Source: Bacteroidales bacterium
GTDB lineage: Bacteria > Bacteroidota > Bacteroidia > Bacteroidales > B39-G9
Direction of reading: 5' to 3'
Length of the DNA stretch: 64,000 nucleotides
Assembly (NCBI GenBank): GCA_023133485.1
Contig: JAGLWK010000071.1
Location: forward strand, 2,181-66,180
Shown here: piece after piece, positions 1 through 64,000 of the stretch
Numbering within the stretch: position 1 is the first letter of the stretch
Layout of the letters: every line of letters starts with the position of its first letter
Translations under genes and position numbers: made by a program
The notes under the pieces: model-generated
The model's input: the letters and a program-made list of their open reading frames with translations, nothing else
The model's database searches: none
What the model was told of the DNA's origin: nothing

Positions 1-1321
1 AATCACTCTCAAAATTAGAAAATAAGTTTCCGAAAAGTATTTCGGGTAAATTATTTACAGGGAATTTATTAATTAAAAATATTGTTTCTTCATCAATTTT
101 GTAGTTATAAACCTGTTGTTTATTGTTTGTTTTAACAAGTTTTAGTAATCCCTTTTTTGCAAGGCTTTTACTTTTAGTATTTATTATGACATATGAATTT
201 TGTCCAAGTTCCTGATTAATATCATTTGTATAGACTAATGCGACTTCGTTTTCGAAAAATAAATTAAACCATTCTTGTATATCAATATTAAATTTTTGTT
301 TTATTTTTTGTTTTTCAGATTTATGGTATTTTAATTTATTCGATTTTTTAAGAAATTGATTATAATTTTCGCAATAAGCTAAATAATTATTTATTCCAAG
401 TGCAATAAAAGTAGATGTATTTAATGGTAATAATTTATAAAAATCAATTTTTTGTGGTTCTTGTTGAATAAATACATTCAAATAATCATGTTCATTAAAA
501 CTTGAAAAACCATTTAGTAAAACTGCATCTTTTTTTAAGTTTACATCTAGTTCCATCCAATCGGCAAAATTCGTATAAGAACTAATATAGTTTTTATAAT
601 TATCATTTAAAATGATAGAAATAAATTTCTGAAAACTTTTAAAATTTATATATATATTCCCAAATACATTTTTGCCGGCAGTTTTAGAAACATTAATGAA
701 ATTTTCTTTTAACATTAATGAGTTTTTTATATCTAATTGCCTGATTGCTTCCTCAATTAAAATTGAAGAATAAGCAGTAATAAAAACACCTTTTGAAAAA
801 GCATAGTAAAATTCAATTCTGTTTTTTCCTTTCTGTATCTCAGCTTTATAGATACTTACTTTATTGTATTGTCTTTTTGAAAGGTTTGCATTTTTAGGGA
901 TTAAGCCTGATATAAGTTTTTTGAATAAGGTTTCTTCATAAATATTTTTTAAACTTATTAAATATAAATATTCAATTTTTTGTTTGCCTAAAAGATGTCC
1001 TGAAATAATAACCTGTTTGTTTTTTAAAATATCATGTGCTTTTTCATTATTACTTATTATTGAATCGAAATAAGTCAGGTTGTTATCTATTTCAAATATT
1101 TTTGGTAAATGTTTAAGTTCGTTCCATATTTGATTGTTTTCATTAATTTCATCAAAAATATTTCTTAAATTATTAATTTCAATTATTATGGCTGAATTTA
1201 CAGGAACAGCATTTATTGCAGTTTGAACCGGAGTGTTTATTTTTTTAATAAAATAATAGCCATATACCAATGTTCCGAAAAAAGCTATAATTATTAGAAA
1301 TTTTATTGTTTTTTTTAACAT
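1..1321 (-). CDS. hypothetical N-terminally membrane-anchored protein (partial; 3' end lies beyond the window start)
   Basis: ATG at 1321-1319 gives MLKKTIKFLIIIAFFGTLVYGYYF..., a hydrophobic anchor. I checked this frame by hand over 1-300 and 1141-1321 and found no stop. It is absent from the ORF track, presumably because no stop lies in the window. Confidence 0.55.
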   Translation of the reverse strand, partial: MLKKTIKFLIIIAFFGTLVYGYYFIKKINTPVQTAINAVPVNSAIIIEINNLRNIFDEINENNQIWNELKHLPKIFEIDNNLTYFDSIISNNEKAHDILKNKQVIISGHLLGKQKIEYLYLISLKNIYEETLFKKLISGLIPKNANLSKRQYNKVSIYKAEIQKGKNRIEFYYAFSKGVFITAYSSILIEEAIRQLDIKNSLMLKENFINVSKTAGKNVFGNIYINFKSFQKFISIILNDNYKNYISSYTNFADWMELDVNLKKDAVLLNGFSSFNEHDYLNVFIQQEPQKIDFYKLLPLNTSTFIALGINNYLAYCENYNQFLKKSNKLKYHKSEKQKIKQKFNIDIQEWFNLFFENEVALVYTNDINQELGQNSYVIINTKSKSLAKKGLLKLVKTNNKQQVYNYKIDEETIFLINKFPVNNLPEILFGNLFSNFESD

Positions 1322-1347
1322 AATAAAATAGAGCTGTTATTAATTTA

Positions 1348-1634
1348 GTATCTGCAAGAAAACTAATTCCTTTATTGTTGTTCATCATTGCAAATACCTG
1401 CCTGTCCGACCAATGTTAATAAGTTAAGGTTTAAATATTTTAATAGATTACTCCCTTCGGTCATGAGAAAAGTTCCTGCTTTCGCAGGAATGACAGGCAG
1501 AAGTGCCTTTTTACAGCCCCTGTCATTCCGCACTCGATGCGGAATCTATTAACTTATTGACATTGTCCTGTCTGTTAGGTAGGCTTCGTTGTTCCTCCTC
1601 ACAATAACGATAAATATTGAGTTTTCGTGCAGAC
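1348..1634. repeat. about 287-bp imperfect palindromic (MITE/REP-like) intergenic element
   Basis: The ends are inverted: GTATCTGCAAGAAAACT (1348-1364) versus the revcomp of AGTTTTCGTGCAGAC (1620-1634). The sub-terminal arms also match (caatgttaataagttaa versus ttaacttattgacattg). The centre holds two inverted CTGTCATTCC-type hairpins (1472-1497 and 1519-1546). Confidence 0.5.
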
Positions 1635-1635
1635 A

Positions 1636-3708
1636 TTAATTAAGATGAATAATTTTTAATGTTTTTGATTTATTAGCAAAATTAATTTTAATAAAATAAA
1701 TACCTTCACTCATTGCAGGGAAAATATCTGAAATATTTAATTTGAAATTTCCTTTATTTTGAAATTTTTCAAATCTGCCGAGTCTGTTTCCAAGAATATT
1801 TGTAAGAATAATTTCAATATTTTCAGACTTTGATAAATTATAACTTATGTAGGCATCATTATTAAATGGATTTGGAAAAATTTTAATATTATATTCATTG
1901 CTAAAAACTTTATTTATTGAAGTAATAGTATCACCTATCAGTATTTCATCAATATATAAACAATTACCGCCATTACTTTTACATTCAAACTTCAACATTA
2001 TATGTGAAATATCGGGCAATGAACTTAAGCTAACAGTTTTTTCTTTCCATTCATCAGCATCAGGAATAAATTCACCCACTAAATAATCCCCATTGTTTGT
2101 AACTAATTGATAACCCATCATAATATCTTTGAGTTGCCATCTACTACCACAATCAATTGATGTATAGACTTTAAGAACGTCATTTGATGAACCATTTCTT
2201 CTTGCATAAGCAAGTTTATAAGTAAATTTTGTAGGTTTCTCAATTTCACTAACATTAATATTTGGTGAAATTAACGTACTAATATCACCATTACTATTAT
2301 AATAATTAACTACTCTTAGGGAATTATTACCATTACCTTCAAACAATTGCCATGTACGAGAACCATCACCATTAATTTCCCATCTTTTTTCTTCTTCATT
2401 AATAAAATCTGGGAAATCTGCATTCTCCATATTTTCGAAATATGGTGCAAGTTGTCCTAATATTGTATCTTTAACTGAAATAATATTGTTTTTTGTAATT
2501 TCATTATAGCCTGTACTTGTTGATGCCGTTAATGATACATTATAAACTCCGGGAACAATATAATTTATTACAGGATTTTGTTCGGTTGAAGTTTCAGGTT
2601 CACCTCCGGGAAATTGCCATAACCACTCATCAGGTTCAGCATTATAAGATAAATCAGTAAATTGTACAAAAAAACCTTCACATCCATAATTTTCATCACT
2701 AATAAAATCAACAATAGGAGAACAAATATCACTAATATAATCATCATGTGTTCCTGTTGCTATAAGGTTTTCTTGTTTCCAAAGATTATTACGTGAACTG
2801 ATTGTCGAATTTAAGGCAGCTCTCATTCTTTGTTTTTGCCCTTCGGTAAACATTCCTCCACACGAGCAATAATCCATAAAATTTTCAACATTATCCAAAG
2901 ACCCGCAGCTTTCTTGTGCTCTATTACATGAACCGACAACACACCCAATAGTAGTAGGAGTATCATCAACATAATCATCAATATAACAATTTGAAGCAAC
3001 TGCAGGTTCGTTTGTATTTCCCCACGGATGCATAAGATTCAAATAATGTCCTATTTCATGGCTAAGAGTATGTCCACTTCCTACATAATGATAAATACTA
3101 ACTACACCGTCTAAAGCCGGTGTAATGCCCGGATAATGCGACCATGCTGCAGCACCGAATCCAATAGAATTAACTACCCAAATATTCAGATACATTGAAG
3201 GGTTCCAGCCCGGCACGGCATATTTTACATTATTTGTTGCATTATAGGTTTCAAGTGAATGAACTCTGTTAATTCCTTCGGTACAATTTCCATCAGGGTC
3301 AATTTTTGCCAATCTGAATTCAACCTCAACATCGGCAATAATATCAACAAATTCATATACAATCCCGTTTACTTCTCTGTTTCTTTTTCTAAAATCGTCA
3401 TTAATTATTTCAATTGCATATTCAATTTTTTCTTTTGAAATATTTTCATCTCCATAATCATGAACTATGTGAAAAACAACAGGTATTATTAAAATTTCTT
3501 CTGTTTTTACCTTATTGTTTATATAATTTTCTGTAAATTTTTCAAGCTCAGTCCTTCTTTGCAAAATAGCAGGATCGTTTTTAATTGCTTCTTGATCCAT
3601 AAGAACAGTTGCACACCAGTTTTTATTTTGAGCATTGCCATAAACAACTAACACAAAGAAGATTAGTGTTAATAGAATTAATTTCACATAAATCTTTTTA
3701 TTACTCAT
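1636..3708 (-). CDS. secreted zinc metalloprotease (M43 pappalysin/cytophagalysin-like) with a PKD-like domain and a T9SS C-terminal sorting domain
   Basis: Signal peptide, the HEIGHYLNLMHPWG zinc motif (HExxHxxxxxH), a PKD-like stretch (FTDLSYN...YNVSLTAS), and a C-terminal segment of about 80 aa (KIFPNPFNNDAYISY...GIYFIKI) typical of T9SS CTDs. Confidence 0.8.
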   Translation of the reverse strand: MSNKKIYVKLILLTLIFFVLVVYGNAQNKNWCATVLMDQEAIKNDPAILQRRTELEKFTENYINNKVKTEEILIIPVVFHIVHDYGDENISKEKIEYAIEIINDDFRKRNREVNGIVYEFVDIIADVEVEFRLAKIDPDGNCTEGINRVHSLETYNATNNVKYAVPGWNPSMYLNIWVVNSIGFGAAAWSHYPGITPALDGVVSIYHYVGSGHTLSHEIGHYLNLMHPWGNTNEPAVASNCYIDDYVDDTPTTIGCVVGSCNRAQESCGSLDNVENFMDYCSCGGMFTEGQKQRMRAALNSTISSRNNLWKQENLIATGTHDDYISDICSPIVDFISDENYGCEGFFVQFTDLSYNAEPDEWLWQFPGGEPETSTEQNPVINYIVPGVYNVSLTASTSTGYNEITKNNIISVKDTILGQLAPYFENMENADFPDFINEEEKRWEINGDGSRTWQLFEGNGNNSLRVVNYYNSNGDISTLISPNINVSEIEKPTKFTYKLAYARRNGSSNDVLKVYTSIDCGSRWQLKDIMMGYQLVTNNGDYLVGEFIPDADEWKEKTVSLSSLPDISHIMLKFECKSNGGNCLYIDEILIGDTITSINKVFSNEYNIKIFPNPFNNDAYISYNLSKSENIEIILTNILGNRLGRFEKFQNKGNFKLNISDIFPAMSEGIYFIKINFANKSKTLKIIHLN

Positions 3709-5285
3709 TTTTTTATATTTTTATTTTGTGAAGGATAATTAATAGTATAATGCAAACCTATACTTTCTTTTCTTTTTTGAGCCATTTTAATAATTAAATA
3801 CCCGACATTAATAAGATTTCTTAGTTCGCATAATTTTCGTGATAATTTTGACTTTTTATATAATTCTTCGGTTTCTTTATATATTATTTCTAATCGTCTT
3901 AAAGCTCTTTTTAGTCTTATATCAGACCTGACAATACCAACATAATTACTCATAATTTGTTGCATCTCTTTATAATTTTGAGTAATTAGTACCATTTCTT
4001 CAGGATAAGTAGTTCCTGTAATATCCCAGTCGGGAATTCCTTTTTTGAATTCAATATTTTTCACTTTATTTTTAGCATGTTTAACTGCACTATCAGCAAA
4101 AACAACTGCTTCAAGCAATGAATTAGATGCTAACCTGTTTGCTCCGTGCATTCCGGTTGATGCAACCTCACCAATTGCATATAAATTTTTTATACTGCTA
4201 AGTCCATTTTCATTAACTTTTATACCTCCACACTGATAATGTGCAGCAGGTATAACAGGTATCATATTTTTTGTAATATCAATTCCAATTTCTTTACATT
4301 TTGAATAAATATTCGGGAAATGGCATTTCAATTGTTCGTTATTCAAATGAGTACAATCTAAAAAAACATGCTCATCGCCTCTTATTTTCATCTCATTATC
4401 TATTGCTCTGGCAACAATATCACGAGATGCTAAAGATTTTCTGTTATCATATTTTTGCATAAACTCCTTACCGTCTAAAGTTCTTAAAACAGCACCAAAC
4501 CCGCGTACTGCTTCTGAAATTAAAAAAGAAGGTTTTTCACCCGGATTATACAATGACGTTGGATGAAACTGTATAAATTCCATATTTTCAATTTCCCCTT
4601 TTGCCCTGTAAATCATTGCAACGCCATCACCTGTAGCTATATTCGGGTTAGTAGTGGTTTGGTATAAATTCCCCGTTCCTCCTGTTGCCAATACAGTTAT
4701 TTTTGCAAGAATTGTTTCGGTTTGATTATTTGATAAATTTAGTACGTAAACTCCATGACATTCTATATTTTTTAAAGTTCTTTTTACAATATTACCCAAA
4801 TGATGACGTGTAATAATATCAACAGCAAAATGATTTTCAAAAACATCAATGTTCTTATGTTTTCTTATATTTTTTACTAATACTTGTTGAATTCCCAAAC
4901 CGGTATTATCTTTATGATGTAAAATCCTATATTCTGAATGCCCTCCTTCTTTTGCTAAATCATAATAGTCTTCAGCAGTTTTATCAAATTCTATTCCCCA
5001 TTGTATTAGGTCTTCAATTTGTTTTGGGGCATTTTCAACAACAAATTTGACAATTTTTTTATTACATAAATTATCACCTGCTTTTAAAGTATCTTCAATA
5101 TGCTTTTCAAAGCTGTCTGGTTCGTAAGTAACTGCTGCAATTCCACCCTGTGCATACCTTGTATTTGTTTCTTCCACATCAGATTTGCAAATTATACATA
5201 CCTTACCATAATCTGCAACTTTTAATGCAAAACTTAAGCCAGCAATGCCTGAGCCTATAACTAAAAAATCATATTTTTTTTGCAC
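3705..5285 (-). CDS. nadB: L-aspartate oxidase
   Basis: 526 aa. Has the FAD fold DFLVIGSGIAGLS plus RYAQGGIAA, HYQCGGI and GANRLASNSLLE motifs of the aspartate oxidase/succinate dehydrogenase flavoprotein family. The size fits NadB. Confidence 0.85.
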   Translation of the reverse strand: MQKKYDFLVIGSGIAGLSFALKVADYGKVCIICKSDVEETNTRYAQGGIAAVTYEPDSFEKHIEDTLKAGDNLCNKKIVKFVVENAPKQIEDLIQWGIEFDKTAEDYYDLAKEGGHSEYRILHHKDNTGLGIQQVLVKNIRKHKNIDVFENHFAVDIITRHHLGNIVKRTLKNIECHGVYVLNLSNNQTETILAKITVLATGGTGNLYQTTTNPNIATGDGVAMIYRAKGEIENMEFIQFHPTSLYNPGEKPSFLISEAVRGFGAVLRTLDGKEFMQKYDNRKSLASRDIVARAIDNEMKIRGDEHVFLDCTHLNNEQLKCHFPNIYSKCKEIGIDITKNMIPVIPAAHYQCGGIKVNENGLSSIKNLYAIGEVASTGMHGANRLASNSLLEAVVFADSAVKHAKNKVKNIEFKKGIPDWDITGTTYPEEMVLITQNYKEMQQIMSNYVGIVRSDIRLKRALRRLEIIYKETEELYKKSKLSRKLCELRNLINVGYLIIKMAQKRKESIGLHYTINYPSQNKNIKK

Positions 5286-5466
5286 TTTTACAGGATTTAA
5301 TTTTAAAAAATTTAATAAAATCTCGTAATATCAATTTTTGAAAAACCCAAAATTAATTATTTCCTTTTTAATATGCTATTTTATATATGTTTTAAATTTA
5401 GTTATGAAAACCAAAGATTTTAATTTATTTTTGCCGCAATCTAAAATATTCTAAAATATAATTTAC

Positions 5467-7017
5467 ATGATAAAAGAAGACATTTTTAAAAAGTTAATTG
5501 CCCACTCGAAAGAATATGGTTATATTTTTCAATCAAGTGAAATCTATGACGGATTAGGTGCTGTATATGACTATGGACAGTATGGTGTTGAATTAAAAAA
5601 CAACATAAAAGAATACTGGTGGAATTCAATGGTGCGATTAAATGAAAATATTGTTGGCATTGATTCGGCAATATTTATGCACCCTACAATCTGGAAAGCA
5701 TCGGGACACACAGATGCTTTTAACGACCCATTAATAGATAATAAAGATTCAAAAAAAAGATATAAAGCAGATGTTTTAATTGAAGAATTAATTGAAAAAT
5801 TAGAATCTAAAATTAAAAAAGAAGTAAATAAAGCCGCAAAACGTTTTGGTGATAAGTTTAATGAAAAAAAATTTAAAGAAACCAATCCAAGGGTTTTAGT
5901 TAATCTTGATAAAATAAATTCTATAAAAAAAAGATTTGTTACAGCATTAGAAAATAATGACCTAAAAGAAATAAAACAAATAATTCTTGATTATGAAATA
6001 GTTTGCCCTGTTTCGGGTTCAAAAAACTGGACTGATGTAAAACAATTTAATTTAATGTTTGAAACCAAACTTGGGTCAGTAAGTGAGGATGCAAATACAA
6101 TATATCTGCGACCTGAAACTGCACAGGGAATATTCGTAAACTATTTGAATGTACAAAAATCGGGAAGGATGAAATTACCTTTTGGAATTGCCCAAATAGG
6201 AAAAGCATTCAGGAATGAAATTGTTGCACGCCAATTTATTTTTCGTATGAGAGAGTTTGAACAAATGGAAATGCAGTTTTTTGTTCGCCCGGGAGAAGAA
6301 TTGAAATGGTTTGAATACTGGAAAGAAAAAAGAATAAATTGGTATTATGCATTAGGATTTGACAAAAATAAATATCGCTTTCATGAACATGATAAGCTTG
6401 CTCATTATGCTAATGCCGCTGTTGATATTGAATTTGAATTTCCAATAGGGTTTAAAGAAGTAGAAGGTATCCATTCAAGAACTGATTTTGATTTATTTCA
6501 ACACCAGAAATTTTCGGGTAAAAAAATGCAATATTTCGACAATGATTTGAATAAAAGCTATATTCCTTATGTTATAGAAACATCAATTGGTTTAGATAGA
6601 ATGTTTTTATTAATTCTTTCAAACGCTTATACTGAAGAAAAAATTACAAAAGAAAACGGGGAACAAGATGAACGTGTTGTTTTAAAAATCCCACCGGCTA
6701 TTGCTCCTGTAAAATTAGCTGTTCTGCCATTAGTAAGAAAAGATGGCTTGCCGGATATTGCCAGAAAAATAATGAACAATTTAAAATTCGATTTTAATTG
6801 TCAGTACGATGAAAAAGATTCGATAGGCAGAAGATACAGACGACAGGATGCAATAGGCACTCCGTTTTGTATTACAATTGACCATACTACTTTAAATGAC
6901 AATACCGTTACTATAAGATACAGAGATAGTATGGAACAAGAAAGAGTATCAATAGAAACCATTTCAAAAATAATTGGCAAGAAAATTGATATGAAAGAAC
7001 TATATAATAATATTTAA
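5467..7017 (+). CDS. glyQS: glycine--tRNA ligase (homodimeric type)
   Basis: 516 aa. The N-terminus YGYIFQSSEIYDGLGAVYDYGQYGVELKNNI and the class II motifs (FRNE, GIGLDR-like SIGLDRM) are characteristic. Confidence 0.9.
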   Translation: MIKEDIFKKLIAHSKEYGYIFQSSEIYDGLGAVYDYGQYGVELKNNIKEYWWNSMVRLNENIVGIDSAIFMHPTIWKASGHTDAFNDPLIDNKDSKKRYKADVLIEELIEKLESKIKKEVNKAAKRFGDKFNEKKFKETNPRVLVNLDKINSIKKRFVTALENNDLKEIKQIILDYEIVCPVSGSKNWTDVKQFNLMFETKLGSVSEDANTIYLRPETAQGIFVNYLNVQKSGRMKLPFGIAQIGKAFRNEIVARQFIFRMREFEQMEMQFFVRPGEELKWFEYWKEKRINWYYALGFDKNKYRFHEHDKLAHYANAAVDIEFEFPIGFKEVEGIHSRTDFDLFQHQKFSGKKMQYFDNDLNKSYIPYVIETSIGLDRMFLLILSNAYTEEKITKENGEQDERVVLKIPPAIAPVKLAVLPLVRKDGLPDIARKIMNNLKFDFNCQYDEKDSIGRRYRRQDAIGTPFCITIDHTTLNDNTVTIRYRDSMEQERVSIETISKIIGKKIDMKELYNNI

Positions 7018-7199
7018 CATTAAATTATTATCTGTTGTGATTTTGAAAAATCAAGATTTTATTTTTTTTGGGAATAATACATTTTTAAAGTATAAATTAT
7101 TGATTTCTAATATCTTGAATAACAATTGATTGTTATTTGTATATATATTTTTTTTTTATATTTTTACACATAATTATATTTTACAAAAATTTACATACA

Positions 7200-7841
7200 A
7201 TGAAAAAAACCGTAATCCTTTTAATAATTATTTTATTTGTGTATTATGCAAATTCACAAACAGTTACAATTGCAGGATACAGGTTTACAAAAAGCATTAA
7301 AGGACCCAAACATAAAAGAAGTAAGGTTTTAGAACTTATGCAGGGTAATAATGGCAATTATATGGTGGCAAGTTACGCAGGACCCAAATCTTTAATAACA
7401 GTAATCGTTTATAATTTATACACATGGGAAAAAGTTGGGGAATATGTGTTTAAAGGAAGGGCTGAATTATATAACAGTTATTTTGATGATATGGGAGATT
7501 ATTTTTATGTAAATAATGACATCTTTAAAAATCAATACAAAAAAATTAATATTAAAACACATAAGGTTGAAAATGTTGATTGCTCGGAAACACCCAAGGG
7601 TTGTAATAAAATTGAACCTGAAATTTACAAAACAGAATTTTATACAGTTGGCGAAAATTATTACATAAAAAGAGTTGATGACCGAAAAAACTATATTAAA
7701 ATATATAAAAAGAAAGGTTTATTTATAGAAAGTTTTGATGATGAAGAATTTGACTATGATTATGATGACAATGTAAATGATTCAATATCAACACCCGGAA
7801 TTAATACCGACACAATTATAGAACAACCTAACAATAACTAA
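7200..7841 (+). CDS. hypothetical secreted protein
   Basis: An ATG at 7200 gives the signal peptide MKKTVILLIIILFVYYANSQ. The track start at 7137 is a TTG extension. I recognised no family. Confidence 0.5.
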   Translation: MKKTVILLIIILFVYYANSQTVTIAGYRFTKSIKGPKHKRSKVLELMQGNNGNYMVASYAGPKSLITVIVYNLYTWEKVGEYVFKGRAELYNSYFDDMGDYFYVNNDIFKNQYKKINIKTHKVENVDCSETPKGCNKIEPEIYKTEFYTVGENYYIKRVDDRKNYIKIYKKKGLFIESFDDEEFDYDYDDNVNDSISTPGINTDTIIEQPNNN

Positions 7842-8008
7842 CTTTAAATTTTACAAATTTGTTTGCTGATTTGCTATAACAAAATAATTTTACTGTTTTG
7901 TTTTGGCAAAAAAATATTATTATAAAGAAATTTTTAACAAATTTTATATTATTCATCTGAAAAAAATATTAATTTTGCTACTATAATCAAAATATATTAT
8001 AAATATTT

Positions 8009-8458
8009 ATGTCAAAATTTTTATTAAATATTTTTATCATTATAATAATTACTTTTTCTCATTCATTTTCTCAAGGCACTACCGACTTAGTTAATATTTG
8101 CAAATCAGAAAATGGAAATGCTAAATATTTAAAACATTTTAAAGTTCGTTTCGAAAAATCAAAAAACCCTAAAAAAGCACCGTCAGCTGATTATACTATA
8201 CTTCTCAACAAAGGAAATCATTACAGGTTCAATGTTCATAACGATTCAACCAAAACAGGGAAAGCAATTCTTACACTTTATGATGATTATAATGTTTTTG
8301 GAAGCAATTTTGTCGAGAGTACAGGAAAAGAATATAAATACTTTGATTTTTATTGTAAAAGAACAAATCCATACTATATATCAATAAAATTCAAAGATGG
8401 TGAGGAAGGAGCTGCTGTTGGAATGCTCTCTTTTGTAAAAAGATTCAATCCCAATTAG
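8009..8458 (+). CDS. hypothetical small secreted protein
   Basis: Has a signal peptide ending in SFSQ. At 149 aa it has the same size and a similar motif order to the ORF at 15670-16113. Confidence 0.5.
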   Translation: MSKFLLNIFIIIIITFSHSFSQGTTDLVNICKSENGNAKYLKHFKVRFEKSKNPKKAPSADYTILLNKGNHYRFNVHNDSTKTGKAILTLYDDYNVFGSNFVESTGKEYKYFDFYCKRTNPYYISIKFKDGEEGAAVGMLSFVKRFNPN

Positions 8459-8659
8459 CTATAAAATTTATACAAAAAATAAAAATTATAAGTTTTTCAT
8501 ATATTTTTTTCTGTTTCATTGGACTAATGATTCTCACAGGGCTTAGAAAAGCTGAACTTACCATAAAAATAATTATTATGTTTATTGATATAAATTATGC
8601 TAAATAATTTTTATTAACGTTTCATAAAAATCAATTTATATTTTATTCGTGAATATTTG

Positions 8660-8667
8660 TATATTTG
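8660..8667 (+). promoter_or_regulatory. candidate Bacteroidota -7 box (TATATTTG) for ftsX
   Basis: Exact match to TAnnTTTG, 21 nt upstream of the ATG at 8689. It lies inside the TTG-extended ORF of the track, which argues for the shorter start. Confidence 0.35.
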
Positions 8668-8688
8668 CCCGTTCAAAAATTAACTTTA

Positions 8689-9567
8689 ATGAAAAAGAAA
8701 GAGCAAAAAGTAACTAAATATCAACTTAAAAGTTCGTATTTTATTACTACAGTAAGCATATCGCTTGTTCTTTTTCTTTTAGGTTTAATGGGGTTTTTCA
8801 TTCTTAATGCAAAAAATCTTTCAAATCACGTAAAGGAAAATATTGGATTTTCGATAATATTACATGATAACATTAAAGAAGTAGATATGATAAGGTTGCA
8901 AAAAGAATTAGATGCAACTAATTATGTTAAATCTACTGAATATATTACTAAAGAAAAAGCAGCACGATTATTAATACATGAGCTTGGCGAAGATTTTATT
9001 GATTTTCTTGGGTATAATCCGTTATTAGCATCAATTGAAGTAAAATTATATGCTGATTTTGCAAATCTTGAAAGTATTTCAATAATAGAAAATGACTTAA
9101 AAAAGTACCCTCAAATTAAAGAGGTTTTTTATCAAAAATCTTTAGTTAACCTTATAAACGAAAATGTTAAAAAAATAAGTTTTGTGCTTTTATTATTCAG
9201 CGGTTTGATGTTTATTATTTCCATTGCATTAATAAATAATACTATACGTTTGTCCGTTTATTCAAAACGATTTATAATTAATACAATGAAGCTTGTTGGT
9301 GCTACACGTAAATTTATAAGAACACCATTTATTTTAAAAAGCATATTATATGGAGCTTATGGGGCAATAATTGCCTTGACATTATTGGCTGTTGTAATTT
9401 ATTTAGCACAAAAAGAATTTCAAGAATTAGCAATTTTAATTAATGTTGAAATGTATGTAATATTATTTGTTTCAGTATTTTTATCCGGAATTTTTATTGC
9501 ATTAATTTCAACTTATTTTGCTGTAAATAAATATTTACGAATAAAAACAGATACTTTATATTTTTAA
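8689..9567 (+). CDS. ftsX: cell division permease-like protein FtsX
   Basis: Topology is one N-terminal TM, a periplasmic loop, then three C-terminal TMs. Carries the conserved MKLVGAT motif. Lies in the ftsX-DUF3098-uppP gene order. Confidence 0.8.
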   Translation: MKKKEQKVTKYQLKSSYFITTVSISLVLFLLGLMGFFILNAKNLSNHVKENIGFSIILHDNIKEVDMIRLQKELDATNYVKSTEYITKEKAARLLIHELGEDFIDFLGYNPLLASIEVKLYADFANLESISIIENDLKKYPQIKEVFYQKSLVNLINENVKKISFVLLLFSGLMFIISIALINNTIRLSVYSKRFIINTMKLVGATRKFIRTPFILKSILYGAYGAIIALTLLAVVIYLAQKEFQELAILINVEMYVILFVSVFLSGIFIALISTYFAVNKYLRIKTDTLYF

Positions 9568-9581
9568 TAATAATTTTTACT

Positions 9582-9830
9582 ATGAAAATGAAAGAAAAGG
9601 AATCCACAAAAACAGGGTTTGCACTTGGTAAAGAAAATTACATTTTATTACTAATCGGTTTTGTTATTATCATTATAGGTTTTTTCCTTATGGCGGGGGG
9701 AGCGTCTGATGACCCTACGGTTTTTAGTACTGATATATTCAGTACAAGAAGAATCACTATTGCTCCTTTAGTTGTTTTGTTTGGGTTTGCTTTTGAGATT
9801 TATGCAATAATGAAAAAACCAAAAGAATAA
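9582..9830 (+). CDS. DUF3098-like small two-TM membrane protein
   Basis: 82 aa with two TM helices, in the position between ftsX and uppP that is typical of Bacteroidota. Confidence 0.6.
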   Translation: MKMKEKESTKTGFALGKENYILLLIGFVIIIIGFFLMAGGASDDPTVFSTDIFSTRRITIAPLVVLFGFAFEIYAIMKKPKE

Positions 9831-9860
9831 TAATATTAAATCGGTATTTAGGTAATATTA

Positions 9861-10646
9861 ATGGATTGGTTAGAAGCTTTAATTTTAGGAATATTACAAG
9901 GATTAACTGAGTTTTTACCTGTAAGTAGTAGTGGTCATTTGGAGTTAGGAAAAAACCTGCTTGGTATCAATGCAAAAGATAGTCTTTACTTTACTATTGT
10001 TGTTCATGGTGCAACAGTATTAAGTACAATTATAGTTTTTTGGAAAGATATCAGTAAATTAATCAAAGGATTATTAAAATTAGAATGGAATGAAGAAACA
10101 AAGTATATTTTTAAAATATTAGTTTCTATGATTCCTGTCGGTTTCGTCGGAGTTTTTTTTAAAGATGAAATAAAAAATATATTTAGCCATGGAAATATCA
10201 TTTTTGTGGGAGCAATGTTGCTAATTACTGCTTTATTGCTTGCAATTACGTATTTTGCAAAAACAAAAACAAAAAAAACAACTTTTGCTGATGCTTTTAT
10301 TATAGGTATTGCACAAGCAATTGCTGTTTTACCGGGAATTTCAAGATCAGGCTCAACAATTGCTACAGGACTTTTATTAGGAAACAAGAAAGAAGAAGTT
10401 GCGAAATTTTCTTTTCTAATGGTTCTAATTCCAATTCTTGGTGAAAATTTTTTAGATCTATTCACAGGAGAGTTTACGACTAATTCCGATATTGGAATTA
10501 CACCTCTGATTATTGGTTTTTTAGCAGCATTTATTTCAGGATTATTCGCATGTAAATGGATGATTAATATTGTAAAAAAAGGGAAATTAATATATTTCGC
10601 AATTTATTGTTTTATAATTGGTATTACTGCAATTATACTATCCTAA
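9861..10646 (+). CDS. uppP: undecaprenyl-diphosphate phosphatase
   Basis: Has the [14 protein letters not shown] and [10 protein letters not shown] motifs in a polytopic protein of 261 aa. Confidence 0.9.
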
Positions 10647-10657
10647 ACTTTTTATAC

Positions 10658-11368
10658 ATGATTAACGGGCTGAATATCAACAAAGAAGATATTAAAAAAG
10701 GAATTGTCATTACCATAGATAAACCATATAAATGGACATCATTTGATCTTGTAAAAAAAGTCAGATATTCACTTGAAAATAAATTTAGAATAAAAAAAAT
10801 CAAAGTTGGACATGCAGGTACTCTTGACCCTCTTGCAACCGGACTTATGATTATTTGTATTGGGAAATCAACTAAACTTATAGAAACTTTTCAAGGATTA
10901 GAAAAAGAATATATTGCAACAATAAAATTAGGTGCTACCACTCCGTCTTTTGATAAAGAAACCTCTGAAGATAAAACTTTCGACATCTCACATATTACAG
11001 AAGACTTGTTAAAACAAGCTGTTAAGAAACAAACAGGCATTATTTATCAGACACCTCCTATATATTCTGCAAAAAGAGTAAACGGAACAAGAGCATATTC
11101 AAAAGCAAGAAAAGGAGAAAGTTTTGATTTAAAACCCGTAAAAATTGAAATTAAAAATATTAAAATAATAAAATTTAATCCTTCTGAAGTAATTCTTAAT
11201 ATTATATGTAGCAAAGGAACATATATAAGAGCACTTGCCAGAGATATAGGCATATTACTTGATAGCGGGGCTTACCTTGTTAAATTGCAAAGAACAAGAA
11301 TTGGAGAATATAATATAAAAAACGCATTATCAATTGAAGAATTTATAAATAACCTGAAAATATCATAA
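10658..11368 (+). CDS. truB: tRNA pseudouridine(55) synthase
   Basis: Has the HAGTLDPLATGLMIICIGKSTK catalytic motif. The ATG at 10658 is preferred over the TTG at 10607, which overlaps uppP. Confidence 0.9.
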   Translation: MINGLNINKEDIKKGIVITIDKPYKWTSFDLVKKVRYSLENKFRIKKIKVGHAGTLDPLATGLMIICIGKSTKLIETFQGLEKEYIATIKLGATTPSFDKETSEDKTFDISHITEDLLKQAVKKQTGIIYQTPPIYSAKRVNGTRAYSKARKGESFDLKPVKIEIKNIKIIKFNPSEVILNIICSKGTYIRALARDIGILLDSGAYLVKLQRTRIGEYNIKNALSIEEFINNLKIS

Positions 11369-11434
11369 CAAAATGTAATTATTAACGTATAAGATTAGTT
11401 TTATTAGTATAAAATATAAAATTTCCTATTTATT

Positions 11435-12487
11435 ATGAAATTATCTAAGTTTAAATTTTATTTACCCGACGAGCTTATTGCATTACACCCTGTTAAAAAC
11501 CGTGACGAATCAAGATTAATGATTGCACATAGAAAAACAAAAAAAATTGAACATAAAGTTTTTAAGGATATTATTGAATATTTTAATGAAGATGACGTTT
11601 TAGTTTTTAATAATACAAAAGTTTTTCCTGCCCGTCTATTTGGGAATAAAGAAAAGACAGGTGCTAAAATTGAAGTATTTCTTTTAAGGGAATTAAATCA
11701 AGATCAAAGACTTTGGGATGTTCTTGTTGACCCTGCCAGAAAAATAAGAATCGGTAATAAATTATATTTTGGTGAAGAAAATGAATTAGTTGCTGAAGTG
11801 ATTGACAATACTACTTCACGAGGTCGAACACTTCGTTTTTTATTTGATGGAGATTATGATGAATTCAAAAAAACATTATATAATTTAGGGGAAACACCTT
11901 TGCCAAAATTTATTAAAAGAGAAGTATTACCCGAAGATAAAGATCGTTACCAGACAATTTTTGCAAAACATGAAGGAGCTGTTGCTGCCCCAACTGCAGG
12001 AATGCATTTTAGCCGCGAATTACTTAAACGCTTCGAAATCAAAGGGACACATTTTGCATATATAACATTACATGTAGGATTAGGTAATTTTAGGTCTGTT
12101 GATGTAGAAGACCTGACTAAGCATAAAATGGATTCAGAAAAAATATATATTTCTGAAAAAGCAGTTAAAATAGTAAATAAAGCAAAAGATAATAAAGTAA
12201 ATATTTGTGCTGTTGGTACAACAGTAATGCGCACATTAGAAAGTTCGGTATCAACAACCGGTTATTTAAAAAATTTTGACGGATGGACAAATAAATTTAT
12301 TTTCCCACCATTTGATTTTAATGTTGCTAATATGATGATATCTAATTTTCATTTGCCATATTCTACTTTGCTAATGATGGTTTCAGCATTTACAGGATTT
12401 GATTTTCTCTTTAAAGCATATGATATTGCTATCAAAGAAAAATACAGATTTGGAACTTATGGTGATGCAATGTTGATTATTGATTAA
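11435..12487 (+). CDS. queA: S-adenosylmethionine:tRNA ribosyltransferase-isomerase
   Basis: N-terminus [22 protein letters not shown], plus APTAGMHF and a C-terminal [10 protein letters not shown] stretch typical of QueA. Confidence 0.9.
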
Positions 12488-12508
12488 TCTTTTTTGATAA
12501 ATTAATAG

Positions 12509-13096
12509 TTAACAATAATTTGAATGATGCATGTAATTAACAATTTCTCTGTATTTATTCACAATTTTTTTAAAATCTTCCCATACATCTTTTTTTAATT
12601 TCGGATTTCTAAGCAAAGCAGAAGGATGATAGGTTGGCATTACCAATCTGTTTTTCCATGTCAACCATTCACCTCTGACTTTTGTTATTCTGGCATTTGC
12701 ATCAACCAATCCTTTTAGTGCAGTTGCACCTAACAGAATAATAATTTTAGGGTCAATTAATTCAATTTGTTTTAATAAATAAGGTAAACAAGTTTCTCTT
12801 TCTATTGGCAATGGATCTCTGTTGTTTGGTGGTCTGCATTTAACAATATTACCAATAAAAACATGTTCCTTCCTTGTAAAACCACAAACATCAAGAATTT
12901 TATCTAATAATTGCCCCGATTTTCCAACAAATGGTATACCTTGTATATCCTCATAATATCCCGGACCTTCACCTATTAACATTATTTCAGCAAATCTGTT
13001 ACCTTCACCAAAAACAACATTTTTTCTGGTTTTGCTTAAATCACATTTTGTACATGAAGATATTTCTTTCCTGATTATTTCAAATTCATCTGTCAT
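12509..13096 (-). CDS. uracil-DNA glycosylase, family 4
   Basis: Has the GEGPGYYEDIQGIPFVGKSGQLL motif, N-terminal CxxC-type cysteines and an HPSALLRNP motif. Confidence 0.8.
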   Translation of the reverse strand: MTDEFEIIRKEISSCTKCDLSKTRKNVVFGEGNRFAEIMLIGEGPGYYEDIQGIPFVGKSGQLLDKILDVCGFTRKEHVFIGNIVKCRPPNNRDPLPIERETCLPYLLKQIELIDPKIIILLGATALKGLVDANARITKVRGEWLTWKNRLVMPTYHPSALLRNPKLKKDVWEDFKKIVNKYREIVNYMHHSNYC

Positions 13097-13098
13097 TT

Positions 13099-14388
13099 TT
13101 ATAATTTATCTGTAGCTAATTTAATTAATTCTAACAATTTTTCACGTAAAGTATCAAAAGAAAAATATTTTTTCCCAAGGTCATAATTATACTCCGCTAT
13201 TTCACGGTTTAATTCTTTGTTATAAATAATATCTGCCATTTCTTTTACAGCTTTATCTGTTAAATTGTTATCTTCGAGCATAACTGTTTTAAAACCTTTA
13301 CTTCCAATATCAGGCCAGTAAACCGGTTTGTAGTTATTTACAAATATCGGACATTTTGCAAGAACAGATTCAACAAAAGCATTTCCAAAACCTTCATAAG
13401 TACTAAAATATGTAGTTGCAGTTGCATTAGCATAAGCATCTGATAAAGAGTAATTTCTGCCACTTCCATTGCCAAGAAGTCCTTTATTGTTTATCAGGTA
13501 AGATGCAAATTTTATCTGGCTGCGCAAATTCAGCTTATTTATTAATTCAAATAATTCATTATAATAAATACTTCCTTCGTCATCTGCCCAATTACCGGTA
13601 ATTATTAATTTAATATTTTTATCATTTAATTTATCAATTAAATTAATTGCAACTTCTATTCCTTTACGTCTTACAATTCTTGTTATTTGAAACAGTAAAA
13701 TATCATTATCCGATAAACCAAGATCTATTTTAAGTGATTTATTAGTACCGTTTAATTGTCCGAATGGTACACTAAAATCCATAACATTAGGAACAACAAT
13801 AGAGTTTCGGTTAAATTTTTCTTTTAAAGAATTTTGAGCATTTTCATTAATAACTGCATTAAAAACATTTGGTAATCTGAGAGGGAATATTTTGGTTACG
13901 AACTCATTTATTCTTTTATGCGGAGAAATATACCTGTCACCCCGTTCCCATGCAAAATCATGGTCATGTGTTATTGTTGGTATCCCAAGTTTTTTTACTG
14001 CCTTTCTTATTCCCCAGCCTAATTCAATATGAGCAGGAAGAGCAGAGGCGTTTTCTGAAACAATAAGGTCTATTTTGTTTGTATTTACCCATTTTATTAT
14101 CTTTCCCGAAATAATATTTGTATAAAACTCAATATGAGATATTAGTTCTTCGGGATTTGTTTCAGGAAAAAAAAATGCTTTTTTCTGTTCCCAGTAGCTT
14201 TCGGGAGAAAAAAAAGACATTTCAGCCATTAAAGTTTCATATGTGGGATCAATTTTTTTTTCTTCAAATTGCCCTGATAAAATAAAAACTTCATGTCCTA
14301 ATTGTTTAAAAACATGTATCCATTTTTCAGTTTCAAGAGCCACACCATCTATTCCACCAATTCGTCCGATTATTAATCCTATGTTCAT
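13099..14388 (-). CDS. GT-B fold glycosyltransferase (GT4-like)
   Basis: N-terminal GGIDGVALE stretch and a C-terminal YEGFGNAFVES (E-x7-E-like) motif. Substrate unknown. Confidence 0.6.
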   Translation of the reverse strand: MNIGLIIGRIGGIDGVALETEKWIHVFKQLGHEVFILSGQFEEKKIDPTYETLMAEMSFFSPESYWEQKKAFFFPETNPEELISHIEFYTNIISGKIIKWVNTNKIDLIVSENASALPAHIELGWGIRKAVKKLGIPTITHDHDFAWERGDRYISPHKRINEFVTKIFPLRLPNVFNAVINENAQNSLKEKFNRNSIVVPNVMDFSVPFGQLNGTNKSLKIDLGLSDNDILLFQITRIVRRKGIEVAINLIDKLNDKNIKLIITGNWADDEGSIYYNELFELINKLNLRSQIKFASYLINNKGLLGNGSGRNYSLSDAYANATATTYFSTYEGFGNAFVESVLAKCPIFVNNYKPVYWPDIGSKGFKTVMLEDNNLTDKAVKEMADIIYNKELNREIAEYNYDLGKKYFSFDTLREKLLELIKLATDKL

Positions 14389-14644
14389 AATATAACTAAT
14401 TAATCATTGAATAAATAAATATAATTAAATATCTAAATATAATAATTGTTTTTATTAAATTGTTGATATTTTAGTTATTGTAAAAACCATCTAATTACCA
14501 CTGCTGTATGTGGCTGATATTCTGCTAAATACGATTGCTGTTTGTTGAAAAATTTTTAATATTGTTAAAAAAAAGAAACAAAACATTAATGTTTTCGTAA
14601 ATTTGAGTAGTTTATATAAAATTTTATTTTATTTTTATTAAAAA

Positions 14645-15562
14645 ATGAAAATACACTTAAAAATAATTATTACCTATATTGTAATTCCATCTATATTAGG
14701 TTTATTGTCTTGTAATTCAAAAACTTCACAAGATACTTTAAGTAATATTGAAGAAAAAAGCATAGAACAAACATCAGTAACAGATAGTAACAGGCTTAAA
14801 AATATTAAAGCCATATTTTACAATTTGCCATCACCCATAGAAATGGCACAATTATTACAAAATGCCAATGCATTATATAATCCTGAACTTCTGAATTCTG
14901 TTACAAATGTTGATAATTATACAAAAACAGAAAGTCTTGCTCTCAATCTTGGAGTATATGGTGCTGACTTAAGTTATAACAGGTTAAATGATCAAATTCA
15001 ACAATCAATTAATTATCTTGCTGCGATACGTAAAATTTCCGAACAATTAAAAATCCCTCAAGATGAAGGAGCTTTCACTGTTACAAGGATAGAAGAAAAT
15101 GTAGGTAATAGAGATACTTTATTTCAAATTATTTCGGATACATATGCAGATGCAGATATTTATTTAAAAGAAAACAACAGAGAAAGTACTGCAATTTTAA
15201 TTATTGCCGGTGGCTGGATTGAAGCATTATATATTGCCACAAATATTATTGACAAAAATAATCCTAATCAGCAATTAATGTATCGTATAGCAGAACAAAA
15301 ATTTTCACTTATTAATCTGATTAATATTGTAGATAAATGTGAAAATAATGCTGAAATAGTGGGTCTTATTAAAATTAAACTGGTAGAGCTTAAAAAAGTT
15401 TTTGATAAAATTGAAATATCGTACCAAAAGGGAACTATTGAAACGGATGAAATAAATAACAGGACAATTATTAATTATATTACAGAAATTAAAGTAGACT
15501 ATAACAATATCAATGATATTAGAATTATCATTGAGGATTTGAGAAACAAGATAGTTGAATAA
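14645..15562 (+). CDS. hypothetical lipoprotein
   Basis: Has a lipobox-like LGLLSCN. The remainder looks helical. No family recognised. Confidence 0.5.
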   Translation: MKIHLKIIITYIVIPSILGLLSCNSKTSQDTLSNIEEKSIEQTSVTDSNRLKNIKAIFYNLPSPIEMAQLLQNANALYNPELLNSVTNVDNYTKTESLALNLGVYGADLSYNRLNDQIQQSINYLAAIRKISEQLKIPQDEGAFTVTRIEENVGNRDTLFQIISDTYADADIYLKENNRESTAILIIAGGWIEALYIATNIIDKNNPNQQLMYRIAEQKFSLINLINIVDKCENNAEIVGLIKIKLVELKKVFDKIEISYQKGTIETDEINNRTIINYITEIKVDYNNINDIRIIIEDLRNKIVE

Positions 15563-15669
15563 TATATTTTAAAACTGTTCTGTTTTAATTAAATTATTAA
15601 ACATTTTTTATAAAGATTTATTAATTTTTATAAAATTATTAATATCTTGCTTGTTATAAAATTTTTGTT

Positions 15670-16113
15670 ATGAAAAGATTAGTAAAAATATTTCTAATAT
15701 TATTTATTTTAGTTAGTATCCCAACAATTGGTATGAGTCAATGTAAAGGTTTTACAAAAAAAACCTGTGTGCCAAAGATTAAACCATATATTTATAATGG
15801 ACAATTAAACAGTGCATTATTAAACGAAGGGGATGTTGCAGAATTATTACTTACGTTTTATGGTAGTCAGGAATACAGATTAGTTGTTTGTTGTCAGGAT
15901 ATTCTCGGGCAAGTTGAATTTAAGTTACTAGATACTGAACGTAACGTAATTTTTAATAATGCTGACCATAACTATATTGATAGTTGGGATTTTGTTTCTT
16001 CATCTACTCAGCAATTGATTGTTGAAGTTACTATTCCTGAATCAAATTCCGGTGGTTCGACTGTTGTAAGTGGATGTGTTTCTATTTTAGTGGGATTTTT
16101 AAGTACCGAATAA
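15670..16113 (+). CDS. hypothetical small secreted protein
   Basis: Signal peptide, 147 aa. Its motif order resembles that of 8009-8458. Confidence 0.5.
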   Translation: MKRLVKIFLILFILVSIPTIGMSQCKGFTKKTCVPKIKPYIYNGQLNSALLNEGDVAELLLTFYGSQEYRLVVCCQDILGQVEFKLLDTERNVIFNNADHNYIDSWDFVSSSTQQLIVEVTIPESNSGGSTVVSGCVSILVGFLSTE

Positions 16114-16205
16114 AATTATCCAAACTTCTACTTAAACTGTTCATCTGTAGCATTTCAGAAGAACAACAGATAAATATCAAAAATATACAAATGCTTAACA
16201 AAGAT

Positions 16206-16988
16206 TTATTCAGGAAAATATCCTTTCATTATTCCACGCTTTGAATTTCGTATAAATAAAATTATTTCGTCTCTTTCTTTTGTTGCAGGCATTTCTGCTT
16301 CAATAAAATCTAATGCCTGTAAATTATTATATCCTTTCATATAAAGTATTCTGTATATTTCCTGAATTTCGTTTATTTTTTGGCTTGTAAAATTTCTTCT
16401 TCTTAGTCCTATTGAATTTATTCCAACAAAAGATAAAGGTTCTCTTGCTCCTTTAATAAACGGAGGAACATCTTTTCTTACCAAGCATCCTCCTGATATC
16501 ATCACATGAGATCCTATATGAACAAATTGATGAAGTGCTGTCAATCCTCCAATTATTGCATAATCGTCAATTGTTACTTCTCCTGCAATCTGAACACTAT
16601 TTACTAAAATAACATTATTTTTAATCTCGCTATCATGAGCAACATGAACATAAGCCATTAAAAGACAATTTTCACCAATTGTTGTTTTGCCACGAGTTTT
16701 TGTGCCTCTGTTAATAGTAACAAATTCTCTAACAATAGTATTATCCCCTATTTCAACAGTAGAGTCTTCTCCATCAAATTTTAAATCTTGAGGAACAGCC
16801 GATATAACAGATCCCGGGAAAATTTTACAATTTTTCCCGATTCTGGCTCCCTCTAAAATTGTTGCATTAGAACCAATTTGGGTACCTTCTCCTATTATAA
16901 CATTTTTATCAATTGTAACAAATGGTTCAATAACAACATTGTCAGCAATTTTTGCTTGAGGATGAACGTAAGCTAATGGTTGTTTCAT
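16206..16988 (-). CDS. lpxA: acyl-ACP--UDP-N-acetylglucosamine O-acyltransferase
   Basis: Left-handed beta-helix hexapeptide repeats followed by a helical C-terminus. 260 aa. Overlaps lpxC/fabZ by 4 nt. Confidence 0.9.
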   Translation of the reverse strand: MKQPLAYVHPQAKIADNVVIEPFVTIDKNVIIGEGTQIGSNATILEGARIGKNCKIFPGSVISAVPQDLKFDGEDSTVEIGDNTIVREFVTINRGTKTRGKTTIGENCLLMAYVHVAHDSEIKNNVILVNSVQIAGEVTIDDYAIIGGLTALHQFVHIGSHVMISGGCLVRKDVPPFIKGAREPLSFVGINSIGLRRRNFTSQKINEIQEIYRILYMKGYNNLQALDFIEAEMPATKERDEIILFIRNSKRGIMKGYFPE

Positions 16989-18385
16989 TTTTTTTCTTTT
17001 TTAATTATTTGCGCCGTTAATTCAGCTTCCATAACAATATTATTTCCAACATATGCTCGTCCGAACATATTTGCAATCCCCCTGCGAATTGGTGATATTA
17101 AATCTAATCTGAACAACACTGTATCACCTGGAACAACAGATTTTCGGAACTTAACCTTATCAATTTTCAGGAAATAAGTAAGATAATTTTCAGGATCAGG
17201 AACTATATTAAGAACTAAAATCCCACCAACTTGAGCCATTGCCTCTACCTGTAAAACACCTGGCATAATTGGTTGATTAGGAAAATGTCCAACAAAAAAT
17301 CCTTCATTCATAGTAACATTCTTTAATCCAACTACATAATTATCTTTTAAATCAAGAATTTTATCTACTAATAAAAATGGGGGTCTGTGTGGAAGAATAT
17401 TTTGAATTTGATTAATATTTAATAATGGCGGTTTTGTTGGGTCATAATGAGGAACAAGTTTTTTTGATTTTTCTTTTTTTATAATATTTTTTATTTTTTT
17501 TGCAAATTCAACATTTGCTTTATGTCCAGGTTTTTTCGCAATAATTTTTCCTTTTATTGGGCAACCTATCAAAGCTAAATCTCCAACTAAATCAAGAAGT
17601 TTATGTCTTGCAGGTTCATTAGCGAAAATTAATTCAATATTGTTTAGCATCCCTTGTGGTTTTACTTCAATATGGGGTTTGTTAAATAGGTCTGCAAGCC
17701 TGTTTAATTCTTGTTGTGTAACTTCCTTGTCAATAATTACTATTGCATTGCTAAGGTCTCCTCCTTTAATTAAATTATTTTGTAATAAATATTCTAATTC
17801 ATGTAAAAAAACAAAGGTTTTACATCCGGCAATTTCCTTGTCATATTCAGAAATATCATTAAGTATTGCATATTGATTAAATAAAACATCTGAATTATAA
17901 GAAATCAATACATTTATTTCATATTTATCATCCGGATATGCATATAATTCAATTCCATTTTCTTTATCTATATAGTTTATATTTTCTTTTATTTCAAAGT
18001 ATTTTTTTTCAGCATTTTGTTCAACTATTTCAGCTTTCTTTAATGCTTCAGTAAAAAGTTGTGAACTGCCATCAAGAATAGGAACTTCGGAATTATCTAA
18101 TTCAATTAAAATGTTATCAATTTCTAATCCGTAACAAGCAGATAATACATGTTCAATAGTAGCAATTTTTATCCCGTTTTTTTCAATTGTTGTACTTCGT
18201 GAGGTATTAACAACATAATCAACATCTGCTTCAACCAGTGGGTTTTCTTCTAAATCTGTTCTTTTAAATTTATATCCAAAATTTTCAGGCGCAGGATTAA
18301 ATGTTAAATTAACTTTTCCCCCTGTATGTAATCCAAAACCAGAAAGAGTTATTGGTTTACTAATTGTTTTTTGTTTTTCTGCCAT
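16985..18385 (-). CDS. lpxC/fabZ: bifunctional UDP-3-O-acyl-GlcNAc deacetylase / 3-hydroxyacyl-ACP dehydratase
   Basis: The N-terminal LpxC part has SGFGLHTG and HVLSA. The C-terminal FabZ part has LPHRPPFLLVD and GHFP..PIMPGVL. This fusion is typical of Bacteroidota. Confidence 0.9.
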   Translation of the reverse strand: MAEKQKTISKPITLSGFGLHTGGKVNLTFNPAPENFGYKFKRTDLEENPLVEADVDYVVNTSRSTTIEKNGIKIATIEHVLSACYGLEIDNILIELDNSEVPILDGSSQLFTEALKKAEIVEQNAEKKYFEIKENINYIDKENGIELYAYPDDKYEINVLISYNSDVLFNQYAILNDISEYDKEIAGCKTFVFLHELEYLLQNNLIKGGDLSNAIVIIDKEVTQQELNRLADLFNKPHIEVKPQGMLNNIELIFANEPARHKLLDLVGDLALIGCPIKGKIIAKKPGHKANVEFAKKIKNIIKKEKSKKLVPHYDPTKPPLLNINQIQNILPHRPPFLLVDKILDLKDNYVVGLKNVTMNEGFFVGHFPNQPIMPGVLQVEAMAQVGGILVLNIVPDPENYLTYFLKIDKVKFRKSVVPGDTVLFRLDLISPIRRGIANMFGRAYVGNNIVMEAELTAQIIKKEKK

Positions 18386-18483
18386 GTAAATAGTTCAATA
18401 TTAATTAATTTTGGGCAAAGATAAGTTTTGAAACTTAAAATCACGAAATTTTGACAAGAATTTTGTAGTTTATAAATAGCTTA

Positions 18484-18595
18484 AATCCGCAAGTTTTTTT
18501 GGAGCTTAATGAATGTTAATGATAACAAGGGATTGCAACCCCTCGTTAAGTGTGTTTTATGGTCGTTCAGTACATTAATTATTAACTTACGGATT
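18484..18595. repeat. about 112-bp imperfect palindrome immediately 3' of dnaG
   Basis: The outer arms are AATCCGCAAGTT (18484-18495) and AACTTACGGATT (18584-18595), matching at 11 of 12 positions. There is an inner hairpin AACAAGGG...CCCTCGTT. Confidence 0.4.
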
Positions 18596-18603
18596 ATAAA
18601 TAA

Positions 18604-20550
18604 TTAGATAATAGTTCTTTGACCAAGGTTTTTTGATAAAAGCATTTTAATATTATTTAATGATATTAATTTTTGCTGATATTCTTCAATTTTATCTGTA
18701 GTATTATCTTTTTGAGCTGTTCTAATATTTTCCTGTGTTTCTTTTATTGCTTTCTGAATAATTCTGCTTTTAAATGAAATAATTGATTTTGGTACAATTT
18801 CTTTAAGTTTCATTTCTTCTGTTTCAACATAACTACCATGTTGCTCCCATATTTTACTTAATCCATATTTGGGACCTAAAAGATTAGCAGCTAATTTACA
18901 GATTTCTTCATTACTGTGATTAATAAAATATTTTTCTGATATTGGTTTTGCTTTCAATAAATGCTGATGATAATCTTTAAATATTTGTTTATAAGTTAAG
19001 TTCTTAAATTGGAGGTCGTCATTTAAAATTTCTTTAATAATATATTCTGAAACAGAAGTAAAATACTCCTTTTTATTTTCATCCTCTTCGGTAAATAAGT
19101 TTAAATTTCCATAGTTAAGAAGTAATCTTATAATTTCTTTTTCTTCAGGCTCACAATATATATCTTCCACATATGAGGGTATAGGAGGCTGAGTTTTTTG
19201 AGAAAACATATCGGTCTGCAAGGCTTGTTTTCTTTTTAATGCTTCGCTATTTTTAAACCTTATTTTATTAAGCTGAGAATAAAGAATTTGTTCACTTGTG
19301 CTAAGTAAAGTGCTACATTCCTTAATATATTCTGATTGAATTATCTTATCCGGAATAACAGCAACTGAACGAATAATTTCAGTAATAAGATTCGCTCGTT
19401 TTACAGGGTCACTTTTTGCATCATCAAGCAAAATCTGTGTTTTAAATGAAATAAAATCTTTTTCATTTTTAACAATAAATTCATTTACTTCAAAAGCACT
19501 ATGTTTTTTTGCAAAAGAATCAGGGTCTTCACCTTCGGGAAGAAGAAGCACCCTTACATTCATTCCTTCTTCTAAAATAATATCAATCCCTCTGAGCGAG
19601 GCTTTTATGCCGGCTTCATCACCATCGTAAATAACAGTAATGTTGTTTGTAAAACGTTTTATTAATCTTATTTGATCAGTTGTTAACGATGTGCCTGAAG
19701 ATGCAACAACATTCTCAATTTTTGACTGGTGCAAAGAGAGAACATCTGTATAGCCTTCAACAAGATAACACTTATCATTTTTAACGATTGAATTTTTTGC
19801 AAAGAAAATACCATAAACAATTTTACTCTTATGATAAATATCTGATTCGGGGGAATTTAGATATTTTGCGATTTTTTTATCTTCTTTAAGTATTCTGCCT
19901 CCAAAACCAATTACTTTTCCCATAAGATTGTGAATTGGGAAAATCACCCTGTCATTAAACCTGTCAAAAGTTCTTTCACCGCTTTTTATTGTAAGTCCAC
20001 TTTTTATTAAAAAATCAAGTTTATAATTTTTGCTTATTGCACTTCTTGTGAAGCCATCTTTTTCGCTTAAACAAAAACCTAACTGGAATTTTTCTATTGT
20101 CTTTTCCTCAAAACCTCTTTCCTGAAAATAGCTTAATCCAATTGCTTTTCCTTCATTATTGTTATAAAGTATATCGGTAAAATATTTTTGTGCAAATGAT
20201 GTAACAATAAGCAAACTTTCTCTTTCGTTTCTGTGTTGTATTTCATCAGCCGTTAATTCTCTTTCCTCAACTTCTATATTATATTTATTGGCAAGATATT
20301 TTAGCGATTCATAATAAGAAAGATGTTCCTGCTCCATTAAAAAAGTAACAGCATTACCACCTTTTCCACAACCAAAACATTTGAATATTCCTTTTGACGG
20401 AGAAACAGTAAACGATGGCGTTTTTTCATTATGAAAAGGGCATAAACCAATATAATTTACACCTCGTTTTTTAAGCGTAACAAACCCTTGTATAACATCA
20501 ACTATTTCTGCAGCATCAATAATTTTTTCTATTGTTCCCTGGTCTATCAT
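18604..20550 (-). CDS. dnaG: DNA primase
   Basis: Zinc finger CPFHNEKTPSFTVSPSKGIFKCFGCGKGGN and a TOPRIM region (EGYTDV, DGDEAG). Confidence 0.9.
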   Translation of the reverse strand: MIDQGTIEKIIDAAEIVDVIQGFVTLKKRGVNYIGLCPFHNEKTPSFTVSPSKGIFKCFGCGKGGNAVTFLMEQEHLSYYESLKYLANKYNIEVEERELTADEIQHRNERESLLIVTSFAQKYFTDILYNNNEGKAIGLSYFQERGFEEKTIEKFQLGFCLSEKDGFTRSAISKNYKLDFLIKSGLTIKSGERTFDRFNDRVIFPIHNLMGKVIGFGGRILKEDKKIAKYLNSPESDIYHKSKIVYGIFFAKNSIVKNDKCYLVEGYTDVLSLHQSKIENVVASSGTSLTTDQIRLIKRFTNNITVIYDGDEAGIKASLRGIDIILEEGMNVRVLLLPEGEDPDSFAKKHSAFEVNEFIVKNEKDFISFKTQILLDDAKSDPVKRANLITEIIRSVAVIPDKIIQSEYIKECSTLLSTSEQILYSQLNKIRFKNSEALKRKQALQTDMFSQKTQPPIPSYVEDIYCEPEEKEIIRLLLNYGNLNLFTEEDENKKEYFTSVSEYIIKEILNDDLQFKNLTYKQIFKDYHQHLLKAKPISEKYFINHSNEEICKLAANLLGPKYGLSKIWEQHGSYVETEEMKLKEIVPKSIISFKSRIIQKAIKETQENIRTAQKDNTTDKIEEYQQKLISLNNIKMLLSKNLGQRTII

Positions 20551-20732
20551 TTTTTGGAAATATATTCAAGTATTTCAATATTCAAGTATTTTTGCAAAGA
20601 AGTTTAATTTTTGCTAAATTATAAATAAATTCAATAAGTATCATAGTATTAAAGATGGAATTTTTTTATATTTAAATATTCATAAATTTGAACAATTTTA
20701 AATTCCTTTTATATTTAATTATCTTTATAGAA

Positions 20733-21425
20733 ATGGAAAAACTAGTAGTATTAACAGGAGCAGGAATGAGTGCGGAAAGTGGAATAAAAACTTTTCGTGA
20801 AACAGGAGGATTATGGGAAGAATATGATGTTACCGAAGTTGCAAGCCCTGAAGGTTTTGCAAAAAATCCGAAACTTGTTTTGGAATTTTATAATCAACGA
20901 AGAAAACAACTACTTGAATGTTCTCCAAATAAAGGACATACTGGTTTGGCAGATTTGGAAAAACACTTTGATGTTCATATAGTTACACAAAATGTTGACA
21001 ATTTGCATGAAAGAGGAGGAAGTACAAAAATTCTTCATCTACATGGTGAATTAATGAAAGTGCGAAGTACAGCAGACCCTTCTTTGGTTTATGAATTAGA
21101 TAGCTGGGAATTAAATATTGGCGACAAATGTGAAAAAGGTTCGCAACTCAGGCCCAACATAGTCTGGTTTGGCGAATCTGTTCCTGCAATAGAGGAAGCT
21201 GCTGAAATTGTACAATCGGCAGATATACTGGTAATTATTGGAACCTCACTGAATGTTTATCCAGCAGCAGGTTTAATTAATTATGCTAAGAAAGATATAC
21301 CTGTTTATTTAATTGATCCGAATGACATTATTGTTCCTTCAAATCACAATATTGAATTTATTAAAGAGGGAGCAAGTAAAGGAGTGGAAATATTAAAAGA
21401 AGAACTTCTTAAAAAATATTTTTAA
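20733..21425 (+). CDS. cobB: NAD-dependent protein deacylase (SIR2 family)
   Basis: Has the GAGMSAESGIKTFR, QNVDNLHERGG and GTSLNVYPAA motifs. The ATG at 20733 is preferred over the TTG at 20688. Confidence 0.85.
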   Translation: MEKLVVLTGAGMSAESGIKTFRETGGLWEEYDVTEVASPEGFAKNPKLVLEFYNQRRKQLLECSPNKGHTGLADLEKHFDVHIVTQNVDNLHERGGSTKILHLHGELMKVRSTADPSLVYELDSWELNIGDKCEKGSQLRPNIVWFGESVPAIEEAAEIVQSADILVIIGTSLNVYPAAGLINYAKKDIPVYLIDPNDIIVPSNHNIEFIKEGASKGVEILKEELLKKYF

Positions 21426-21435
21426 TTAGTGTCTG

Positions 21436-21561
21436 CTTGAAAATTTGTAATCAGGCTGTCATTTCGAACAAAGTGAGAAATCTCATTCAATTTATATATA
21501 CTATGTTATGAGATTTCTCCTTTCAGTCGAAATGACAATATAAGCGTTTTCTTACAAATAC
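21436..21561. repeat. 126-bp imperfect palindromic element flanked by 13-bp direct repeats
   Basis: The arms run ATTTGTAA..CTGTCATTTCGAAC..AGTGAGAAATCTCAT and are mirrored by ATGAGATTTCTC..GTCGAAATGACA..TTACAAAT. The flanks TAATTAGTGTCTG (21423-21435) and TAATTAGTGTTTG (21562-21574) match at 12 of 13 positions. Confidence 0.55.
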
Positions 21562-21668
21562 TAATTAGTGTTTGTTCATAATGTCCGTTTTCTTCGTTAC
21601 GCGTGTCAAAAGCAATTTGTTTTACAAATATATATCGCTGAATACTTTTTTAATATAAAATTTACCAA

Positions 21669-22268
21669 ATGAAAAAATATTTTATAATAATTTGTCTGTT
21701 GTTGTTTTCAACAACTTCTTTTTCTCAGATTTTTAACGGAGGTGGATATATAGGCTTCTCAGTATCGCAAGTTGATGGAGATTCGCTTGGCGGATATAAC
21801 AAATCAGGATTTGTTGCCGGAGGGTTTGTAAATACTGAAATAAAAGAAAATTTACACTTCCAGTTTGAATTCAAATGGATACAAAAAGGCAGTAAAACAG
21901 ATAAAAAAATTGAAACGAGTGAAGATTATTATGAACTTCAGTTTAATTATATTGAAATGCCCTTTTTAATCAAATATTATTATAAAGAAAAAATAATCTT
22001 TGAAACGGGATTGGCTGAAGGCTATCTTTTTAAAGCACAGGAAGATACAGATGGCTACGGGTTTCGGGAGCCGGGTTTTACTTATAAAAAATTAGAAACA
22101 AGTTTTTTGGCAGGAATAAGTTATATGTTATTAAATAATTTATTTGTTAATGCAAGATTAAATTATTCTATAATTCCAATTACAAATCAAACTGCAGGAG
22201 GAAGGGGCTGGATAAAAAAAGGGCAATTTAATAATGTCCTAAGTTTTACTGTTTATTACCAGTTATAA
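21669..22268 (+). CDS. small outer-membrane beta-barrel (porin-family) protein
   Basis: Signal peptide, alternating beta-strand pattern, and a C-terminal aromatic-rich end (SFTVYYQL). Confidence 0.6.
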   Translation: MKKYFIIICLLLFSTTSFSQIFNGGGYIGFSVSQVDGDSLGGYNKSGFVAGGFVNTEIKENLHFQFEFKWIQKGSKTDKKIETSEDYYELQFNYIEMPFLIKYYYKEKIIFETGLAEGYLFKAQEDTDGYGFREPGFTYKKLETSFLAGISYMLLNNLFVNARLNYSIIPITNQTAGGRGWIKKGQFNNVLSFTVYYQL

Positions 22269-22272
22269 AAAA

Positions 22273-22338
22273 AGTAAAGCTATTTTAGGACGATATAAGT
22301 TTTGTTCAATTTTGTAATAATCTTATGAATTAATCGGG
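22273..22338 (+). repeat. degenerate remnant of the MITE seen at 38731-38912 and 45249-45410
   Basis: Contains AGTAAAGCT, TAAGTTTTG and CTTATGAATTAATCGGG in the same order as in the full element. The last 15 nt are identical to the element terminus. Confidence 0.5.
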
Positions 22339-22348
22339 ACAAATACTT

Positions 22349-22356
22349 TATCTTTG
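22349..22356 (+). promoter_or_regulatory. candidate -7 box (TATCTTTG) for the PIN TA operon
   Basis: Exact TAnnTTTG match 14 nt upstream of the ATG at 22371. Confidence 0.35.
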
Positions 22357-22370
22357 TAAAAAATAAAAAT

Positions 22371-22601
22371 ATGACTACTTTACAAATTAATGTACAAGAC
22401 GATTTAATAAATCTTTTTGGCACGCAAGCAATAAAGCAATTCATTGAAGAAGAACTTGCTTACAAAAAATTTAGATTATTAGAAATAGAATTAAACAAAG
22501 TTCTTTCGCAAGCTAAAGATGTAAATTGGGAACAAGAATTTGAAAATGCAAGGCAAAAAGCATTTGAAGAATATCAAAAAATAAGTAAAAGAAAGTTATG
22601 A
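22371..22601 (+). CDS. putative antitoxin of the PIN module
   Basis: 76 aa, and its stop overlaps the PIN start by 4 nt (ATGA). The call rests on this gene arrangement only. Confidence 0.5.
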   Translation: MTTLQINVQDDLINLFGTQAIKQFIEEELAYKKFRLLEIELNKVLSQAKDVNWEQEFENARQKAFEEYQKISKRKL

Positions 22602-23053
22602 AGAGTTATGTAATTGATGTTAACGTTTTATTCAGCGGTGTTTTAAGCCAAAAAGAAATTTATAGAATTATGTTTTCTAATAATACCTTTTACACACCCG
22701 ACTTTGCCTTGATTGAATTAAATAAGTACAGGGAAGTAATTTTAAAGAAAACAAAATTAGAAGTTAAAAAATTGCATGACTTTACTCTTTACCTTTTTTC
22801 TAAAATTATTGTTGTACCTGATTACATTATTTCAGAAAAGGCATATAAAAAGGCTGAAAAACTTTGTAAAAATATTGACATTAAAGATGTTGTTTATGTT
22901 GCTCTTAATGAAGAATTAGGATTAGAATTACTAACAAGAGACAAAGTACTCAGAAACGGATTAATAAACCAAGGATATACAAAAATCCTGTTGTTTAATG
23001 ATTTCATTAATGAAATATTAAAAAACGAAAGAGAAAATAAAACAATGCTCTAA
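22598..23053 (+). CDS. PIN-domain putative toxin
   Basis: N-terminal YVIDVNVL with an acidic residue and a C-terminal LLTRDKVL motif, in a protein of about 150 aa. Confidence 0.6.
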   Translation: MKSYVIDVNVLFSGVLSQKEIYRIMFSNNTFYTPDFALIELNKYREVILKKTKLEVKKLHDFTLYLFSKIIVVPDYIISEKAYKKAEKLCKNIDIKDVVYVALNEELGLELLTRDKVLRNGLINQGYTKILLFNDFINEILKNERENKTML

Positions 23054-23076
23054 CAATAAACCACCACCCGGCTAAG

Positions 23077-23101
23077 CGGAATTTGTAATTCCGTTTTTTT
23101 A
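23077..23101 (+). terminator. rho-independent terminator
   Basis: CGGAAT-ttgta-ATTCCG hairpin followed by a run of 8 T, 24 nt after the PIN stop. Confidence 0.6.
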
Positions 23102-23286
23102 TTCAACAAGGCAGGAACAATTTTTTTTGAAAAATACCTTTTATAAATTCTTCTCTGTATTTTTTGTATATTTGTATATAAATAATTTCTGAACAAAAAC
23201 TTCTAATTTGTAAGAAATTGTTATATTGATATTAATTTCTTTTTTAAAGATTTGAGAAAAAAGAAGAAAATAAATATATTATACTA

Positions 23287-23637
23287 TTGGAAAATACATA
23301 CATAAAACAACTTACAGAAAGTTTGAAAATAATAAATCCTTATATGGTTTTGTTATTTGGTTCGTATGCCTATGGCACACCGCATAAAGATAGTGATATA
23401 GATTTATTGGTAGTTACCAATGATGATTTTATGCCAAAAAATTTTGAAGAACGAACAAAAATATATTTATCGGTAAGTAAGCTGTTACGTACAACAAAAA
23501 GGGAAATATCAATTGATTTAATTGTGCATACTCTGCCTATGTACAAAAAGTTTATTAAGCAAAACAGTTTGTTTGCACATGAAATAACTACAAAAGGAAA
23601 AATAATATATGAAAGAGATAACAAAGGAGTGGCTTAA
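23287..23637 (+). CDS. nucleotidyltransferase (MNT-type antitoxin of an HEPN/MNT pair)
   Basis: Has LFGSYAYGTPHKDSDIDLLVV (the GS...DxD polbeta-NTase motif). Only a TTG start is available. Confidence 0.7.
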   Translation: MENTYIKQLTESLKIINPYMVLLFGSYAYGTPHKDSDIDLLVVTNDDFMPKNFEERTKIYLSVSKLLRTTKREISIDLIVHTLPMYKKFIKQNSLFAHEITTKGKIIYERDNKGVA

Positions 23638-23998
23638 TTTTGCCAAAGCTGACATAATGAGTTGCAAAAACAATCTTCATGATGATTTTTTAACAAATAT
23701 AGTTGCCTTTCATGCACAGCAAACAGTAGAAAAATGTTTTAAAGCAATCGTCGAAGAAAATAGTTTGAAATTCCAACATGTACACAGCTTGTTTAAACTA
23801 CATTCAATAATAGCAAATTACTTGTCATTTAAAGTCGATTTAGACCAACTTGAAATATTAGACAGTATCTACACAAGTTCACGTTATCCGGGTGAGATTG
23901 GACTAATTGCAAACGGAAAACCAAGCACTGCACAAGTACAAGAAATGTACGAATTTGCAAAACAGATATATGAAAATATATTGCAAACTATCAAATAA
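23609..23998 (+). CDS. HEPN-domain protein (toxin of an HEPN/MNT pair)
   Basis: Helical protein of 129 aa with FHAQQTVEKCFKA and SSRYPG motifs. Overlaps the MNT gene by 29 nt. Confidence 0.7.
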   Translation: MKEITKEWLNFAKADIMSCKNNLHDDFLTNIVAFHAQQTVEKCFKAIVEENSLKFQHVHSLFKLHSIIANYLSFKVDLDQLEILDSIYTSSRYPGEIGLIANGKPSTAQVQEMYEFAKQIYENILQTIK

Positions 23999-24146
23999 TA
24001 AATAATTTTTAATCAAATAATCAGCTGACCGTCAAATAACCATTAATGCATCAAACTCATCCTTATTTGAGCAAAAACATTAACAAGGATGAAAAGGCAA
24101 AAACGTTTGTCTATTTTATTGTTTCCTGTCTAAAACCCTACTCAAC

Positions 24147-24179
24147 AAATCTGCCAGATTTTTAAAATCTGGCAGATTT
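24147..24179. terminator. 33-bp near-perfect palindrome (bidirectional terminator or operator candidate)
   Basis: AAATCTGCCAGATTTT t AAAATCTGGCAGATTT. It lies 149 nt after the HEPN stop and 78 nt before the metH ATG. Confidence 0.4.
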
Positions 24180-24207
24180 ATTATACTGATTTACAATATA
24201 TAAATAT

Positions 24208-24215
24208 TACTTTTG
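24208..24215 (+). promoter_or_regulatory. candidate -7 box (TACTTTTG) for metH
   Basis: Exact TAnnTTTG match 41 nt upstream of the ATG at 24257. Confidence 0.3.
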
Positions 24216-24256
24216 TGATTAATTATTACAATAACTATTTATTTTAAAATATAACA

Positions 24257-27200
24257 ATGATAATAAAACCAGATATTTATAAAGAGCTTAAAAACAGGGT
24301 TTTGGTTCTCGACGGGGCAATGGGAACAATGATACAAAAATACCAGTTAACCGAAGAAAAATATCGTGGAAAACAATTTACTGACTGGGAAAAGGACTTA
24401 AAAGGCAATAACGACCTTTTATCTCTGACACAAGCTCATATTATTAAAGAAATTCATGAAAAATACTTGCAGGCAGGTGCAGATATTATTGAAACAAACA
24501 CATTTAATGCAAATAAAATTTCGATGGCAGATTATAAAATGGAAAAATTTGTTTGTGATTTAAACCATACATCTGTTAAGCTTGCAAGAGAAGTTGCTGA
24601 TAAATATACAAAGCTTAATCCTGAAAAACCAAGATTTGTGGCAGGTTCAATGGGACCAACAAATAAATCAGCTTCAATGTCACCAAATGTTAATGACCCA
24701 TCTGCAAGAGCTGTAACTTTCGATGATTTAGCTGAAGCATACGCAGAACAAGCAAGGGCACTAATAAAAGGCGGCGTGGATATGTTACTTGTTGAAACTG
24801 TTTTTGATACTCTTAATGCCAAAGCTGCATTATTTGCGATAAAACAGATTGAGAAAGAAACAGGAAAAAAAACACCAATTATGTTATCTGTAACAGTTGC
24901 TGACATAAGCGGACGAACACTTTCGGGACAAACAATAAAAGCTTTTCTAAATTCTGTTTCGTATATTGATTTGTTAAGTGTGGGTGTTAATTGTTCGTTT
25001 GGTGCTGATGGATTGCGTCCGTATGTTGAAGAAATGTCAAATAATGCTTCTTTTTATGTAAGTGCTTATCCTAATGCAGGATTACCAAATCAATTCGGCG
25101 ATTATGATGAAACACCTGAACAAATGTTCAAAATTGTCAAATCGTATTTAGATGACAAACTTGTAAATATTATTGGAGGATGCTGTGGCACAACCGACAA
25201 ACATATTAAGCTGTTTGCTGATTATGCCAACGAAATACAAGCAAGAAAAATTCCTTCTGTTGTTCATAAAACCAAGTTATCCGGTTTGGAAGAACTAACT
25301 GTAAGTAAAGAAAATAATTTTGTTAATATCGGAGAAAGAGCTAATGTTGCAGGTTCAAAAAAATTTGCCCGACTAATTAAGGAAAAAAAATACGAAGAAG
25401 CAATTTCAATTGTCAGAAAACAAGTTGAAGTCGGAGCACAAATAACAGATGTTAACATGGATGATGCAATGCTTGATTCAGAATTTGAAATGGTTAATTT
25501 TCTGAACCTGATTGCTTCAGAACCTGATATAGCAAAACTACCTGTAATGATAGACTCTTCAAAATGGAGTGTTATAGAAAATGGACTAAAATGCCTTCAG
25601 GGAAAAGGAATAGTAAATTCAATAAGCCTGAAAGAAGGGGTTGAGATTTTCAAAGAAAGAGCCGAAAAAATTATCAATTACGGAGCAGCAATTATGGTTA
25701 TGGCTTTTGATGAAAAAGGTCAGGCAAATACATTCAAAAGACGAATTGAAATATGTGAAAGAGCTTATAATATTCTTGTTAACGAAGTCGGATGTCGTCC
25801 TGAAAATATAATTTTTGACCCTAATGTATTGACTATCGGTACTGGTATTGAAGAACATAATAATTTTGCAGTTGATTTCATAAAAACTGTAAAATGGATA
25901 AAAAAGAATTTGCCCCTTGCAAAAGTCAGCGGAGGAATAAGCAATCTTTCGTTTGCTTTTCGTGGTAATAATATTGTCCGTGAAGCTATGCATTCTGTGT
26001 TTTTATATCATACCATAAAAGCGGGACTTGATATGGGTATTGTAAATGCCGGAATGTTACAGATTTATGATGATATTCCAAAAGACTTGTTAGAATTAGT
26101 TGAAGATATTGTCCTTAACAAGAGAAATGATGCAACTGAAAGGCTTGTTGATTTTTCTCAAAATATTAAAGAAAGTGGTAAAAGAAAAGAAAAAACAGAT
26201 AAATGGAGAGAACAACCGGTTGGGGAAAGACTACAATATTCTTTAATAAAAGGAATTGTTGATTATTTGGACGATGATGTAAATGAAGCATTAAAAATAT
26301 ATCCAAAAGCTCTTGAGATTATCGAAAAACCATTAATGGACGGCATGAACAAGGTCGGTAAATTATTCGGAGAAGGAAAAATGTTCCTTCCGCAGATAGT
26401 GAAAAGTGCAAGAGTTATGAAAAAAGCAGTTTCAATATTGCTTCCTCAAATAGAAGAAGAAAAGAAAACCGCCGGCACCTCTTCTCACACAGGAAAAATT
26501 CTTTTGGCAACTGTAAAAGGAGATGTTCATGATATTGGTAAAAATATTGTTGAAGTAATTTTGTCATGTAACAATTATGAAATAATAGACATAGGAGAAA
26601 TGGTTCCTGCCGACATAATAATAAAAAAAGCAAAAGAAAAAAATGTTGATATTATTGGATTAAGTGGTTTAATTACTCCTTCATTGGATGAAATGGTTAA
26701 TGTTGCCAAAGAAATGCAAAAAGAAGGAATGAAAATACCATTAATACTCGGAGGAGCAACAACTTCATCTGTTCACACTGCTGTTAAAATTGACCCTTTT
26801 TATGATGGACCTGTTATTCAGGTTAAAGATGCTTCACAAAGTGTATCAATTGTAAATTCTCTTTTTTCTGATACAAAAAAGAAAGAATTATTATCAGAAA
26901 TAAATGACAAATATAAATTCTATAGAGATAAACATTCTGAAAAATCTGCTGAAAATAATTTAATATCATTAAGTGAAGCAAGAAATAATAAATCTAATTA
27001 TAACTGGGAAAAAATTGTTGCCCATGAGCCAAACGTGCTGGGTGTTAGGGCTTTAAAAGATTATGATATTAAAGAAATATCACAATATATAGACTGGACA
27101 TCTTTTTTCCATGTATGGGATTTAAAAGGGAAATATCCTGAAATTCTCAAACATCCAAAGTATGGCAATGAAGCTAAAAAAATATTTAATGATGCAAAAA

Positions 27201-27925
27201 ATCTTTTAAAAAAGATAATAGATGAAAATATAATTTCTGCTAATGGGGTATTTGGAATATTCCCTGCTAATTCAAACAATGACGATATTGAAGTATATTC
27301 TGACAAAAGCAGGGAAAAAATTATTGCAGTTTTACATCATTTAAGACAACAAACAAACAAAACAGATGTTAATTATTGTCTTTCTGATTTTATTGCACCA
27401 AAAGAAAGCGGAAAAAATGATTATATTGGGGCTTTTGCTGTTACTTCGGGAATAAATTCGGAAAAAGTAATAGCGAAATTCAACAAAAAAAATGATGATT
27501 ATAATATTATTTTGTTTAAAGCTGTTTTAGACAGATTAGCCGAGGCTTTTGCCGAATTATTACATTTAAAAATCAGGAAAGAATACTGGGGTTTTGCAAA
27601 AAATGAAAAATTAAATTTGAACGATTTAATAAATTTTAAATATCAAGGTATTCGCGCTGCAGCAGGATATCCATCATATCCCGACCATTCGGAAAAAGAA
27701 AACATTTTCAAATTATTGAACGTAGAAAAAAATACCGGCATATCATTAACTGAAAATTTTGCCATGAAACCTGTTTCGTCAACTTGTGGTTTATGTTTTT
27801 CTTTACAGGATGCTAAATATTTTTCTGTTGGGAAAGTTTCAGACGAACAATTATCTGATTATTCAAAAAGAAAATCATTAGATGTTGAGTTAGTAAAAAA
27901 ATATTTATCAATAAAAACTGAATAA
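24257..27925 (+). CDS. metH: cobalamin-dependent methionine synthase
   Basis: 1222 aa with all modules present: Hcy-binding (GGCCGTT), pterin-binding, B12-binding (DVHDIGKNIV) and the AdoMet activation domain. Confidence 0.95.
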   Translation: MIIKPDIYKELKNRVLVLDGAMGTMIQKYQLTEEKYRGKQFTDWEKDLKGNNDLLSLTQAHIIKEIHEKYLQAGADIIETNTFNANKISMADYKMEKFVCDLNHTSVKLAREVADKYTKLNPEKPRFVAGSMGPTNKSASMSPNVNDPSARAVTFDDLAEAYAEQARALIKGGVDMLLVETVFDTLNAKAALFAIKQIEKETGKKTPIMLSVTVADISGRTLSGQTIKAFLNSVSYIDLLSVGVNCSFGADGLRPYVEEMSNNASFYVSAYPNAGLPNQFGDYDETPEQMFKIVKSYLDDKLVNIIGGCCGTTDKHIKLFADYANEIQARKIPSVVHKTKLSGLEELTVSKENNFVNIGERANVAGSKKFARLIKEKKYEEAISIVRKQVEVGAQITDVNMDDAMLDSEFEMVNFLNLIASEPDIAKLPVMIDSSKWSVIENGLKCLQGKGIVNSISLKEGVEIFKERAEKIINYGAAIMVMAFDEKGQANTFKRRIEICERAYNILVNEVGCRPENIIFDPNVLTIGTGIEEHNNFAVDFIKTVKWIKKNLPLAKVSGGISNLSFAFRGNNIVREAMHSVFLYHTIKAGLDMGIVNAGMLQIYDDIPKDLLELVEDIVLNKRNDATERLVDFSQNIKESGKRKEKTDKWREQPVGERLQYSLIKGIVDYLDDDVNEALKIYPKALEIIEKPLMDGMNKVGKLFGEGKMFLPQIVKSARVMKKAVSILLPQIEEEKKTAGTSSHTGKILLATVKGDVHDIGKNIVEVILSCNNYEIIDIGEMVPADIIIKKAKEKNVDIIGLSGLITPSLDEMVNVAKEMQKEGMKIPLILGGATTSSVHTAVKIDPFYDGPVIQVKDASQSVSIVNSLFSDTKKKELLSEINDKYKFYRDKHSEKSAENNLISLSEARNNKSNYNWEKIVAHEPNVLGVRALKDYDIKEISQYIDWTSFFHVWDLKGKYPEILKHPKYGNEAKKIFNDAKNLLKKIIDENIISANGVFGIFPANSNNDDIEVYSDKSREKIIAVLHHLRQQTNKTDVNYCLSDFIAPKESGKNDYIGAFAVTSGINSEKVIAKFNKKNDDYNIILFKAVLDRLAEAFAELLHLKIRKEYWGFAKNEKLNLNDLINFKYQGIRAAAGYPSYPDHSEKENIFKLLNVEKNTGISLTENFAMKPVSSTCGLCFSLQDAKYFSVGKVSDEQLSDYSKRKSLDVELVKKYLSIKTE

Positions 27926-28051
27926 ATTAATAATAATATATTTGAATTTTTATTTAATTTGTGGCTTTTATGATTTTTATAATGTGTTTTTATTATAAAA
28001 AATTTTTAATTATGATAGTTGTTTATAAGTTGAACCAAAAAAAAATGAAAA

Positions 28052-28684
28052 ATGAAAAAATTAATAGTAATTCTAATATGTTGTAGTACAGCATTATTCG
28101 TTCAGGCACAAAAGAAAGCGGTAACTGAAACAGGAGATGAAGTAATTCTTTATGATGATGGTACATGGAAATATGTAAATGACACCGATATAGAAAACAA
28201 TGAAATACCGACTAATTCAAAAAAGTTCGAGAAGAGTGACAATTCTACATTCTTGCTAAAGAGTACAAAACTGGATGTTGGGGTTTGGCTAGACACAAAG
28301 AAATGGTCCTTTAAGAAAGCTGGTGACAATCCAGAAGCAGAATATGAACTTAAATTGAAAATTGGCGATTTATATGGAATGATTATTTCTGAAAAAATTG
28401 AAATTCCATTGAAATCATTGAAAGGAATTGCATTAGAGAACGGTAAAACTGCAGCTCCAGATTTACATATCGTAAAAGAAGAATATAGAAACGTAAATGG
28501 ATTGACAATCCTTTTATTACAAATGAATGGAACTATGCAAGGAATTAAATTTTCCTATTATGGTTACTATTTCTCGAATTCAAATGGAACAGTTCAATTT
28601 ATTACATATACCTCTCAGAATCTGTTAGATGAATACAAAAATGACTGTGAAGAACTTTTAAATGGTCTCGTTGAAATAAAATAA
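28052..28684 (+). CDS. hypothetical secreted protein
   Basis: Signal peptide MKKLIVILICCSTALFVQAQ. No family recognised. Confidence 0.5.
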   Translation: MKKLIVILICCSTALFVQAQKKAVTETGDEVILYDDGTWKYVNDTDIENNEIPTNSKKFEKSDNSTFLLKSTKLDVGVWLDTKKWSFKKAGDNPEAEYELKLKIGDLYGMIISEKIEIPLKSLKGIALENGKTAAPDLHIVKEEYRNVNGLTILLLQMNGTMQGIKFSYYGYYFSNSNGTVQFITYTSQNLLDEYKNDCEELLNGLVEIK

Positions 28685-28858
28685 CCTATACACAACTATA
28701 AATATAAGGCATTTGGAAGGAAGTACCAATTTGAAAATATGTACAATTAAAGAAACATATAGCAATTTGATAGTGACGAGCGATGAAAAGCCAAACGCTC
28801 CATATTCAAACAGTTAAGCCTATTAACAAATTGCCTAATTTAATTAAATTATCTGCTG

Positions 28859-29812
28859 ATGAAAGTTATTGAACATATAAAAAACGCAAAAAAAACTCTT
28901 TTTTCATTAGAGTTATTACCTCCGTTAAAAGGCAAAGATGTCAGTACTATTTATGATATTATTGACCCGCTTATAGAGTTTGAACCTAAATTTATTAATG
29001 TTACTTCACACCGGGACGAGGTTGTATATAAAGATATGGGAAATGGGTTAATGAAAAAACAAGTTGTAAGAAAACGTCCGGGAACAGTGCCCGTTTCAGC
29101 AGCAATTTGGAACAAATATAAAATTACAGTAGTTCCCCACATTATTTGCAGCGGATTTAACAAAACAGAAACTGAATATGCCCTTATTGATTTGAATTTT
29201 CTTGGTTTAGATAATTTATTATTGCTGCGAGGCGACCCTTTAAAATCAGAAAGAATTTTTAAAGCAGAAGAAAACGGGCATCTTCATTCTCTTGACCTTA
29301 TCGGTCAGGTTAATGATTTGAATAAAGGAATTTATCTGGATAAACATATTGAAAATTCGGTAAATATGAATTTTTCGTTTGGTGTTGCTGGATATCCGGA
29401 AAAACATTCTGAGGCTCCAAACATGGAGGCAGACATATATTATTTAAAAAAGAAAGTTGAAAAAGGAGCTGAATATATTGTAACTCAAATGTTTTTTGAC
29501 AATCAGAAATATTATGATTTTGTTGATATATGTAGAAACAATGGAATTAATATACCAATAATTCCGGGAATTAAACCCCTTGTATTAAAAAATCAAATAA
29601 GTGTTTTATCACAGATATTTAAAATTGATATTCCTGAAGAATTTGCAAAAGATGTAAGAAAATGCAAAACAGATAAAGAAGCTAACGAATTAGGAATAGA
29701 ATGGTCAATTAAACAGTGTAAAGACCTGATAAAAAACAATGTTCCGGTTTTACATTTTTATACAATGGGGGCAGGTAAAAGTGTTAAAAGAATTGCAAAA
29801 GAGATATTTTAG
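28859..29812 (+). CDS. metF: methylenetetrahydrofolate reductase
   Basis: 317 aa with FSLELLPP, GYPEKH and TQMFFD motifs. Confidence 0.9.
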   Translation: MKVIEHIKNAKKTLFSLELLPPLKGKDVSTIYDIIDPLIEFEPKFINVTSHRDEVVYKDMGNGLMKKQVVRKRPGTVPVSAAIWNKYKITVVPHIICSGFNKTETEYALIDLNFLGLDNLLLLRGDPLKSERIFKAEENGHLHSLDLIGQVNDLNKGIYLDKHIENSVNMNFSFGVAGYPEKHSEAPNMEADIYYLKKKVEKGAEYIVTQMFFDNQKYYDFVDICRNNGINIPIIPGIKPLVLKNQISVLSQIFKIDIPEEFAKDVRKCKTDKEANELGIEWSIKQCKDLIKNNVPVLHFYTMGAGKSVKRIAKEIF

Positions 29813-30073
29813 AATTGTACACAAATAGATTAATTAGTACTTATCTATAAAGACAGTGTTTTTTGATTAATATACTGCAAATGGTTTGGAACTTGACTTT
29901 TTAGGTCGAGAATGTAATTGTAGCATGCCTGTAAATCAGCGACTTAGAAAGTCGCTTTCCAAAATCAAAAATTAAACTTATTACTTCTTTCAGGATAATG
30001 TCGTGTTAATGTCAGGTATTTGTAGTTGGATTGTTACCTTAAATATTATGATATTTGCATAAAATAATTTACT

Positions 30074-30613
30074 ATGACAACCGGACAATTAATAAAAGAA
30101 TTAAGACTAAAAAAAGGCATAACGCAAGAAGAACTTGCAGAAAAAACAGAGCTTAGTGTCAGAACTATTCAACGTATTGAAAATGGAGAAGTGGATCCCA
30201 GATCATTTACACTACAAGCAATAGCATCGGCATTGGATGTTGATTTTGGTGTATTAAATAATAGTACAGAATTTGAAAATAAAGCTCAAAAAGAGAGCAA
30301 AACATGGCTTCCTTTGTTACATATAAGCGGCTTGTTTATTTTGCTTTTCCCCCCTATCATCATCTGGATATGGAAAAAAGATAAAATTAAAAACATTAGA
30401 GAACATGCAATAGATGTTGTTAATTTTCAATTGAGTATGTTGATATTTATTATTCCTGCAAGTTTTTTGGTAATAATATTAATCGGACTTCCAATCGTAA
30501 TTTTCTTAGGAATGTTTAGTACAGTAGTTATTATTATAAATACTGCTAAAGTTGTTAATAACCAACCATATAAATATCCTTGGAGTATAAAAATTTTGAA
30601 GAAACATCCTTAA
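30074..30613 (+). CDS. membrane-tethered XRE-family HTH regulator (C-terminal DUF4870-like TM domain)
   Basis: N-terminal HTH (LRLKKGITQEELAEKTELSVRTIQRIENG) followed by 3 TM helices with an HAIDVVNFQLS motif. Confidence 0.7.
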   Translation: MTTGQLIKELRLKKGITQEELAEKTELSVRTIQRIENGEVDPRSFTLQAIASALDVDFGVLNNSTEFENKAQKESKTWLPLLHISGLFILLFPPIIIWIWKKDKIKNIREHAIDVVNFQLSMLIFIIPASFLVIILIGLPIVIFLGMFSTVVIIINTAKVVNNQPYKYPWSIKILKKHP

Positions 30614-30701
30614 TGTATTAGGATTTTTTCTTAGATGCATTAAATAAAGGAAACGGAAGAAGTCAAATTTTGAAATTATAAAAAAATTGACAGCAATAAA
30701 T

Positions 30702-31556
30702 ATGACAAAAATGAAAAGATTACGCATTTATTTATATAGTGGATTATTTTTGATGCTATCTGTTTTTTTTACTTTGTTGATTGCAATATTAAGTGAAAAA
30801 TCAACAATTAATAAATATATTAATCCAATAGGTCAATTACCAATACTCGGTCCTGCAATTGCTTCTTTTTTACTGATATTATTTAGCCGAAAAAAAAACT
30901 TTTCAAATCTGAATTTTTTTAAATTTAACATATCCATACTTCTTAAAATAATTGGTGTATTTATTATTTTTAATATTATTGTAACAATAACTCAATTAAT
31001 TTTTGGAAATATAGTTTATGAACCTAACAATATTCCTAAAGAATTATTCAATATCCAATTTCCTAATTCAGTTTATATTTTAATTACATGTTTCCTGACT
31101 ATATTTTATGCCGGATTTGGGGAAGAAATCGGGTGGAGAGGGTTTTTATTCAATAAGTTAAATACCCTTCCTTACTTGGAAATGACATTATTATTAAATA
31201 TTGTGTGGGCTTTATGGCATTTACCTATGTTTATTTTGGGTGGTATGGGGCACGGAAACATAGTTTTTAGCTTTGTACTATTTACTATTACATGCTTAGA
31301 ATTTGGAATTTTACTTAATTACATTAGAATTAAAACTAATTCTGTGTTTGGAGCAATTTTTCTTCATCCTTTTGCTAATATCTGTGGCTTTATCTCATTA
31401 GGTATATTTAGGATTGATAATGAATTTTGGGCTGGACATTCTAATATTATTTCAATATTGATTTTGTTACCGTTTTCAATATATTACTATTTGGAAGGGA
31501 AGAAGTTATATAATATTAAAAACTCCACTTTTAATAATCAAATTTTAAAACAATGA
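30702..31556 (+). CDS. CPBP-family intramembrane glutamic endopeptidase
   Basis: Polytopic, with the EEIGWRGFLF (EExxxR), ALWHLP and FLHPFAN motifs. ATG starts at 30702 or 30711 are preferred over the TTG at 30687. Confidence 0.75.
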   Translation: MTKMKRLRIYLYSGLFLMLSVFFTLLIAILSEKSTINKYINPIGQLPILGPAIASFLLILFSRKKNFSNLNFFKFNISILLKIIGVFIIFNIIVTITQLIFGNIVYEPNNIPKELFNIQFPNSVYILITCFLTIFYAGFGEEIGWRGFLFNKLNTLPYLEMTLLLNIVWALWHLPMFILGGMGHGNIVFSFVLFTITCLEFGILLNYIRIKTNSVFGAIFLHPFANICGFISLGIFRIDNEFWAGHSNIISILILLPFSIYYYLEGKKLYNIKNSTFNNQILKQ

Positions 31557-32517
31557 AAAAGGTTTTTCTACTTACAACTATTATATTAAGTATCTCTGTC
31601 TGCTTTTTAAAGGCACAAAATCCAGATTCAACAATAAATACAATTTTGAATGAGTATATATTAAGTGTGAATTCTTTAGATGCAGGAATATTAGTTGGAA
31701 TAATTGATAATAGCACCGAAATATCAAAGATATATTCGTGTGGAATGATAAACAAAGAAAATGATTTAAGCTTAGTTTGTCCGGCATCAAAACCTGCTAT
31801 TAGCTATATGATTCTTAATAAAAAAATTGACATTAATACAACTATTAATAAATGGTTTCCAACTGAAAACGGATATACCAAATCGAATTTAATTACTATA
31901 AAAATGTTATTATCTAACACAAGTGGAATAGCGGATTATGTTGGATTATTTGAAAAAGAATTAAAATGTAATCCTTTAAAAACCGTTGAAACAGCATATA
32001 AAAACCATGAATTAGCTTTTAATCCCGATGATTCAATTCTTTATTCTAATACTAATTTCAATATTGCAGGTTAATACTTGAAAAAGAAACAGGAAGGAGT
32101 GTAAACAATTTATTAAATGAATATTTCAAGGAGATTGCTCCTTCAATCAGAATGGATGATGGACATGGAAATTACCCTAAAGGTTACCCATTATTGCCTT
32201 ATCATTTTAGTCAATTAGGTTTTGCTGGTGGCTTGATAGGTAATATTGATGACTATTTGAAAATGATGTCATTTATTTCAAGTCAAGTTGAATTTAAAGA
32301 AATGACGAATTGGGTAAAAGAATATAATGGAATTAAATATGGACTTGGACTTTTTGGACAAGAAAATGTTGTTTTTTATCATGGTAATTCCGGCGCAAAT
32401 AATTCTTTCCTTTTGAAAATTAACTCTAAAATAATTTATTTTCATACAACTAATGAAATGGATTTTCAGAGATTTCAAGGATTGATTAATAAATTAGTAC
32501 CAATATTAATAAGCTAA
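31553..32517 (+). pseudogene. serine hydrolase (beta-lactamase/PBP4-like family), frameshifted
   Basis: ORF 31553-32074 ends ...YSNTNFNIAG*. The +1 frame continues LILEKETGRSVNNLLNEYF... in phase with ORF 32152-32517. One extra T in ggTTaat at about 32071 would fuse them. I saw no clean SxxK motif. Confidence 0.7.
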
Positions 32518-32675
32518 TAATAAATGGTTTATGCTACACAAAATTCTAATTTTTCACTAATGATGAAAATTTAGTAGTAAACACTAATAAATTTAATATT
32601 ACAATAAATAAAACAGATATATATCATTTGCAATTAAGTTTGACTGATGGTGATGAGAGTTGTGTTATAATAGTT

Positions 32676-34586
32676 TTAAAGCTTATAAAACCGAATTAAA
32701 AAATCATCAATAAGAAAATTTTTCTTTTTTGAATTCCAGATATAAATTTTGATATAATCATATCTTAAAGGTTTGTATTCTTTGGGTAATTCAAAAGTGA
32801 AAAACACTTTTGTCCAGTTATCTGAATCAATAAAACTATCAAATTTTCTTCCACGCCAGATTATTACAGAATCACCCGCGTGAAAACTCAGAGCAATATG
32901 CACACCATCAATATCGTCAATTGGTTTACACAACAAACTCATTTTAATTTTTTTAAAGGCAGACCTGTAAATATCAAATATTTTGTTTTGATAATTTAAT
33001 CCGTATTCTACCGAATCGTTAAAATAGTAGCAATATTTACTGTTCCGCGGACATGCACTATCCGTGTTTACAATATATCCTGTCCATTTTGTACTGTCTT
33101 CAAAATCTTCGAAATATTCAGCTACAGGTTTTGGTTCTTTAGCTATATTATCAGCAGGATTTTTACCGAATAATTTAATTTCCGAATTAAAAAATATTTC
33201 CTGTTCAATTATTGCAGGATATTTGGTTTTAATCAAATCGTATATTTCTTCAGGATTAAATTTTGTTGACCATGCATGTAAAAAATATGGAGTTTGACTG
33301 TTCTCAATTATCTTTTTATAAATCAGAAGTTCTTCTTCGTCTGTATAATCATATTTTTTAAATTTTGTTGTTTCTACTCCCAATTCATTCAGATAATAAT
33401 TAATATAATAAGGCTGATTAATATTAATGGTTTTTGTAATATTTTCTTCGCCATATTTATTGCTCCAGTCTTCTGTTAATTGTGCAATTTTTTTAAATTC
33501 TCCAAAATGTTGTGTTTGATAATATTTTTGTTCAATAATTGTACTGAACAGCAAAATAGCTGTATATAAACCAAGAAGCGAATAATTAATTTTAGGAAAT
33601 TTTATATTTATAAAAGAAAATGAAAAGAGCAACAAATAAGGAAATGAAAATAATAAAACTGAATTTTGTAATACAGGATTACGATATGTAGAATAAAAAT
33701 ATCCTATTAAAAAAGGGAGTAAAAACCATATTAAAGATATTATCCTGAACTTGCTAAATATTTTGATTTTACTTAATAATAAAACTGTTGCAGTAATTAT
33801 AACAATTATAGAAATTAAAACTATAAATGAATTATTAAATACAAATAATATATGCTCCATTAACCAATTAGCTTTCGGAACCGATAACAATCCCACATCT
33901 TTTGAGCCAAACTGATGAAGGGTGATTTTTAGATGGGGTAAAAACAAGATTAACGGAGAAATTAATCCTATCAGATATATTTTATAATTTGTCCTTTTTA
34001 AAAAGAGCAATCCGGTTAATCCAACAATAATAGCAAATAAGAAAGAAAAATAATGTATATAAAAACAAGCAACAGATGATAAAATATAGGCGATTAATAT
34101 TTTTATATTTTTTTGATTATCAGTGAATAATAATTTTGTCCAGAAATAAACCGTTAACAATGAAAATAAAAGTCCTATACTGTACATTCTTGCAATTTGG
34201 CTGTAAAACAATGGAAATTGTAAAACAGCAATTGAAACTGCAGTAAATAATCCAACTTGTTTGTTAAACCATAAGGATGAAATTAGATAAATAATAAATA
34301 TTGAAAATATACCGGCTATTATATAAGGAATTCTAATTGACAGAACAGAAAATCCAAATAATTTTGTCCAGTAATACATAAATACCTGTATTCCTGCTGG
34401 ATTTCCGTCAGGATAAACACCTTCTGTAATTAATTGTTTAAAATTATCATATTGTAACCTGCTTAATATACTTAGTTCATCATTACCAAGAGACATTTCA
34501 GCACAATTATAAAACCTTAAAATACAGCCAATTAATATAATTATAGCAAGAATAATTTCATTTTTGTATTTACTTAATTTATCCAT
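32676..34586 (-). CDS. GT-C fold glycosyltransferase (family 39 / PMT_2, ArnT-like) with a C-terminal soluble domain
   Basis: About 11 TM helices in the first 350 aa, with a first-loop GNDELS...YPDGNPAG motif. The tail of about 250 aa is non-membrane. Confidence 0.65.
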   Translation of the reverse strand: MDKLSKYKNEIILAIIILIGCILRFYNCAEMSLGNDELSILSRLQYDNFKQLITEGVYPDGNPAGIQVFMYYWTKLFGFSVLSIRIPYIIAGIFSIFIIYLISSLWFNKQVGLFTAVSIAVLQFPLFYSQIARMYSIGLLFSLLTVYFWTKLLFTDNQKNIKILIAYILSSVACFYIHYFSFLFAIIVGLTGLLFLKRTNYKIYLIGLISPLILFLPHLKITLHQFGSKDVGLLSVPKANWLMEHILFVFNNSFIVLISIIVIITATVLLLSKIKIFSKFRIISLIWFLLPFLIGYFYSTYRNPVLQNSVLLFSFPYLLLFSFSFINIKFPKINYSLLGLYTAILLFSTIIEQKYYQTQHFGEFKKIAQLTEDWSNKYGEENITKTININQPYYINYYLNELGVETTKFKKYDYTDEEELLIYKKIIENSQTPYFLHAWSTKFNPEEIYDLIKTKYPAIIEQEIFFNSEIKLFGKNPADNIAKEPKPVAEYFEDFEDSTKWTGYIVNTDSACPRNSKYCYYFNDSVEYGLNYQNKIFDIYRSAFKKIKMSLLCKPIDDIDGVHIALSFHAGDSVIIWRGRKFDSFIDSDNWTKVFFTFELPKEYKPLRYDYIKIYIWNSKKKNFLIDDFLIRFYKL

Positions 34587-34638
34587 GTTATAGTTTTTAA
34601 AAAATTTGCTCCGAATTTACGCTTTTTTTTGTTTGTAT

Positions 34639-34674
34639 AAAAAAAAGGTCTTTGCAATGCAAAGACCTTTTTTC
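34639..34674. terminator. bidirectional rho-independent terminator
   Basis: An A-run, then the hairpin GGTCTTTG-caatg-CAAAGACC, then a T-run. It sits directly 3' of tRNA-Arg on the minus strand. Confidence 0.65.
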
Positions 34675-34679
34675 TATTG

Positions 34680-34753
34680 TGACCCAGAGAGGACTCGAAC
34701 CCCCAACCCTCAGAGCCGAAATCTGATATTCTATCCAGTTGAACTACTGGGCC
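34680..34753 (-). tRNA. tRNA-Arg (anticodon UCG)
   Basis: I folded the cloverleaf by hand. The acceptor stem is GGCCCAG/CTGGGTC with one G-U pair, and the D stem is GTTC/GAAT. The anticodon stem is TCAGA/TCTGA with loop TTTCGGC, and the T arm is GGGGG-TTCGAGT-CCTCT. CCA is not encoded. Confidence 0.85.
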
Positions 34754-34759
34754 AACTTA

Positions 34760-34767
34760 CAAAATTA
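34760..34767 (-). promoter_or_regulatory. candidate -7 box (TAATTTTG) for tRNA-Arg
   Basis: The reverse complement of caaaatta is an exact TAnnTTTG match, ending 6 nt upstream of the tRNA 5' end. Confidence 0.4.
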
Positions 34768-34808
34768 AAGTAAAAAGTTAACAATTGACAATTAACAGTA
34801 GGCAAAAT

Positions 34809-34965
34809 CAGGGCAAACCCATGAAAAAACAAGTATAATAATCTCAGTACATTAAAAACAAATAATAATTCCATAGGAATTTTCTATTTGTAGCCCTGAA
34901 TGGAAGTTCAGGGATGTAAATTATGCAATTCATAATAAGTCCCGTTAGGGATGACCTGTAATTTA
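34809..34965. repeat. left arm of the inverted repeat flanking the RAYT gene (REP-like hairpins)
   Basis: Contains CAGGGCAAACCCATGAAA (34809-34826) and the hairpins CCCTGAA-tggaag-TTCAGGG (34894-34913) and TCCC-gtta-GGGA (34940-34951). All three are mirrored on the right side. Confidence 0.65.
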
Positions 34966-35427
34966 TTAATCATAAAATTCAAAAAGATATTTTTCGTTAT
35001 ATTCAATCCCAAATTTATTAAGGAATTCAATATATTCATCTCTAAATGTTCTCTTTTTATGATGTTGTTGTTGATTTATTATATGTTTTATAACATTATC
35101 TATTTGTGAATGTGAATATGTAAATGCTCCATACCCTGACTGCCAACAAAATTTTGATTTATACCAATTTTTTTCATTTATAAATTTTGAAGAAACTGAT
35201 TTTATTTCCTGAATTGTCTTTGAGATAGAATAAGAAGGATGTTGCCCTAAAAATATATGAACATGATCGGGCATATTATTTATTGCAAGCATTTTACAAT
35301 TACGATTTTGTACAATACCTGTAATGTATTTCTGTAATTCATCATTATTTTCTTGCTTTAGAAAATTAATTCTTCCTTTTACTGTAAAAACGTAATGAAC
35401 ATAAGCCTGTATGAATGAATTTGCCAT
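34966..35427 (-). CDS. IS200-like Y1 (HUH) transposase, REP-associated tyrosine transposase (RAYT)-like
   Basis: 153 aa with YVHYVFTVKGR, the HUH motif PDHVHIFL and the tyrosine motif QSGYGAFTYS. Confidence 0.75.
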   Translation of the reverse strand: MANSFIQAYVHYVFTVKGRINFLKQENNDELQKYITGIVQNRNCKMLAINNMPDHVHIFLGQHPSYSISKTIQEIKSVSSKFINEKNWYKSKFCWQSGYGAFTYSHSQIDNVIKHIINQQQHHKKRTFRDEYIEFLNKFGIEYNEKYLFEFYD

Positions 35428-35622
35428 AATTTATTTTTTAGATCGTCCTTCACAGGACTTTAATTTTATTCGTTATTTATTTACACTGCACTTCCGTACA
35501 GTGCTATAAATAGAATGTCCTTAACAGGACAAATTTAATTTGATGACAAATATAAAATAGTTAAGGTAAGTACAGATATAAAATTTAATTTAAAAAAAAA
35601 ATTATTTCATGCGTTTGCCCTG
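35428..35622. repeat. right arm of the inverted repeat flanking the RAYT gene
   Basis: Hairpins GTCCT-tcac-AGGAC (35445-35458), CACTG-cacttccgta-CAGTG (35484-35503) and TGTCCT-taac-AGGACA (35516-35531). The outer TTTCATGCGTTTGCCCTG (35605-35622) is the revcomp homologue of 34809-34826. Confidence 0.65.
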
Positions 35623-35718
35623 TAGGCAAAATTGTTTACTATCAAATTAAAACTTTTCTAATCAATTTACTATATCTATGTTCTTTATTAACTCTGTGAA
35701 TGGTTACAATCTTTTTGT

Positions 35719-36285
35719 TTATTTCCACCTTGATATTTCAATTTCAAAACCTGCAAGGTCAAGAACCCTGTTTACGACTGTATCAACTAAATCGTTAATT
35801 GTTTGTGGATTATTGTAAAAGGAAGGATTTGCAGGACAAATTATTCCGCCTGCTTCAGTCAATATTTTCATATTATTAATTGTTATCAAACTGTAAGGTG
35901 TTTCTCTTGGGACAATAATTAATTTTTTTCTTTCTTTTAAAATTACTTCTGCTGCTCTTGAAATTAAATCGTCAGATATTCCATTTGCAATACGTCCCAG
36001 TGTTCCAATTGAACATGGACAAATTATCATTGTATCGAATTTTGCAGAACCTGAAGCAAAGGGAGCAAAAAAATTGTTATTATCATAAATTTTAAAAGGT
36101 AATTGTTTGTAACTTTTGTTATCTAATTCATAATGCCAAATATCATAAGCATTCTTTGAAAAAACAACTTCTACTTCTTCGATTTGTTCGGTAAGACTAA
36201 TTAATTTTTCGAATAATCTTTTAGCATAAATTGTACCACTTGCTCCGGCAACTGCAACGATTATTCTTTTTTGATTTCCATTCAA
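35719..36285 (-). CDS. ubiX: flavin prenyltransferase
   Basis: 188 aa with RIIVAVAGASGTIYAKRL, MIICPCSIGTLG and the PRETP motif. Confidence 0.9.
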   Translation of the reverse strand: MNGNQKRIIVAVAGASGTIYAKRLFEKLISLTEQIEEVEVVFSKNAYDIWHYELDNKSYKQLPFKIYDNNNFFAPFASGSAKFDTMIICPCSIGTLGRIANGISDDLISRAAEVILKERKKLIIVPRETPYSLITINNMKILTEAGGIICPANPSFYNNPQTINDLVDTVVNRVLDLAGFEIEISRWK

Positions 36286-36495
36286 AACTTTAGTTTTTTT
36301 GAAAAATTGTAACTAATCAGTTTGTTTATAGTGTTAGTTTTGTGATTGTTGCAAAATTTATTTTTACCGCAAGGAACGCTAAGTATTTACGCAAAGAGCG
36401 CTAAGTTGTTGAATATGTATTATTTGTGAACCTTGCGATTTTTTTAGTAAATTTTGTAGTTAAATTAAATAATTTATATCTGTAAAAATATTTTT

Positions 36496-36517
36496 ACAAA
36501 TATGCGCATATTTGTAA
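36496..36517. promoter_or_regulatory. 22-bp perfect palindrome (operator-like), overlapping an 18-bp palindrome at 36482-36499
   Basis: The two palindromes are TACAAATATGC|GCATATTTGTA and TGTAAAAAT|ATTTTTACA. They lie between the stop of the Wzi-like gene and the ubiX start. Confidence 0.3.
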
Positions 36518-36563
36518 ATTAATCTAAACAGCAATGATGTTTTTTTTATGTAAATTATTCAAA

Positions 36564-38213
36564 TTAAAAATCGTAATAAAAATTATTTAATGATGTTTTA
36601 ATTCCAAAAGACACAAAACTAGCTTTATTCACAGTTATTTCAGATTTTTCTTCTCTATAAACAAACTCAACAAACACATTCATATAAGTTTTTGGATTAA
36701 TTAGATAGTTGAATCGGAATTTAGCGAATATTAATTCTGTATGTAATCCTTGTCCTGTTTTATTATTATATGAAGGAAAACCTCTTTGTGCCTCATAGTC
36801 GGAACGAAAAATATCTTTTCCCCAGTGAAAATTTGCTGTATCAGCACCATAAACAGCATAATTCAATTTAAATTCAACAAACCAATCTTTAAATCTATAA
36901 TTTAAAATTGTAACCGATTCTTTAAAATTTGCACCAAAGGGATGGGCTAATGCTTGATTATAATGACTGTAATTTTGCAATGGTGTTTTATGTGCATATA
37001 CATAAGGTCTTACATTATTATATTCTGTTTGAAAATACAAATTTGGAATTGAGAATAAATCATAAAACTTTATCCCTAACTGATAACCATATTTATTTAA
37101 GATATAACCACCGTTACCTGTACTATCTTCCTTTGATCTTCCAAAATCAATGTCATCAATAATAAGTTGGCTGTAATATGTAATATTATTGTTGATTTTA
37201 ATTTTAAGATTTGAACCTATTAACGCATTATCGGGAGAACCCAAAGAAAATTCAACAGGACGGTAAAAAATCACAGGGTTTATATAGTTTATGTCAAACC
37301 CTCTGCTTCCTGTAGAATCTGCTCTTTGCCATATAATTGATTCAAACATACCAAAACTTATATATTTGTTAATATTAATGCTTAAATAATGAGTAGTGCT
37401 TTGTTTTCTTTGAAATCCTCCGGGGTAACTATGATTTGAATTCAAGTCCAAATATGTTGTATATAAATTAGTATATTGTAGTTTCCATATATTGGTAGTT
37501 ATTTTAAAGAAAGGATAATTAAAAGAATTATCAGATAATAATAATGACCTGTATCCATCACCAATAAAATTTTTACCATGACCAAATTGGAAATTAAAAT
37601 ATTTTTTGGGCGAATAAGAAATTAATCCTGTAGCATAAGCATAATCATAGCCATTCGTTTTAAAGTTTTTTACAAAACCTTGTCCGGGTACAATTCTGTT
37701 TTTCGATACAAAATCATTTAAATAGCTATTAAAAAAAGATTGATTTTCGCAAAATAATGATTCAAAATAAAGATTATTACCCAAAATACCCTTAATTATA
37801 ATTCCACGTGTGTTATTATAAATTTTAGATATATTTTTACTTTTTTCACTGTTTTCAAGTTCATAACTAAAATTAAAAAGTGGGTCAATCGTTAAATAAA
37901 AATCAGTAGTATCAACAATTATAAAGTTTTCGTATCTAAGCTTTCTTTTGAACCATGAATAATTTTTGTAATCAGCATTTCTGTTGAGCATTAAAACAGA
38001 ATCAAAGCCCGAAGAATCTACAGAAGATATATATGGCTTGAAAGAAGAATGGAAATTTGCTCCTAAATCATTAATAGATTTTTCAATGGTTTGGTTGAGA
38101 TTTCTGTTTAATGGAAGAATTTGTTGAGAAAATAAAGATTTGCAAAACAAAATAAGAAACAGAAAGATGATGGTATTTAAAGAATATTTTGTCATATTAA
38201 TATTGAATTTCAA
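36564..38213 (-). CDS. outer-membrane beta-barrel protein, Wzi/RemB-like (capsule or gliding-polysaccharide assembly)
   Basis: Signal peptide and 549 aa. The FGHGKNFIGDGYRSLLLSD motif and the C-terminal beta-barrel pattern recall Bacteroidota proteins annotated as Wzi-family or RemB. The family call is from memory only. Confidence 0.55.
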   Translation of the reverse strand: MKFNINMTKYSLNTIIFLFLILFCKSLFSQQILPLNRNLNQTIEKSINDLGANFHSSFKPYISSVDSSGFDSVLMLNRNADYKNYSWFKRKLRYENFIIVDTTDFYLTIDPLFNFSYELENSEKSKNISKIYNNTRGIIIKGILGNNLYFESLFCENQSFFNSYLNDFVSKNRIVPGQGFVKNFKTNGYDYAYATGLISYSPKKYFNFQFGHGKNFIGDGYRSLLLSDNSFNYPFFKITTNIWKLQYTNLYTTYLDLNSNHSYPGGFQRKQSTTHYLSININKYISFGMFESIIWQRADSTGSRGFDINYINPVIFYRPVEFSLGSPDNALIGSNLKIKINNNITYYSQLIIDDIDFGRSKEDSTGNGGYILNKYGYQLGIKFYDLFSIPNLYFQTEYNNVRPYVYAHKTPLQNYSHYNQALAHPFGANFKESVTILNYRFKDWFVEFKLNYAVYGADTANFHWGKDIFRSDYEAQRGFPSYNNKTGQGLHTELIFAKFRFNYLINPKTYMNVFVEFVYREEKSEITVNKASFVSFGIKTSLNNFYYDF

Positions 38214-38376
38214 TCGCAGGTTAATTTTTAATTATTTAACTATAATTGTTAAATTGTTATTCTACAACAATGTAGCAATTGAACAATATAATAATTTCAT
38301 TGAGGAAGTTAAATATTTAATTGCTATTGTTATTAATAAAAATAACGTTTTTAGTGAGTTCAGGATATGGGTGATA

Positions 38377-38946
38377 TTATAATATTTTTTGGATTTCTTC
38401 TAATACTTTAGAAAGATTTGTTTCTTTAGATTCTATTATTGTTTTTTGTGTGTTTTCTATTATATGCTTATGATGAGGGAATGTAGCTATTTCGGGATGG
38501 TGGGGTGCATTATCATATCTAAAGATTAAATTTTTATCTTTATTCATTAGGTTATATCTATATTTTAATAAAGAGATGTCATCATTTAATTTAGCAAGCT
38601 CTAAAAATTCTAAAATATAGAAATTTACTATTATTATTTTACCTTGTACTATACCAATTTTAAGGGATTTTACTTCGTATTTAATCTCATGTGTGGCAAT
38701 AATAGGCGATTTTGATACTAATTTTTCTATCCCGATTAATTCATAAACTTAAAAGATAGAATCCTGAATTAATCTGACAGCCTGTTCCGATTTCTCGGAA
38801 ACTTAGTAAAGCTAATATTTTGCTACGCTTCACTTCCAAAATTTAAGCTTTACTAAGTCGGGGTTAACCTGCATTATTTTAATGCTTTACGAAAACGTAT
38901 GAATAATGCAGGCTATAATCCTGAAGTATTCTTTTATATCCTCCAT
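38377..38946 (-). pseudogene. TumE/DUF6516-like toxin gene interrupted by a MITE
   Basis: The 3' part (38377-38730) encodes ...LIFRYDNAPHHPEIATFPHHKH..., with no start codon. The 5' part (ATG at 38946, MEDIKEYFRII) overlaps the upstream gene's stop by 13 nt. Removing 38731-38912 plus one CTAT joins the two parts in frame. Confidence 0.7.
38731..38912 (-). mobile_element. MITE copy A (182 bp, non-coding)
   Basis: Imperfect terminal inverted repeats, a 4-bp duplication CTAT (38727-30 and 38913-16), and near-identity to 45249-45410. Confidence 0.7.
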
Positions 38947-39227
38947 GAATCCAAAATTTTTTTAATCTCCTTATATTCAGTCGTTATCTCACTCAATGCT
39001 TCAAATTCAGATGCCCATAACATAATATCCTGAGAATCTCCCATTTGACCATCACTAAATTTTTGATAGAATTTTTTGGAACTTATATTATGTTTGTTTT
39101 CAAAAATTTTTAATTTTTCTATAGTATTATTTATATTTATTTTCAGTATTTCTAATTCACGCTTTAAAGCATTGTAAATAATTGGAGCCGTAGATGTCGG
39201 CATTTTGAAAGTTGTTGTAGCCGTCAT
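38934..39227 (-). CDS. putative antitoxin partner of the TumE-like gene
   Basis: 97 aa and helical, with its stop overlapping the toxin ATG. The call rests on the gene arrangement only. Confidence 0.45.
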   Translation of the reverse strand: MTATTTFKMPTSTAPIIYNALKRELEILKININNTIEKLKIFENKHNISSKKFYQKFSDGQMGDSQDIMLWASEFEALSEITTEYKEIKKILDSWRI

Positions 39228-39261
39228 ATTATATTATTTTAAGATAATAAAGATAACAAAT

Positions 39262-39909
39262 TTATGTTTTTAAGAATAATTTTATTGATATTATTTGCAA
39301 GTTTTTTACAAGACCTTGTCCGGGTACAATTCTGTTTTTCGATACAAATTCATTCAAATAGGTATTAAAAAAAGATTGATTTTCGCAAAATAATGATTCA
39401 AAATAAAGATTATTACCCAAAACACCCTTAATTATAATTCCACGTGTATTATTATAAATTTGGGATATATATTTGCTTTTTTCACTATTTTCGAGTTCAT
39501 AACCAAAATTAAAAAGAGGGTCTATTGTTAAATAAAAATCAGTAGTATCAATAATTATAAAGTTTTCGTATCTAAGTTTTCTTTTGAACCATGAATAATT
39601 TTTGTAATTAGCATTTCTGTTAATCATTAAAACAGAATCAAAATCTAGAGAAGCAACTGTAGAAATGTATGGCTTGAAAGAAGAATGGAAATTTGCTCCT
39701 AAATCATTAATAGATTTTTCAATGGTTTGGTTAAGATCACGATTGAGCGGCATAATTTCCTGCGCTGTCAAATCTATTAATGATAAAAATAAAATATTAC
39801 AGAAAAGACATAATAACGTCTTGGTATAAATATCTTTTATAAAATAATTAATTGAAGAATCTTTGATGTTAAAAATCTTTTGATTACGATAAATAAATCC
39901 TATCACCAT
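39262..39909 (-). pseudogene. truncated second copy of the Wzi/RemB-like gene (N-terminal third only)
   Basis: 39300-39753 aligns with 37664-38115 at roughly 90% nucleotide identity by eye. The protein matches residues about 33-185 of the full copy, then diverges and stops. Its signal peptide is different. Confidence 0.75.
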
Positions 39910-40894
39910 TGTTTTTTAAGCTTTCTTGTGCCGCCTCAATCATTTTAATTATTCTTGCAGCATGTTCGGTACCTGTTTTAGGAATTACATCACTCTCAAT
40001 GCAATCAATAAAATGATTACATTCAGCATTTAGAGGTTCTATATTATCTAAGCGGGGAATATGAATATCTCCTGTTCTGTAAGTAAGTTGAAATTCCCCA
40101 AAAGTTTCGGGGTCTTTTATTAAATCTATTCCCATATCAAATTGTTTTACTTTTTCAGAGGGATGTGTATCATCATAAACAATCATTCGTTTTTTACCAA
40201 CTATGTACGATTGTCTTAATTTTACAGGAGAAAGCCAGCTTAGATGAATATTTACAAGTTCGCCATCGGGATATTGCATATTTATAAATGCAACATCACA
40301 AACATTTTTATACACAACTGATTTACCAATAACCTGTATCCAAACAGGATTTTTATTTAACCAATATTCTAAAATAGAAAAATCATGAGGTGCAAGATCC
40401 CATATAACATTAAAATCATGTTTTACTTTACCTAAATTAATTCTTGTTAGTTGAATAAATTCTATTGTTCCAATATTACCTTTTTCAATACAGTCTTTAA
40501 TTTTTATTACAGGAGGACTATATAAAAAAGTATGTCCAACCATCAAAATCTTTTTCTTTTTTTCAGCTAATTCAGCTAATTCATTCATTTCTTTATAAGA
40601 GGTAGTTAATGGTTTTTCGACTAAAACATTTTTATCATGTAATAGGGCATTTTTAACTATTTCATAATGCGAAAAAATTGGAGTTGCAATATTAACCGCA
40701 TCAATTGATTTATCTTTTAATATCTCAAGACAATCGTTTGTTATATTTACTTGAGGATAATTTATTTTAGCAAGAGCTAATCTATCTTCTTTTACATCAC
40801 ATATATATTTAAGATTAACACGTTTTATCTGGCTCCAGTTTCGAGCTAAATTCGGACCCCAGTAACCATATCCAATAACTGCAAGATTTGTCAT
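39884..40894 (-). CDS. Gfo/Idh/MocA-family sugar-nucleotide oxidoreductase
   Basis: N-terminal Rossmann stretch VIGYGYWGPNLARN and the EKP motif (VLVEKPL). Confidence 0.75.
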   Translation of the reverse strand: MTNLAVIGYGYWGPNLARNWSQIKRVNLKYICDVKEDRLALAKINYPQVNITNDCLEILKDKSIDAVNIATPIFSHYEIVKNALLHDKNVLVEKPLTTSYKEMNELAELAEKKKKILMVGHTFLYSPPVIKIKDCIEKGNIGTIEFIQLTRINLGKVKHDFNVIWDLAPHDFSILEYWLNKNPVWIQVIGKSVVYKNVCDVAFINMQYPDGELVNIHLSWLSPVKLRQSYIVGKKRMIVYDDTHPSEKVKQFDMGIDLIKDPETFGEFQLTYRTGDIHIPRLDNIEPLNAECNHFIDCIESDVIPKTGTEHAARIIKMIEAAQESLKNNGDRIYLS

Positions 40895-40906
40895 AATGTA
40901 TGTAAT

Positions 40907-41962
40907 TTATTTGCCTAAAGGGCTGTTTCTATATTGATTATGTATATATACTTTTTTACCTGTAACTGCAGATTCGTAAATTGCATTAATGATTTCAATA
41001 GATTTTTGTCCTTCAAAACCTTCAACTAATGCATATTTACCAGCATCAAGAGAGTTAATAACATGTCTTAAATAATTTTCATGACCAAATCCATAAACAT
41101 TAGGGGGATTATCACTAAAATTATTCCTTACCTCATCATCTTCGGGTAGTTGTTCGGTAAAATTCCATATTTTTATTTCATTTACTGCAAATCCTCCAAT
41201 TTCCACAGTTCCTTTTTCACCGAGAATTGAAAGAGAACCTTCGATATCTTTTGGTCTTGTTGCTGTAGTTGCTTCTATAATACCTAAAGCACCATTAGTA
41301 AATTTTAATATTGCTATACCTGTATCTTCAGTTTCTATGTTTACTAATGCGGTACGGGTTTCTGCCATAACACTTTCCACATCACCAAAAAACCATTGTA
41401 ATAAATCAATATGATGACTTGCCTGATTTGAAAAAACTCCACCATCTTGTGCCCATGTTCCGCGCCATTCATCCTGATCATAATAAGCCTGATTTCTTGC
41501 CCATCTTACCCTGACTGTTCCCATGACTAATTTTCCAAATCGTTTTTTATTAAAAGCTTCCCGTGCTTTTAAAACTGCCTGGTTAAAACGATTCTGTTTG
41601 ACAATAAATAGCCTAACACCTTTGTCGTCGGCTGTTTCAATCATTAGTTCAGCATCACGAACTTTAAGAGCCATTGGTTTTTCAACAATAACATGCTTTC
41701 CACAATTCATTACATCAATTGAAATTTCTGGATGAGTTCCTGAAGGAGTAAGAATATCAACAATATCAATATTTTCTTTCCTTAACATTTCTCTATAATC
41801 AAGATAAAAAGGAACTTTTAGCTGCTCAGCATATTTTTTTGCCCTATCCGGTTTTATATCACAGACAGCTACTATTTTAACATTTTTAATATTTTTAAGC
41901 GATTCAACATGTTTGTAACAGATTCTTCCACAGCCTATTATTGCAAAATTATATTTATTCAT
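40907..41962 (-). CDS. Gfo/Idh/MocA-family oxidoreductase (WbpB-like)
   Basis: Has IIGCGRICYKH and VIVEKPMAL. It sits next to an acetyltransferase and an aminotransferase, as in Wbp pathways. Confidence 0.75.
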   Translation of the reverse strand: MNKYNFAIIGCGRICYKHVESLKNIKNVKIVAVCDIKPDRAKKYAEQLKVPFYLDYREMLRKENIDIVDILTPSGTHPEISIDVMNCGKHVIVEKPMALKVRDAELMIETADDKGVRLFIVKQNRFNQAVLKAREAFNKKRFGKLVMGTVRVRWARNQAYYDQDEWRGTWAQDGGVFSNQASHHIDLLQWFFGDVESVMAETRTALVNIETEDTGIAILKFTNGALGIIEATTATRPKDIEGSLSILGEKGTVEIGGFAVNEIKIWNFTEQLPEDDEVRNNFSDNPPNVYGFGHENYLRHVINSLDAGKYALVEGFEGQKSIEIINAIYESAVTGKKVYIHNQYRNSPLGK

Positions 41963-41974
41963 AATTATAATATT

Positions 41975-42436
41975 CTATATTTTCCTAATTATTTTAGCAG
42001 GGTTTCCTGCAACGATTGTGTTTTCAGGTACATCTTTGGTAACTACTGAACCAGCACCAATCATTGCGTTTTCACCAACTGTTATACCACAAAGAATTGT
42101 TGCATTTGAACCAATTGATGCTCTTTTTTTAATATAAGTTTGAATACAAGTCCAATCTTTTTCATTCTGTAAAGTTCCATCAATATTTGTAGAACGGGGG
42201 CTTTTATCATTAATAAACATAACACCATGACCAATAAAACAATTATCTTCAATATGAACACCTTCACAGATAAAAGAATGAGAGGATATTTTACAATTTT
42301 TACCAATTATAGCACCCTTTTGAATTTCAACAAATGTTCCGATTTTAGTATTATCATCAATTTTACAATCGTATAAATTAACAAAATCATAAATTTTTAC
42401 ATCTTTGCCAAGTTTAACATTATTAATATTTTTCAT
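41975..42436 (-). CDS. hexapeptide-repeat sugar N-acetyltransferase (WbpD-like role)
   Basis: Left-handed beta-helix repeats throughout, in a protein of 153 aa. Confidence 0.7.
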   Translation of the reverse strand: MKNINNVKLGKDVKIYDFVNLYDCKIDDNTKIGTFVEIQKGAIIGKNCKISSHSFICEGVHIEDNCFIGHGVMFINDKSPRSTNIDGTLQNEKDWTCIQTYIKKRASIGSNATILCGITVGENAMIGAGSVVTKDVPENTIVAGNPAKIIRKI

Positions 42437-42493
42437 GTTCGTTTCATAATTGTTATTATTTTCTAATCAAAACATTAAAAATAATTATTCTAT

Positions 42494-43615
42494 TTAATTA
42501 TTTGAGAAATATTGTTTAATAATTTTTGAAATATATTTTACTTGTTCTTTTGTAATTTCAGGAAACATGGGTAATGAAACATTTTTTTCAACTATTGCTT
42601 CGGTTAAAGGAAATTCTCCTTTTTTATATCCAAGGTGTTTAAAAGCTGCTTGTAAATGAACAGGTAATTTATAATGCAGTGCTGTTCCTATTCCATTATC
42701 TGCAAGAAATTTTTGAAATTTTTCTCTTTTATTAACAAGTATAACAAATAAATGATATACAGGATAAGCCCACACAGGATGAAAAGGAAGTTGAATTTCA
42801 TCAATGTCTTTTAAATATTCATAATACCAATTTGCAATCTTTTTTCTTTTTTCATTCCAATTGTTAATGTGTTTCAGCTTAATATTAAGTATAGCAGCCT
42901 GAAAAGCATCAATCCTGTTATTTTTACCGACAAATTCATGTATATATTTTTCTTTTGAACCATGATCTCTGAATGCGGCTATATATTCTGCATATTTTTG
43001 ATTATCTGTAACAATAGCTCCTGCTTCGCCACATGCTCCTAGATTTTTTCCTGCATAAAAACTAAATGTGGATAAATCAGAAAATTCACTTGTTGACTTC
43101 CATTGTTCATTTTCAAGTATTTTTGATCCTATTGATTGAGCCGCATCATTTATAACAACAAGATTATATTTTTTAGCAATTTTCTGTATATTAATCATAT
43201 CTGATGGTTGACCATACAAATTTACAGGTATAATGGCTTTTGTTTTTTCTGTTATATTTTCTTCTATTTTTAAAACATCTATGTTCCATGTTTTATTATC
43301 AACTTCAACAAATACTGGTTTTGCTCCTACAAAATGGATTCCTGCTACAGTAGCAATAAAAGTATTTGAAACTGTAATTATTTCGTCTCCACGTTTTATT
43401 CCGACAGCCCTAAGACAAAGTTCAATTGCTGATGTGCCATTATCAACGGCAATAGTGTATTTTATTTTATTAAAATCAGCAAAATTTTGCTCGAATTCTT
43501 TTCCTGTTTTACCATAAGCAAATTCCGTTCTGTCATAAAGTTCATTAAGTTTTGCAAATACTTCTTTTTTTATTTTTTCGTGCTGAGGTTTAAGATTTAA
43601 AAAAGGTATGTTCAT
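42494..43615 (-). CDS. DegT/DnrJ/EryC1-family PLP-dependent sugar aminotransferase (WbpE/PorR-like)
   Basis: 373 aa with NGTSAIEL, a DAAQSIG stretch and the FSFYAGKNLG lysine motif. Confidence 0.85.
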   Translation of the reverse strand: MNIPFLNLKPQHEKIKKEVFAKLNELYDRTEFAYGKTGKEFEQNFADFNKIKYTIAVDNGTSAIELCLRAVGIKRGDEIITVSNTFIATVAGIHFVGAKPVFVEVDNKTWNIDVLKIEENITEKTKAIIPVNLYGQPSDMINIQKIAKKYNLVVINDAAQSIGSKILENEQWKSTSEFSDLSTFSFYAGKNLGACGEAGAIVTDNQKYAEYIAAFRDHGSKEKYIHEFVGKNNRIDAFQAAILNIKLKHINNWNEKRKKIANWYYEYLKDIDEIQLPFHPVWAYPVYHLFVILVNKREKFQKFLADNGIGTALHYKLPVHLQAAFKHLGYKKGEFPLTEAIVEKNVSLPMFPEITKEQVKYISKIIKQYFSNN

Positions 43616-43709
43616 TTATGATTTAGTTATAAGTAATGAATAATGTGTTATGTGCGATGTGTGATGTGTGAGAAGTAAAATTGTTTTTTTTGTATTACAT
43701 TTTAAAAAG

Positions 43710-45128
43710 TTAAAATCCTCCCTTGCCTAAAATTACTACAGGAATAGTTTTAATTATCAATTTAAAATCGAGCCATGGCGACATGTTGTGAATATAATAA
43801 TAATCCATAATAACCATTTCGTCAAAGCTAACAGTACTGCGACCAGATACTTGCCAAACTCCTGTTAAGCCTGGTTTTATCATAAAACGGGATTTATGCC
43901 ATTCTTTATATTCTTTATACTCATATGGTAAACAAGGCCTTGGTCCTACCATGCTCATATTTCCCTTAATTACATTAAATAATTGGGGCAATTCATCAAT
44001 GCTTGTTTTTCGTATAAAATACCCTATTGGTGTGATTCTTGAATCTTTGGTAATTTTAGTTGTACCGTTTTCGATTTTTCCATTAATAAATTCTTTTGTA
44101 AATGTTTTGTGTGTTTTATTATCTTTATTAATATACATTGAACGAAACTTGTAAAATGCAAAAAACTTTCCATTTTTACCAATTCTTTGTTGTTTGAAAA
44201 ATACAGGTCCTTTTGAAGTAATTTTTATAAAAATACTTATTATAATAAATAATGGTAACAGAATAACAATTCCTACAGATGCAAGAACCAAATCAGTTAT
44301 TTTTTTAATAAAATTAAGATAAAAACTTTTTGAATTATAGTTTAATTCTATTAATGTTAAATCATCAACAGATTCAAGAGTTTGTGTCTGATATAATATT
44401 TCATAAAGTCCCGAAACAAGGAATATTCTTACATCAAGTATTTTTAGAGAATTAATTATTTCCTGTAATCGTTTATGAGAGATTGTGTTAATTGCAATAA
44501 TTACAGTATCAACCTGCCTTAATTTCCTTAGATTTATAAGAGTGTTATAATCACCAAATATATCATTTTTTTCGTTTTTCTCTTTATTATCATCAATAAA
44601 CCCTATGAATTTCCATTGATTACTTTTTTCAACTTTTTCCCTAACTTGATTTCCTCTATTGCCTGCACCGTATATAATCAATTTTCTTTGTAGATAACCG
44701 ATTTTTTGAAACCATAGAAAAAAACTTTTAAATAATAATACCCTATAAACAAAGAATATAACAAATGAAATAATAAGAAAATAAATTATAAATAATCGAC
44801 TTTCATACCTGCTTCCTAATTTGAAAAAAAATGAAAAAAACACAACAATTAAAAGAATATCAATAAAAATGCTTTTGAATAATTTAACCAAATGTATCTT
44901 CCTGTTTGTAAAGGTTTGGTATTTATACATTTGATTTGTTTCAAAGCTGTAAACCGCTAAGAAACTGACAAAGGCAAAAATGATTATTTCTTTGATTATT
45001 ATTCCTTCGCTCAGATTAATAATGTCAATATCAGGTTTGAATCTAATGCGCATTGCCAGAGCAAAACAAAAATTCAAGATTGTATAATCAATTAAAGCAA
45101 GTATCCATTTGTAGCCAGCTAATTTCAT
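43710..45128 (-). CDS. polyprenyl-phosphate glycosyl-1-phosphate transferase (WbaP-like initiating enzyme)
   Basis: Has N-terminal TM helices and a central Rossmann-like region. The C-terminal 'bacterial sugar transferase' domain carries GPVFFKQQRIGKNG, FRSM, DELPQLFNV and MSMVGPRP. Confidence 0.85.
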   Translation of the reverse strand: MKLAGYKWILALIDYTILNFCFALAMRIRFKPDIDIINLSEGIIIKEIIIFAFVSFLAVYSFETNQMYKYQTFTNRKIHLVKLFKSIFIDILLIVVFFSFFFKLGSRYESRLFIIYFLIISFVIFFVYRVLLFKSFFLWFQKIGYLQRKLIIYGAGNRGNQVREKVEKSNQWKFIGFIDDNKEKNEKNDIFGDYNTLINLRKLRQVDTVIIAINTISHKRLQEIINSLKILDVRIFLVSGLYEILYQTQTLESVDDLTLIELNYNSKSFYLNFIKKITDLVLASVGIVILLPLFIIISIFIKITSKGPVFFKQQRIGKNGKFFAFYKFRSMYINKDNKTHKTFTKEFINGKIENGTTKITKDSRITPIGYFIRKTSIDELPQLFNVIKGNMSMVGPRPCLPYEYKEYKEWHKSRFMIKPGLTGVWQVSGRSTVSFDEMVIMDYYYIHNMSPWLDFKLIIKTIPVVILGKGGF

Positions 45129-45248
45129 TATTTTATTTTTCTTAAATTTACAACATTATCGACAAAAATGTATAAGTTTATTAATATGTTCACCATTAAA
45201 ATCAAGCTGTTAATCAAAAAACATATTAAATTTTATCTTTTCCCTTAA

Positions 45249-45410
45249 CCCGATTAATTCATAAACTTAAAAGATAGAATCCTGAATTAATCTGACGACT
45301 AAGAAAAGCTAATATTTTGCTGCGCTTCGCTTCCAAAACTTAAGCTTTACTAAGTCGGGGTTAACCTGAATTATATAAGCACTTTATCATAAACGTATGA
45401 ATAATTCAGG
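45249..45410 (-). mobile_element. MITE copy B (162 bp, non-coding)
   Basis: Has the same termini as copy A and a 4-bp duplication TTAA (45245-48 and 45411-14). It supplies the stop codon of the upstream deacetylase ORF. Confidence 0.7.
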
Positions 45411-46374
45411 TTAAAATATTTTTTTTATAATATTCCGCTATTTCTTTTGGTAAACATTTCCAAGTGTTTTTTATTTCAGATAAATAAGTAAGTAATTCTT
45501 CATAATATTTCAGATTATCTTTTTCCAATAAATAATCGGGATGAGTTAAAGCAAGAATAGTTCCATGATTTTTTATTAACCAATCTGTTTTATTTTTCCA
45601 AATATTGATATTTTTTAATTTCAAGGTATAAAACAATACATGGTCTTGCGGTAATGTATAAGGTAATTCAATAAATTTTCCTGATTTAAAAGGCCATATT
45701 GAGCCGGTACCACCCGGGAAAGGCTGAAACGGGTCATAATCGAAACATGATGCATCATACAGAATATCAAGTTGTTGTAACCATTTTAAGTTTCTGTGTA
45801 CTTGTGGTGACCTAAATCCAACAGCATTATATTTTTTTATTGCTTCATTAATATACGGAACACGGGCTTTAAAAATTTTCTCAGAAAAATAAAGTTTCCC
45901 GTCATGGTTATAACCGTGAATACCTATTTCGTGTCCGGCATTTTTTATTTCAGTTAAAATATCTTCATGAATTTTATACTTATATGGTACAATATTCCAT
46001 GAAGATTTAAATTGGTGTTTTTTTTCTAATTCTATAATTTTGGGAATAAAATCAAAACCTTTTTGTGTTTCAACATCATGAGTGAGAACAATAGCTGCTG
46101 AATAATTATCAGGATAAAGCGAATTAATAAATTTATTCCATTCTTCGGAGTTTTGTTTTAAAAAATCAACTAATTCTACCCAAATAAAATTTTTATTATA
46201 TTGAATGTTTTTAGTATAACGGTTTTGAAGATAATGTCTTACAAATAATGGCAATAAAGGACGTGCAAATGAATAATAAAAACGTTTGAATTTATTAAAT
46301 TCAAGATTAAAATCAGATTCTATTAAAAAATGTTTTATTTTATTTTCTGTAAAATATTTTAGCCTAACATCCAT
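45406..46374 (-). CDS. polysaccharide deacetylase (CE4-like; VimE-like role), with a C-terminus altered by the MITE
   Basis: Has the THDVET and IHGYNHDG motifs. The last codons ACC-TGA lie inside the MITE. Confidence 0.7.
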   Translation of the reverse strand: MDVRLKYFTENKIKHFLIESDFNLEFNKFKRFYYSFARPLLPLFVRHYLQNRYTKNIQYNKNFIWVELVDFLKQNSEEWNKFINSLYPDNYSAAIVLTHDVETQKGFDFIPKIIELEKKHQFKSSWNIVPYKYKIHEDILTEIKNAGHEIGIHGYNHDGKLYFSEKIFKARVPYINEAIKKYNAVGFRSPQVHRNLKWLQQLDILYDASCFDYDPFQPFPGGTGSIWPFKSGKFIELPYTLPQDHVLFYTLKLKNINIWKNKTDWLIKNHGTILALTHPDYLLEKDNLKYYEELLTYLSEIKNTWKCLPKEIAEYYKKNILT

Positions 46375-46380
46375 GTTTTA

Positions 46381-47415
46381 TTATACTGAGTATTTATAGA
46401 AAATTTCGCCTAACATTCTACATATTATTGGAGGGCCTTTTTTAATTAATGGTTTAATAATAAAATTTTCAAGTTTTTCAAGCAAACCATTTTCCTGATT
46501 TTCAGGATAAAAATTATAAATTAGTTCATTTTCCTTAGCACCCCACGCAGATTTGAAATTCCTTAATCCCTTATTATCTATGCTGCTTCTTCCAAAATCG
46601 AAATAAATAAAACCTCTTTTTTTTGCTTCTTGAATTCCCGTCCAAAGCATTAAATTATTTGGACGTAATTTCAAATACTCAGGATTTGATGCACTATACT
46701 TGTATGTAAAATATTTTCCAAAACCAATGAATATCCCCGCACTTATTACTAAATTGTCTTTTTTAACTAGTACTGTAAAACCTATTTTTTTTTGAATTAG
46801 TTCATTATAAAAATGAGTAAAATATTTTTTTGGCTGAATAGGAACTCCTAATTTTTTTCTGGTTTTTAGGTGTAATTTGTAAAATTCTTTTATTCCTGTA
46901 ATATTATTATTTATTTCAGCTGTTAAATCTTTTCTGATTGCTTGTTTTATTGGCTGTTGAACTTGAGTTAACTTAAAACTTTTAAAAATTTCATTTATTG
47001 AATTTTCTATATTTTTTATGTGAATTACATGCATATTACTCTGAAAAAAAAACGAGTTATCCGGTAAAAATGATCTAATTTCAATAGAAGATATTTCTTT
47101 TTTACTTATTTTTTGTTTCAGAAAATCAATAATTTCTAATAATGCTTTTTCGTCTTTAAATAATGGAGGGCAAAAATCAGAAAAAGGTAGAGAAACCCAT
47201 TTTTTTTTGCATAAAAAGTTTTTTATTTCGCAAAAAGGAATACCTGCAATTATTTTGTTTTTTTCGTTAAAACAACAAATAATAAAAACTTTAAATTTGT
47301 ATTGCTTATATAATACTTGTAACCAATCCGGATGATGAAATATTACTGTTTTATTATTATTTTCAATAAAATCCAGCCATCTTTTATCAGTTATAGGATT
47401 GATCAATTGTATCAT
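46381..47415 (-). CDS. FemAB-family / GNAT-like acyl(aminoacyl)transferase (VimA-like)
   Basis: 344 aa. The C-terminal LRPNNLMLWTGIQEAKKRGFIYFDFGRS...GLRNFKSAWGA stretch is typical of FemAB-like (Acetyltransf_6) proteins. Confidence 0.6.
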   Translation of the reverse strand: MIQLINPITDKRWLDFIENNNKTVIFHHPDWLQVLYKQYKFKVFIICCFNEKNKIIAGIPFCEIKNFLCKKKWVSLPFSDFCPPLFKDEKALLEIIDFLKQKISKKEISSIEIRSFLPDNSFFFQSNMHVIHIKNIENSINEIFKSFKLTQVQQPIKQAIRKDLTAEINNNITGIKEFYKLHLKTRKKLGVPIQPKKYFTHFYNELIQKKIGFTVLVKKDNLVISAGIFIGFGKYFTYKYSASNPEYLKLRPNNLMLWTGIQEAKKRGFIYFDFGRSSIDNKGLRNFKSAWGAKENELIYNFYPENQENGLLEKLENFIIKPLIKKGPPIICRMLGEIFYKYSV

Positions 47416-47416
47416 T

Positions 47417-48457
47417 TTAACTTAATTTTTCCCTGAAAAAATCGACAATAAAATTAAATGCATTTTTTGAAGTTTCCGGCACTTTATTTATATCTTTTTT
47501 ATGAAAAGTAATTTCATCAATTTGTTCTTTTTGCTTTAATATAAAAAGTTCCCCTTTTCCAGAAAGATAATAATCAACAGCACCCAATTTTCCTCCAAAA
47601 AATGAAAAAGATGGTGTTTTCAAAACACAAGCTTCACGAGCCATTGTACCACCACCACTAAATACATAATCACATTTATGAATAAAAGCCAAACCATTTA
47701 CCGCCTTTTCAGGAATATAGTAGTTTATCCCAAATATTTTTAGTTTTTTTTCAATAATAATACTTTGTTTTTTATTCCTTGGAAAAATAAATAATTTTAT
47801 ATCTGGTGTTTGTGAGAATTTTTGTAGTAAATATTCCTGCAAAATTTCACTATTTCTGCTTGCATAATGAGATGAAGAACTTTGTGGACGAAAAATTATG
47901 TTTGTCGTGTTATCATCAAAATCCATGTTGCTTGAGAGAAAATTATCTTTATTCCAAACATACAATTCTTCTTTTATTCCCGGATAGTTAATTACTTTTT
48001 TTCTGAACCGACCCCATGAATCAGGCAATATTGGATATGGTGTCAAAATGTTTTTTACGAAAAAATTAAATCCTCTAAATGAATATTCATAATCATCAAG
48101 GCTATAGGCAGGAATTCTCATTAGATAAGCTGCGAATGCCTGTGAACGTGAACCATGAGAAATAGCAATATCGGGTTGAATTTTATTATTCTTCAAAAAC
48201 TTTCTTAAGAGAAAAGATCGCTTAATTGTATTAATTACTTTTCCAAAGGTCGATGTTGTATGATTTTTCAAACTAATATTTACATGGTCTAAATGTATCA
48301 AATTACATAGTTCAATTGTTGATGAAAAATCTCTTGCTGTAATAATAATTTTATATTGTTCATCTTTAAAGAAATTTATTATTTCTTTTAAAATCCAAAC
48401 ATGGGGAGCATTCTCCAAATCAAACCAAATCGTCTTATTTTTAAAAAAATCAGGCAT
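47417..48457 (-). CDS. DUF354-family protein (GT-B/epimerase-like fold)
   Basis: The N-terminal IWFDLENAPHVWILKEII...IITARDF stretch matches my recollection of the DUF354 signature. Confidence 0.55.
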   Translation of the reverse strand: MPDFFKNKTIWFDLENAPHVWILKEIINFFKDEQYKIIITARDFSSTIELCNLIHLDHVNISLKNHTTSTFGKVINTIKRSFLLRKFLKNNKIQPDIAISHGSRSQAFAAYLMRIPAYSLDDYEYSFRGFNFFVKNILTPYPILPDSWGRFRKKVINYPGIKEELYVWNKDNFLSSNMDFDDNTTNIIFRPQSSSSHYASRNSEILQEYLLQKFSQTPDIKLFIFPRNKKQSIIIEKKLKIFGINYYIPEKAVNGLAFIHKCDYVFSGGGTMAREACVLKTPSFSFFGGKLGAVDYYLSGKGELFILKQKEQIDEITFHKKDINKVPETSKNAFNFIVDFFREKLS

Positions 48458-50327
48458 TTAAAATAAATTTCCTATTCCACATTTCAACCGAAAGCAGTAA
48501 AAATAAAAACCTTGTATAATCTTCCTTTCCCGTTTCGTGTTTATTATATAATTTGTTTAAATAATCAATATTAAAATACTGATTTGATATTGAATTATTA
48601 TCATTAATTAACTCTAGCAAAAAATGTTTTAAACCTGCCTTCAACCATTTTTCCATAGGGTTGTCAAACCCTCTTTTTTTCATATATATTTTTTCTTTAG
48701 GCAACCACTTTTCAACTGTTTTTTTATGAATATACTTACCTGTCAGGAGTTTTAGTTTGTATTTCCCCGGTATTGATTCAATAAACTCAACCAGCGGAAC
48801 ATCAAGAAAAGGCACACGTGCTTCAATTGAAGTTGCCATTGACATTTTATCCTCGCATAATAAAAGATTATCAGTTAGAGAAGTACGGGTATCAATATAT
48901 AACATTTGTTCAAGAAGAGACAGATCGTTTACTTTTTGTCGGAATTTTTCAAAATGACCTTTATAATTAACATCACAAACGAAATTATGATATTCACTAT
49001 TATAAAGCTGTTTTTTTTGATTTTCATGAACAATGGTATATGTTTTCAGAAATCTCTCGGATAAATCATTATAATCTAAAGAAATCACAGCACGTTTTAA
49101 TTGTTCGTTTTTATTCAAATTAAATATTAGAGGTTTTAAAAAATTATTTCTTATAAATGCAGGTATTTTTTGATATTGTTTGGAATATTTTATTCCTATG
49201 TGTCTTCCGTATCCTGCCATTGTTTCATCAATTCCCTGACCATTTAAAAGAACTTTAACATGTTTTCTTGCTTCTTTGGCAACAAAGTAATATGCAGCAG
49301 CAGATTCATTACCAATTGGTTCTTCAAGATGCCAAATATAATTTTCGAAAAAATCAATATAATCACTTGCTTTTATTATATATGAATAGAATTCAGCACC
49401 AAACATTTCTGCTGTTTTTTTTGCTTCATAAACTTCGTTTGTTTTATAGCCTTCTTCAAAATCAACAGTAAATGCTTTTATAGGTTCGTCAGATATTTCT
49501 GACATTATTGCAAGCAATGCACCAGAATCAACTCCGCTGCTAAGGGAAAGACCAATTGGTGCATCGCTGATCATTTGACGTTTTGTTGCAGAAAAATATA
49601 GATGTTGAAGTTTTTCTTTATAATAATTTTCTTTTTTGTTTTCAATAACCGGGATATAGTTCCAATAACATTCTTTTTTAATACTAATATTACTTTTTAT
49701 AATAATAGAATGTGCCGGTTCAAGTTTATTTATGTTTTTAAAAAGAGTTAAAGGAGATGGAGTATGCCTGAAAGTTAAAAGAATATCTAAGGCATTTTTA
49801 TTCAGTTCTTTATTAATGCCTTTAATCTGAAGGATTGATTTAATTTCTGAAGCAAAAATAAATCTTCCTTTTTGGTAATAATAATATAATGGTTTAACTC
49901 CAAAATGGTCTCTTGCAAGGAAAAGTTCTTTTTCTTTTTTGTCCCAAATTGCAAAAGCAAATATTCCGTTTAGATATTTTGGTAAATCATATTTTTTTTC
50001 TTTAAAAAGTGCAAGAATAACTTCTGTATCGGAAGTTGAATGGAATTTATAATCTTTTTTTATAAGTTCTTCTTTAAGCTCCGGAAAGTTATAAATTTCT
50101 CCATTAAAAACAATTACATATCTTCCATCATCAGAAAACATTGGTTGGTGACCTGTCTGACTTAAATCAATAATACTCAATCTTCTATGCCCTAATCCAA
50201 TATTGTCTTTGCACCATATTCCTTCATCATCCGGTCCTCGATGACTAATAATATCAGTCATTTGTTTTATTACTGATTCTTCAACTTTGGATCCTTGTTT
50301 TTCTAATATTCCTGTTATTCCGCACAT
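48450..50327 (-). CDS. asparagine synthase (glutamine-hydrolysing)-type amidotransferase (WbpS-like)
   Basis: N-terminal MCGITG with the Cys2 nucleophile, and the PP-loop SLSSGVDSGAL. 625 aa. Confidence 0.85.
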   Translation of the reverse strand: MCGITGILEKQGSKVEESVIKQMTDIISHRGPDDEGIWCKDNIGLGHRRLSIIDLSQTGHQPMFSDDGRYVIVFNGEIYNFPELKEELIKKDYKFHSTSDTEVILALFKEKKYDLPKYLNGIFAFAIWDKKEKELFLARDHFGVKPLYYYYQKGRFIFASEIKSILQIKGINKELNKNALDILLTFRHTPSPLTLFKNINKLEPAHSIIIKSNISIKKECYWNYIPVIENKKENYYKEKLQHLYFSATKRQMISDAPIGLSLSSGVDSGALLAIMSEISDEPIKAFTVDFEEGYKTNEVYEAKKTAEMFGAEFYSYIIKASDYIDFFENYIWHLEEPIGNESAAAYYFVAKEARKHVKVLLNGQGIDETMAGYGRHIGIKYSKQYQKIPAFIRNNFLKPLIFNLNKNEQLKRAVISLDYNDLSERFLKTYTIVHENQKKQLYNSEYHNFVCDVNYKGHFEKFRQKVNDLSLLEQMLYIDTRTSLTDNLLLCEDKMSMATSIEARVPFLDVPLVEFIESIPGKYKLKLLTGKYIHKKTVEKWLPKEKIYMKKRGFDNPMEKWLKAGLKHFLLELINDNNSISNQYFNIDYLNKLYNKHETGKEDYTRFLFLLLSVEMWNRKFILNA

Positions 50328-51454
50328 ACACGTTTATATATTTTTAAAGTTTCTTCAGCAATATTGATATAATTATATTTAATGATTTTTTCTCTGTAAT
50401 TATTATTTTTAAATTTTATAGCACTTAATAATTTTTCCGCAAAATGATTTGCATTATAATCACTAATATAACATCCTTCAAAATCAGCAAGAACTTCTTT
50501 AACATCACCAACATCTGTTGAAACAACAGGAAGATTACATGCAAGAGCTTCTTTTATAACAATTGGACTTCCTTCATATAATGAAGTAAAACCAAATACA
50601 TTTGATGCTGAAAACAAAGCTGAAATTTCTGAATGATCAATTTCACCAATAAAAATAACATCTTTTATTTTTTCAATTCTAAGTTTTTGTTTTAATTTTT
50701 CTTCTTCTGCCCCAAATCCAGCTATTATAAGCCATAAGTCAGTAATTTTTTCTTTTACATTTTTGTATGCATCAATTAATAATGTCAGGTTTTTTTCATA
50801 ATCTATCCTGCCAAGATATAATATTACTTTTGTATCAAGAGGAATTCCAAATTTTTTCTTTGCAATAAAAAAATCAACTGGAATAATGGTTAAAAAGTCA
50901 ATTCCCGTTGGGATAACTGATATTTTATCTTTAATAAAAGGATATAAATTAACATAGTAATCCATTGTTTGTTTACTAACAGCAATAATATGATCTGCTT
51001 TTTTAAAAGAATATTTTTGCATTATAATATATATCAAATATTGCCATTTTGATTTATTATCTTTTATAGAAATATTATGTCTTCCATGCAATGTTACTAT
51101 TGTTTTTATTCTTTTTGATTTAAAAAGGAAAAAAGGCACAAGCATATCAGGTCTTTGTGAATGAATAATTGAAAATTTATCAATTTTAAAAAAAGGTATT
51201 TTTATTAATAATGAAAGAAGAAATTTAAAATTGTTTGGATTGGATAATTTAATTATAGAGTAAAAGTTACTAAAAACATTTTGTTCAATGTTGTCTTTCC
51301 CTGTTCCTATTAATGTACATTCAATTCCTTTATGAATTAAATATTTCGATAGGGCAATCAAATATGACATAATCCCACCAGTAGAATTACGTAATGGATT
51401 TTCATTTTCAACAAAATATATTTTATTAATCATTTCGGAATTAGCTTGTTTCAT
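50315..51454 (-). CDS. GT4-family glycosyltransferase
   Basis: The C-terminal YEGSPIVIKEALACNLPVVSTDVGD stretch is the E-x7-E motif. Confidence 0.75.
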   Translation of the reverse strand: MKQANSEMINKIYFVENENPLRNSTGGIMSYLIALSKYLIHKGIECTLIGTGKDNIEQNVFSNFYSIIKLSNPNNFKFLLSLLIKIPFFKIDKFSIIHSQRPDMLVPFFLFKSKRIKTIVTLHGRHNISIKDNKSKWQYLIYIIMQKYSFKKADHIIAVSKQTMDYYVNLYPFIKDKISVIPTGIDFLTIIPVDFFIAKKKFGIPLDTKVILYLGRIDYEKNLTLLIDAYKNVKEKITDLWLIIAGFGAEEEKLKQKLRIEKIKDVIFIGEIDHSEISALFSASNVFGFTSLYEGSPIVIKEALACNLPVVSTDVGDVKEVLADFEGCYISDYNANHFAEKLLSAIKFKNNNYREKIIKYNYINIAEETLKIYKRVCAE

Positions 51455-53243
51455 TAAACCAAAATCTTAATGAAAAATGTTTAGCCAAATCATGATAAGT
51501 GTTATGATAGGCATCTATGAGACTATTAAAGAATTCATTTTTATTATTTATTATTTCCTTATTTTTATTAAAAACCATTTGTCCCCAGTAACTAGACTTA
51601 AAAGTTTTATTCACATTTAAAAGTGAATTTATTTTATATCTAGTATAACCTGGTATAATTGATAAAGGAAATAATTTTGATTGTAAATTTTGTGGAGTAA
51701 AATATCTACCTGTTTTGATTGTCATCAATTTGGGATAATTATTTTTAAATATTGGAAGGTATAAACTTTGCCCCAATTTTAGTGATTTTGGATTTCTTTT
51801 AAATGCATAATTATTTAATTCCGGAATTGGTGTTTTAAATAGAAATTCAACAAATTCATCATCAATATATGGAGATGTAATATGACAGTATAAACGATTT
51901 CCATGTATTTCATGTCCAAAATATTTTCTAAATCCTTCATTAATTGCAAAATAATATATTTGTTTATATTTTTCACCTATATTTTTTAACTCAAGAAAAT
52001 ATTTTAATGTTTCATCTAAAAAATCGTATTTATTCTCAGTTAAAAAATCTGTATTCAATAAGTTTTTCCCTTTTTCTTTTATAAATTTTTTTTCAAGCTC
52101 CTTTTCTACCGTTTTAGAATAAAAGACATCTATAAAATCTTTATTGAATATATGCCCGACAGAATTTGTTGGTCGTAATAACTCACTGCCAAATAAACCT
52201 GTAACTATTTTTTTTGAAATATTTGACAAGAAAGAATATGAATAATTATGATTAGCTCGTCTTATTGTTCCCTTCCCTCCGGATAAAATAACGGCTTGTT
52301 TTCCAAAAAAATCATATTGCTCTTCAAATTTATTGTTTAAATATATTGGAAGGTATTTAATGCCTGTTTTGATTGCTATTTCTTTTGGAATTTTTATTTC
52401 AACACTATTAGGAATACCCCATGAGTAAAACAATATATTTTTATTTGAATTTATTAAATATGAAAGGTTAGCTCTACTATCAAAACCAGATGTAAGTGAA
52501 GCACAAATTATATTATCATTTTCAATTAAATTATTTAAAGTTTCATTAAAAATTTCAGGTATCAAATCATAAGTTTGTTTCCATGATATTATTTCATTAT
52601 TATCAATAATATCTTTGTAATCAAAGTATTTAATGGTTGATAATTTGTTTTTATTATAATTAATATGGCAGCCGGGTTGAAGAATATTTATGTTCTTATA
52701 TAAAGTCCTTTTTCCTAAAGAATAGTCAAAAATGGAATGCTGTATTAATGATACATTATCAATTTGACAATTAGTTAAAGATAATTTTAATAATGAATAT
52801 AATGAAGTTGAAAATAGCAAGCTGTTATCTTTGTGCTGGTAATAAAAGTCTAATAATCCACTTTTTGAATTAAAAAACCGGTAATTTGAATTTTTCTCAT
52901 CAAAAATTACAACTATAAAAATCCCTTTAATATAATTGATAAAAGAACTTCCATGTTCTTTATAAAGTTCAAATACATTTTTTGCATCAATTTTACCTGT
53001 CTTGTAATTTAGAATTTCTGAACTTTTTCTTAAATAAATTTCCCCAATAATAAAAACATAAAAATCTTTATTTGTATATAGTGTATTTGGCTCATTATTA
53101 AAACGGTAAGAGGTAAGAGAAAAGTTTTTTCCCGTGTAATTGTTTCTTATATATATACTTTTATTCAAAAAAAATTCAAATGACTTATTATATTCAAATT
53201 TCTTTGATCCTATTAATGAAATAATTCCGCTTATATCAAACAT
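51441..53243 (-). CDS. asparagine-synthetase-like adenylating amidoligase lacking the glutaminase cysteine
   Basis: Has the PP-loop-like SLTSGFDSRANL, but the N-terminus is MFDISG with no Cys2. Confidence 0.6.
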   Translation of the reverse strand: MFDISGIISLIGSKKFEYNKSFEFFLNKSIYIRNNYTGKNFSLTSYRFNNEPNTLYTNKDFYVFIIGEIYLRKSSEILNYKTGKIDAKNVFELYKEHGSSFINYIKGIFIVVIFDEKNSNYRFFNSKSGLLDFYYQHKDNSLLFSTSLYSLLKLSLTNCQIDNVSLIQHSIFDYSLGKRTLYKNINILQPGCHINYNKNKLSTIKYFDYKDIIDNNEIISWKQTYDLIPEIFNETLNNLIENDNIICASLTSGFDSRANLSYLINSNKNILFYSWGIPNSVEIKIPKEIAIKTGIKYLPIYLNNKFEEQYDFFGKQAVILSGGKGTIRRANHNYSYSFLSNISKKIVTGLFGSELLRPTNSVGHIFNKDFIDVFYSKTVEKELEKKFIKEKGKNLLNTDFLTENKYDFLDETLKYFLELKNIGEKYKQIYYFAINEGFRKYFGHEIHGNRLYCHITSPYIDDEFVEFLFKTPIPELNNYAFKRNPKSLKLGQSLYLPIFKNNYPKLMTIKTGRYFTPQNLQSKLFPLSIIPGYTRYKINSLLNVNKTFKSSYWGQMVFNKNKEIINNKNEFFNSLIDAYHNTYHDLAKHFSLRFWFNETS

Positions 53244-53246
53244 TTA

Positions 53247-54434
53247 TTAAAATATTTTTTTTAATACCCTTTTAATATATAATCTATACATTAATGAAGG
53301 TTCATTCCAATATATATCAGAATAATATACTTTGTTAAAATAGGATTTAATCCATTTAATAAAAGAAAGTGAGCCTTCTTTTTTATATTCTAAGAATGTT
53401 GGGATATCTCGTGAAATTGAAACCCAATAAATATTTTTGTTTAGTGGTTTTACTGAGTTTTGTTCTTTCCCGATTAATTCATTGTAAGCAATTGTATAAA
53501 TATCAACTTCTAATTTTTTCCCGATTATATCCCATAATCCAATTCTTGTATTTACTTCAATTAGTTTATAGCTACCATCATTTTCGTCTTTTTTCATTTC
53601 AACACCAGCAGGTCCATAATATTCATTTTTTATTAATAGATTTAAACAGTAGTCTTTAATTGGTGAGGGGTCTGTGGTTTTCATAAAAGAAGCACTTCCA
53701 AAATGAATAGGAGTTATTCTTAGTTTTCTCCCACAAAAATATCCCAAACAAGTTCCATTTTTATCAATATAACAAACAAAATATAATAGATTTTCATCAG
53801 GACCCGGAACAACTTCCTGTATTATTATATTATTATCATATTTAGATATTATTTCCCATTGATTAATAAGTTCATTTTTTGTTTTAACATAAACTACTTT
53901 TTTACTATCAACAATATTTTCTAATGGTTTCTTTCTCCAGCTTTGAGCATATTTTGGTTTAATAACACAAGGAAAAGATAAATTATTCATTTCTTTCAAT
54001 AATTCATCTTTTGTTATTGGAGAAATCATTAATGGTACAGGAATATTAGTATTAACAGCTACTTTATACATTTCCTCTTTTGACATTAATTTTTCTGTGA
54101 TGAAATTTTTAGAAGTATTAAAATAAAAATGTTTTTTTAATATATTTTCATTTTTTAATATTGTTTTAATAAAACAATCTGATGTAATAAAAACTACTGC
54201 TTTTTTTTTCCATTTTTTTTGAATTGAAATTATAAAATCAATAAAAATAGTTTCATTTTCTTCAGGATCAGGACATTTTATTGTTTTCTTTCCTCTTAGC
54301 AAATAACCTATAGCGTCATCACGGAAATCAACACCTAGACATTCAATCTTTTTCTTTGTAAAATGCTTAATTATATCTATTCCCGGAATATAAAGTCCCA
54401 AAACCAAAACCGGATTGAAATTCTTTTTATTCAT
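53247..54434 (-). CDS. ATP-grasp carboxylate-amine ligase
   Basis: About 395 aa. Has FPCVIKPKY...W, IIQEVVPG and GPAGVEMKKD...KLIEVNTR motifs in ATP-grasp order. Confidence 0.65.
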   Translation of the reverse strand: MNKKNFNPVLVLGLYIPGIDIIKHFTKKKIECLGVDFRDDAIGYLLRGKKTIKCPDPEENETIFIDFIISIQKKWKKKAVVFITSDCFIKTILKNENILKKHFYFNTSKNFITEKLMSKEEMYKVAVNTNIPVPLMISPITKDELLKEMNNLSFPCVIKPKYAQSWRKKPLENIVDSKKVVYVKTKNELINQWEIISKYDNNIIIQEVVPGPDENLLYFVCYIDKNGTCLGYFCGRKLRITPIHFGSASFMKTTDPSPIKDYCLNLLIKNEYYGPAGVEMKKDENDGSYKLIEVNTRIGLWDIIGKKLEVDIYTIAYNELIGKEQNSVKPLNKNIYWVSISRDIPTFLEYKKEGSLSFIKWIKSYFNKVYYSDIYWNEPSLMYRLYIKRVLKKIF

Positions 54435-55167
54435 TAATAATATACTTAAGATTTTTAAATACGTTTACAAATAAGTATTTAATTTTAGTTTTAAATGGGA
54501 TTATTGGAATAATCTTTCCATTTTGATTTGAAGAAATTATTTTTACTATTTTTTTAAATACACTTTTAGGAAGAATAAGGTTTCTATTTGTCCGTTCGTT
54601 TGGATACTTAATTAAAAATTCCTTTGTAATAATTGTTGATGGACAAATAGTATTTATTGTAACACCTGAACCATATAATTCTTTACCAATAGATTCAGTA
54701 AAATTTAATAAAGCCAATTTTGATGAACCATAAATACTTCCTGTTTTATATCCTTGAAAAGCAGCATTTGAAGATATATTTATTATTTTTCCGTGTTTGT
54801 TTTTTATAAAATACGGTAATATTGCGTGTATTATTTTTATAGGTGCAATAGTATTTACAAAAAAAATATCATCAATTTCTTTGTTGCTAAATTCAGAAAA
54901 AATTTTGAACGATTTTATTCCTGCATTATTAATTAAAATATCTATATGATAAACCTTAAGTATATTATTTATTGTTTCATTTATTTTGTAGATTTCTCTT
55001 AAATCAATTTGAAAGTACCCTTCAAGCATGTTAAAAAAATCATTATCAATATCCTTTTCTGATTTTATATCTATTCCTATTATTTTATATCCTGAATTAT
55101 AAAACTCTTCGCAAAGAAATTTTCCTAAACCCTGAGTGCAACCTGTTAATAAAATGTTTTTATACAT
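54427..55167 (-). CDS. short-chain dehydrogenase/reductase
   Basis: Has TGCTQGLGKFL (TGxxxGxG), NNAG and YGSSK (YxxxK). Confidence 0.8.
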   Translation of the reverse strand: MYKNILLTGCTQGLGKFLCEEFYNSGYKIIGIDIKSEKDIDNDFFNMLEGYFQIDLREIYKINETINNILKVYHIDILINNAGIKSFKIFSEFSNKEIDDIFFVNTIAPIKIIHAILPYFIKNKHGKIINISSNAAFQGYKTGSIYGSSKLALLNFTESIGKELYGSGVTINTICPSTIITKEFLIKYPNERTNRNLILPKSVFKKIVKIISSNQNGKIIPIIPFKTKIKYLFVNVFKNLKYIINE

Positions 55168-56143
55168 TTTTTTTATTTAAATAGTTAATATATTTTTCAG
55201 TTGTAGTAATATAAATTTTATCTCTATTTTTTGCAAGATGATCAAATATGTTTGGCAAAATTATATCTGCAACACATAAATCCATTGATGGATGAAACCA
55301 AAAATAACAAATTTTATTGTATTTGATTGCTCTGTTAATTATTTTTTTATAACGGTAAATATGATATTTTTCTGACCAATAATTATTATAACATATTTCT
55401 GCTGTACTTTTAATTTCCCATAAACCCGTTTTATGTTTTTTGGGATATCCTAAAACATTCCTATAATCTGTCCGAAAAGAAGTAAATCCCTTTTTTGACA
55501 AATTAGCAAGATTTCCTATTGTATGTCCGGGATGAACAAAACTTTTTAACTTAATATTATACTTATTAGCCAGTTCAATACATTTCGAAATTTCTTTATC
55601 AAATACTTCTTTTAAACAAATTTCATCACTACAATCAATATGAGAAAAGGTATGGCAAGCAATTTCATGTAGTACTTTTCTATTAATAATATCTTTAATA
55701 ATATCGGGGGCATACCAAAGAGGGTTGTTTGTTAAATTTGAACATGGATCGGCATCATACCAGTCTCCTTTAATAAATTTCCAATATTTATTTTCAAAAT
55801 ATGACAAACGGGGCATTTCAGGATGTGCAATATTTTCTTTTTTTGAACATTCTTCAAGAAAAAGATGTCCAACTGTTGCCCATGTTATTGGAATATTATA
55901 TTTATCGCACAAATTAAGAATTTTTGGTATATTTTTTCTGGCATTTTCAGCTTTTTTAAAAGCTCTTTTTAAAGGATCTTTTTCATATTTACTAAACCTC
56001 CATGCCCATGCAAGTTCAAAGTCTGCTGATAATATAAAAACAGCAGAATAACCATGGGGAATAAAATCATTTTTATTTTTCGATCTTATAATTTTAGGAT
56101 TTCTGCCTAATTCGAAATTTATTTTACTTAATATTGATTGCAA
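55160..56143 (-). CDS. polysaccharide deacetylase-like protein (second copy)
   Basis: Has a His-rich HTFSHID motif and the overall CE4-like order. Divergent from 45406-46374. Confidence 0.55.
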   Translation of the reverse strand: MQSILSKINFELGRNPKIIRSKNKNDFIPHGYSAVFILSADFELAWAWRFSKYEKDPLKRAFKKAENARKNIPKILNLCDKYNIPITWATVGHLFLEECSKKENIAHPEMPRLSYFENKYWKFIKGDWYDADPCSNLTNNPLWYAPDIIKDIINRKVLHEIACHTFSHIDCSDEICLKEVFDKEISKCIELANKYNIKLKSFVHPGHTIGNLANLSKKGFTSFRTDYRNVLGYPKKHKTGLWEIKSTAEICYNNYWSEKYHIYRYKKIINRAIKYNKICYFWFHPSMDLCVADIILPNIFDHLAKNRDKIYITTTEKYINYLNKKNV

Positions 56144-56151
56144 ATAGCTAG

Positions 56152-57219
56152 TTATAAAGTATTATTTTTTAATGATTTTATTATTGTTACAAATTTCTCT
56201 ATGTTTTTATTATAATTGAATTTATTTTTTACTGTATTAATTGCATTAAATTTAATTTTTTTTATTAGTTTATTATCATATCGCAAGTTCTCAACAATAC
56301 TTACAATTTGTTGATGAGAATTTTCACTAATTAAAAAGCCATTTTCTTCATTAATAATTATTTCATTTGTTGCACCAATATCTGTTGCAATTGGTATCAA
56401 ACCGGCAGCCATATATTCAAGAATAGAATTTGATATGCCTTCACCATATTTTATTGTAGAACAAAGGACGCCAATTTTACATTTTAAAAGATAATTTTCA
56501 ATATTTGAAACTTTTCCTAAAAAAATAAACTTTGAAGATATAGATTTAGGTAATGTTTTTATATGATTTTTATATTTTTCAAAATGTTTACCGCTACCTG
56601 CAAGAAAAATATTGTCAATAAGATTTTTTTCGGCAAGTATTTCTGATGCATTAATATATGTTTTATGATCTTTATAATCCGAAAAATTTGCAAGCATTAT
56701 AATATTGAATTCTTCAGAATTTTGTTCCTTAAACCTGTTTATGTTAATTGCATTATACAAAACTTTTCCTGTAACTCCATAAGCCTTAAGCCCTGCAAAT
56801 GAATTACTTATAACAAGATCTGAATTTTTAAGGAGAAATTTTTTAAGCTGATATTCAAATCCTTTTTCAACGCCTGTGTCTCTAATTGATCCATCAACAA
56901 ATTTTATATTACTAAATCTTGTTGAGATATATGAAAAAAAAGAAGACATTGTATCCCATGAATAAACAATATCGGGTTTGGAAGAGCGAATTATTTTTAA
57001 AGTTTTCATTAATCTGATGAAATTGTTACTATAACCAATCTCGTATAATTTATTAACCTGTTTTTTAACAATTTCAGTGTAAAACTGTTCTTTAGAAAAT
57101 GTAATTACAATTGTTTGAATGTTGTTATATTGTTTTAAGCCATTAATAATTTCTGTCAGTTGCCTTTCTTTTCCACCAAGAAACAAGCCATCTATAACAA
57201 ATAATAATTTTATTGACAT
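56152..57219 (-). CDS. GT4-family glycosyltransferase
   Basis: Has the GEGISNSILEYMAAGLIPIATDIG (E-x7-E) motif. Confidence 0.75.
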   Translation of the reverse strand: MSIKLLFVIDGLFLGGKERQLTEIINGLKQYNNIQTIVITFSKEQFYTEIVKKQVNKLYEIGYSNNFIRLMKTLKIIRSSKPDIVYSWDTMSSFFSYISTRFSNIKFVDGSIRDTGVEKGFEYQLKKFLLKNSDLVISNSFAGLKAYGVTGKVLYNAININRFKEQNSEEFNIIMLANFSDYKDHKTYINASEILAEKNLIDNIFLAGSGKHFEKYKNHIKTLPKSISSKFIFLGKVSNIENYLLKCKIGVLCSTIKYGEGISNSILEYMAAGLIPIATDIGATNEIIINEENGFLISENSHQQIVSIVENLRYDNKLIKKIKFNAINTVKNKFNYNKNIEKFVTIIKSLKNNTL

Positions 57220-57220
57220 A

Positions 57221-57853
57221 TTAAAATATAATTAATATCGTCAGTATTATATAATTAGTAAATAGTATTATTATTGATTCAATTTTAGTAATTTTTATTT
57301 TATTAACGATCTTAATGAAGAACGGGAATAATGGTATGATAAAAACCAGTAAGTACCTGTTAAAATCAGAATAGTAAAATGTTGAAACAATAAAAATAAA
57401 TGCACCAAATATTAATGATAAATAAACAATTTTTTCAATAAAAGTAACGTTTCTGAAAATTTTTAATATTATTCCCAATATAAAAATTATTAAAAACGGA
57501 GAACCAAAATATAAAAATTGGCTTATTTGTCTGATCGAAGAATTTTGCTCAATACTTGCTTTTATAACCGCAATACTTTTCCCAGTTATTAAAGTTAACC
57601 ATGAAAAATATCCCATAAAACTAAAAGTAATAAACACTATGAGAATACCTATATAATAAAAAAGAATATTTTTAAATTTTATTTTTTTTAGAAATATAAT
57701 AAAGTAAATAAGTTGAATTAATATGTAGAATAATATTGTAAATTTTGTGTAAAAAGCAAGTCCAGCAAAAATGCCTGAAAGAAGAAACATTATTTTATTT
57801 TCATGCTTATATGTTAGGAAAATTGTTGATATAATTAAAAATAATATTAACAA
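57221..57853 (-). CDS. polytopic membrane protein, probably the C-terminal part of a split GT-C (PMT_2/ArnT-like) enzyme
   Basis: Has GIFAGLAFYTKFT and 6-7 TM helices. It has only a TTG start and overlaps the upstream ORF by 7 nt in another frame. Confidence 0.5.
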   Translation of the reverse strand: MLILFLIISTIFLTYKHENKIMFLLSGIFAGLAFYTKFTILFYILIQLIYFIIFLKKIKFKNILFYYIGILIVFITFSFMGYFSWLTLITGKSIAVIKASIEQNSSIRQISQFLYFGSPFLIIFILGIILKIFRNVTFIEKIVYLSLIFGAFIFIVSTFYYSDFNRYLLVFIIPLFPFFIKIVNKIKITKIESIIILFTNYIILTILIIF

Positions 57854-58614
57854 TGGTTCAGCAGAAACCTCATTAAATAATATAAAAGACGGAATTGATA
57901 AAATGCTTGTTTAAATTTTGAGAAAAAATAAAAAAGTAAAGAAATAATAATTAAATTCAAAAAAATCATACTGTATAAAGCAGACCAATTTGTTACATGG
58001 AAAATTTTAAACCAAGTTGCTAAATATATTGGCGTTAATGGGGGATGCATATACGCTCGATTATTTTCTTTATCTACAGGTAGATCTTTTATTTTCCATT
58101 TATCTCCACTAATCCATTTTAGATTATATTTTTCTATAAATTCTACTGATAGTTTTTTTGCCGCAGGAGAATATCCAACAGTATCAAAAGGGTTTGCTCT
58201 TGTATTCCATGATTTTATTACATATAAAAATCCATGATTTAAAATTTCTTTTGCAGCATCATAATTATTCCATGCAACATCAGAACCTTTCCATTTTTGT
58301 AAAGGGTCTTTAAGTAATTGATAGCCTACTATTGAAAAAATTAGACTAATAATAATTATTATTAAATTAAGGTATTTTCTTATTTTCAAATTTTGAGTTA
58401 AAATGACTAAATATCCAATAAAACCGGCTATAAAAAATATTATTCCTAATAAATTATATTTAACAATAATATTCCCCTCATTGATTGGTGAAAAATGCTT
58501 TTTTAGTAATTGGTAAGCTAATAACCCAATAACAAATAATAAATTAAATAATAAAAAATTATTACGTATTAATCCTGTAAGATTTATTGATAGTTTTGAT
58601 AGAAATTGTATCAT
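57847..58614 (-). CDS. membrane protein, probably the N-terminal part of a split GT-C (PMT_2/ArnT-like) enzyme
   Basis: TM helices, a periplasmic loop and the MHPPLTPIYL motif. Confidence 0.5.
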   Translation of the reverse strand: MIQFLSKLSINLTGLIRNNFLLFNLLFVIGLLAYQLLKKHFSPINEGNIIVKYNLLGIIFFIAGFIGYLVILTQNLKIRKYLNLIIIIISLIFSIVGYQLLKDPLQKWKGSDVAWNNYDAAKEILNHGFLYVIKSWNTRANPFDTVGYSPAAKKLSVEFIEKYNLKWISGDKWKIKDLPVDKENNRAYMHPPLTPIYLATWFKIFHVTNWSALYSMIFLNLIIISLLFYFFSKFKQAFYQFRLLYYLMRFLLNHC

Positions 58615-59318
58615 TGAAAAACATTAATTTTTTTTTCTTTTCTGAATAATTCAAACCACATATATTTTAAAAGCTTCTTGCCTGTTGGAATTGCTTTAAA
58701 ATGTGTATCTCCTGCAACTCTATTATTTTCTTCAACAGGAAATTCTATCATTTTTATATTTTTTTTATATCCTCTTATAACCATTTCAATATCAAGCGAT
58801 AAGCCGCATGGAAGAGGATCAATTTTATAAAAAGCATTTTTTGTAATTCCCCTAAAGCCATGTAAAACATCTTTTATACGTTTTACTTTTTTTCTCCAAA
58901 GTATAGATGCTATCCTGCTTAGTCCTAAAACAAACCATTTTCGATATTTAATTATTTTTTTATCTTCCTCGTTTACAGATTTGTTTAACATCCTGCTTGC
59001 AATTATAAGTTCATATCCATTTTCAAAATATTTTCTAAATTTTAATGCCTCTTCCGGATTAATTGATCCTTTTGGGTGAAAAAATATCAAAGCATCTGTA
59101 TGACAATGTTTAAAACTTTCAATATATGCTTGATTATATCCTGCTTTTTCTTGTTTGTAAACTTTAATATTATTTTGTTCAAGATATTCTACAGTTCCAT
59201 CATTACTGCCACCATCAACAGCAAATATTTCATCAAATTTATTAAATTTAATTTTAGGAATATCATGTTTACAACCATCAAATTCATTTAGTGTTAATAA
59301 ACAAAGACCAATTTTCAT
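58611..59318 (-). CDS. GT2-family glycosyltransferase
   Basis: Has the VDGGSNDGT motif. 235 aa. Confidence 0.75.
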   Translation of the reverse strand: MKIGLCLLTLNEFDGCKHDIPKIKFNKFDEIFAVDGGSNDGTVEYLEQNNIKVYKQEKAGYNQAYIESFKHCHTDALIFFHPKGSINPEEALKFRKYFENGYELIIASRMLNKSVNEEDKKIIKYRKWFVLGLSRIASILWRKKVKRIKDVLHGFRGITKNAFYKIDPLPCGLSLDIEMVIRGYKKNIKMIEFPVEENNRVAGDTHFKAIPTGKKLLKYMWFELFRKEKKINVFQ

Positions 59319-59320
59319 TT

Positions 59321-60520
59321 TTATAGTTTTGATAATTTATCAGCGAATTTAAGTGAATTATTAACGGTAATATCTGAATTCATATGCTCCCACATTCCCC
59401 ATCTTCCTAATCCAAAAATATTTTTTCTTTCAGCCCACTCTAAAATATTTTTTATTATAATTGGTTTATTTATAGTATTTAATGGATAGGCAAATTTATT
59501 TATAAAATGAAATTCCGAACACTTATTAGACCTCTTTAAATTTGTTTCGGTCCAATAACCATTTGAATTCTCTAAAAAATTATGTCTGCAAAGAATTCGA
59601 TGATAAGATTTATTTATATCAGGATCATATATCCAATGTGCTTTAGAATTTATATTTTTGGGGTAATAATCTACCTGAATGCTTGCATATTCTAATTTAT
59701 TAATATTTGTTTTAATCTTATAAGGAACATCATTAAATGACACCCATTGTGTCCATGGTATGGTATTTATGACATATTCAGCATGATATTTTCCGTTCAC
59801 TATTAAATTATCTGTTTCTACCATTTCAACCGGACTGTTTAGAATTAACTTTTTACCTAATTTTTCTCCCATTCTTTTCCAAACTTCTCCATATCCCTGT
59901 TTTTTGGGGTAATAAAATTGTGCATGTGCAGGTATAGAACCAACATGAGTTTTTTTAATAACACTTAGTAAAGTATCTTTAAAAGAAACATTTGGTAATT
60001 TATACAACCAATAGGTTCCTAATTTATTAAGGTCATATGACCATATTTTCTTATTATAAGGAAGCATATATTCTTTTGCAATCTTTTTACCAAGTTTCCA
60101 TGTAATCCATTCTTCAAAAAGTTCTGGTTTTGATATTCCTTTGTTTGATCCTGCAGTTGCAATAGATTCAAGAAATTCCACCTGGTCCTCAATATCCATT
60201 TGCCATATATTTGCCTCAAAAGGATAATCTATTTCTTTACCCTTATAAATAATATGTGATATCCTATTATATATGTTCCATTCATTTTTATTCATAAAAC
60301 TAAAAACAAAATCAAGAACATCTTTATTTTTTACATCAAGAAAATGTCCTCCACCTATATCTAAAGGAAGTCCGTCAATTATTTCGCTTCTACATAACCC
60401 CCCTGTAGTTTTTTCTTTTTCAATTAGTAAAAAAGACGTTTCTCCTTTTTGAAGTAATTTATTTGCAAGACTAAGCCCTGAAGGTCCTGCACCAAGGATA
60501 ATATATTTATAATGTTCCAT
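59321..60520 (-). CDS. FAD-dependent oxidoreductase (UDP-galactopyranose-mutase/amine-oxidase-like)
   Basis: N-terminal IILGAGPSGLSLA...EKEKTTGGLCRS stretch and a C-terminal GLGRWGMWEHMNSD stretch. Confidence 0.6.
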   Translation of the reverse strand: MEHYKYIILGAGPSGLSLANKLLQKGETSFLLIEKEKTTGGLCRSEIIDGLPLDIGGGHFLDVKNKDVLDFVFSFMNKNEWNIYNRISHIIYKGKEIDYPFEANIWQMDIEDQVEFLESIATAGSNKGISKPELFEEWITWKLGKKIAKEYMLPYNKKIWSYDLNKLGTYWLYKLPNVSFKDTLLSVIKKTHVGSIPAHAQFYYPKKQGYGEVWKRMGEKLGKKLILNSPVEMVETDNLIVNGKYHAEYVINTIPWTQWVSFNDVPYKIKTNINKLEYASIQVDYYPKNINSKAHWIYDPDINKSYHRILCRHNFLENSNGYWTETNLKRSNKCSEFHFINKFAYPLNTINKPIIIKNILEWAERKNIFGLGRWGMWEHMNSDITVNNSLKFADKLSKL

Positions 60521-60570
60521 TCAAAAAAGAGCTATATATATGTTTTTAATTTTTTTACTGATAAATATAT

Positions 60571-61728
60571 TTACCTTTTGTAGATATCCAAAATTGATTT
60601 GGCTATATTTTTCCATGCAAAAATACCCTTTTCACTAAATTTATTTATGTTATTTTCAAGTTTTATTAATTCATCCCTATGAGAAAATATTTTTATAATA
60701 GTTTCAGCAAGACTGATACTATCTTTTTGTGGAACCAAATAACCATTTTCGCTATTAATAATTACATCCTTAAAACCGCCTGTATTAGTTGCAACAACAG
60801 GTTTATTAAAGGCAAAAGCAGTCATAGCAACTCCACTTTGTGTTGCATCAGTATATGGACAAACAACAAGTTTTGTTGTTTTTATCATTGACACTAATTC
60901 ATGAGAATCTATAAACCTGTTAATTAATGTAATATTAGATGTTTCATTAATATATTTTTTATCAAAGTATATATTTCCACTTCCTACGATTAATAATTTT
61001 AGTTTAGGGTATTTTTTTAATACTATTTTAAATGCTTCAAGTAAATATTCAATCCCTTTATATGGAGAAATTCTTCCAAAAAATAAAATATCGCTTTTAT
61101 TATTTATTTTGATATTGGAATTTAAGAAACTTTTATAGATTTCAAGATATCCGAAAGGAACAAAAAACACTTTGTTTTTCTTTACCTTGGAATTAACAAA
61201 AAATTGATTATAATCATTTTTGTTTTGTAATATAATTGGATATTTTGAATTTGTTTGAAACCATCTAAGAAAATTTTGAATAATATTTCTTTGTCCTTCT
61301 CCTGAGTGTGGGTAAAAATCATGAATTGTAAAAACTTTCTTTTTCCCTATAAGAAATAAAATAAGTTGAGGTAAAACAGCATGGTCTCCATTAAAATGAA
61401 TAATATCATATTTTTTTAATACCCTGGAAAATTTATAAGATAATATCCAGTTTTTAAATGATTTGAATTTCAAATTTTTATAAATAAAAAGTTTTAATCC
61501 AAATTTATTCTCAATATATTTTTTTATTTCATTAGAAAATACCTTTTGAGAAGTTTCATTATTTTGTAAACCCGGCTGAACATTTATTGATGTAAAATCT
61601 ATTATATTATTTCTTTTTCTATCAAGTGAAAAAGCAAAATACAGATCAACATTTACATAATTAACTAAATATTTTGGAAGTGAAATTATACTATCTGCAT
61701 GACCAAAACTAACAATAGCAACTTTCAT
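60571..61728 (-). CDS. GT4-family glycosyltransferase
   Basis: Has GRISPYKGIEYL and a C-terminal ...TQSGVAMTAFAFNKPVVATNTGG stretch. Confidence 0.7.
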   Translation of the reverse strand: MKVAIVSFGHADSIISLPKYLVNYVNVDLYFAFSLDRKRNNIIDFTSINVQPGLQNNETSQKVFSNEIKKYIENKFGLKLFIYKNLKFKSFKNWILSYKFSRVLKKYDIIHFNGDHAVLPQLILFLIGKKKVFTIHDFYPHSGEGQRNIIQNFLRWFQTNSKYPIILQNKNDYNQFFVNSKVKKNKVFFVPFGYLEIYKSFLNSNIKINNKSDILFFGRISPYKGIEYLLEAFKIVLKKYPKLKLLIVGSGNIYFDKKYINETSNITLINRFIDSHELVSMIKTTKLVVCPYTDATQSGVAMTAFAFNKPVVATNTGGFKDVIINSENGYLVPQKDSISLAETIIKIFSHRDELIKLENNINKFSEKGIFAWKNIAKSILDIYKR

Positions 61729-63002
61729 TTAGTTATTTTTTTGAAAGTATTGGTAATACTATGTTTTACAAAATTTAAATAAAATTTATAAAAAGCATAT
61801 GAACTAATGATTAAATAAAAAGGAGTTGTTGGAATTCTATACCTAGATACACTAACAGGGCCAGTAAAAAAGCTGAAATAAAAGATAATTGAAAAAAAAA
61901 CAACAAGAATGTAGTATTGTTTATTCATTAATAATAAATAAAATCCATATAAAAGAAATATATATATTATTGAAAAATACATAGCAATAATAATTTTTAA
62001 ACCAATATTATATGATTTATTATTTAATGGAGATATGAAGAATTTTATCATTCCTTTCACATGAAAAATTGAGTACGATAAAATATTCTTTCTAATAATA
62101 TTTAAAGCAATAAAAGTATTGGCTTTATCAAATTCAAATGGATTGATTTTTTCATTAATATCATATTTATTATATGCTTTATTATATAAATCATTAAATA
62201 TTTTTGTTTCTGTACTATTTGTTTTTAAAGCCTTAAATCTGGCAATATTTACAAATAATACATCAGATTTATTTGAAGATAATTTAAAGTAACCATAATT
62301 ATTAAAATTTCTATATAACCATGGTGTTATTGTCAATAGATAAGCAAAAACAATAAAAAACATTTTACTATATAAGTATTTACGGTTTTTCCACTGATTT
62401 AATAACAGATAAAAAAGAATTAATAAAGTAAAATAATAATTTATTGGTCTTACAAGAGTAGTAAATCCTAATAATAATCCACAGAGAATTTGATTTACAA
62501 ACCAATTCTGATTAATAACCCTAAAAAACATATAAATTGATACAATAAATAAAAAAGCATGTAAAGTTTCTGTTCCAAATTGCATAGTTAATTTTATTGC
62601 ATTTGGTTCAAAGGCATATAATATTGAAGAAATCAAAGCAATTTTATTATTGAAAATTTGTTTAGTTAAGAAATAAATAAAAACAATTGTAAAAACGTGC
62701 AAAAATATTTGAGAAAAAATAATTATCCATGGTTTTATCCCAAACACTAAATAAAAAAATGAAATATATAATGGAAATCCTGGTGTTCGAAAGGTATCCC
62801 AACCTGAATAAACAGGGAATTTCCCTTTTTCTACAATATTAATTGCTAAAGTGTGATAACTATTTGCATCGCCATGTATAAATTTCTGTTCTATTGTTTT
62901 CTGTTGCCACGGTTTGTCATACATAAAATAGGCAGATTCAACGATAAGAGTAATAAATATAATATAAAATAGAAATTTGTATTTTATTAATATATTTGGC
63001 AT
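61725..63002 (-). CDS. GT-C fold membrane glycosyltransferase (family 39-like)
   Basis: Polytopic. The first loop reads GDANSYH...FRTPGFPLY, followed by LVRPIN. 425 aa. Confidence 0.55.
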   Translation of the reverse strand: MPNILIKYKFLFYIIFITLIVESAYFMYDKPWQQKTIEQKFIHGDANSYHTLAINIVEKGKFPVYSGWDTFRTPGFPLYISFFYLVFGIKPWIIIFSQIFLHVFTIVFIYFLTKQIFNNKIALISSILYAFEPNAIKLTMQFGTETLHAFLFIVSIYMFFRVINQNWFVNQILCGLLLGFTTLVRPINYYFTLLILFYLLLNQWKNRKYLYSKMFFIVFAYLLTITPWLYRNFNNYGYFKLSSNKSDVLFVNIARFKALKTNSTETKIFNDLYNKAYNKYDINEKINPFEFDKANTFIALNIIRKNILSYSIFHVKGMIKFFISPLNNKSYNIGLKIIIAMYFSIIYIFLLYGFYLLLMNKQYYILVVFFSIIFYFSFFTGPVSVSRYRIPTTPFYLIISSYAFYKFYLNFVKHSITNTFKKITK

Positions 63003-63309
63003 TGTATTTTTATAGAGATTTATCCGTTTATAGCTTAAGATATTATAAATATTTAGTTAGTATTGAATGTGTTTTTACGGGAAGGATTGTATCCATACAA
63101 TTATCTGCTAAATCACAAGTAGATTTATAACAAGAAATACTAGTAGTTCTTAAAACATCACCAAGTGTATCAAGCTTAATAATTAATATTTTTTTGGTAT
63201 CTGAATATAATCTTTATAATTATTACAAGATATTAAATCCTTTTTATGATTATAAATGGTTTGTAAGCTAAAAAGTATTTATAATCATAATAATATTTTC
63301 AAATTTTAA

Positions 63310-64000
63310 TTATTCTAAAATTTTTTCACTAATTATTTTATTGCAAATAGTATCTGCTACTACTTCGTTGCCATAGAAAGTTAAATGGCAATAATCAAGA
63401 AAAATTTGTTCCGGATAATCATTAACAACCCTTTGTAAATTTATATAACAAGCATTTTTTGATTCAGCCCAGTTGTCATAACGATTAAGATAGTATTCAT
63501 ATAAATCAAAGCTCGCAAGTTTTGTTTCAACAGAATTTTTCCAATGAAATAAATAATTACAACAAGCTTTTTCTATATCTGTTTTTTGTGGTTTCAACGA
63601 TAATAATGGTTGAGGGCAGAACATTATGTTAATGCTGTCAGTATCAGCAGTTTTATTAAACATCTCATATAGAACAAAAATATCATCTACATACTTTTCT
63701 ATATTGTTTTTATATTTATTGAATATTGCTTTTAGTTCCTGCTTATTAATTTTTATTTTTTTGTTTAAAAATTCAGTGTAAATTTTTTCATTATATTTAT
63801 ATTTTGATGTAAATAAATTTTTCCCAAAATAAAATAAAGTAAATGATTTTGACATTAGATACATTCCTGTTTTATATGCAAAGTTTTTTTTATAAGTATG
63901 ATTTTCCCATGCTTTACTTACAATATCATACCTGTATTTATAATTATTAATAGAAAAACACATATCATTATATCCGTCAATTAAGATAATTAAGTCAGGG
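63310..64000 (-). CDS. SGNH/GDSL-like hydrolase (partial; 5' end lies beyond the window)
   Basis: The frame stays open upstream of the track's Met (…PDLIILIDGYNDMCF…), giving a GxND block. A C-terminal DYCHLT motif provides the DxxH block. Confidence 0.55.
   Translation of the reverse strand, partial: PDLIILIDGYNDMCFSINNYKYRYDIVSKAWENHTYKKNFAYKTGMYLMSKSFTLFYFGKNLFTSKYKYNEKIYTEFLNKKIKINKQELKAIFNKYKNNIEKYVDDIFVLYEMFNKTADTDSINIMFCPQPLLSLKPQKTDIEKACCNYLFHWKNSVETKLASFDLYEYYLNRYDNWAESKNACYINLQRVVNDYPEQIFLDYCHLTFYGNEVVADTICNKIISEKILE

Follow-up and report, generated by a model that had tools for sequence, protein, structure and literature searches.

The locus and its features

The window, i.e., the whole stretch of DNA analysed (64 kb), has a G+C content of 27%, and one of its proteins carries a sorting domain for type IX secretion. 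Together with the relative from a MAG labelled uncultured Bacteroidales (L115, below), these features indicate a host that belongs to the Bacteroidota and is known from metagenomes alone. A long array of genes for polysaccharide synthesis occupies the minus strand. Two short non-coding segments, here called copies A and B, lie within this array in the same orientation, the former splitting a toxin gene of the TumE family and the latter replacing the end of a polysaccharide-deacetylase-like gene. The features are as follows (coordinates, strand, description).

38731–38912, plus (left end first): putative MITE copy A, 182 bp; nhmmer E = 5e-44
45249–45410, plus (orientation as A): putative MITE copy B, 162 bp; nhmmer E = 4e-50
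38727–38730, no strand: CTAT, left direct repeat of copy A; removal of one CTAT with the element restores tumE
38913–38916, no strand: CTAT, right direct repeat of copy A
45245–45248, no strand: TTAA, left direct repeat of copy B
45411–45414, no strand: TTAA, right direct repeat of copy B
38934–39227, minus: tumA-like antitoxin gene, 97 aa, intact, directly upstream of the split toxin gene; NCBIfam TumA E = 1.4e-8, under the curated cut-off
38913–38946, minus: 5′ fragment of tumE, ATG at 38946–38944, 11 codons plus 1 nt, with a 13-nt overlap with the end of tumA; cut by copy A
38377–38730, minus: 3′ fragment of tumE, frame still open; the last 56 codons alone are listed as an ORF
45406–46374, minus: polysaccharide-deacetylase-like gene, last 11 codons replaced by Thr-stop from the tip of copy B

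Outside a segment present only in A, the two copies are identical at 146 of 161 aligned positions (90.7%), which bears out both the boundaries and the near-identity given in the initial annotation of this DNA. Its statement that the segments have no coding capacity also holds, no internal ORF of either copy being longer than 32 aa. Only two full copies are visible within the 64-kb window; an nhmmer search of the window with the family profile revealed no degenerate extra copy, and extension of the source contig on both sides revealed no further copy.

Insertion of copy A into tumE

When positions 38731–38912 are deleted together with exactly one CTAT, a 127-aa ORF appears, the ATG of which overlaps the tumA stop codon. 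The restored protein covers positions 6–122 of the 122 in the NCBIfam TumE profile with 72.7 bits, versus 52.8 bits for the 56-aa fragment, which matches positions 76–122 only, and it is also matched by Pfam TumE. It has 415 homologues, the best of which are 125–129 aa long and cover 97–100%; alignment to the homologues is gap-free across the junction (MEDIKEYFRII followed by EKLV), around which Y7, F8, and L14 are invariant among them. Because excision restores a full-length, gap-free TumE, copy A is an insertion in codon 12 of tumE accompanied by a 4-bp duplication. The insertion event looks recent, judging from the reading frame, since the rest of tumE is still open.

TumE would consequently be knocked out and the antitoxin retained. 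TumE-TumA is an experimentally validated family of toxin-antitoxin systems that target translation (PMC10584680), and copy A would provide a clean natural case of a MITE disabling the toxin half of this recently described system while sparing the antitoxin. A natural empty site was sought by exact look-up of the restored TumE and deacetylase sequences in a protein collection; both were absent from it, and the proteins of the locus are singletons there.

The surroundings of tumE contain a separate direct repeat of 300 nt (37658–37957 and 39294–39593, 93% identical), and the tumA-tumE cassette with copy A lies between its two halves. A 215-aa ORF (39262–39909, minus) is a truncated paralogue of the N-terminal part of a 549-aa Wzi-like ORF (36564–38213, minus), to which it is 82% identical over 174 aa. 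It is as if the cassette had come with, or triggered, a partial gene duplication.

Insertion of copy B into a polysaccharide operon

Copy B is inserted 11 codons ahead of the natural stop codon of the deacetylase-like gene, in a polysaccharide operon. The encoded protein ends in KKNILT before the stop codon with the element, and in KKNILREKIKFNMFFD before the stop codon without it, so that the deacetylase-like protein is predicted to lose its C-terminal tail. The insertion also adds 166 bp of hairpin-rich sequence before the gene for a Bac_transf priming transferase (43710–45128). It may have polar or RNA-processing effects and, given its position in a capsule/exopolysaccharide operon, could alter expression of the priming glycosyltransferase.

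Copies in other assemblies

A metagenome scan with a 20-mer of the left end, followed by BLAST and profile searches, gave seven further copies in other metagenomes and one MAG. They are listed below with their position on the respective contig, their length and the left/right flanking tetranucleotides.

L119: 3038–3199, 162 bp, TTAG/TTAG; 96.9% identical to copy B
L121: 2054–2213, 160 bp, TTAG/TTAG; ends as in the family, central hairpin different
L128: 157–318, 162 bp, TTAG/TTAG; complete
L122: 11660–11838, 179 bp, GTAG/TTAG; termini alone in common
L124: 2880–3372, 493 bp, TTGG/TTAG; long variant
L123: contig end, partial, left flank TTAA; cut at the contig end
L115: contig end, partial, flanks not determinable; match from GTDB, MAG labelled uncultured Bacteroidales

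The element is found in at least five other assemblies, on Bacteroidota-like contigs, and the neighbouring genes differ at each site: they include those for a TonB receptor with glutamine synthetase III, a PKD protein, a methyltransferase with FtsX, UbiA, a peroxiredoxin, and Wzz with a flippase. Copy B has greater identity to L119 (96.9%), a copy in a different assembly (34% G+C), than to copy A, with which it shares a genome (90.7%); a copy about 97% identical on a different metagenome contig of higher G+C content hints at recent spread between lineages. Most copies are 160–182 bp long and one is 493 bp, which is within the MITE range (about 50–1000 bp). The termini are conserved across the nine copies, and the interiors of L121 and L122 consist of unrelated hairpins. 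That the interior of L122 might be what is left of a transposase gene was considered and rejected, since it has just a 34-aa ORF and hairpins.

A scan of GTDB contigs used the pattern CCYGMWTTAWTTCATAMRYTT, one base longer than the consensus CCYGMWTWATTCATA, which could not match canonical copies; its 109 matches, mostly due to chance, included one real copy, L115, a variant with a 1-nt indel, and they do not speak for absence of the family, or of its parent, from GTDB. Correct patterns would be, for example, GATTAATTCATAAACTTAAAAG and CCTGMATTATTCATACG.

L124 sits between Wzz-like and Wzx/flippase-like genes in a polysaccharide locus, on a contig of 28% G+C. Surface-polysaccharide loci hold three of the nine copies, a sample too small to call a preference.

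Assemblies treat the element as a repeat, and several contigs terminate at it: an independent Logan contig ends 19 bp into copy B, and the contigs of L115 and L123 end inside their copies. Over 20,969 bp, the window and an ENA scaffold differ at a single position, 45339 (C versus T), which belongs to copy B; T is the base found at the matching position of other copies. This difference is probably due to reads of other copies cross-recruited during assembly. The copies break short-read assemblies and also yield truncated gene calls, such as the 56-aa “TumE” ORF and the shortened deacetylase-like gene.

Some 620–730 bp past the right end of the window, the source contig has another hairpin-rich stretch, an intergenic region of 470 bp (L134, 8170–8420). 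It has AACCCCGACTTAG and a GACTTAG...CTTAGTC stem in common with the central module of the MITE; the MITE termini are absent from it, and a search against Rfam gave no match for it. An independent Logan contig (L135) starts exactly within this stretch, which suggests another repeat family.

Target duplications

The initial annotation had described a 4-bp direct repeat specific to each copy, CTAT around A and TTAA around B, and both are present exactly as reported; immediately beyond them the flanks of A and B are unrelated. It had also made its MITE call depend on the recurrence of such duplications in additional copies. All three further complete and undecayed copies have them, so that a perfect 4-bp duplication brackets five of five copies of this class (A, B, L119, L121, and L128), for which the probability by chance is ~4e-11 given the base composition. 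The older copies L122 and L124 keep the duplication at three of four positions. Of the six intact target sites, three are TTAG, two TTAA and one CTAT, and five fit YTAR.

Terminal hairpins and internal modules

The internal organization of copy A, together with an isolated terminus found elsewhere in the window, is as follows.

38731–38776, plus: left terminal hairpin, in which the outer CCCGATTAATTCA pairs with an inner inverted copy, TGAATTAATCTG, ~21 nt inward
38779–38800, plus: A-only insertion of 21–22 nt, carrying a small hairpin, TTCCGAtttcTCGGAA
38801–38858, plus: central stem-loop, ACTTAGTAAAGCT ... AGCTTTACTAAGT, a module variable across the family
38869–38912, plus: right terminal hairpin, CCTGCATTATT ... 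AATAATGCAGG, 10 pairs, 100% paired
22323–22338, minus: isolated copy of the left terminus, CCCGATTAATTCATAA, 16 nt exact; the rest of the element is absent

The left terminus reads CC(C/T)GATTAATTCATAAAC... and the right terminus ...TATGAATAAT(T/G)CAGG, which is also written TATGAATAATNCAGG opposite the CC(Y)GATTAATTCATAAAC left end. They form imperfect terminal inverted repeats (TIRs) matching at 11 of 15 positions in A and 12 of 15 in B, in line with the approximately 12 of 15 first reported. The conserved left TIR corresponds to the first ~25 nt of the left terminal hairpin, which has 10 pairs, 100% paired in five copies, and the right TIR to the last ~15–20 nt of the right terminal hairpin, where CCTGNATTAT pairs with ATAATNCAGG. 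A terminal motif of ~10–13 nt is present four times per element, in alternating orientation. The 20-nt termini occur two to three times in the window versus an expected 0.03–0.04.

Between the terminal hairpins, the 13-bp central stem (38801–13/38846–58) pairs throughout in A, and two mismatches interrupt it in B, as originally noted. The extra hairpin of about 21 nt attributed to A alone, TTCCGATTTCTCGGAA, does sit in the A-only segment 38779–38800, which is missing from all six other copies compared (B, L119, L121, L128, L123, and L115).

Two further sequences resemble the left terminus. The exact copy at 22323–22338 lies in a spacer that has an outer-membrane beta-barrel gene on one side and, on the other, a small ORF and then a PIN-domain (VapC-like) gene; it is upstream of the ORFs that begin at 22372 and of 22598–23053 (plus). 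It is possibly a solo-end remnant of the element, and may be a solo end beside another toxin-antitoxin pair. The sequence at 53469–53483 (plus), CCCGATTAATTCATT, matches the left terminus at 14 of 15 positions inside a 395-aa ORF (53247–54434, minus), with no other element sequence nearby, and is probably a chance match.

A terminal hairpin that differs between A and B at paired positions had been taken as covarying. The hairpins themselves are real and conserved: when the partners are slid against each other, pairing falls from 92% to 30–49%. As for covariation, the right hairpin contains a single compensated pair, which is C-G in A but A-T in B and three other copies, and the five full copies contain four doubly changed pairs versus 1.0 in shuffled alignments, four being reached in 3 of 500 shuffles. 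In five related sequences covariation of this extent is only suggestive, and compensated changes in palindromic DNA can also come from templated mutation, so that of the original claim the hairpin stands more firmly than the covariation. The central stem is replaced in L121 and L122 rather than covaried.

Interpretation and alternative explanations

The two segments are best understood as copies of a non-autonomous DNA transposon (MITE), a reading to which we assign a probability of about 0.88. The excision that restores TumE, and the different flanks and neighbouring genes of the insertion sites, uphold the MITE call of the initial annotation. MITEs are described as widespread in prokaryotes and catalogued at scale in a preprint (bioRxiv 10.1101/2024.01.18.576219). 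Three other explanations have to be weighed against this reading.

One is that the segments represent a structured non-coding RNA gene or a cis-regulatory RNA, for example an intergenic element that acts in RNA processing or stability within the polysaccharide operon. Folding is predicted to be strong, both strands folding better than shuffled sequence (z = −4.3 to −7.6), the terminal helices are paired in all five copies with a few compensated changes, and A and B are both sense-oriented in the long minus-strand gene array. However, the sole match at gathering level to Rfam in the window is a tRNA, and only noise with E > 1 is found around both copies. Copy A interrupts a protein-coding gene and has a duplicated target, the genomic contexts of the copies are unrelated, and in L121 and L122 the centre has been swapped for unrelated sequence with the tips alone kept. 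Conservation of the tips combined with exchangeability of the interior fits recognition by a transposase and not an RNA gene. In addition, a scan for terminator-like sites found none, and sigma-70 promoter-like sites were no commoner than in shuffled sequence, in a scan unsuited to Bacteroidota promoters. An RNA gene is thus very unlikely, although a MITE can still be transcribed and have side effects at the RNA level.

Slightly less probable still is movement of hairpin elements by a single-strand HUH/Y1 transposase, as IS200/IS605-derived PATEs or REPIN-like elements, perhaps through an IS200-like gene 3.3 kb from copy A. The gene in question encodes a Y1_Tnp/IS200-family protein of 153 aa (34966–35427, minus) and has short hairpins on its flanks, and the MITE is hairpin-rich as well, with one hairpin per tip. 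PATEs and REPINs are likewise short, non-coding and hairpin-rich; the combination of TIRs and duplications is seen only here. IS200/IS605 and REPIN elements are not known to have terminal inverted repeats or target duplications. The characters of PATEs and REPINs are the lack of both and insertion adjacent to a fixed tetra- or pentanucleotide, whereas five of five complete young copies have TIRs and perfect 4-bp duplications, and the tumE frame is regained only when one duplicate is removed. Moreover, the comparisons gave no sequence similarity between the MITE and the flanks of the Y1 gene.

The Y1 transposase gene itself matches Pfam Y1_Tnp (E = 2e-25) and NCBIfam IS200 (78.7 bits), adjoins a tRNA gene (34680–34753, minus) and is unrelated to the MITE in sequence. 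The hairpins in its flanks (34800–34965 and 35428–35560) are GC-rich, e.g., GTCCTTCACAGGAC, CACTGCACTTCCGTACAGTG, and CCCTGAATGGAAGTTCAGGG.

Finally, a local segmental duplication, recombination relic or assembly artefact, which the 6.5 kb or less between A and B, their common orientation and the 300-nt duplication bracketing the copy A region might bring to mind, is hardly credible, as unrelated flanks start directly at the 4-bp repeats (the shared flanks that the initial annotation considered fatal to its MITE call are not there), B is nearer to L119 than to A, the same element occurs in the other assemblies with neighbouring genes that rule out one shared locus, and two assemblies agree on the locus.

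Transposase and proposed mechanism

Which enzyme would mobilize the MITE? The initial annotation held that a parent IS could not be assigned from the window, and indeed no autonomous IS with these termini was found in it. Paired inverted termini 0.1–4 kb apart were looked for in the window and in all the other loci retrieved, and the MITEs were the sole matches. Scans of IMG/VR with patterns for the left end, the right end and the interior returned no match, or else chance matches in coding sequence, and BLAST against plasmids and phages gave nothing, or chance matches of ~26 nt. The partner transposase is hypothetical because these searches (window, the other loci retrieved, IMG/VR, plasmids, and phages) found no autonomous IS with such termini.

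An outline of the proposed process is as follows: a DDE-type transposase supplied in trans by a full-length IS elsewhere, having the same termini, would bind the ~25-nt left and ~15–20-nt right ends. The target would be cut with a 4-nt stagger and joined to the element ends, and gap repair would then produce the duplication. Inner inverted copies of the terminal 10–13 nt would form the tip hairpins; they may serve as extra transposase-binding sites or may be relics of the origin of the MITE. The interior would be freely exchangeable cargo.

It is also conceivable, if unlikely, that the mobilizing transposase belongs to an undescribed lineage, either a new IS group in which CC(Y)G tips go together with a YTAR target preference like that of IS5, or an enzyme dependent on the tip hairpins. 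If an enzyme of the latter kind were at work, recognition would be a function of the paired outer and inner terminal motifs, which would then not be relics. Under the undescribed-lineage reading, the exchangeable interior would turn these elements into natural carriers, scattering structured hairpin cassettes in polysaccharide and toxin-antitoxin loci of uncultured Bacteroidota. What is known of the workings of MITEs is left unchanged by the present family.

Comparison with known insertion sequences and MITEs

The TIRs of IS5-family elements begin with GG or GA; those given in PMC4596501 begin with GAGAC. The tips of the present element are CCCG and CCTG, i.e., CC(Y)G, and do not have such a start. 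The IS1380 family has ends starting with CC, duplications of 4–5 bp and members in Bacteroides; with its CC tips and 4-bp duplication, the present element may be compatible with it in these two respects.

In the IS701 family, the duplication is exactly 4 bp and the end consensus is ---YACT-Y--YR, which according to its authors does not cover the whole family (PMC2266710). The length of the duplication is in common with the present element; the consensus does not fit CCCGATTAATTC or CCTGAATTATTC.

Duplication of 4 bp at 5′-YTAR-3′ is documented for IS5 itself (PMC5009759), and a target of the same type is used by the present family. Bacteroidota are known to contain IS5-type MITEs (PMC4596501). 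The IS5-derived MITEs, including MITEPgRS/MITE464 and BrickBuilt of Porphyromonas gingivalis and ATR of Neisseria, are also small, AT-rich and non-coding, and as here they have short TIRs, short duplications and interiors that vary between copies, and are intergenic or disrupt genes (PMC4596501). By sequence, and in a comparison made with the published P. gingivalis MITEs only, the termini appear unlike theirs: the TIRs are unrelated, GAGACC... or ACGT... in P. gingivalis versus CC(Y)GATTAATTCATA here (PMC4596501). Unlike the IS5-derived MITEs (PMC4596501), the present family has at each tip a hairpin in which the terminus pairs with its inverted copy further in.

Follow-up and report, generated by a model that had tools for sequence, protein, structure and literature searches.

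A transposon with IS1380-family ends splits the toxin gene of a TumA-TumE pair in an uncultured cold-seep Bacteroidales bacterium

A stretch of DNA from an uncultured Bacteroidales bacterium appears to carry a small toxin gene in two pieces, with a short repeated sequence between them and a complete partner gene alongside. Has a mobile element recently destroyed the toxin half of a genuine toxin-antitoxin pair and, if so, what kind of element was it, and does the loss matter to the cell? The window, that is, the whole 64,000-nt stretch analyzed here, lies within an 86.9-kb scaffold of a cold-seep metagenome, and the locus in question is found where a long gene cluster for polysaccharide biosynthesis ends. 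Both a T9SS sorting domain and a fusion of LpxC with FabZ in the window point to a member of the Bacteroidota, such a fusion being typical of that group. The best match was 65% identical to Bacteroidales metagenome-assembled genomes (MAGs), and the genome collection therefore holds no close relative of this organism.

The first gene of the locus is an intact, tumA-like ORF of 97 aa (39227 to 38934, minus strand), whose stop overlaps by 13 nt the ATG of the second gene at 38946. Read on the minus strand from this ATG, the tumE 5′ fragment (38913 to 38946; ATG, 11 codons) gives MEDIKEYFRII, its final bases being the right-hand copy of a CTAT duplication (38913-38916), and the frame then runs into the element as ACIIHTFS and a stop, so that the product would be a 19-aa stub (MEDIKEYFRIIACIIHTFS). 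The element itself (copy A) occupies 38731 to 38912 (plus strand, 182 nt), with the left CTAT at 38727 to 38730. On its far side is the tumE 3′ fragment (38377 to 38730, minus strand), which comprises codons 12-127 and a stop, bears a RYDNAPHH...PHHKH motif and forms a start-less frame that extends from 38730 and closes with the TAA at 38379-38377; the sole ORF listed in this frame is a 56-aa piece beginning MNKDKNLIFRYDNAPHH. Deletion of the element together with one CTAT gives 384 nt and a continuous tumE ORF of 127 aa, while the frame is lost if the element alone is deleted or if its borders are shifted by 4 nt. In the source genome the uninterrupted frame fails after 19 aa and tumE is a pseudogene there. 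The initial annotation, made from the DNA letters, had described the ATG at 38946 that reads MEDIKEYFRII before entering a MITE, the 13-nt overlap, the start-less ORF with its stop at 38379-38377, and a continuous ORF of roughly 125-130 aa on removal of 38731-38912 plus one CTAT; our reading of the frames agrees with it on each of these. Within an overall explanation that we consider very likely, the locus is a chromosomal, two-gene type II TumA-TumE operon, with the antitoxin first, the toxin second and a 13-nt overlap between them.

Signals for expression were sought around the pair. A possible Bacteroidota-type -7 promoter element, TAAATTTG, is present at 39257 to 39264 (minus strand), 29 nt upstream of the tumA ATG, and fits TAnnTTTG, which we take to be the consensus of the -7 element of Bacteroides promoters. 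A sigma-70 promoter scan, whose models do not include the Bacteroidota promoter type, returned 17 sites versus 9.8 expected and was of no use here, and a terminator scan found none. A search against Rfam gave nothing at the tumA-tumE locus, the sole match in the window being a tRNA at 34680-34753.

If the two fragments were once a single gene, then the protein encoded by the rejoined frame should read as a complete member of a known family. The 127-aa product matches the Pfam family TumE (PF20126, formerly DUF6516) with 79.1 bits versus a cutoff of 23.4 (E = 2.5e-22), residues 46-126 aligning to profile positions 5-79 of 81. The NCBIfam TumE model NF045777 aligns over residues 4-123 (profile positions 6-122 of 122) with 72.7 bits, which is under the equivalog cutoff of 90, so that membership is at the family level and does not imply equivalence to the proteins tested experimentally. 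The PADLOC model PDC-M44B is likewise covered nearly end to end (positions 6-125 of 128, E = 3.5e-21). A search of 5.8 billion protein clusters identified 416 relatives, nearly all of 120-130 aa and with PF20126; identities over the homologues found ranged from 35 to 57%, and the best relatives are 53-57% identical with 97-100% of the query covered. The N-terminal 11 codons can be aligned (MEDIKEYFRIIEKLV versus homologues MEHIREYFQEIERLV and MGDINHYFTFIEQLI) without a gap at the junction, which falls within a colinear, gap-free block (FRII|EKLV versus FQEIERLV and FTFIEQLI). All 10 columns that are invariant in an alignment of 83 sequences are kept in the reconstructed protein, namely Y67, R81, Y82, D83, A85, H87, P95, H97, K98 and H99.

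An AlphaFold2 model of the reconstructed TumE, built on the homologue alignment (pLDDT 95.6, pTM 0.88), has helices at residues 4-17 and 116-126 and seven strands (21-30, 35-44, 48-58, 62-72, 78-83, 97-102 and 105-110). The two helices pack on a seven-stranded antiparallel sheet, which matches the fold described for TumE in PMC10584680. In this model the insertion, between codons 11 and 12, would sit in the middle of the first helix. A search of the PDB identified no relative of TumE by sequence, nor by fold at E ≤ 0.001, and thus provides no mechanistic lead beyond the inhibition of translation described in PMC10584680. The initial annotation had recognized a TumE/DUF6516 toxin by its RYDNAPHHPE…FPHHKH signature; the Pfam score above the gathering threshold, the ten invariant residues, the two profiles matched along their length and the counterparts of the first 11 codons in homologues all uphold that assignment.

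Is the neighboring 97-aa ORF then the antitoxin? Profile matches alone are modest: NCBIfam TumA (NF045776) aligns to residues 37-82 only, with E = 1.4e-8 and 34.8 bits versus a cutoff of 100, Pfam has no match for the 97-aa partner, and PADLOC PDC-M44A matches it with E = 4.4e-9, the order of PDC-M44A and PDC-M44B being that of the window pair. TumA partners are described as diverse (PMC10584680). Gene neighborhoods are more informative. The closest TumE (P0002, 57% identical) is encoded in a Thermoplasmatales MAG (GCA_964445525.1) and in a Logan contig of SRR7048224, and in both places it is preceded by a 97-aa ORF with the same 13-nt overlap; this partner is 58% identical to the window partner over 95 residues, gap-free. 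More broadly, among 80 TumE loci drawn from species-representative genomes, an upstream ORF homologous to the window partner was detected in 79 (phmmer, E 3e-37 to 1e-6), with a length of 90-109 aa in 71 of these 79. On the strength of this association we assign the 97-aa ORF as an intact gene for a TumA-type antitoxin, and the earlier proposal that the putative antitoxin had been retained whole is confirmed to that extent. By sequence the window pair is thus a member of the TumE-TumA family, to be read without equivalence to the gammaproteobacterial pairs that have been tested.

The relatives of the pair also bear on its origin. The closest TumE (57%) and TumA (58%) relatives are encoded in archaeal MAGs from comparable habitats (loci L002/L004 and L005), and many further relatives of the window pair are found in ANME, Methanoperedens and Methanothrix MAGs. 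This nearest kinship with archaeal sequences hints that TumA-TumE pairs may move between domains in anoxic sediments. A 439-bp direct repeat (406/439 identical, 92%) brackets the tumA-tumE cassette, at 37663-38101 and 39299-39737. The upstream copy makes up the 5′ portion of a gene of which a truncated ORF of 215 aa (39262 to 39909, minus strand) remains, and the downstream copy is part of a full 549-aa gene (36564 to 38213, minus strand) with a weak, sub-threshold match to the Wzi capsule-assembly family; in the source run the depth of each copy is like that of the flanks. The repeat suggests that the cassette came in along with a second allele of the 549-aa gene, or through recombination inside such an allele. 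Relatives of this flanking gene are 36-43% identical and are uninformative on how the cassette entered.

We turned to the metagenomes themselves for evidence that the gene had been whole. Logan contigs of four cold-seep metagenomes were aligned to the locus, including the source run (X1) and a run from a different cold-seep sample and a different study (X3). In X1, separate contigs span both junctions, from 38067 to 38760 (depth 26) and from 38883 to 39342 (depth 34), at depths like those of the flanks, and no empty-site contig was present among the X1 contigs. In X3, a 222-nt contig joins 38560-38726 to 38913-38967 with 0 mismatches. Its joint skips exactly 186 nt, with 4 nt that fit either side, leaving one CTAT and an unbroken tumE, and it was also recovered at the 97% likeness setting; no occupied junction was found at the tumE site in X3. 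The contig is short (222 nt), has a depth of 2.5 and comes from one run only, and in a k-mer assembly such a contig requires reads that span the junction. Word depth is ∼950 and ∼557 over two bins of the element versus ∼25 on the flanks, and 38731 and 38912 are the exact positions at which many metagenome contigs diverge, from which we conclude that the element is a multi-copy repeat with precisely these ends. The borders and the CTAT duplication put forward in the initial annotation are therefore those seen in the metagenomes, its suggestion to look for the uninterrupted gene in relatives has been answered by the X3 contig, and its description of a toxin gene broken by transposition holds, with a frame that stops after 19 aa in one allele and is intact in the other.

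As the metagenome contains the element in high copy number and the window is a metagenomic scaffold, an assembler could have threaded a high-copy repeat into an intact tumE. The unique-flank contigs of X1, which come from an independent assembly, reach 30 nt beyond each border into the element and cross both junctions at flank-like depth, with no empty-site contig in the same run, which argues against such an error. The 4-nt duplication, and a frame that is restored only on removing one copy of it, are also unlike a mis-join, and we regard an assembly artefact as very improbable. In a separate observation, one X1 contig joins 38392 to 40363 and skips 1970 nt, comprising the whole cassette and part of an oxidoreductase gene; the shorter side of this joint is 21 nt and the two neighborhoods share no 9-12-mer.

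The empty site may be read in two directions. It could derive from the occupied allele by precise excision, in which case the element would be active and the knockout reversible. The joint does restore exactly one CTAT and leaves no footprint, and the element family is abundant in the metagenomes, at a depth ∼40 times that of the flanks. piggyBac transposons excise precisely, and IS1380 transposases are treated as prokaryotic relatives of piggyBac (as the outgroup in PMC10813416). Against this, the empty allele was found only in X3 and the occupied allele only in X1, which fits two strains better than somatic excision, and because contigs drop rare variants, excision within X1 would be invisible either way. 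We consider precise excision improbable. Since the occupied and empty forms were found in different samples, it is more likely that the empty allele is ancestral. That the two alleles are identical across 222 nt, and that the split tumE has no second lesion, indicates a recent insertion.

What was inserted? The element ends in imperfect 15-nt terminal inverted repeats (CCCGATTAATTCATA / CCTGCATTATTCATA, 11-12 of 15 matching) and forms three to four strong hairpins when folded as single-stranded DNA (-35.1 kcal/mol, z = -8.0). It is 182 nt long and non-coding, has inverted repeats and target duplications, and occurs in multiple copies with different flanks, and is on these grounds a MITE. A second copy in the window (copy B, 162 nt, 45249 to 45410, plus strand) is ∼80% identical to copy A, has a TTAA duplication and is without a 21-nt internal hairpin that is present in copy A. 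Four complete copies have the duplications CTAT, TTAA, TTAG and TTAG; two of them, both TTAG-flanked, are from a JGI metagenome, which also holds one truncated copy preceded by TTAA.

Some features of the two window copies are worth recording in their own right. The extra stem-loop of copy A consists of 21 nt at 38779-38799 (GCCTGTTCCGATTTCTCGGAA), absent from copy B; contigs of X1, X3 and X4 that diverge at 38778 carry on as the shorter, copy-B form, and depth drops to ∼81 at 38794 within the stem-loop, the rest of the element being at several hundred or more. Copy B is inserted at the extreme 3′ end of a 322-aa polysaccharide-deacetylase ORF (45406 to 46374, minus strand). This ORF ends ...KKNILT and a stop, and without the element would read ...KKNILREKIKFNMFFD and a stop, its last 11 codons having been swapped for one codon and a stop.

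Finding relatives of the element in genome contigs required shorter words, a 25-mer and a 20-mer, as an exact 48-mer had no match there. The 20-nt left end, CCCGATTAATTCATAAACTT, was found at 105 stretches in the species-representative genomes searched, in several Bacteroidales/Bacteroidota MAGs, in two Latescibacterota MAGs with dozens of copies each, and in single Chlorobiota, Fibrobacterota, Chitinivibrionales and KSB1 MAGs. Among these matches, the internal sequence of the window element occurs only in the Bacteroidales-type copies; other matches are unrelated short elements of ∼160-295 nt that have the identical left end. A single IS1380-type transposition system seems to serve several MITE families across phyla. 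For 50 of 110 left ends, a right end with a matching 4-nt duplication could be paired (CTAA 22, TTAG 17, TTAA 6, others 5), which sets the duplication at 4 bp and the target at roughly YTAR; the CTAT of tumE is an uncommon variant.

Three long elements with these ends were found, and one of them identifies the family. This element (L254:1195-2841), from a Latescibacterota MAG, is 1647 nt long, has a CTAG duplication and is identical to the window element over the left 20 nt, while its right end matches that of the MITE at 11 of 15 positions. Its 444-aa ORF scores 401.9 bits against the IS1380-family transposase model NF033539 (cutoff 180) and 530 bits against PF13701. Because the left 20 nt are shared with an element that encodes an IS1380 transposase, we assign the window element as a MITE with IS1380-family ends, so that the label given in the initial annotation is retained and made more specific, as IS1380-derived. 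The one full-length partner of the MITE to be identified is in Latescibacterota MAGs, and there is no IS1380 transposase within the 64-kb window. The cold-seep metagenomes themselves contain short fragments that are ∼80-85% like the L254 transposase gene, which is too little to place a transposase in the source genome. Another long element with these ends (L182, minus strand, 1747 nt) has an IS1182/IS5-like transposase split over two ORFs, with a DUF772 domain, and is probably another insertion sequence nested within a MITE copy.

An alternative source of mobility is encoded nearby. The tRNA gene at 34680-34753 (minus strand) adjoins a 153-aa ORF for an IS200/IS605 Y1 transposase (34966-35427; NF033573, 78.7 bits), 3.3 kb away from the element, and as the element is built of strong hairpins it could instead be a REP or IS200/IS605-type hairpin element moved by this Y1 enzyme and not a DDE-type MITE. 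IS200/IS605 Y1 elements are not known to make target duplications of the kind seen here, whereas every complete copy of the window element has 4-nt direct repeats that vary between copies. The ends are, moreover, inverted repeats, the left 20 nt being identical to an insertion sequence that encodes an IS1380 DDE transposase. The duplications and the IS1380 ends together contradict the neighboring Y1 transposase as the mover, and the chance that the element is of this hairpin type is very low.

We therefore return to the reading in which an IS1380-type MITE recently inserted into tumE, giving a null allele and leaving the antitoxin intact, which we hold with high confidence. The 182-bp non-autonomous transposon separates codon 11 from codon 12, having duplicated the CTAT at which it inserted. 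Since it shares its ends with insertion sequences of the IS1380 family, a transposase of that family in the same cell presumably mobilized it in trans. The tumE frame now stops at 19 residues, midway along the first helix, with a stub that lacks the whole fold, and the 56-aa ORF that starts at an internal ATG is without the first helix and the first four of seven strands. With the 19-aa stop, and with no usable start other than the internal ATG of the 56-aa fragment, the allele is null. By analogy with the members studied in PMC10584680, TumA of an intact operon would bind and neutralize TumE and would probably repress the operon, and intact TumE would arrest growth through a block of protein synthesis, possibly by RNase activity. 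tumA and its upstream region are untouched, which leaves an orphan TumA. Expression of this orphan is plausible, and none of the RNA runs searched for the locus contains it.

The loss of TumE with TumA retained may have been selected. The orphan antitoxin could protect the cell, as an anti-addiction or immunity factor, from incoming mobile DNA that bears TumE, or could act as a transcription factor. This proposal involves the same structure as the explanation above and differs from it in evolutionary meaning alone. TumA is conserved and of full length, the assembly of the source sample contains the occupied allele alone, and TumE-TumA pairs are widespread in similar sediment communities, including in archaea, so that incoming copies are plausible. 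However, an insertion this recent, with 0 mismatches and no decay, leaves too little time for the retention of tumA to signal selection, and survivorship alone accounts for insertions in the toxin gene and not in the antitoxin gene: only toxin hits are survivable, these are the ones that are seen, and no special selection is needed. An advantage of toxin loss, or immunity conferred by an orphan antitoxin, is possible, if unsupported, and we consider selected loss unlikely.

A more far-reaching combination can be put together from the same observations. In it, one IS1380 system would be active across the FCB phyla of anoxic sediments (Bacteroidota, Latescibacterota, Chlorobiota, Fibrobacterota and KSB1) and would have given rise to MITE families that are unrelated apart from the same 20-nt end; the footprint-free empty site would reflect live, precise, piggyBac-like insertion and excision in bacteria, making tumE a reversible switch; and the orphan TumA would provide immunity against incoming TumE modules. 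Taken as a whole, this cross-phyla transposition system with a reversible toxin switch and orphan-antitoxin immunity is improbable.

On the preferred reading, namely a recent IS1380-type MITE insertion in tumE, the window tumE is a divergent, broken member of a known toxin-antitoxin family that was inactivated by a known kind of event. Our understanding of toxin-antitoxin systems and of MITEs is unchanged by it, and the case is clean but ordinary: as hits in antitoxin genes would kill the cell, decay through mobile-element hits in toxin genes is to be expected. The TumE-TumA pairs were described only in 2023, and the locus adds a divergent Bacteroidales subgroup whose nearest relatives are archaeal. 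The natural tumE null and the matching intact allele form a ready-made pair for toxicity and neutralization tests. For an uncultured sediment bacterium, the locus also captures a recent transposition of which both the occupied and the empty site were recovered, and ties an abundant MITE to IS1380-family ends and a YTAR-like 4-bp target. Of greater interest are two by-products, namely the empty site that was recovered and an IS1380-type MITE family with a 20-nt end common to several phyla.

The TumE-TumA superfamily was described by Durairaj et al. (Nature 2023, PMC10584680), where toxicity of TumE, inhibition of translation and neutralization by the cognate partner were demonstrated only for six gammaproteobacterial pairs. 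Like other members of the superfamily, the window TumE has the Pfam domain above threshold and the RYDNAPHH...PHHKH core, has a predicted fold of two helices and seven strands with no relative in the PDB, and is preceded by a small partner gene with which it forms an overlapping bicistron. It differs in that the pair scores below the NCBIfam equivalog cutoffs built on the tested group, in its Bacteroidales host with nearest relatives in archaeal MAGs, and in that the toxin gene is interrupted, so that no active toxin is expected. The pair also resembles the candidate defense system PDC-M44 of PADLOC, its partner and toxin matching genes A and B in the same order; however, the window copy is broken, and PDC systems are candidates predicted from genomic association.

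The element compares in a similar manner with insertion sequences of the IS1380 family, in that its ends begin CC and it has a 4-bp target duplication. Both the size range of elements in this family and its 4- to 5-bp duplications fit the window element. On the other hand, the window element has a length of 182 nt, has no coding capacity and has an internal sequence unrelated to that of the insertion sequence, and its right end is like the IS right end at 11 of 15 positions. The term IS1380 has 0 occurrences in a 2024 review of prokaryotic MITEs (PMC10969869). Among the work cited in that review is a case of MITE inactivation in nature, in the mcy microcystin genes of Baltic Anabaena. There, as in tumE, a short non-autonomous element in a coding region gives a natural null and uninserted alleles are present in the environment. 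The difference lies in the target, which in the window is the toxin half of a toxin-antitoxin pair, and for that reason the loss of tumE is expected to be harmless to the cell.
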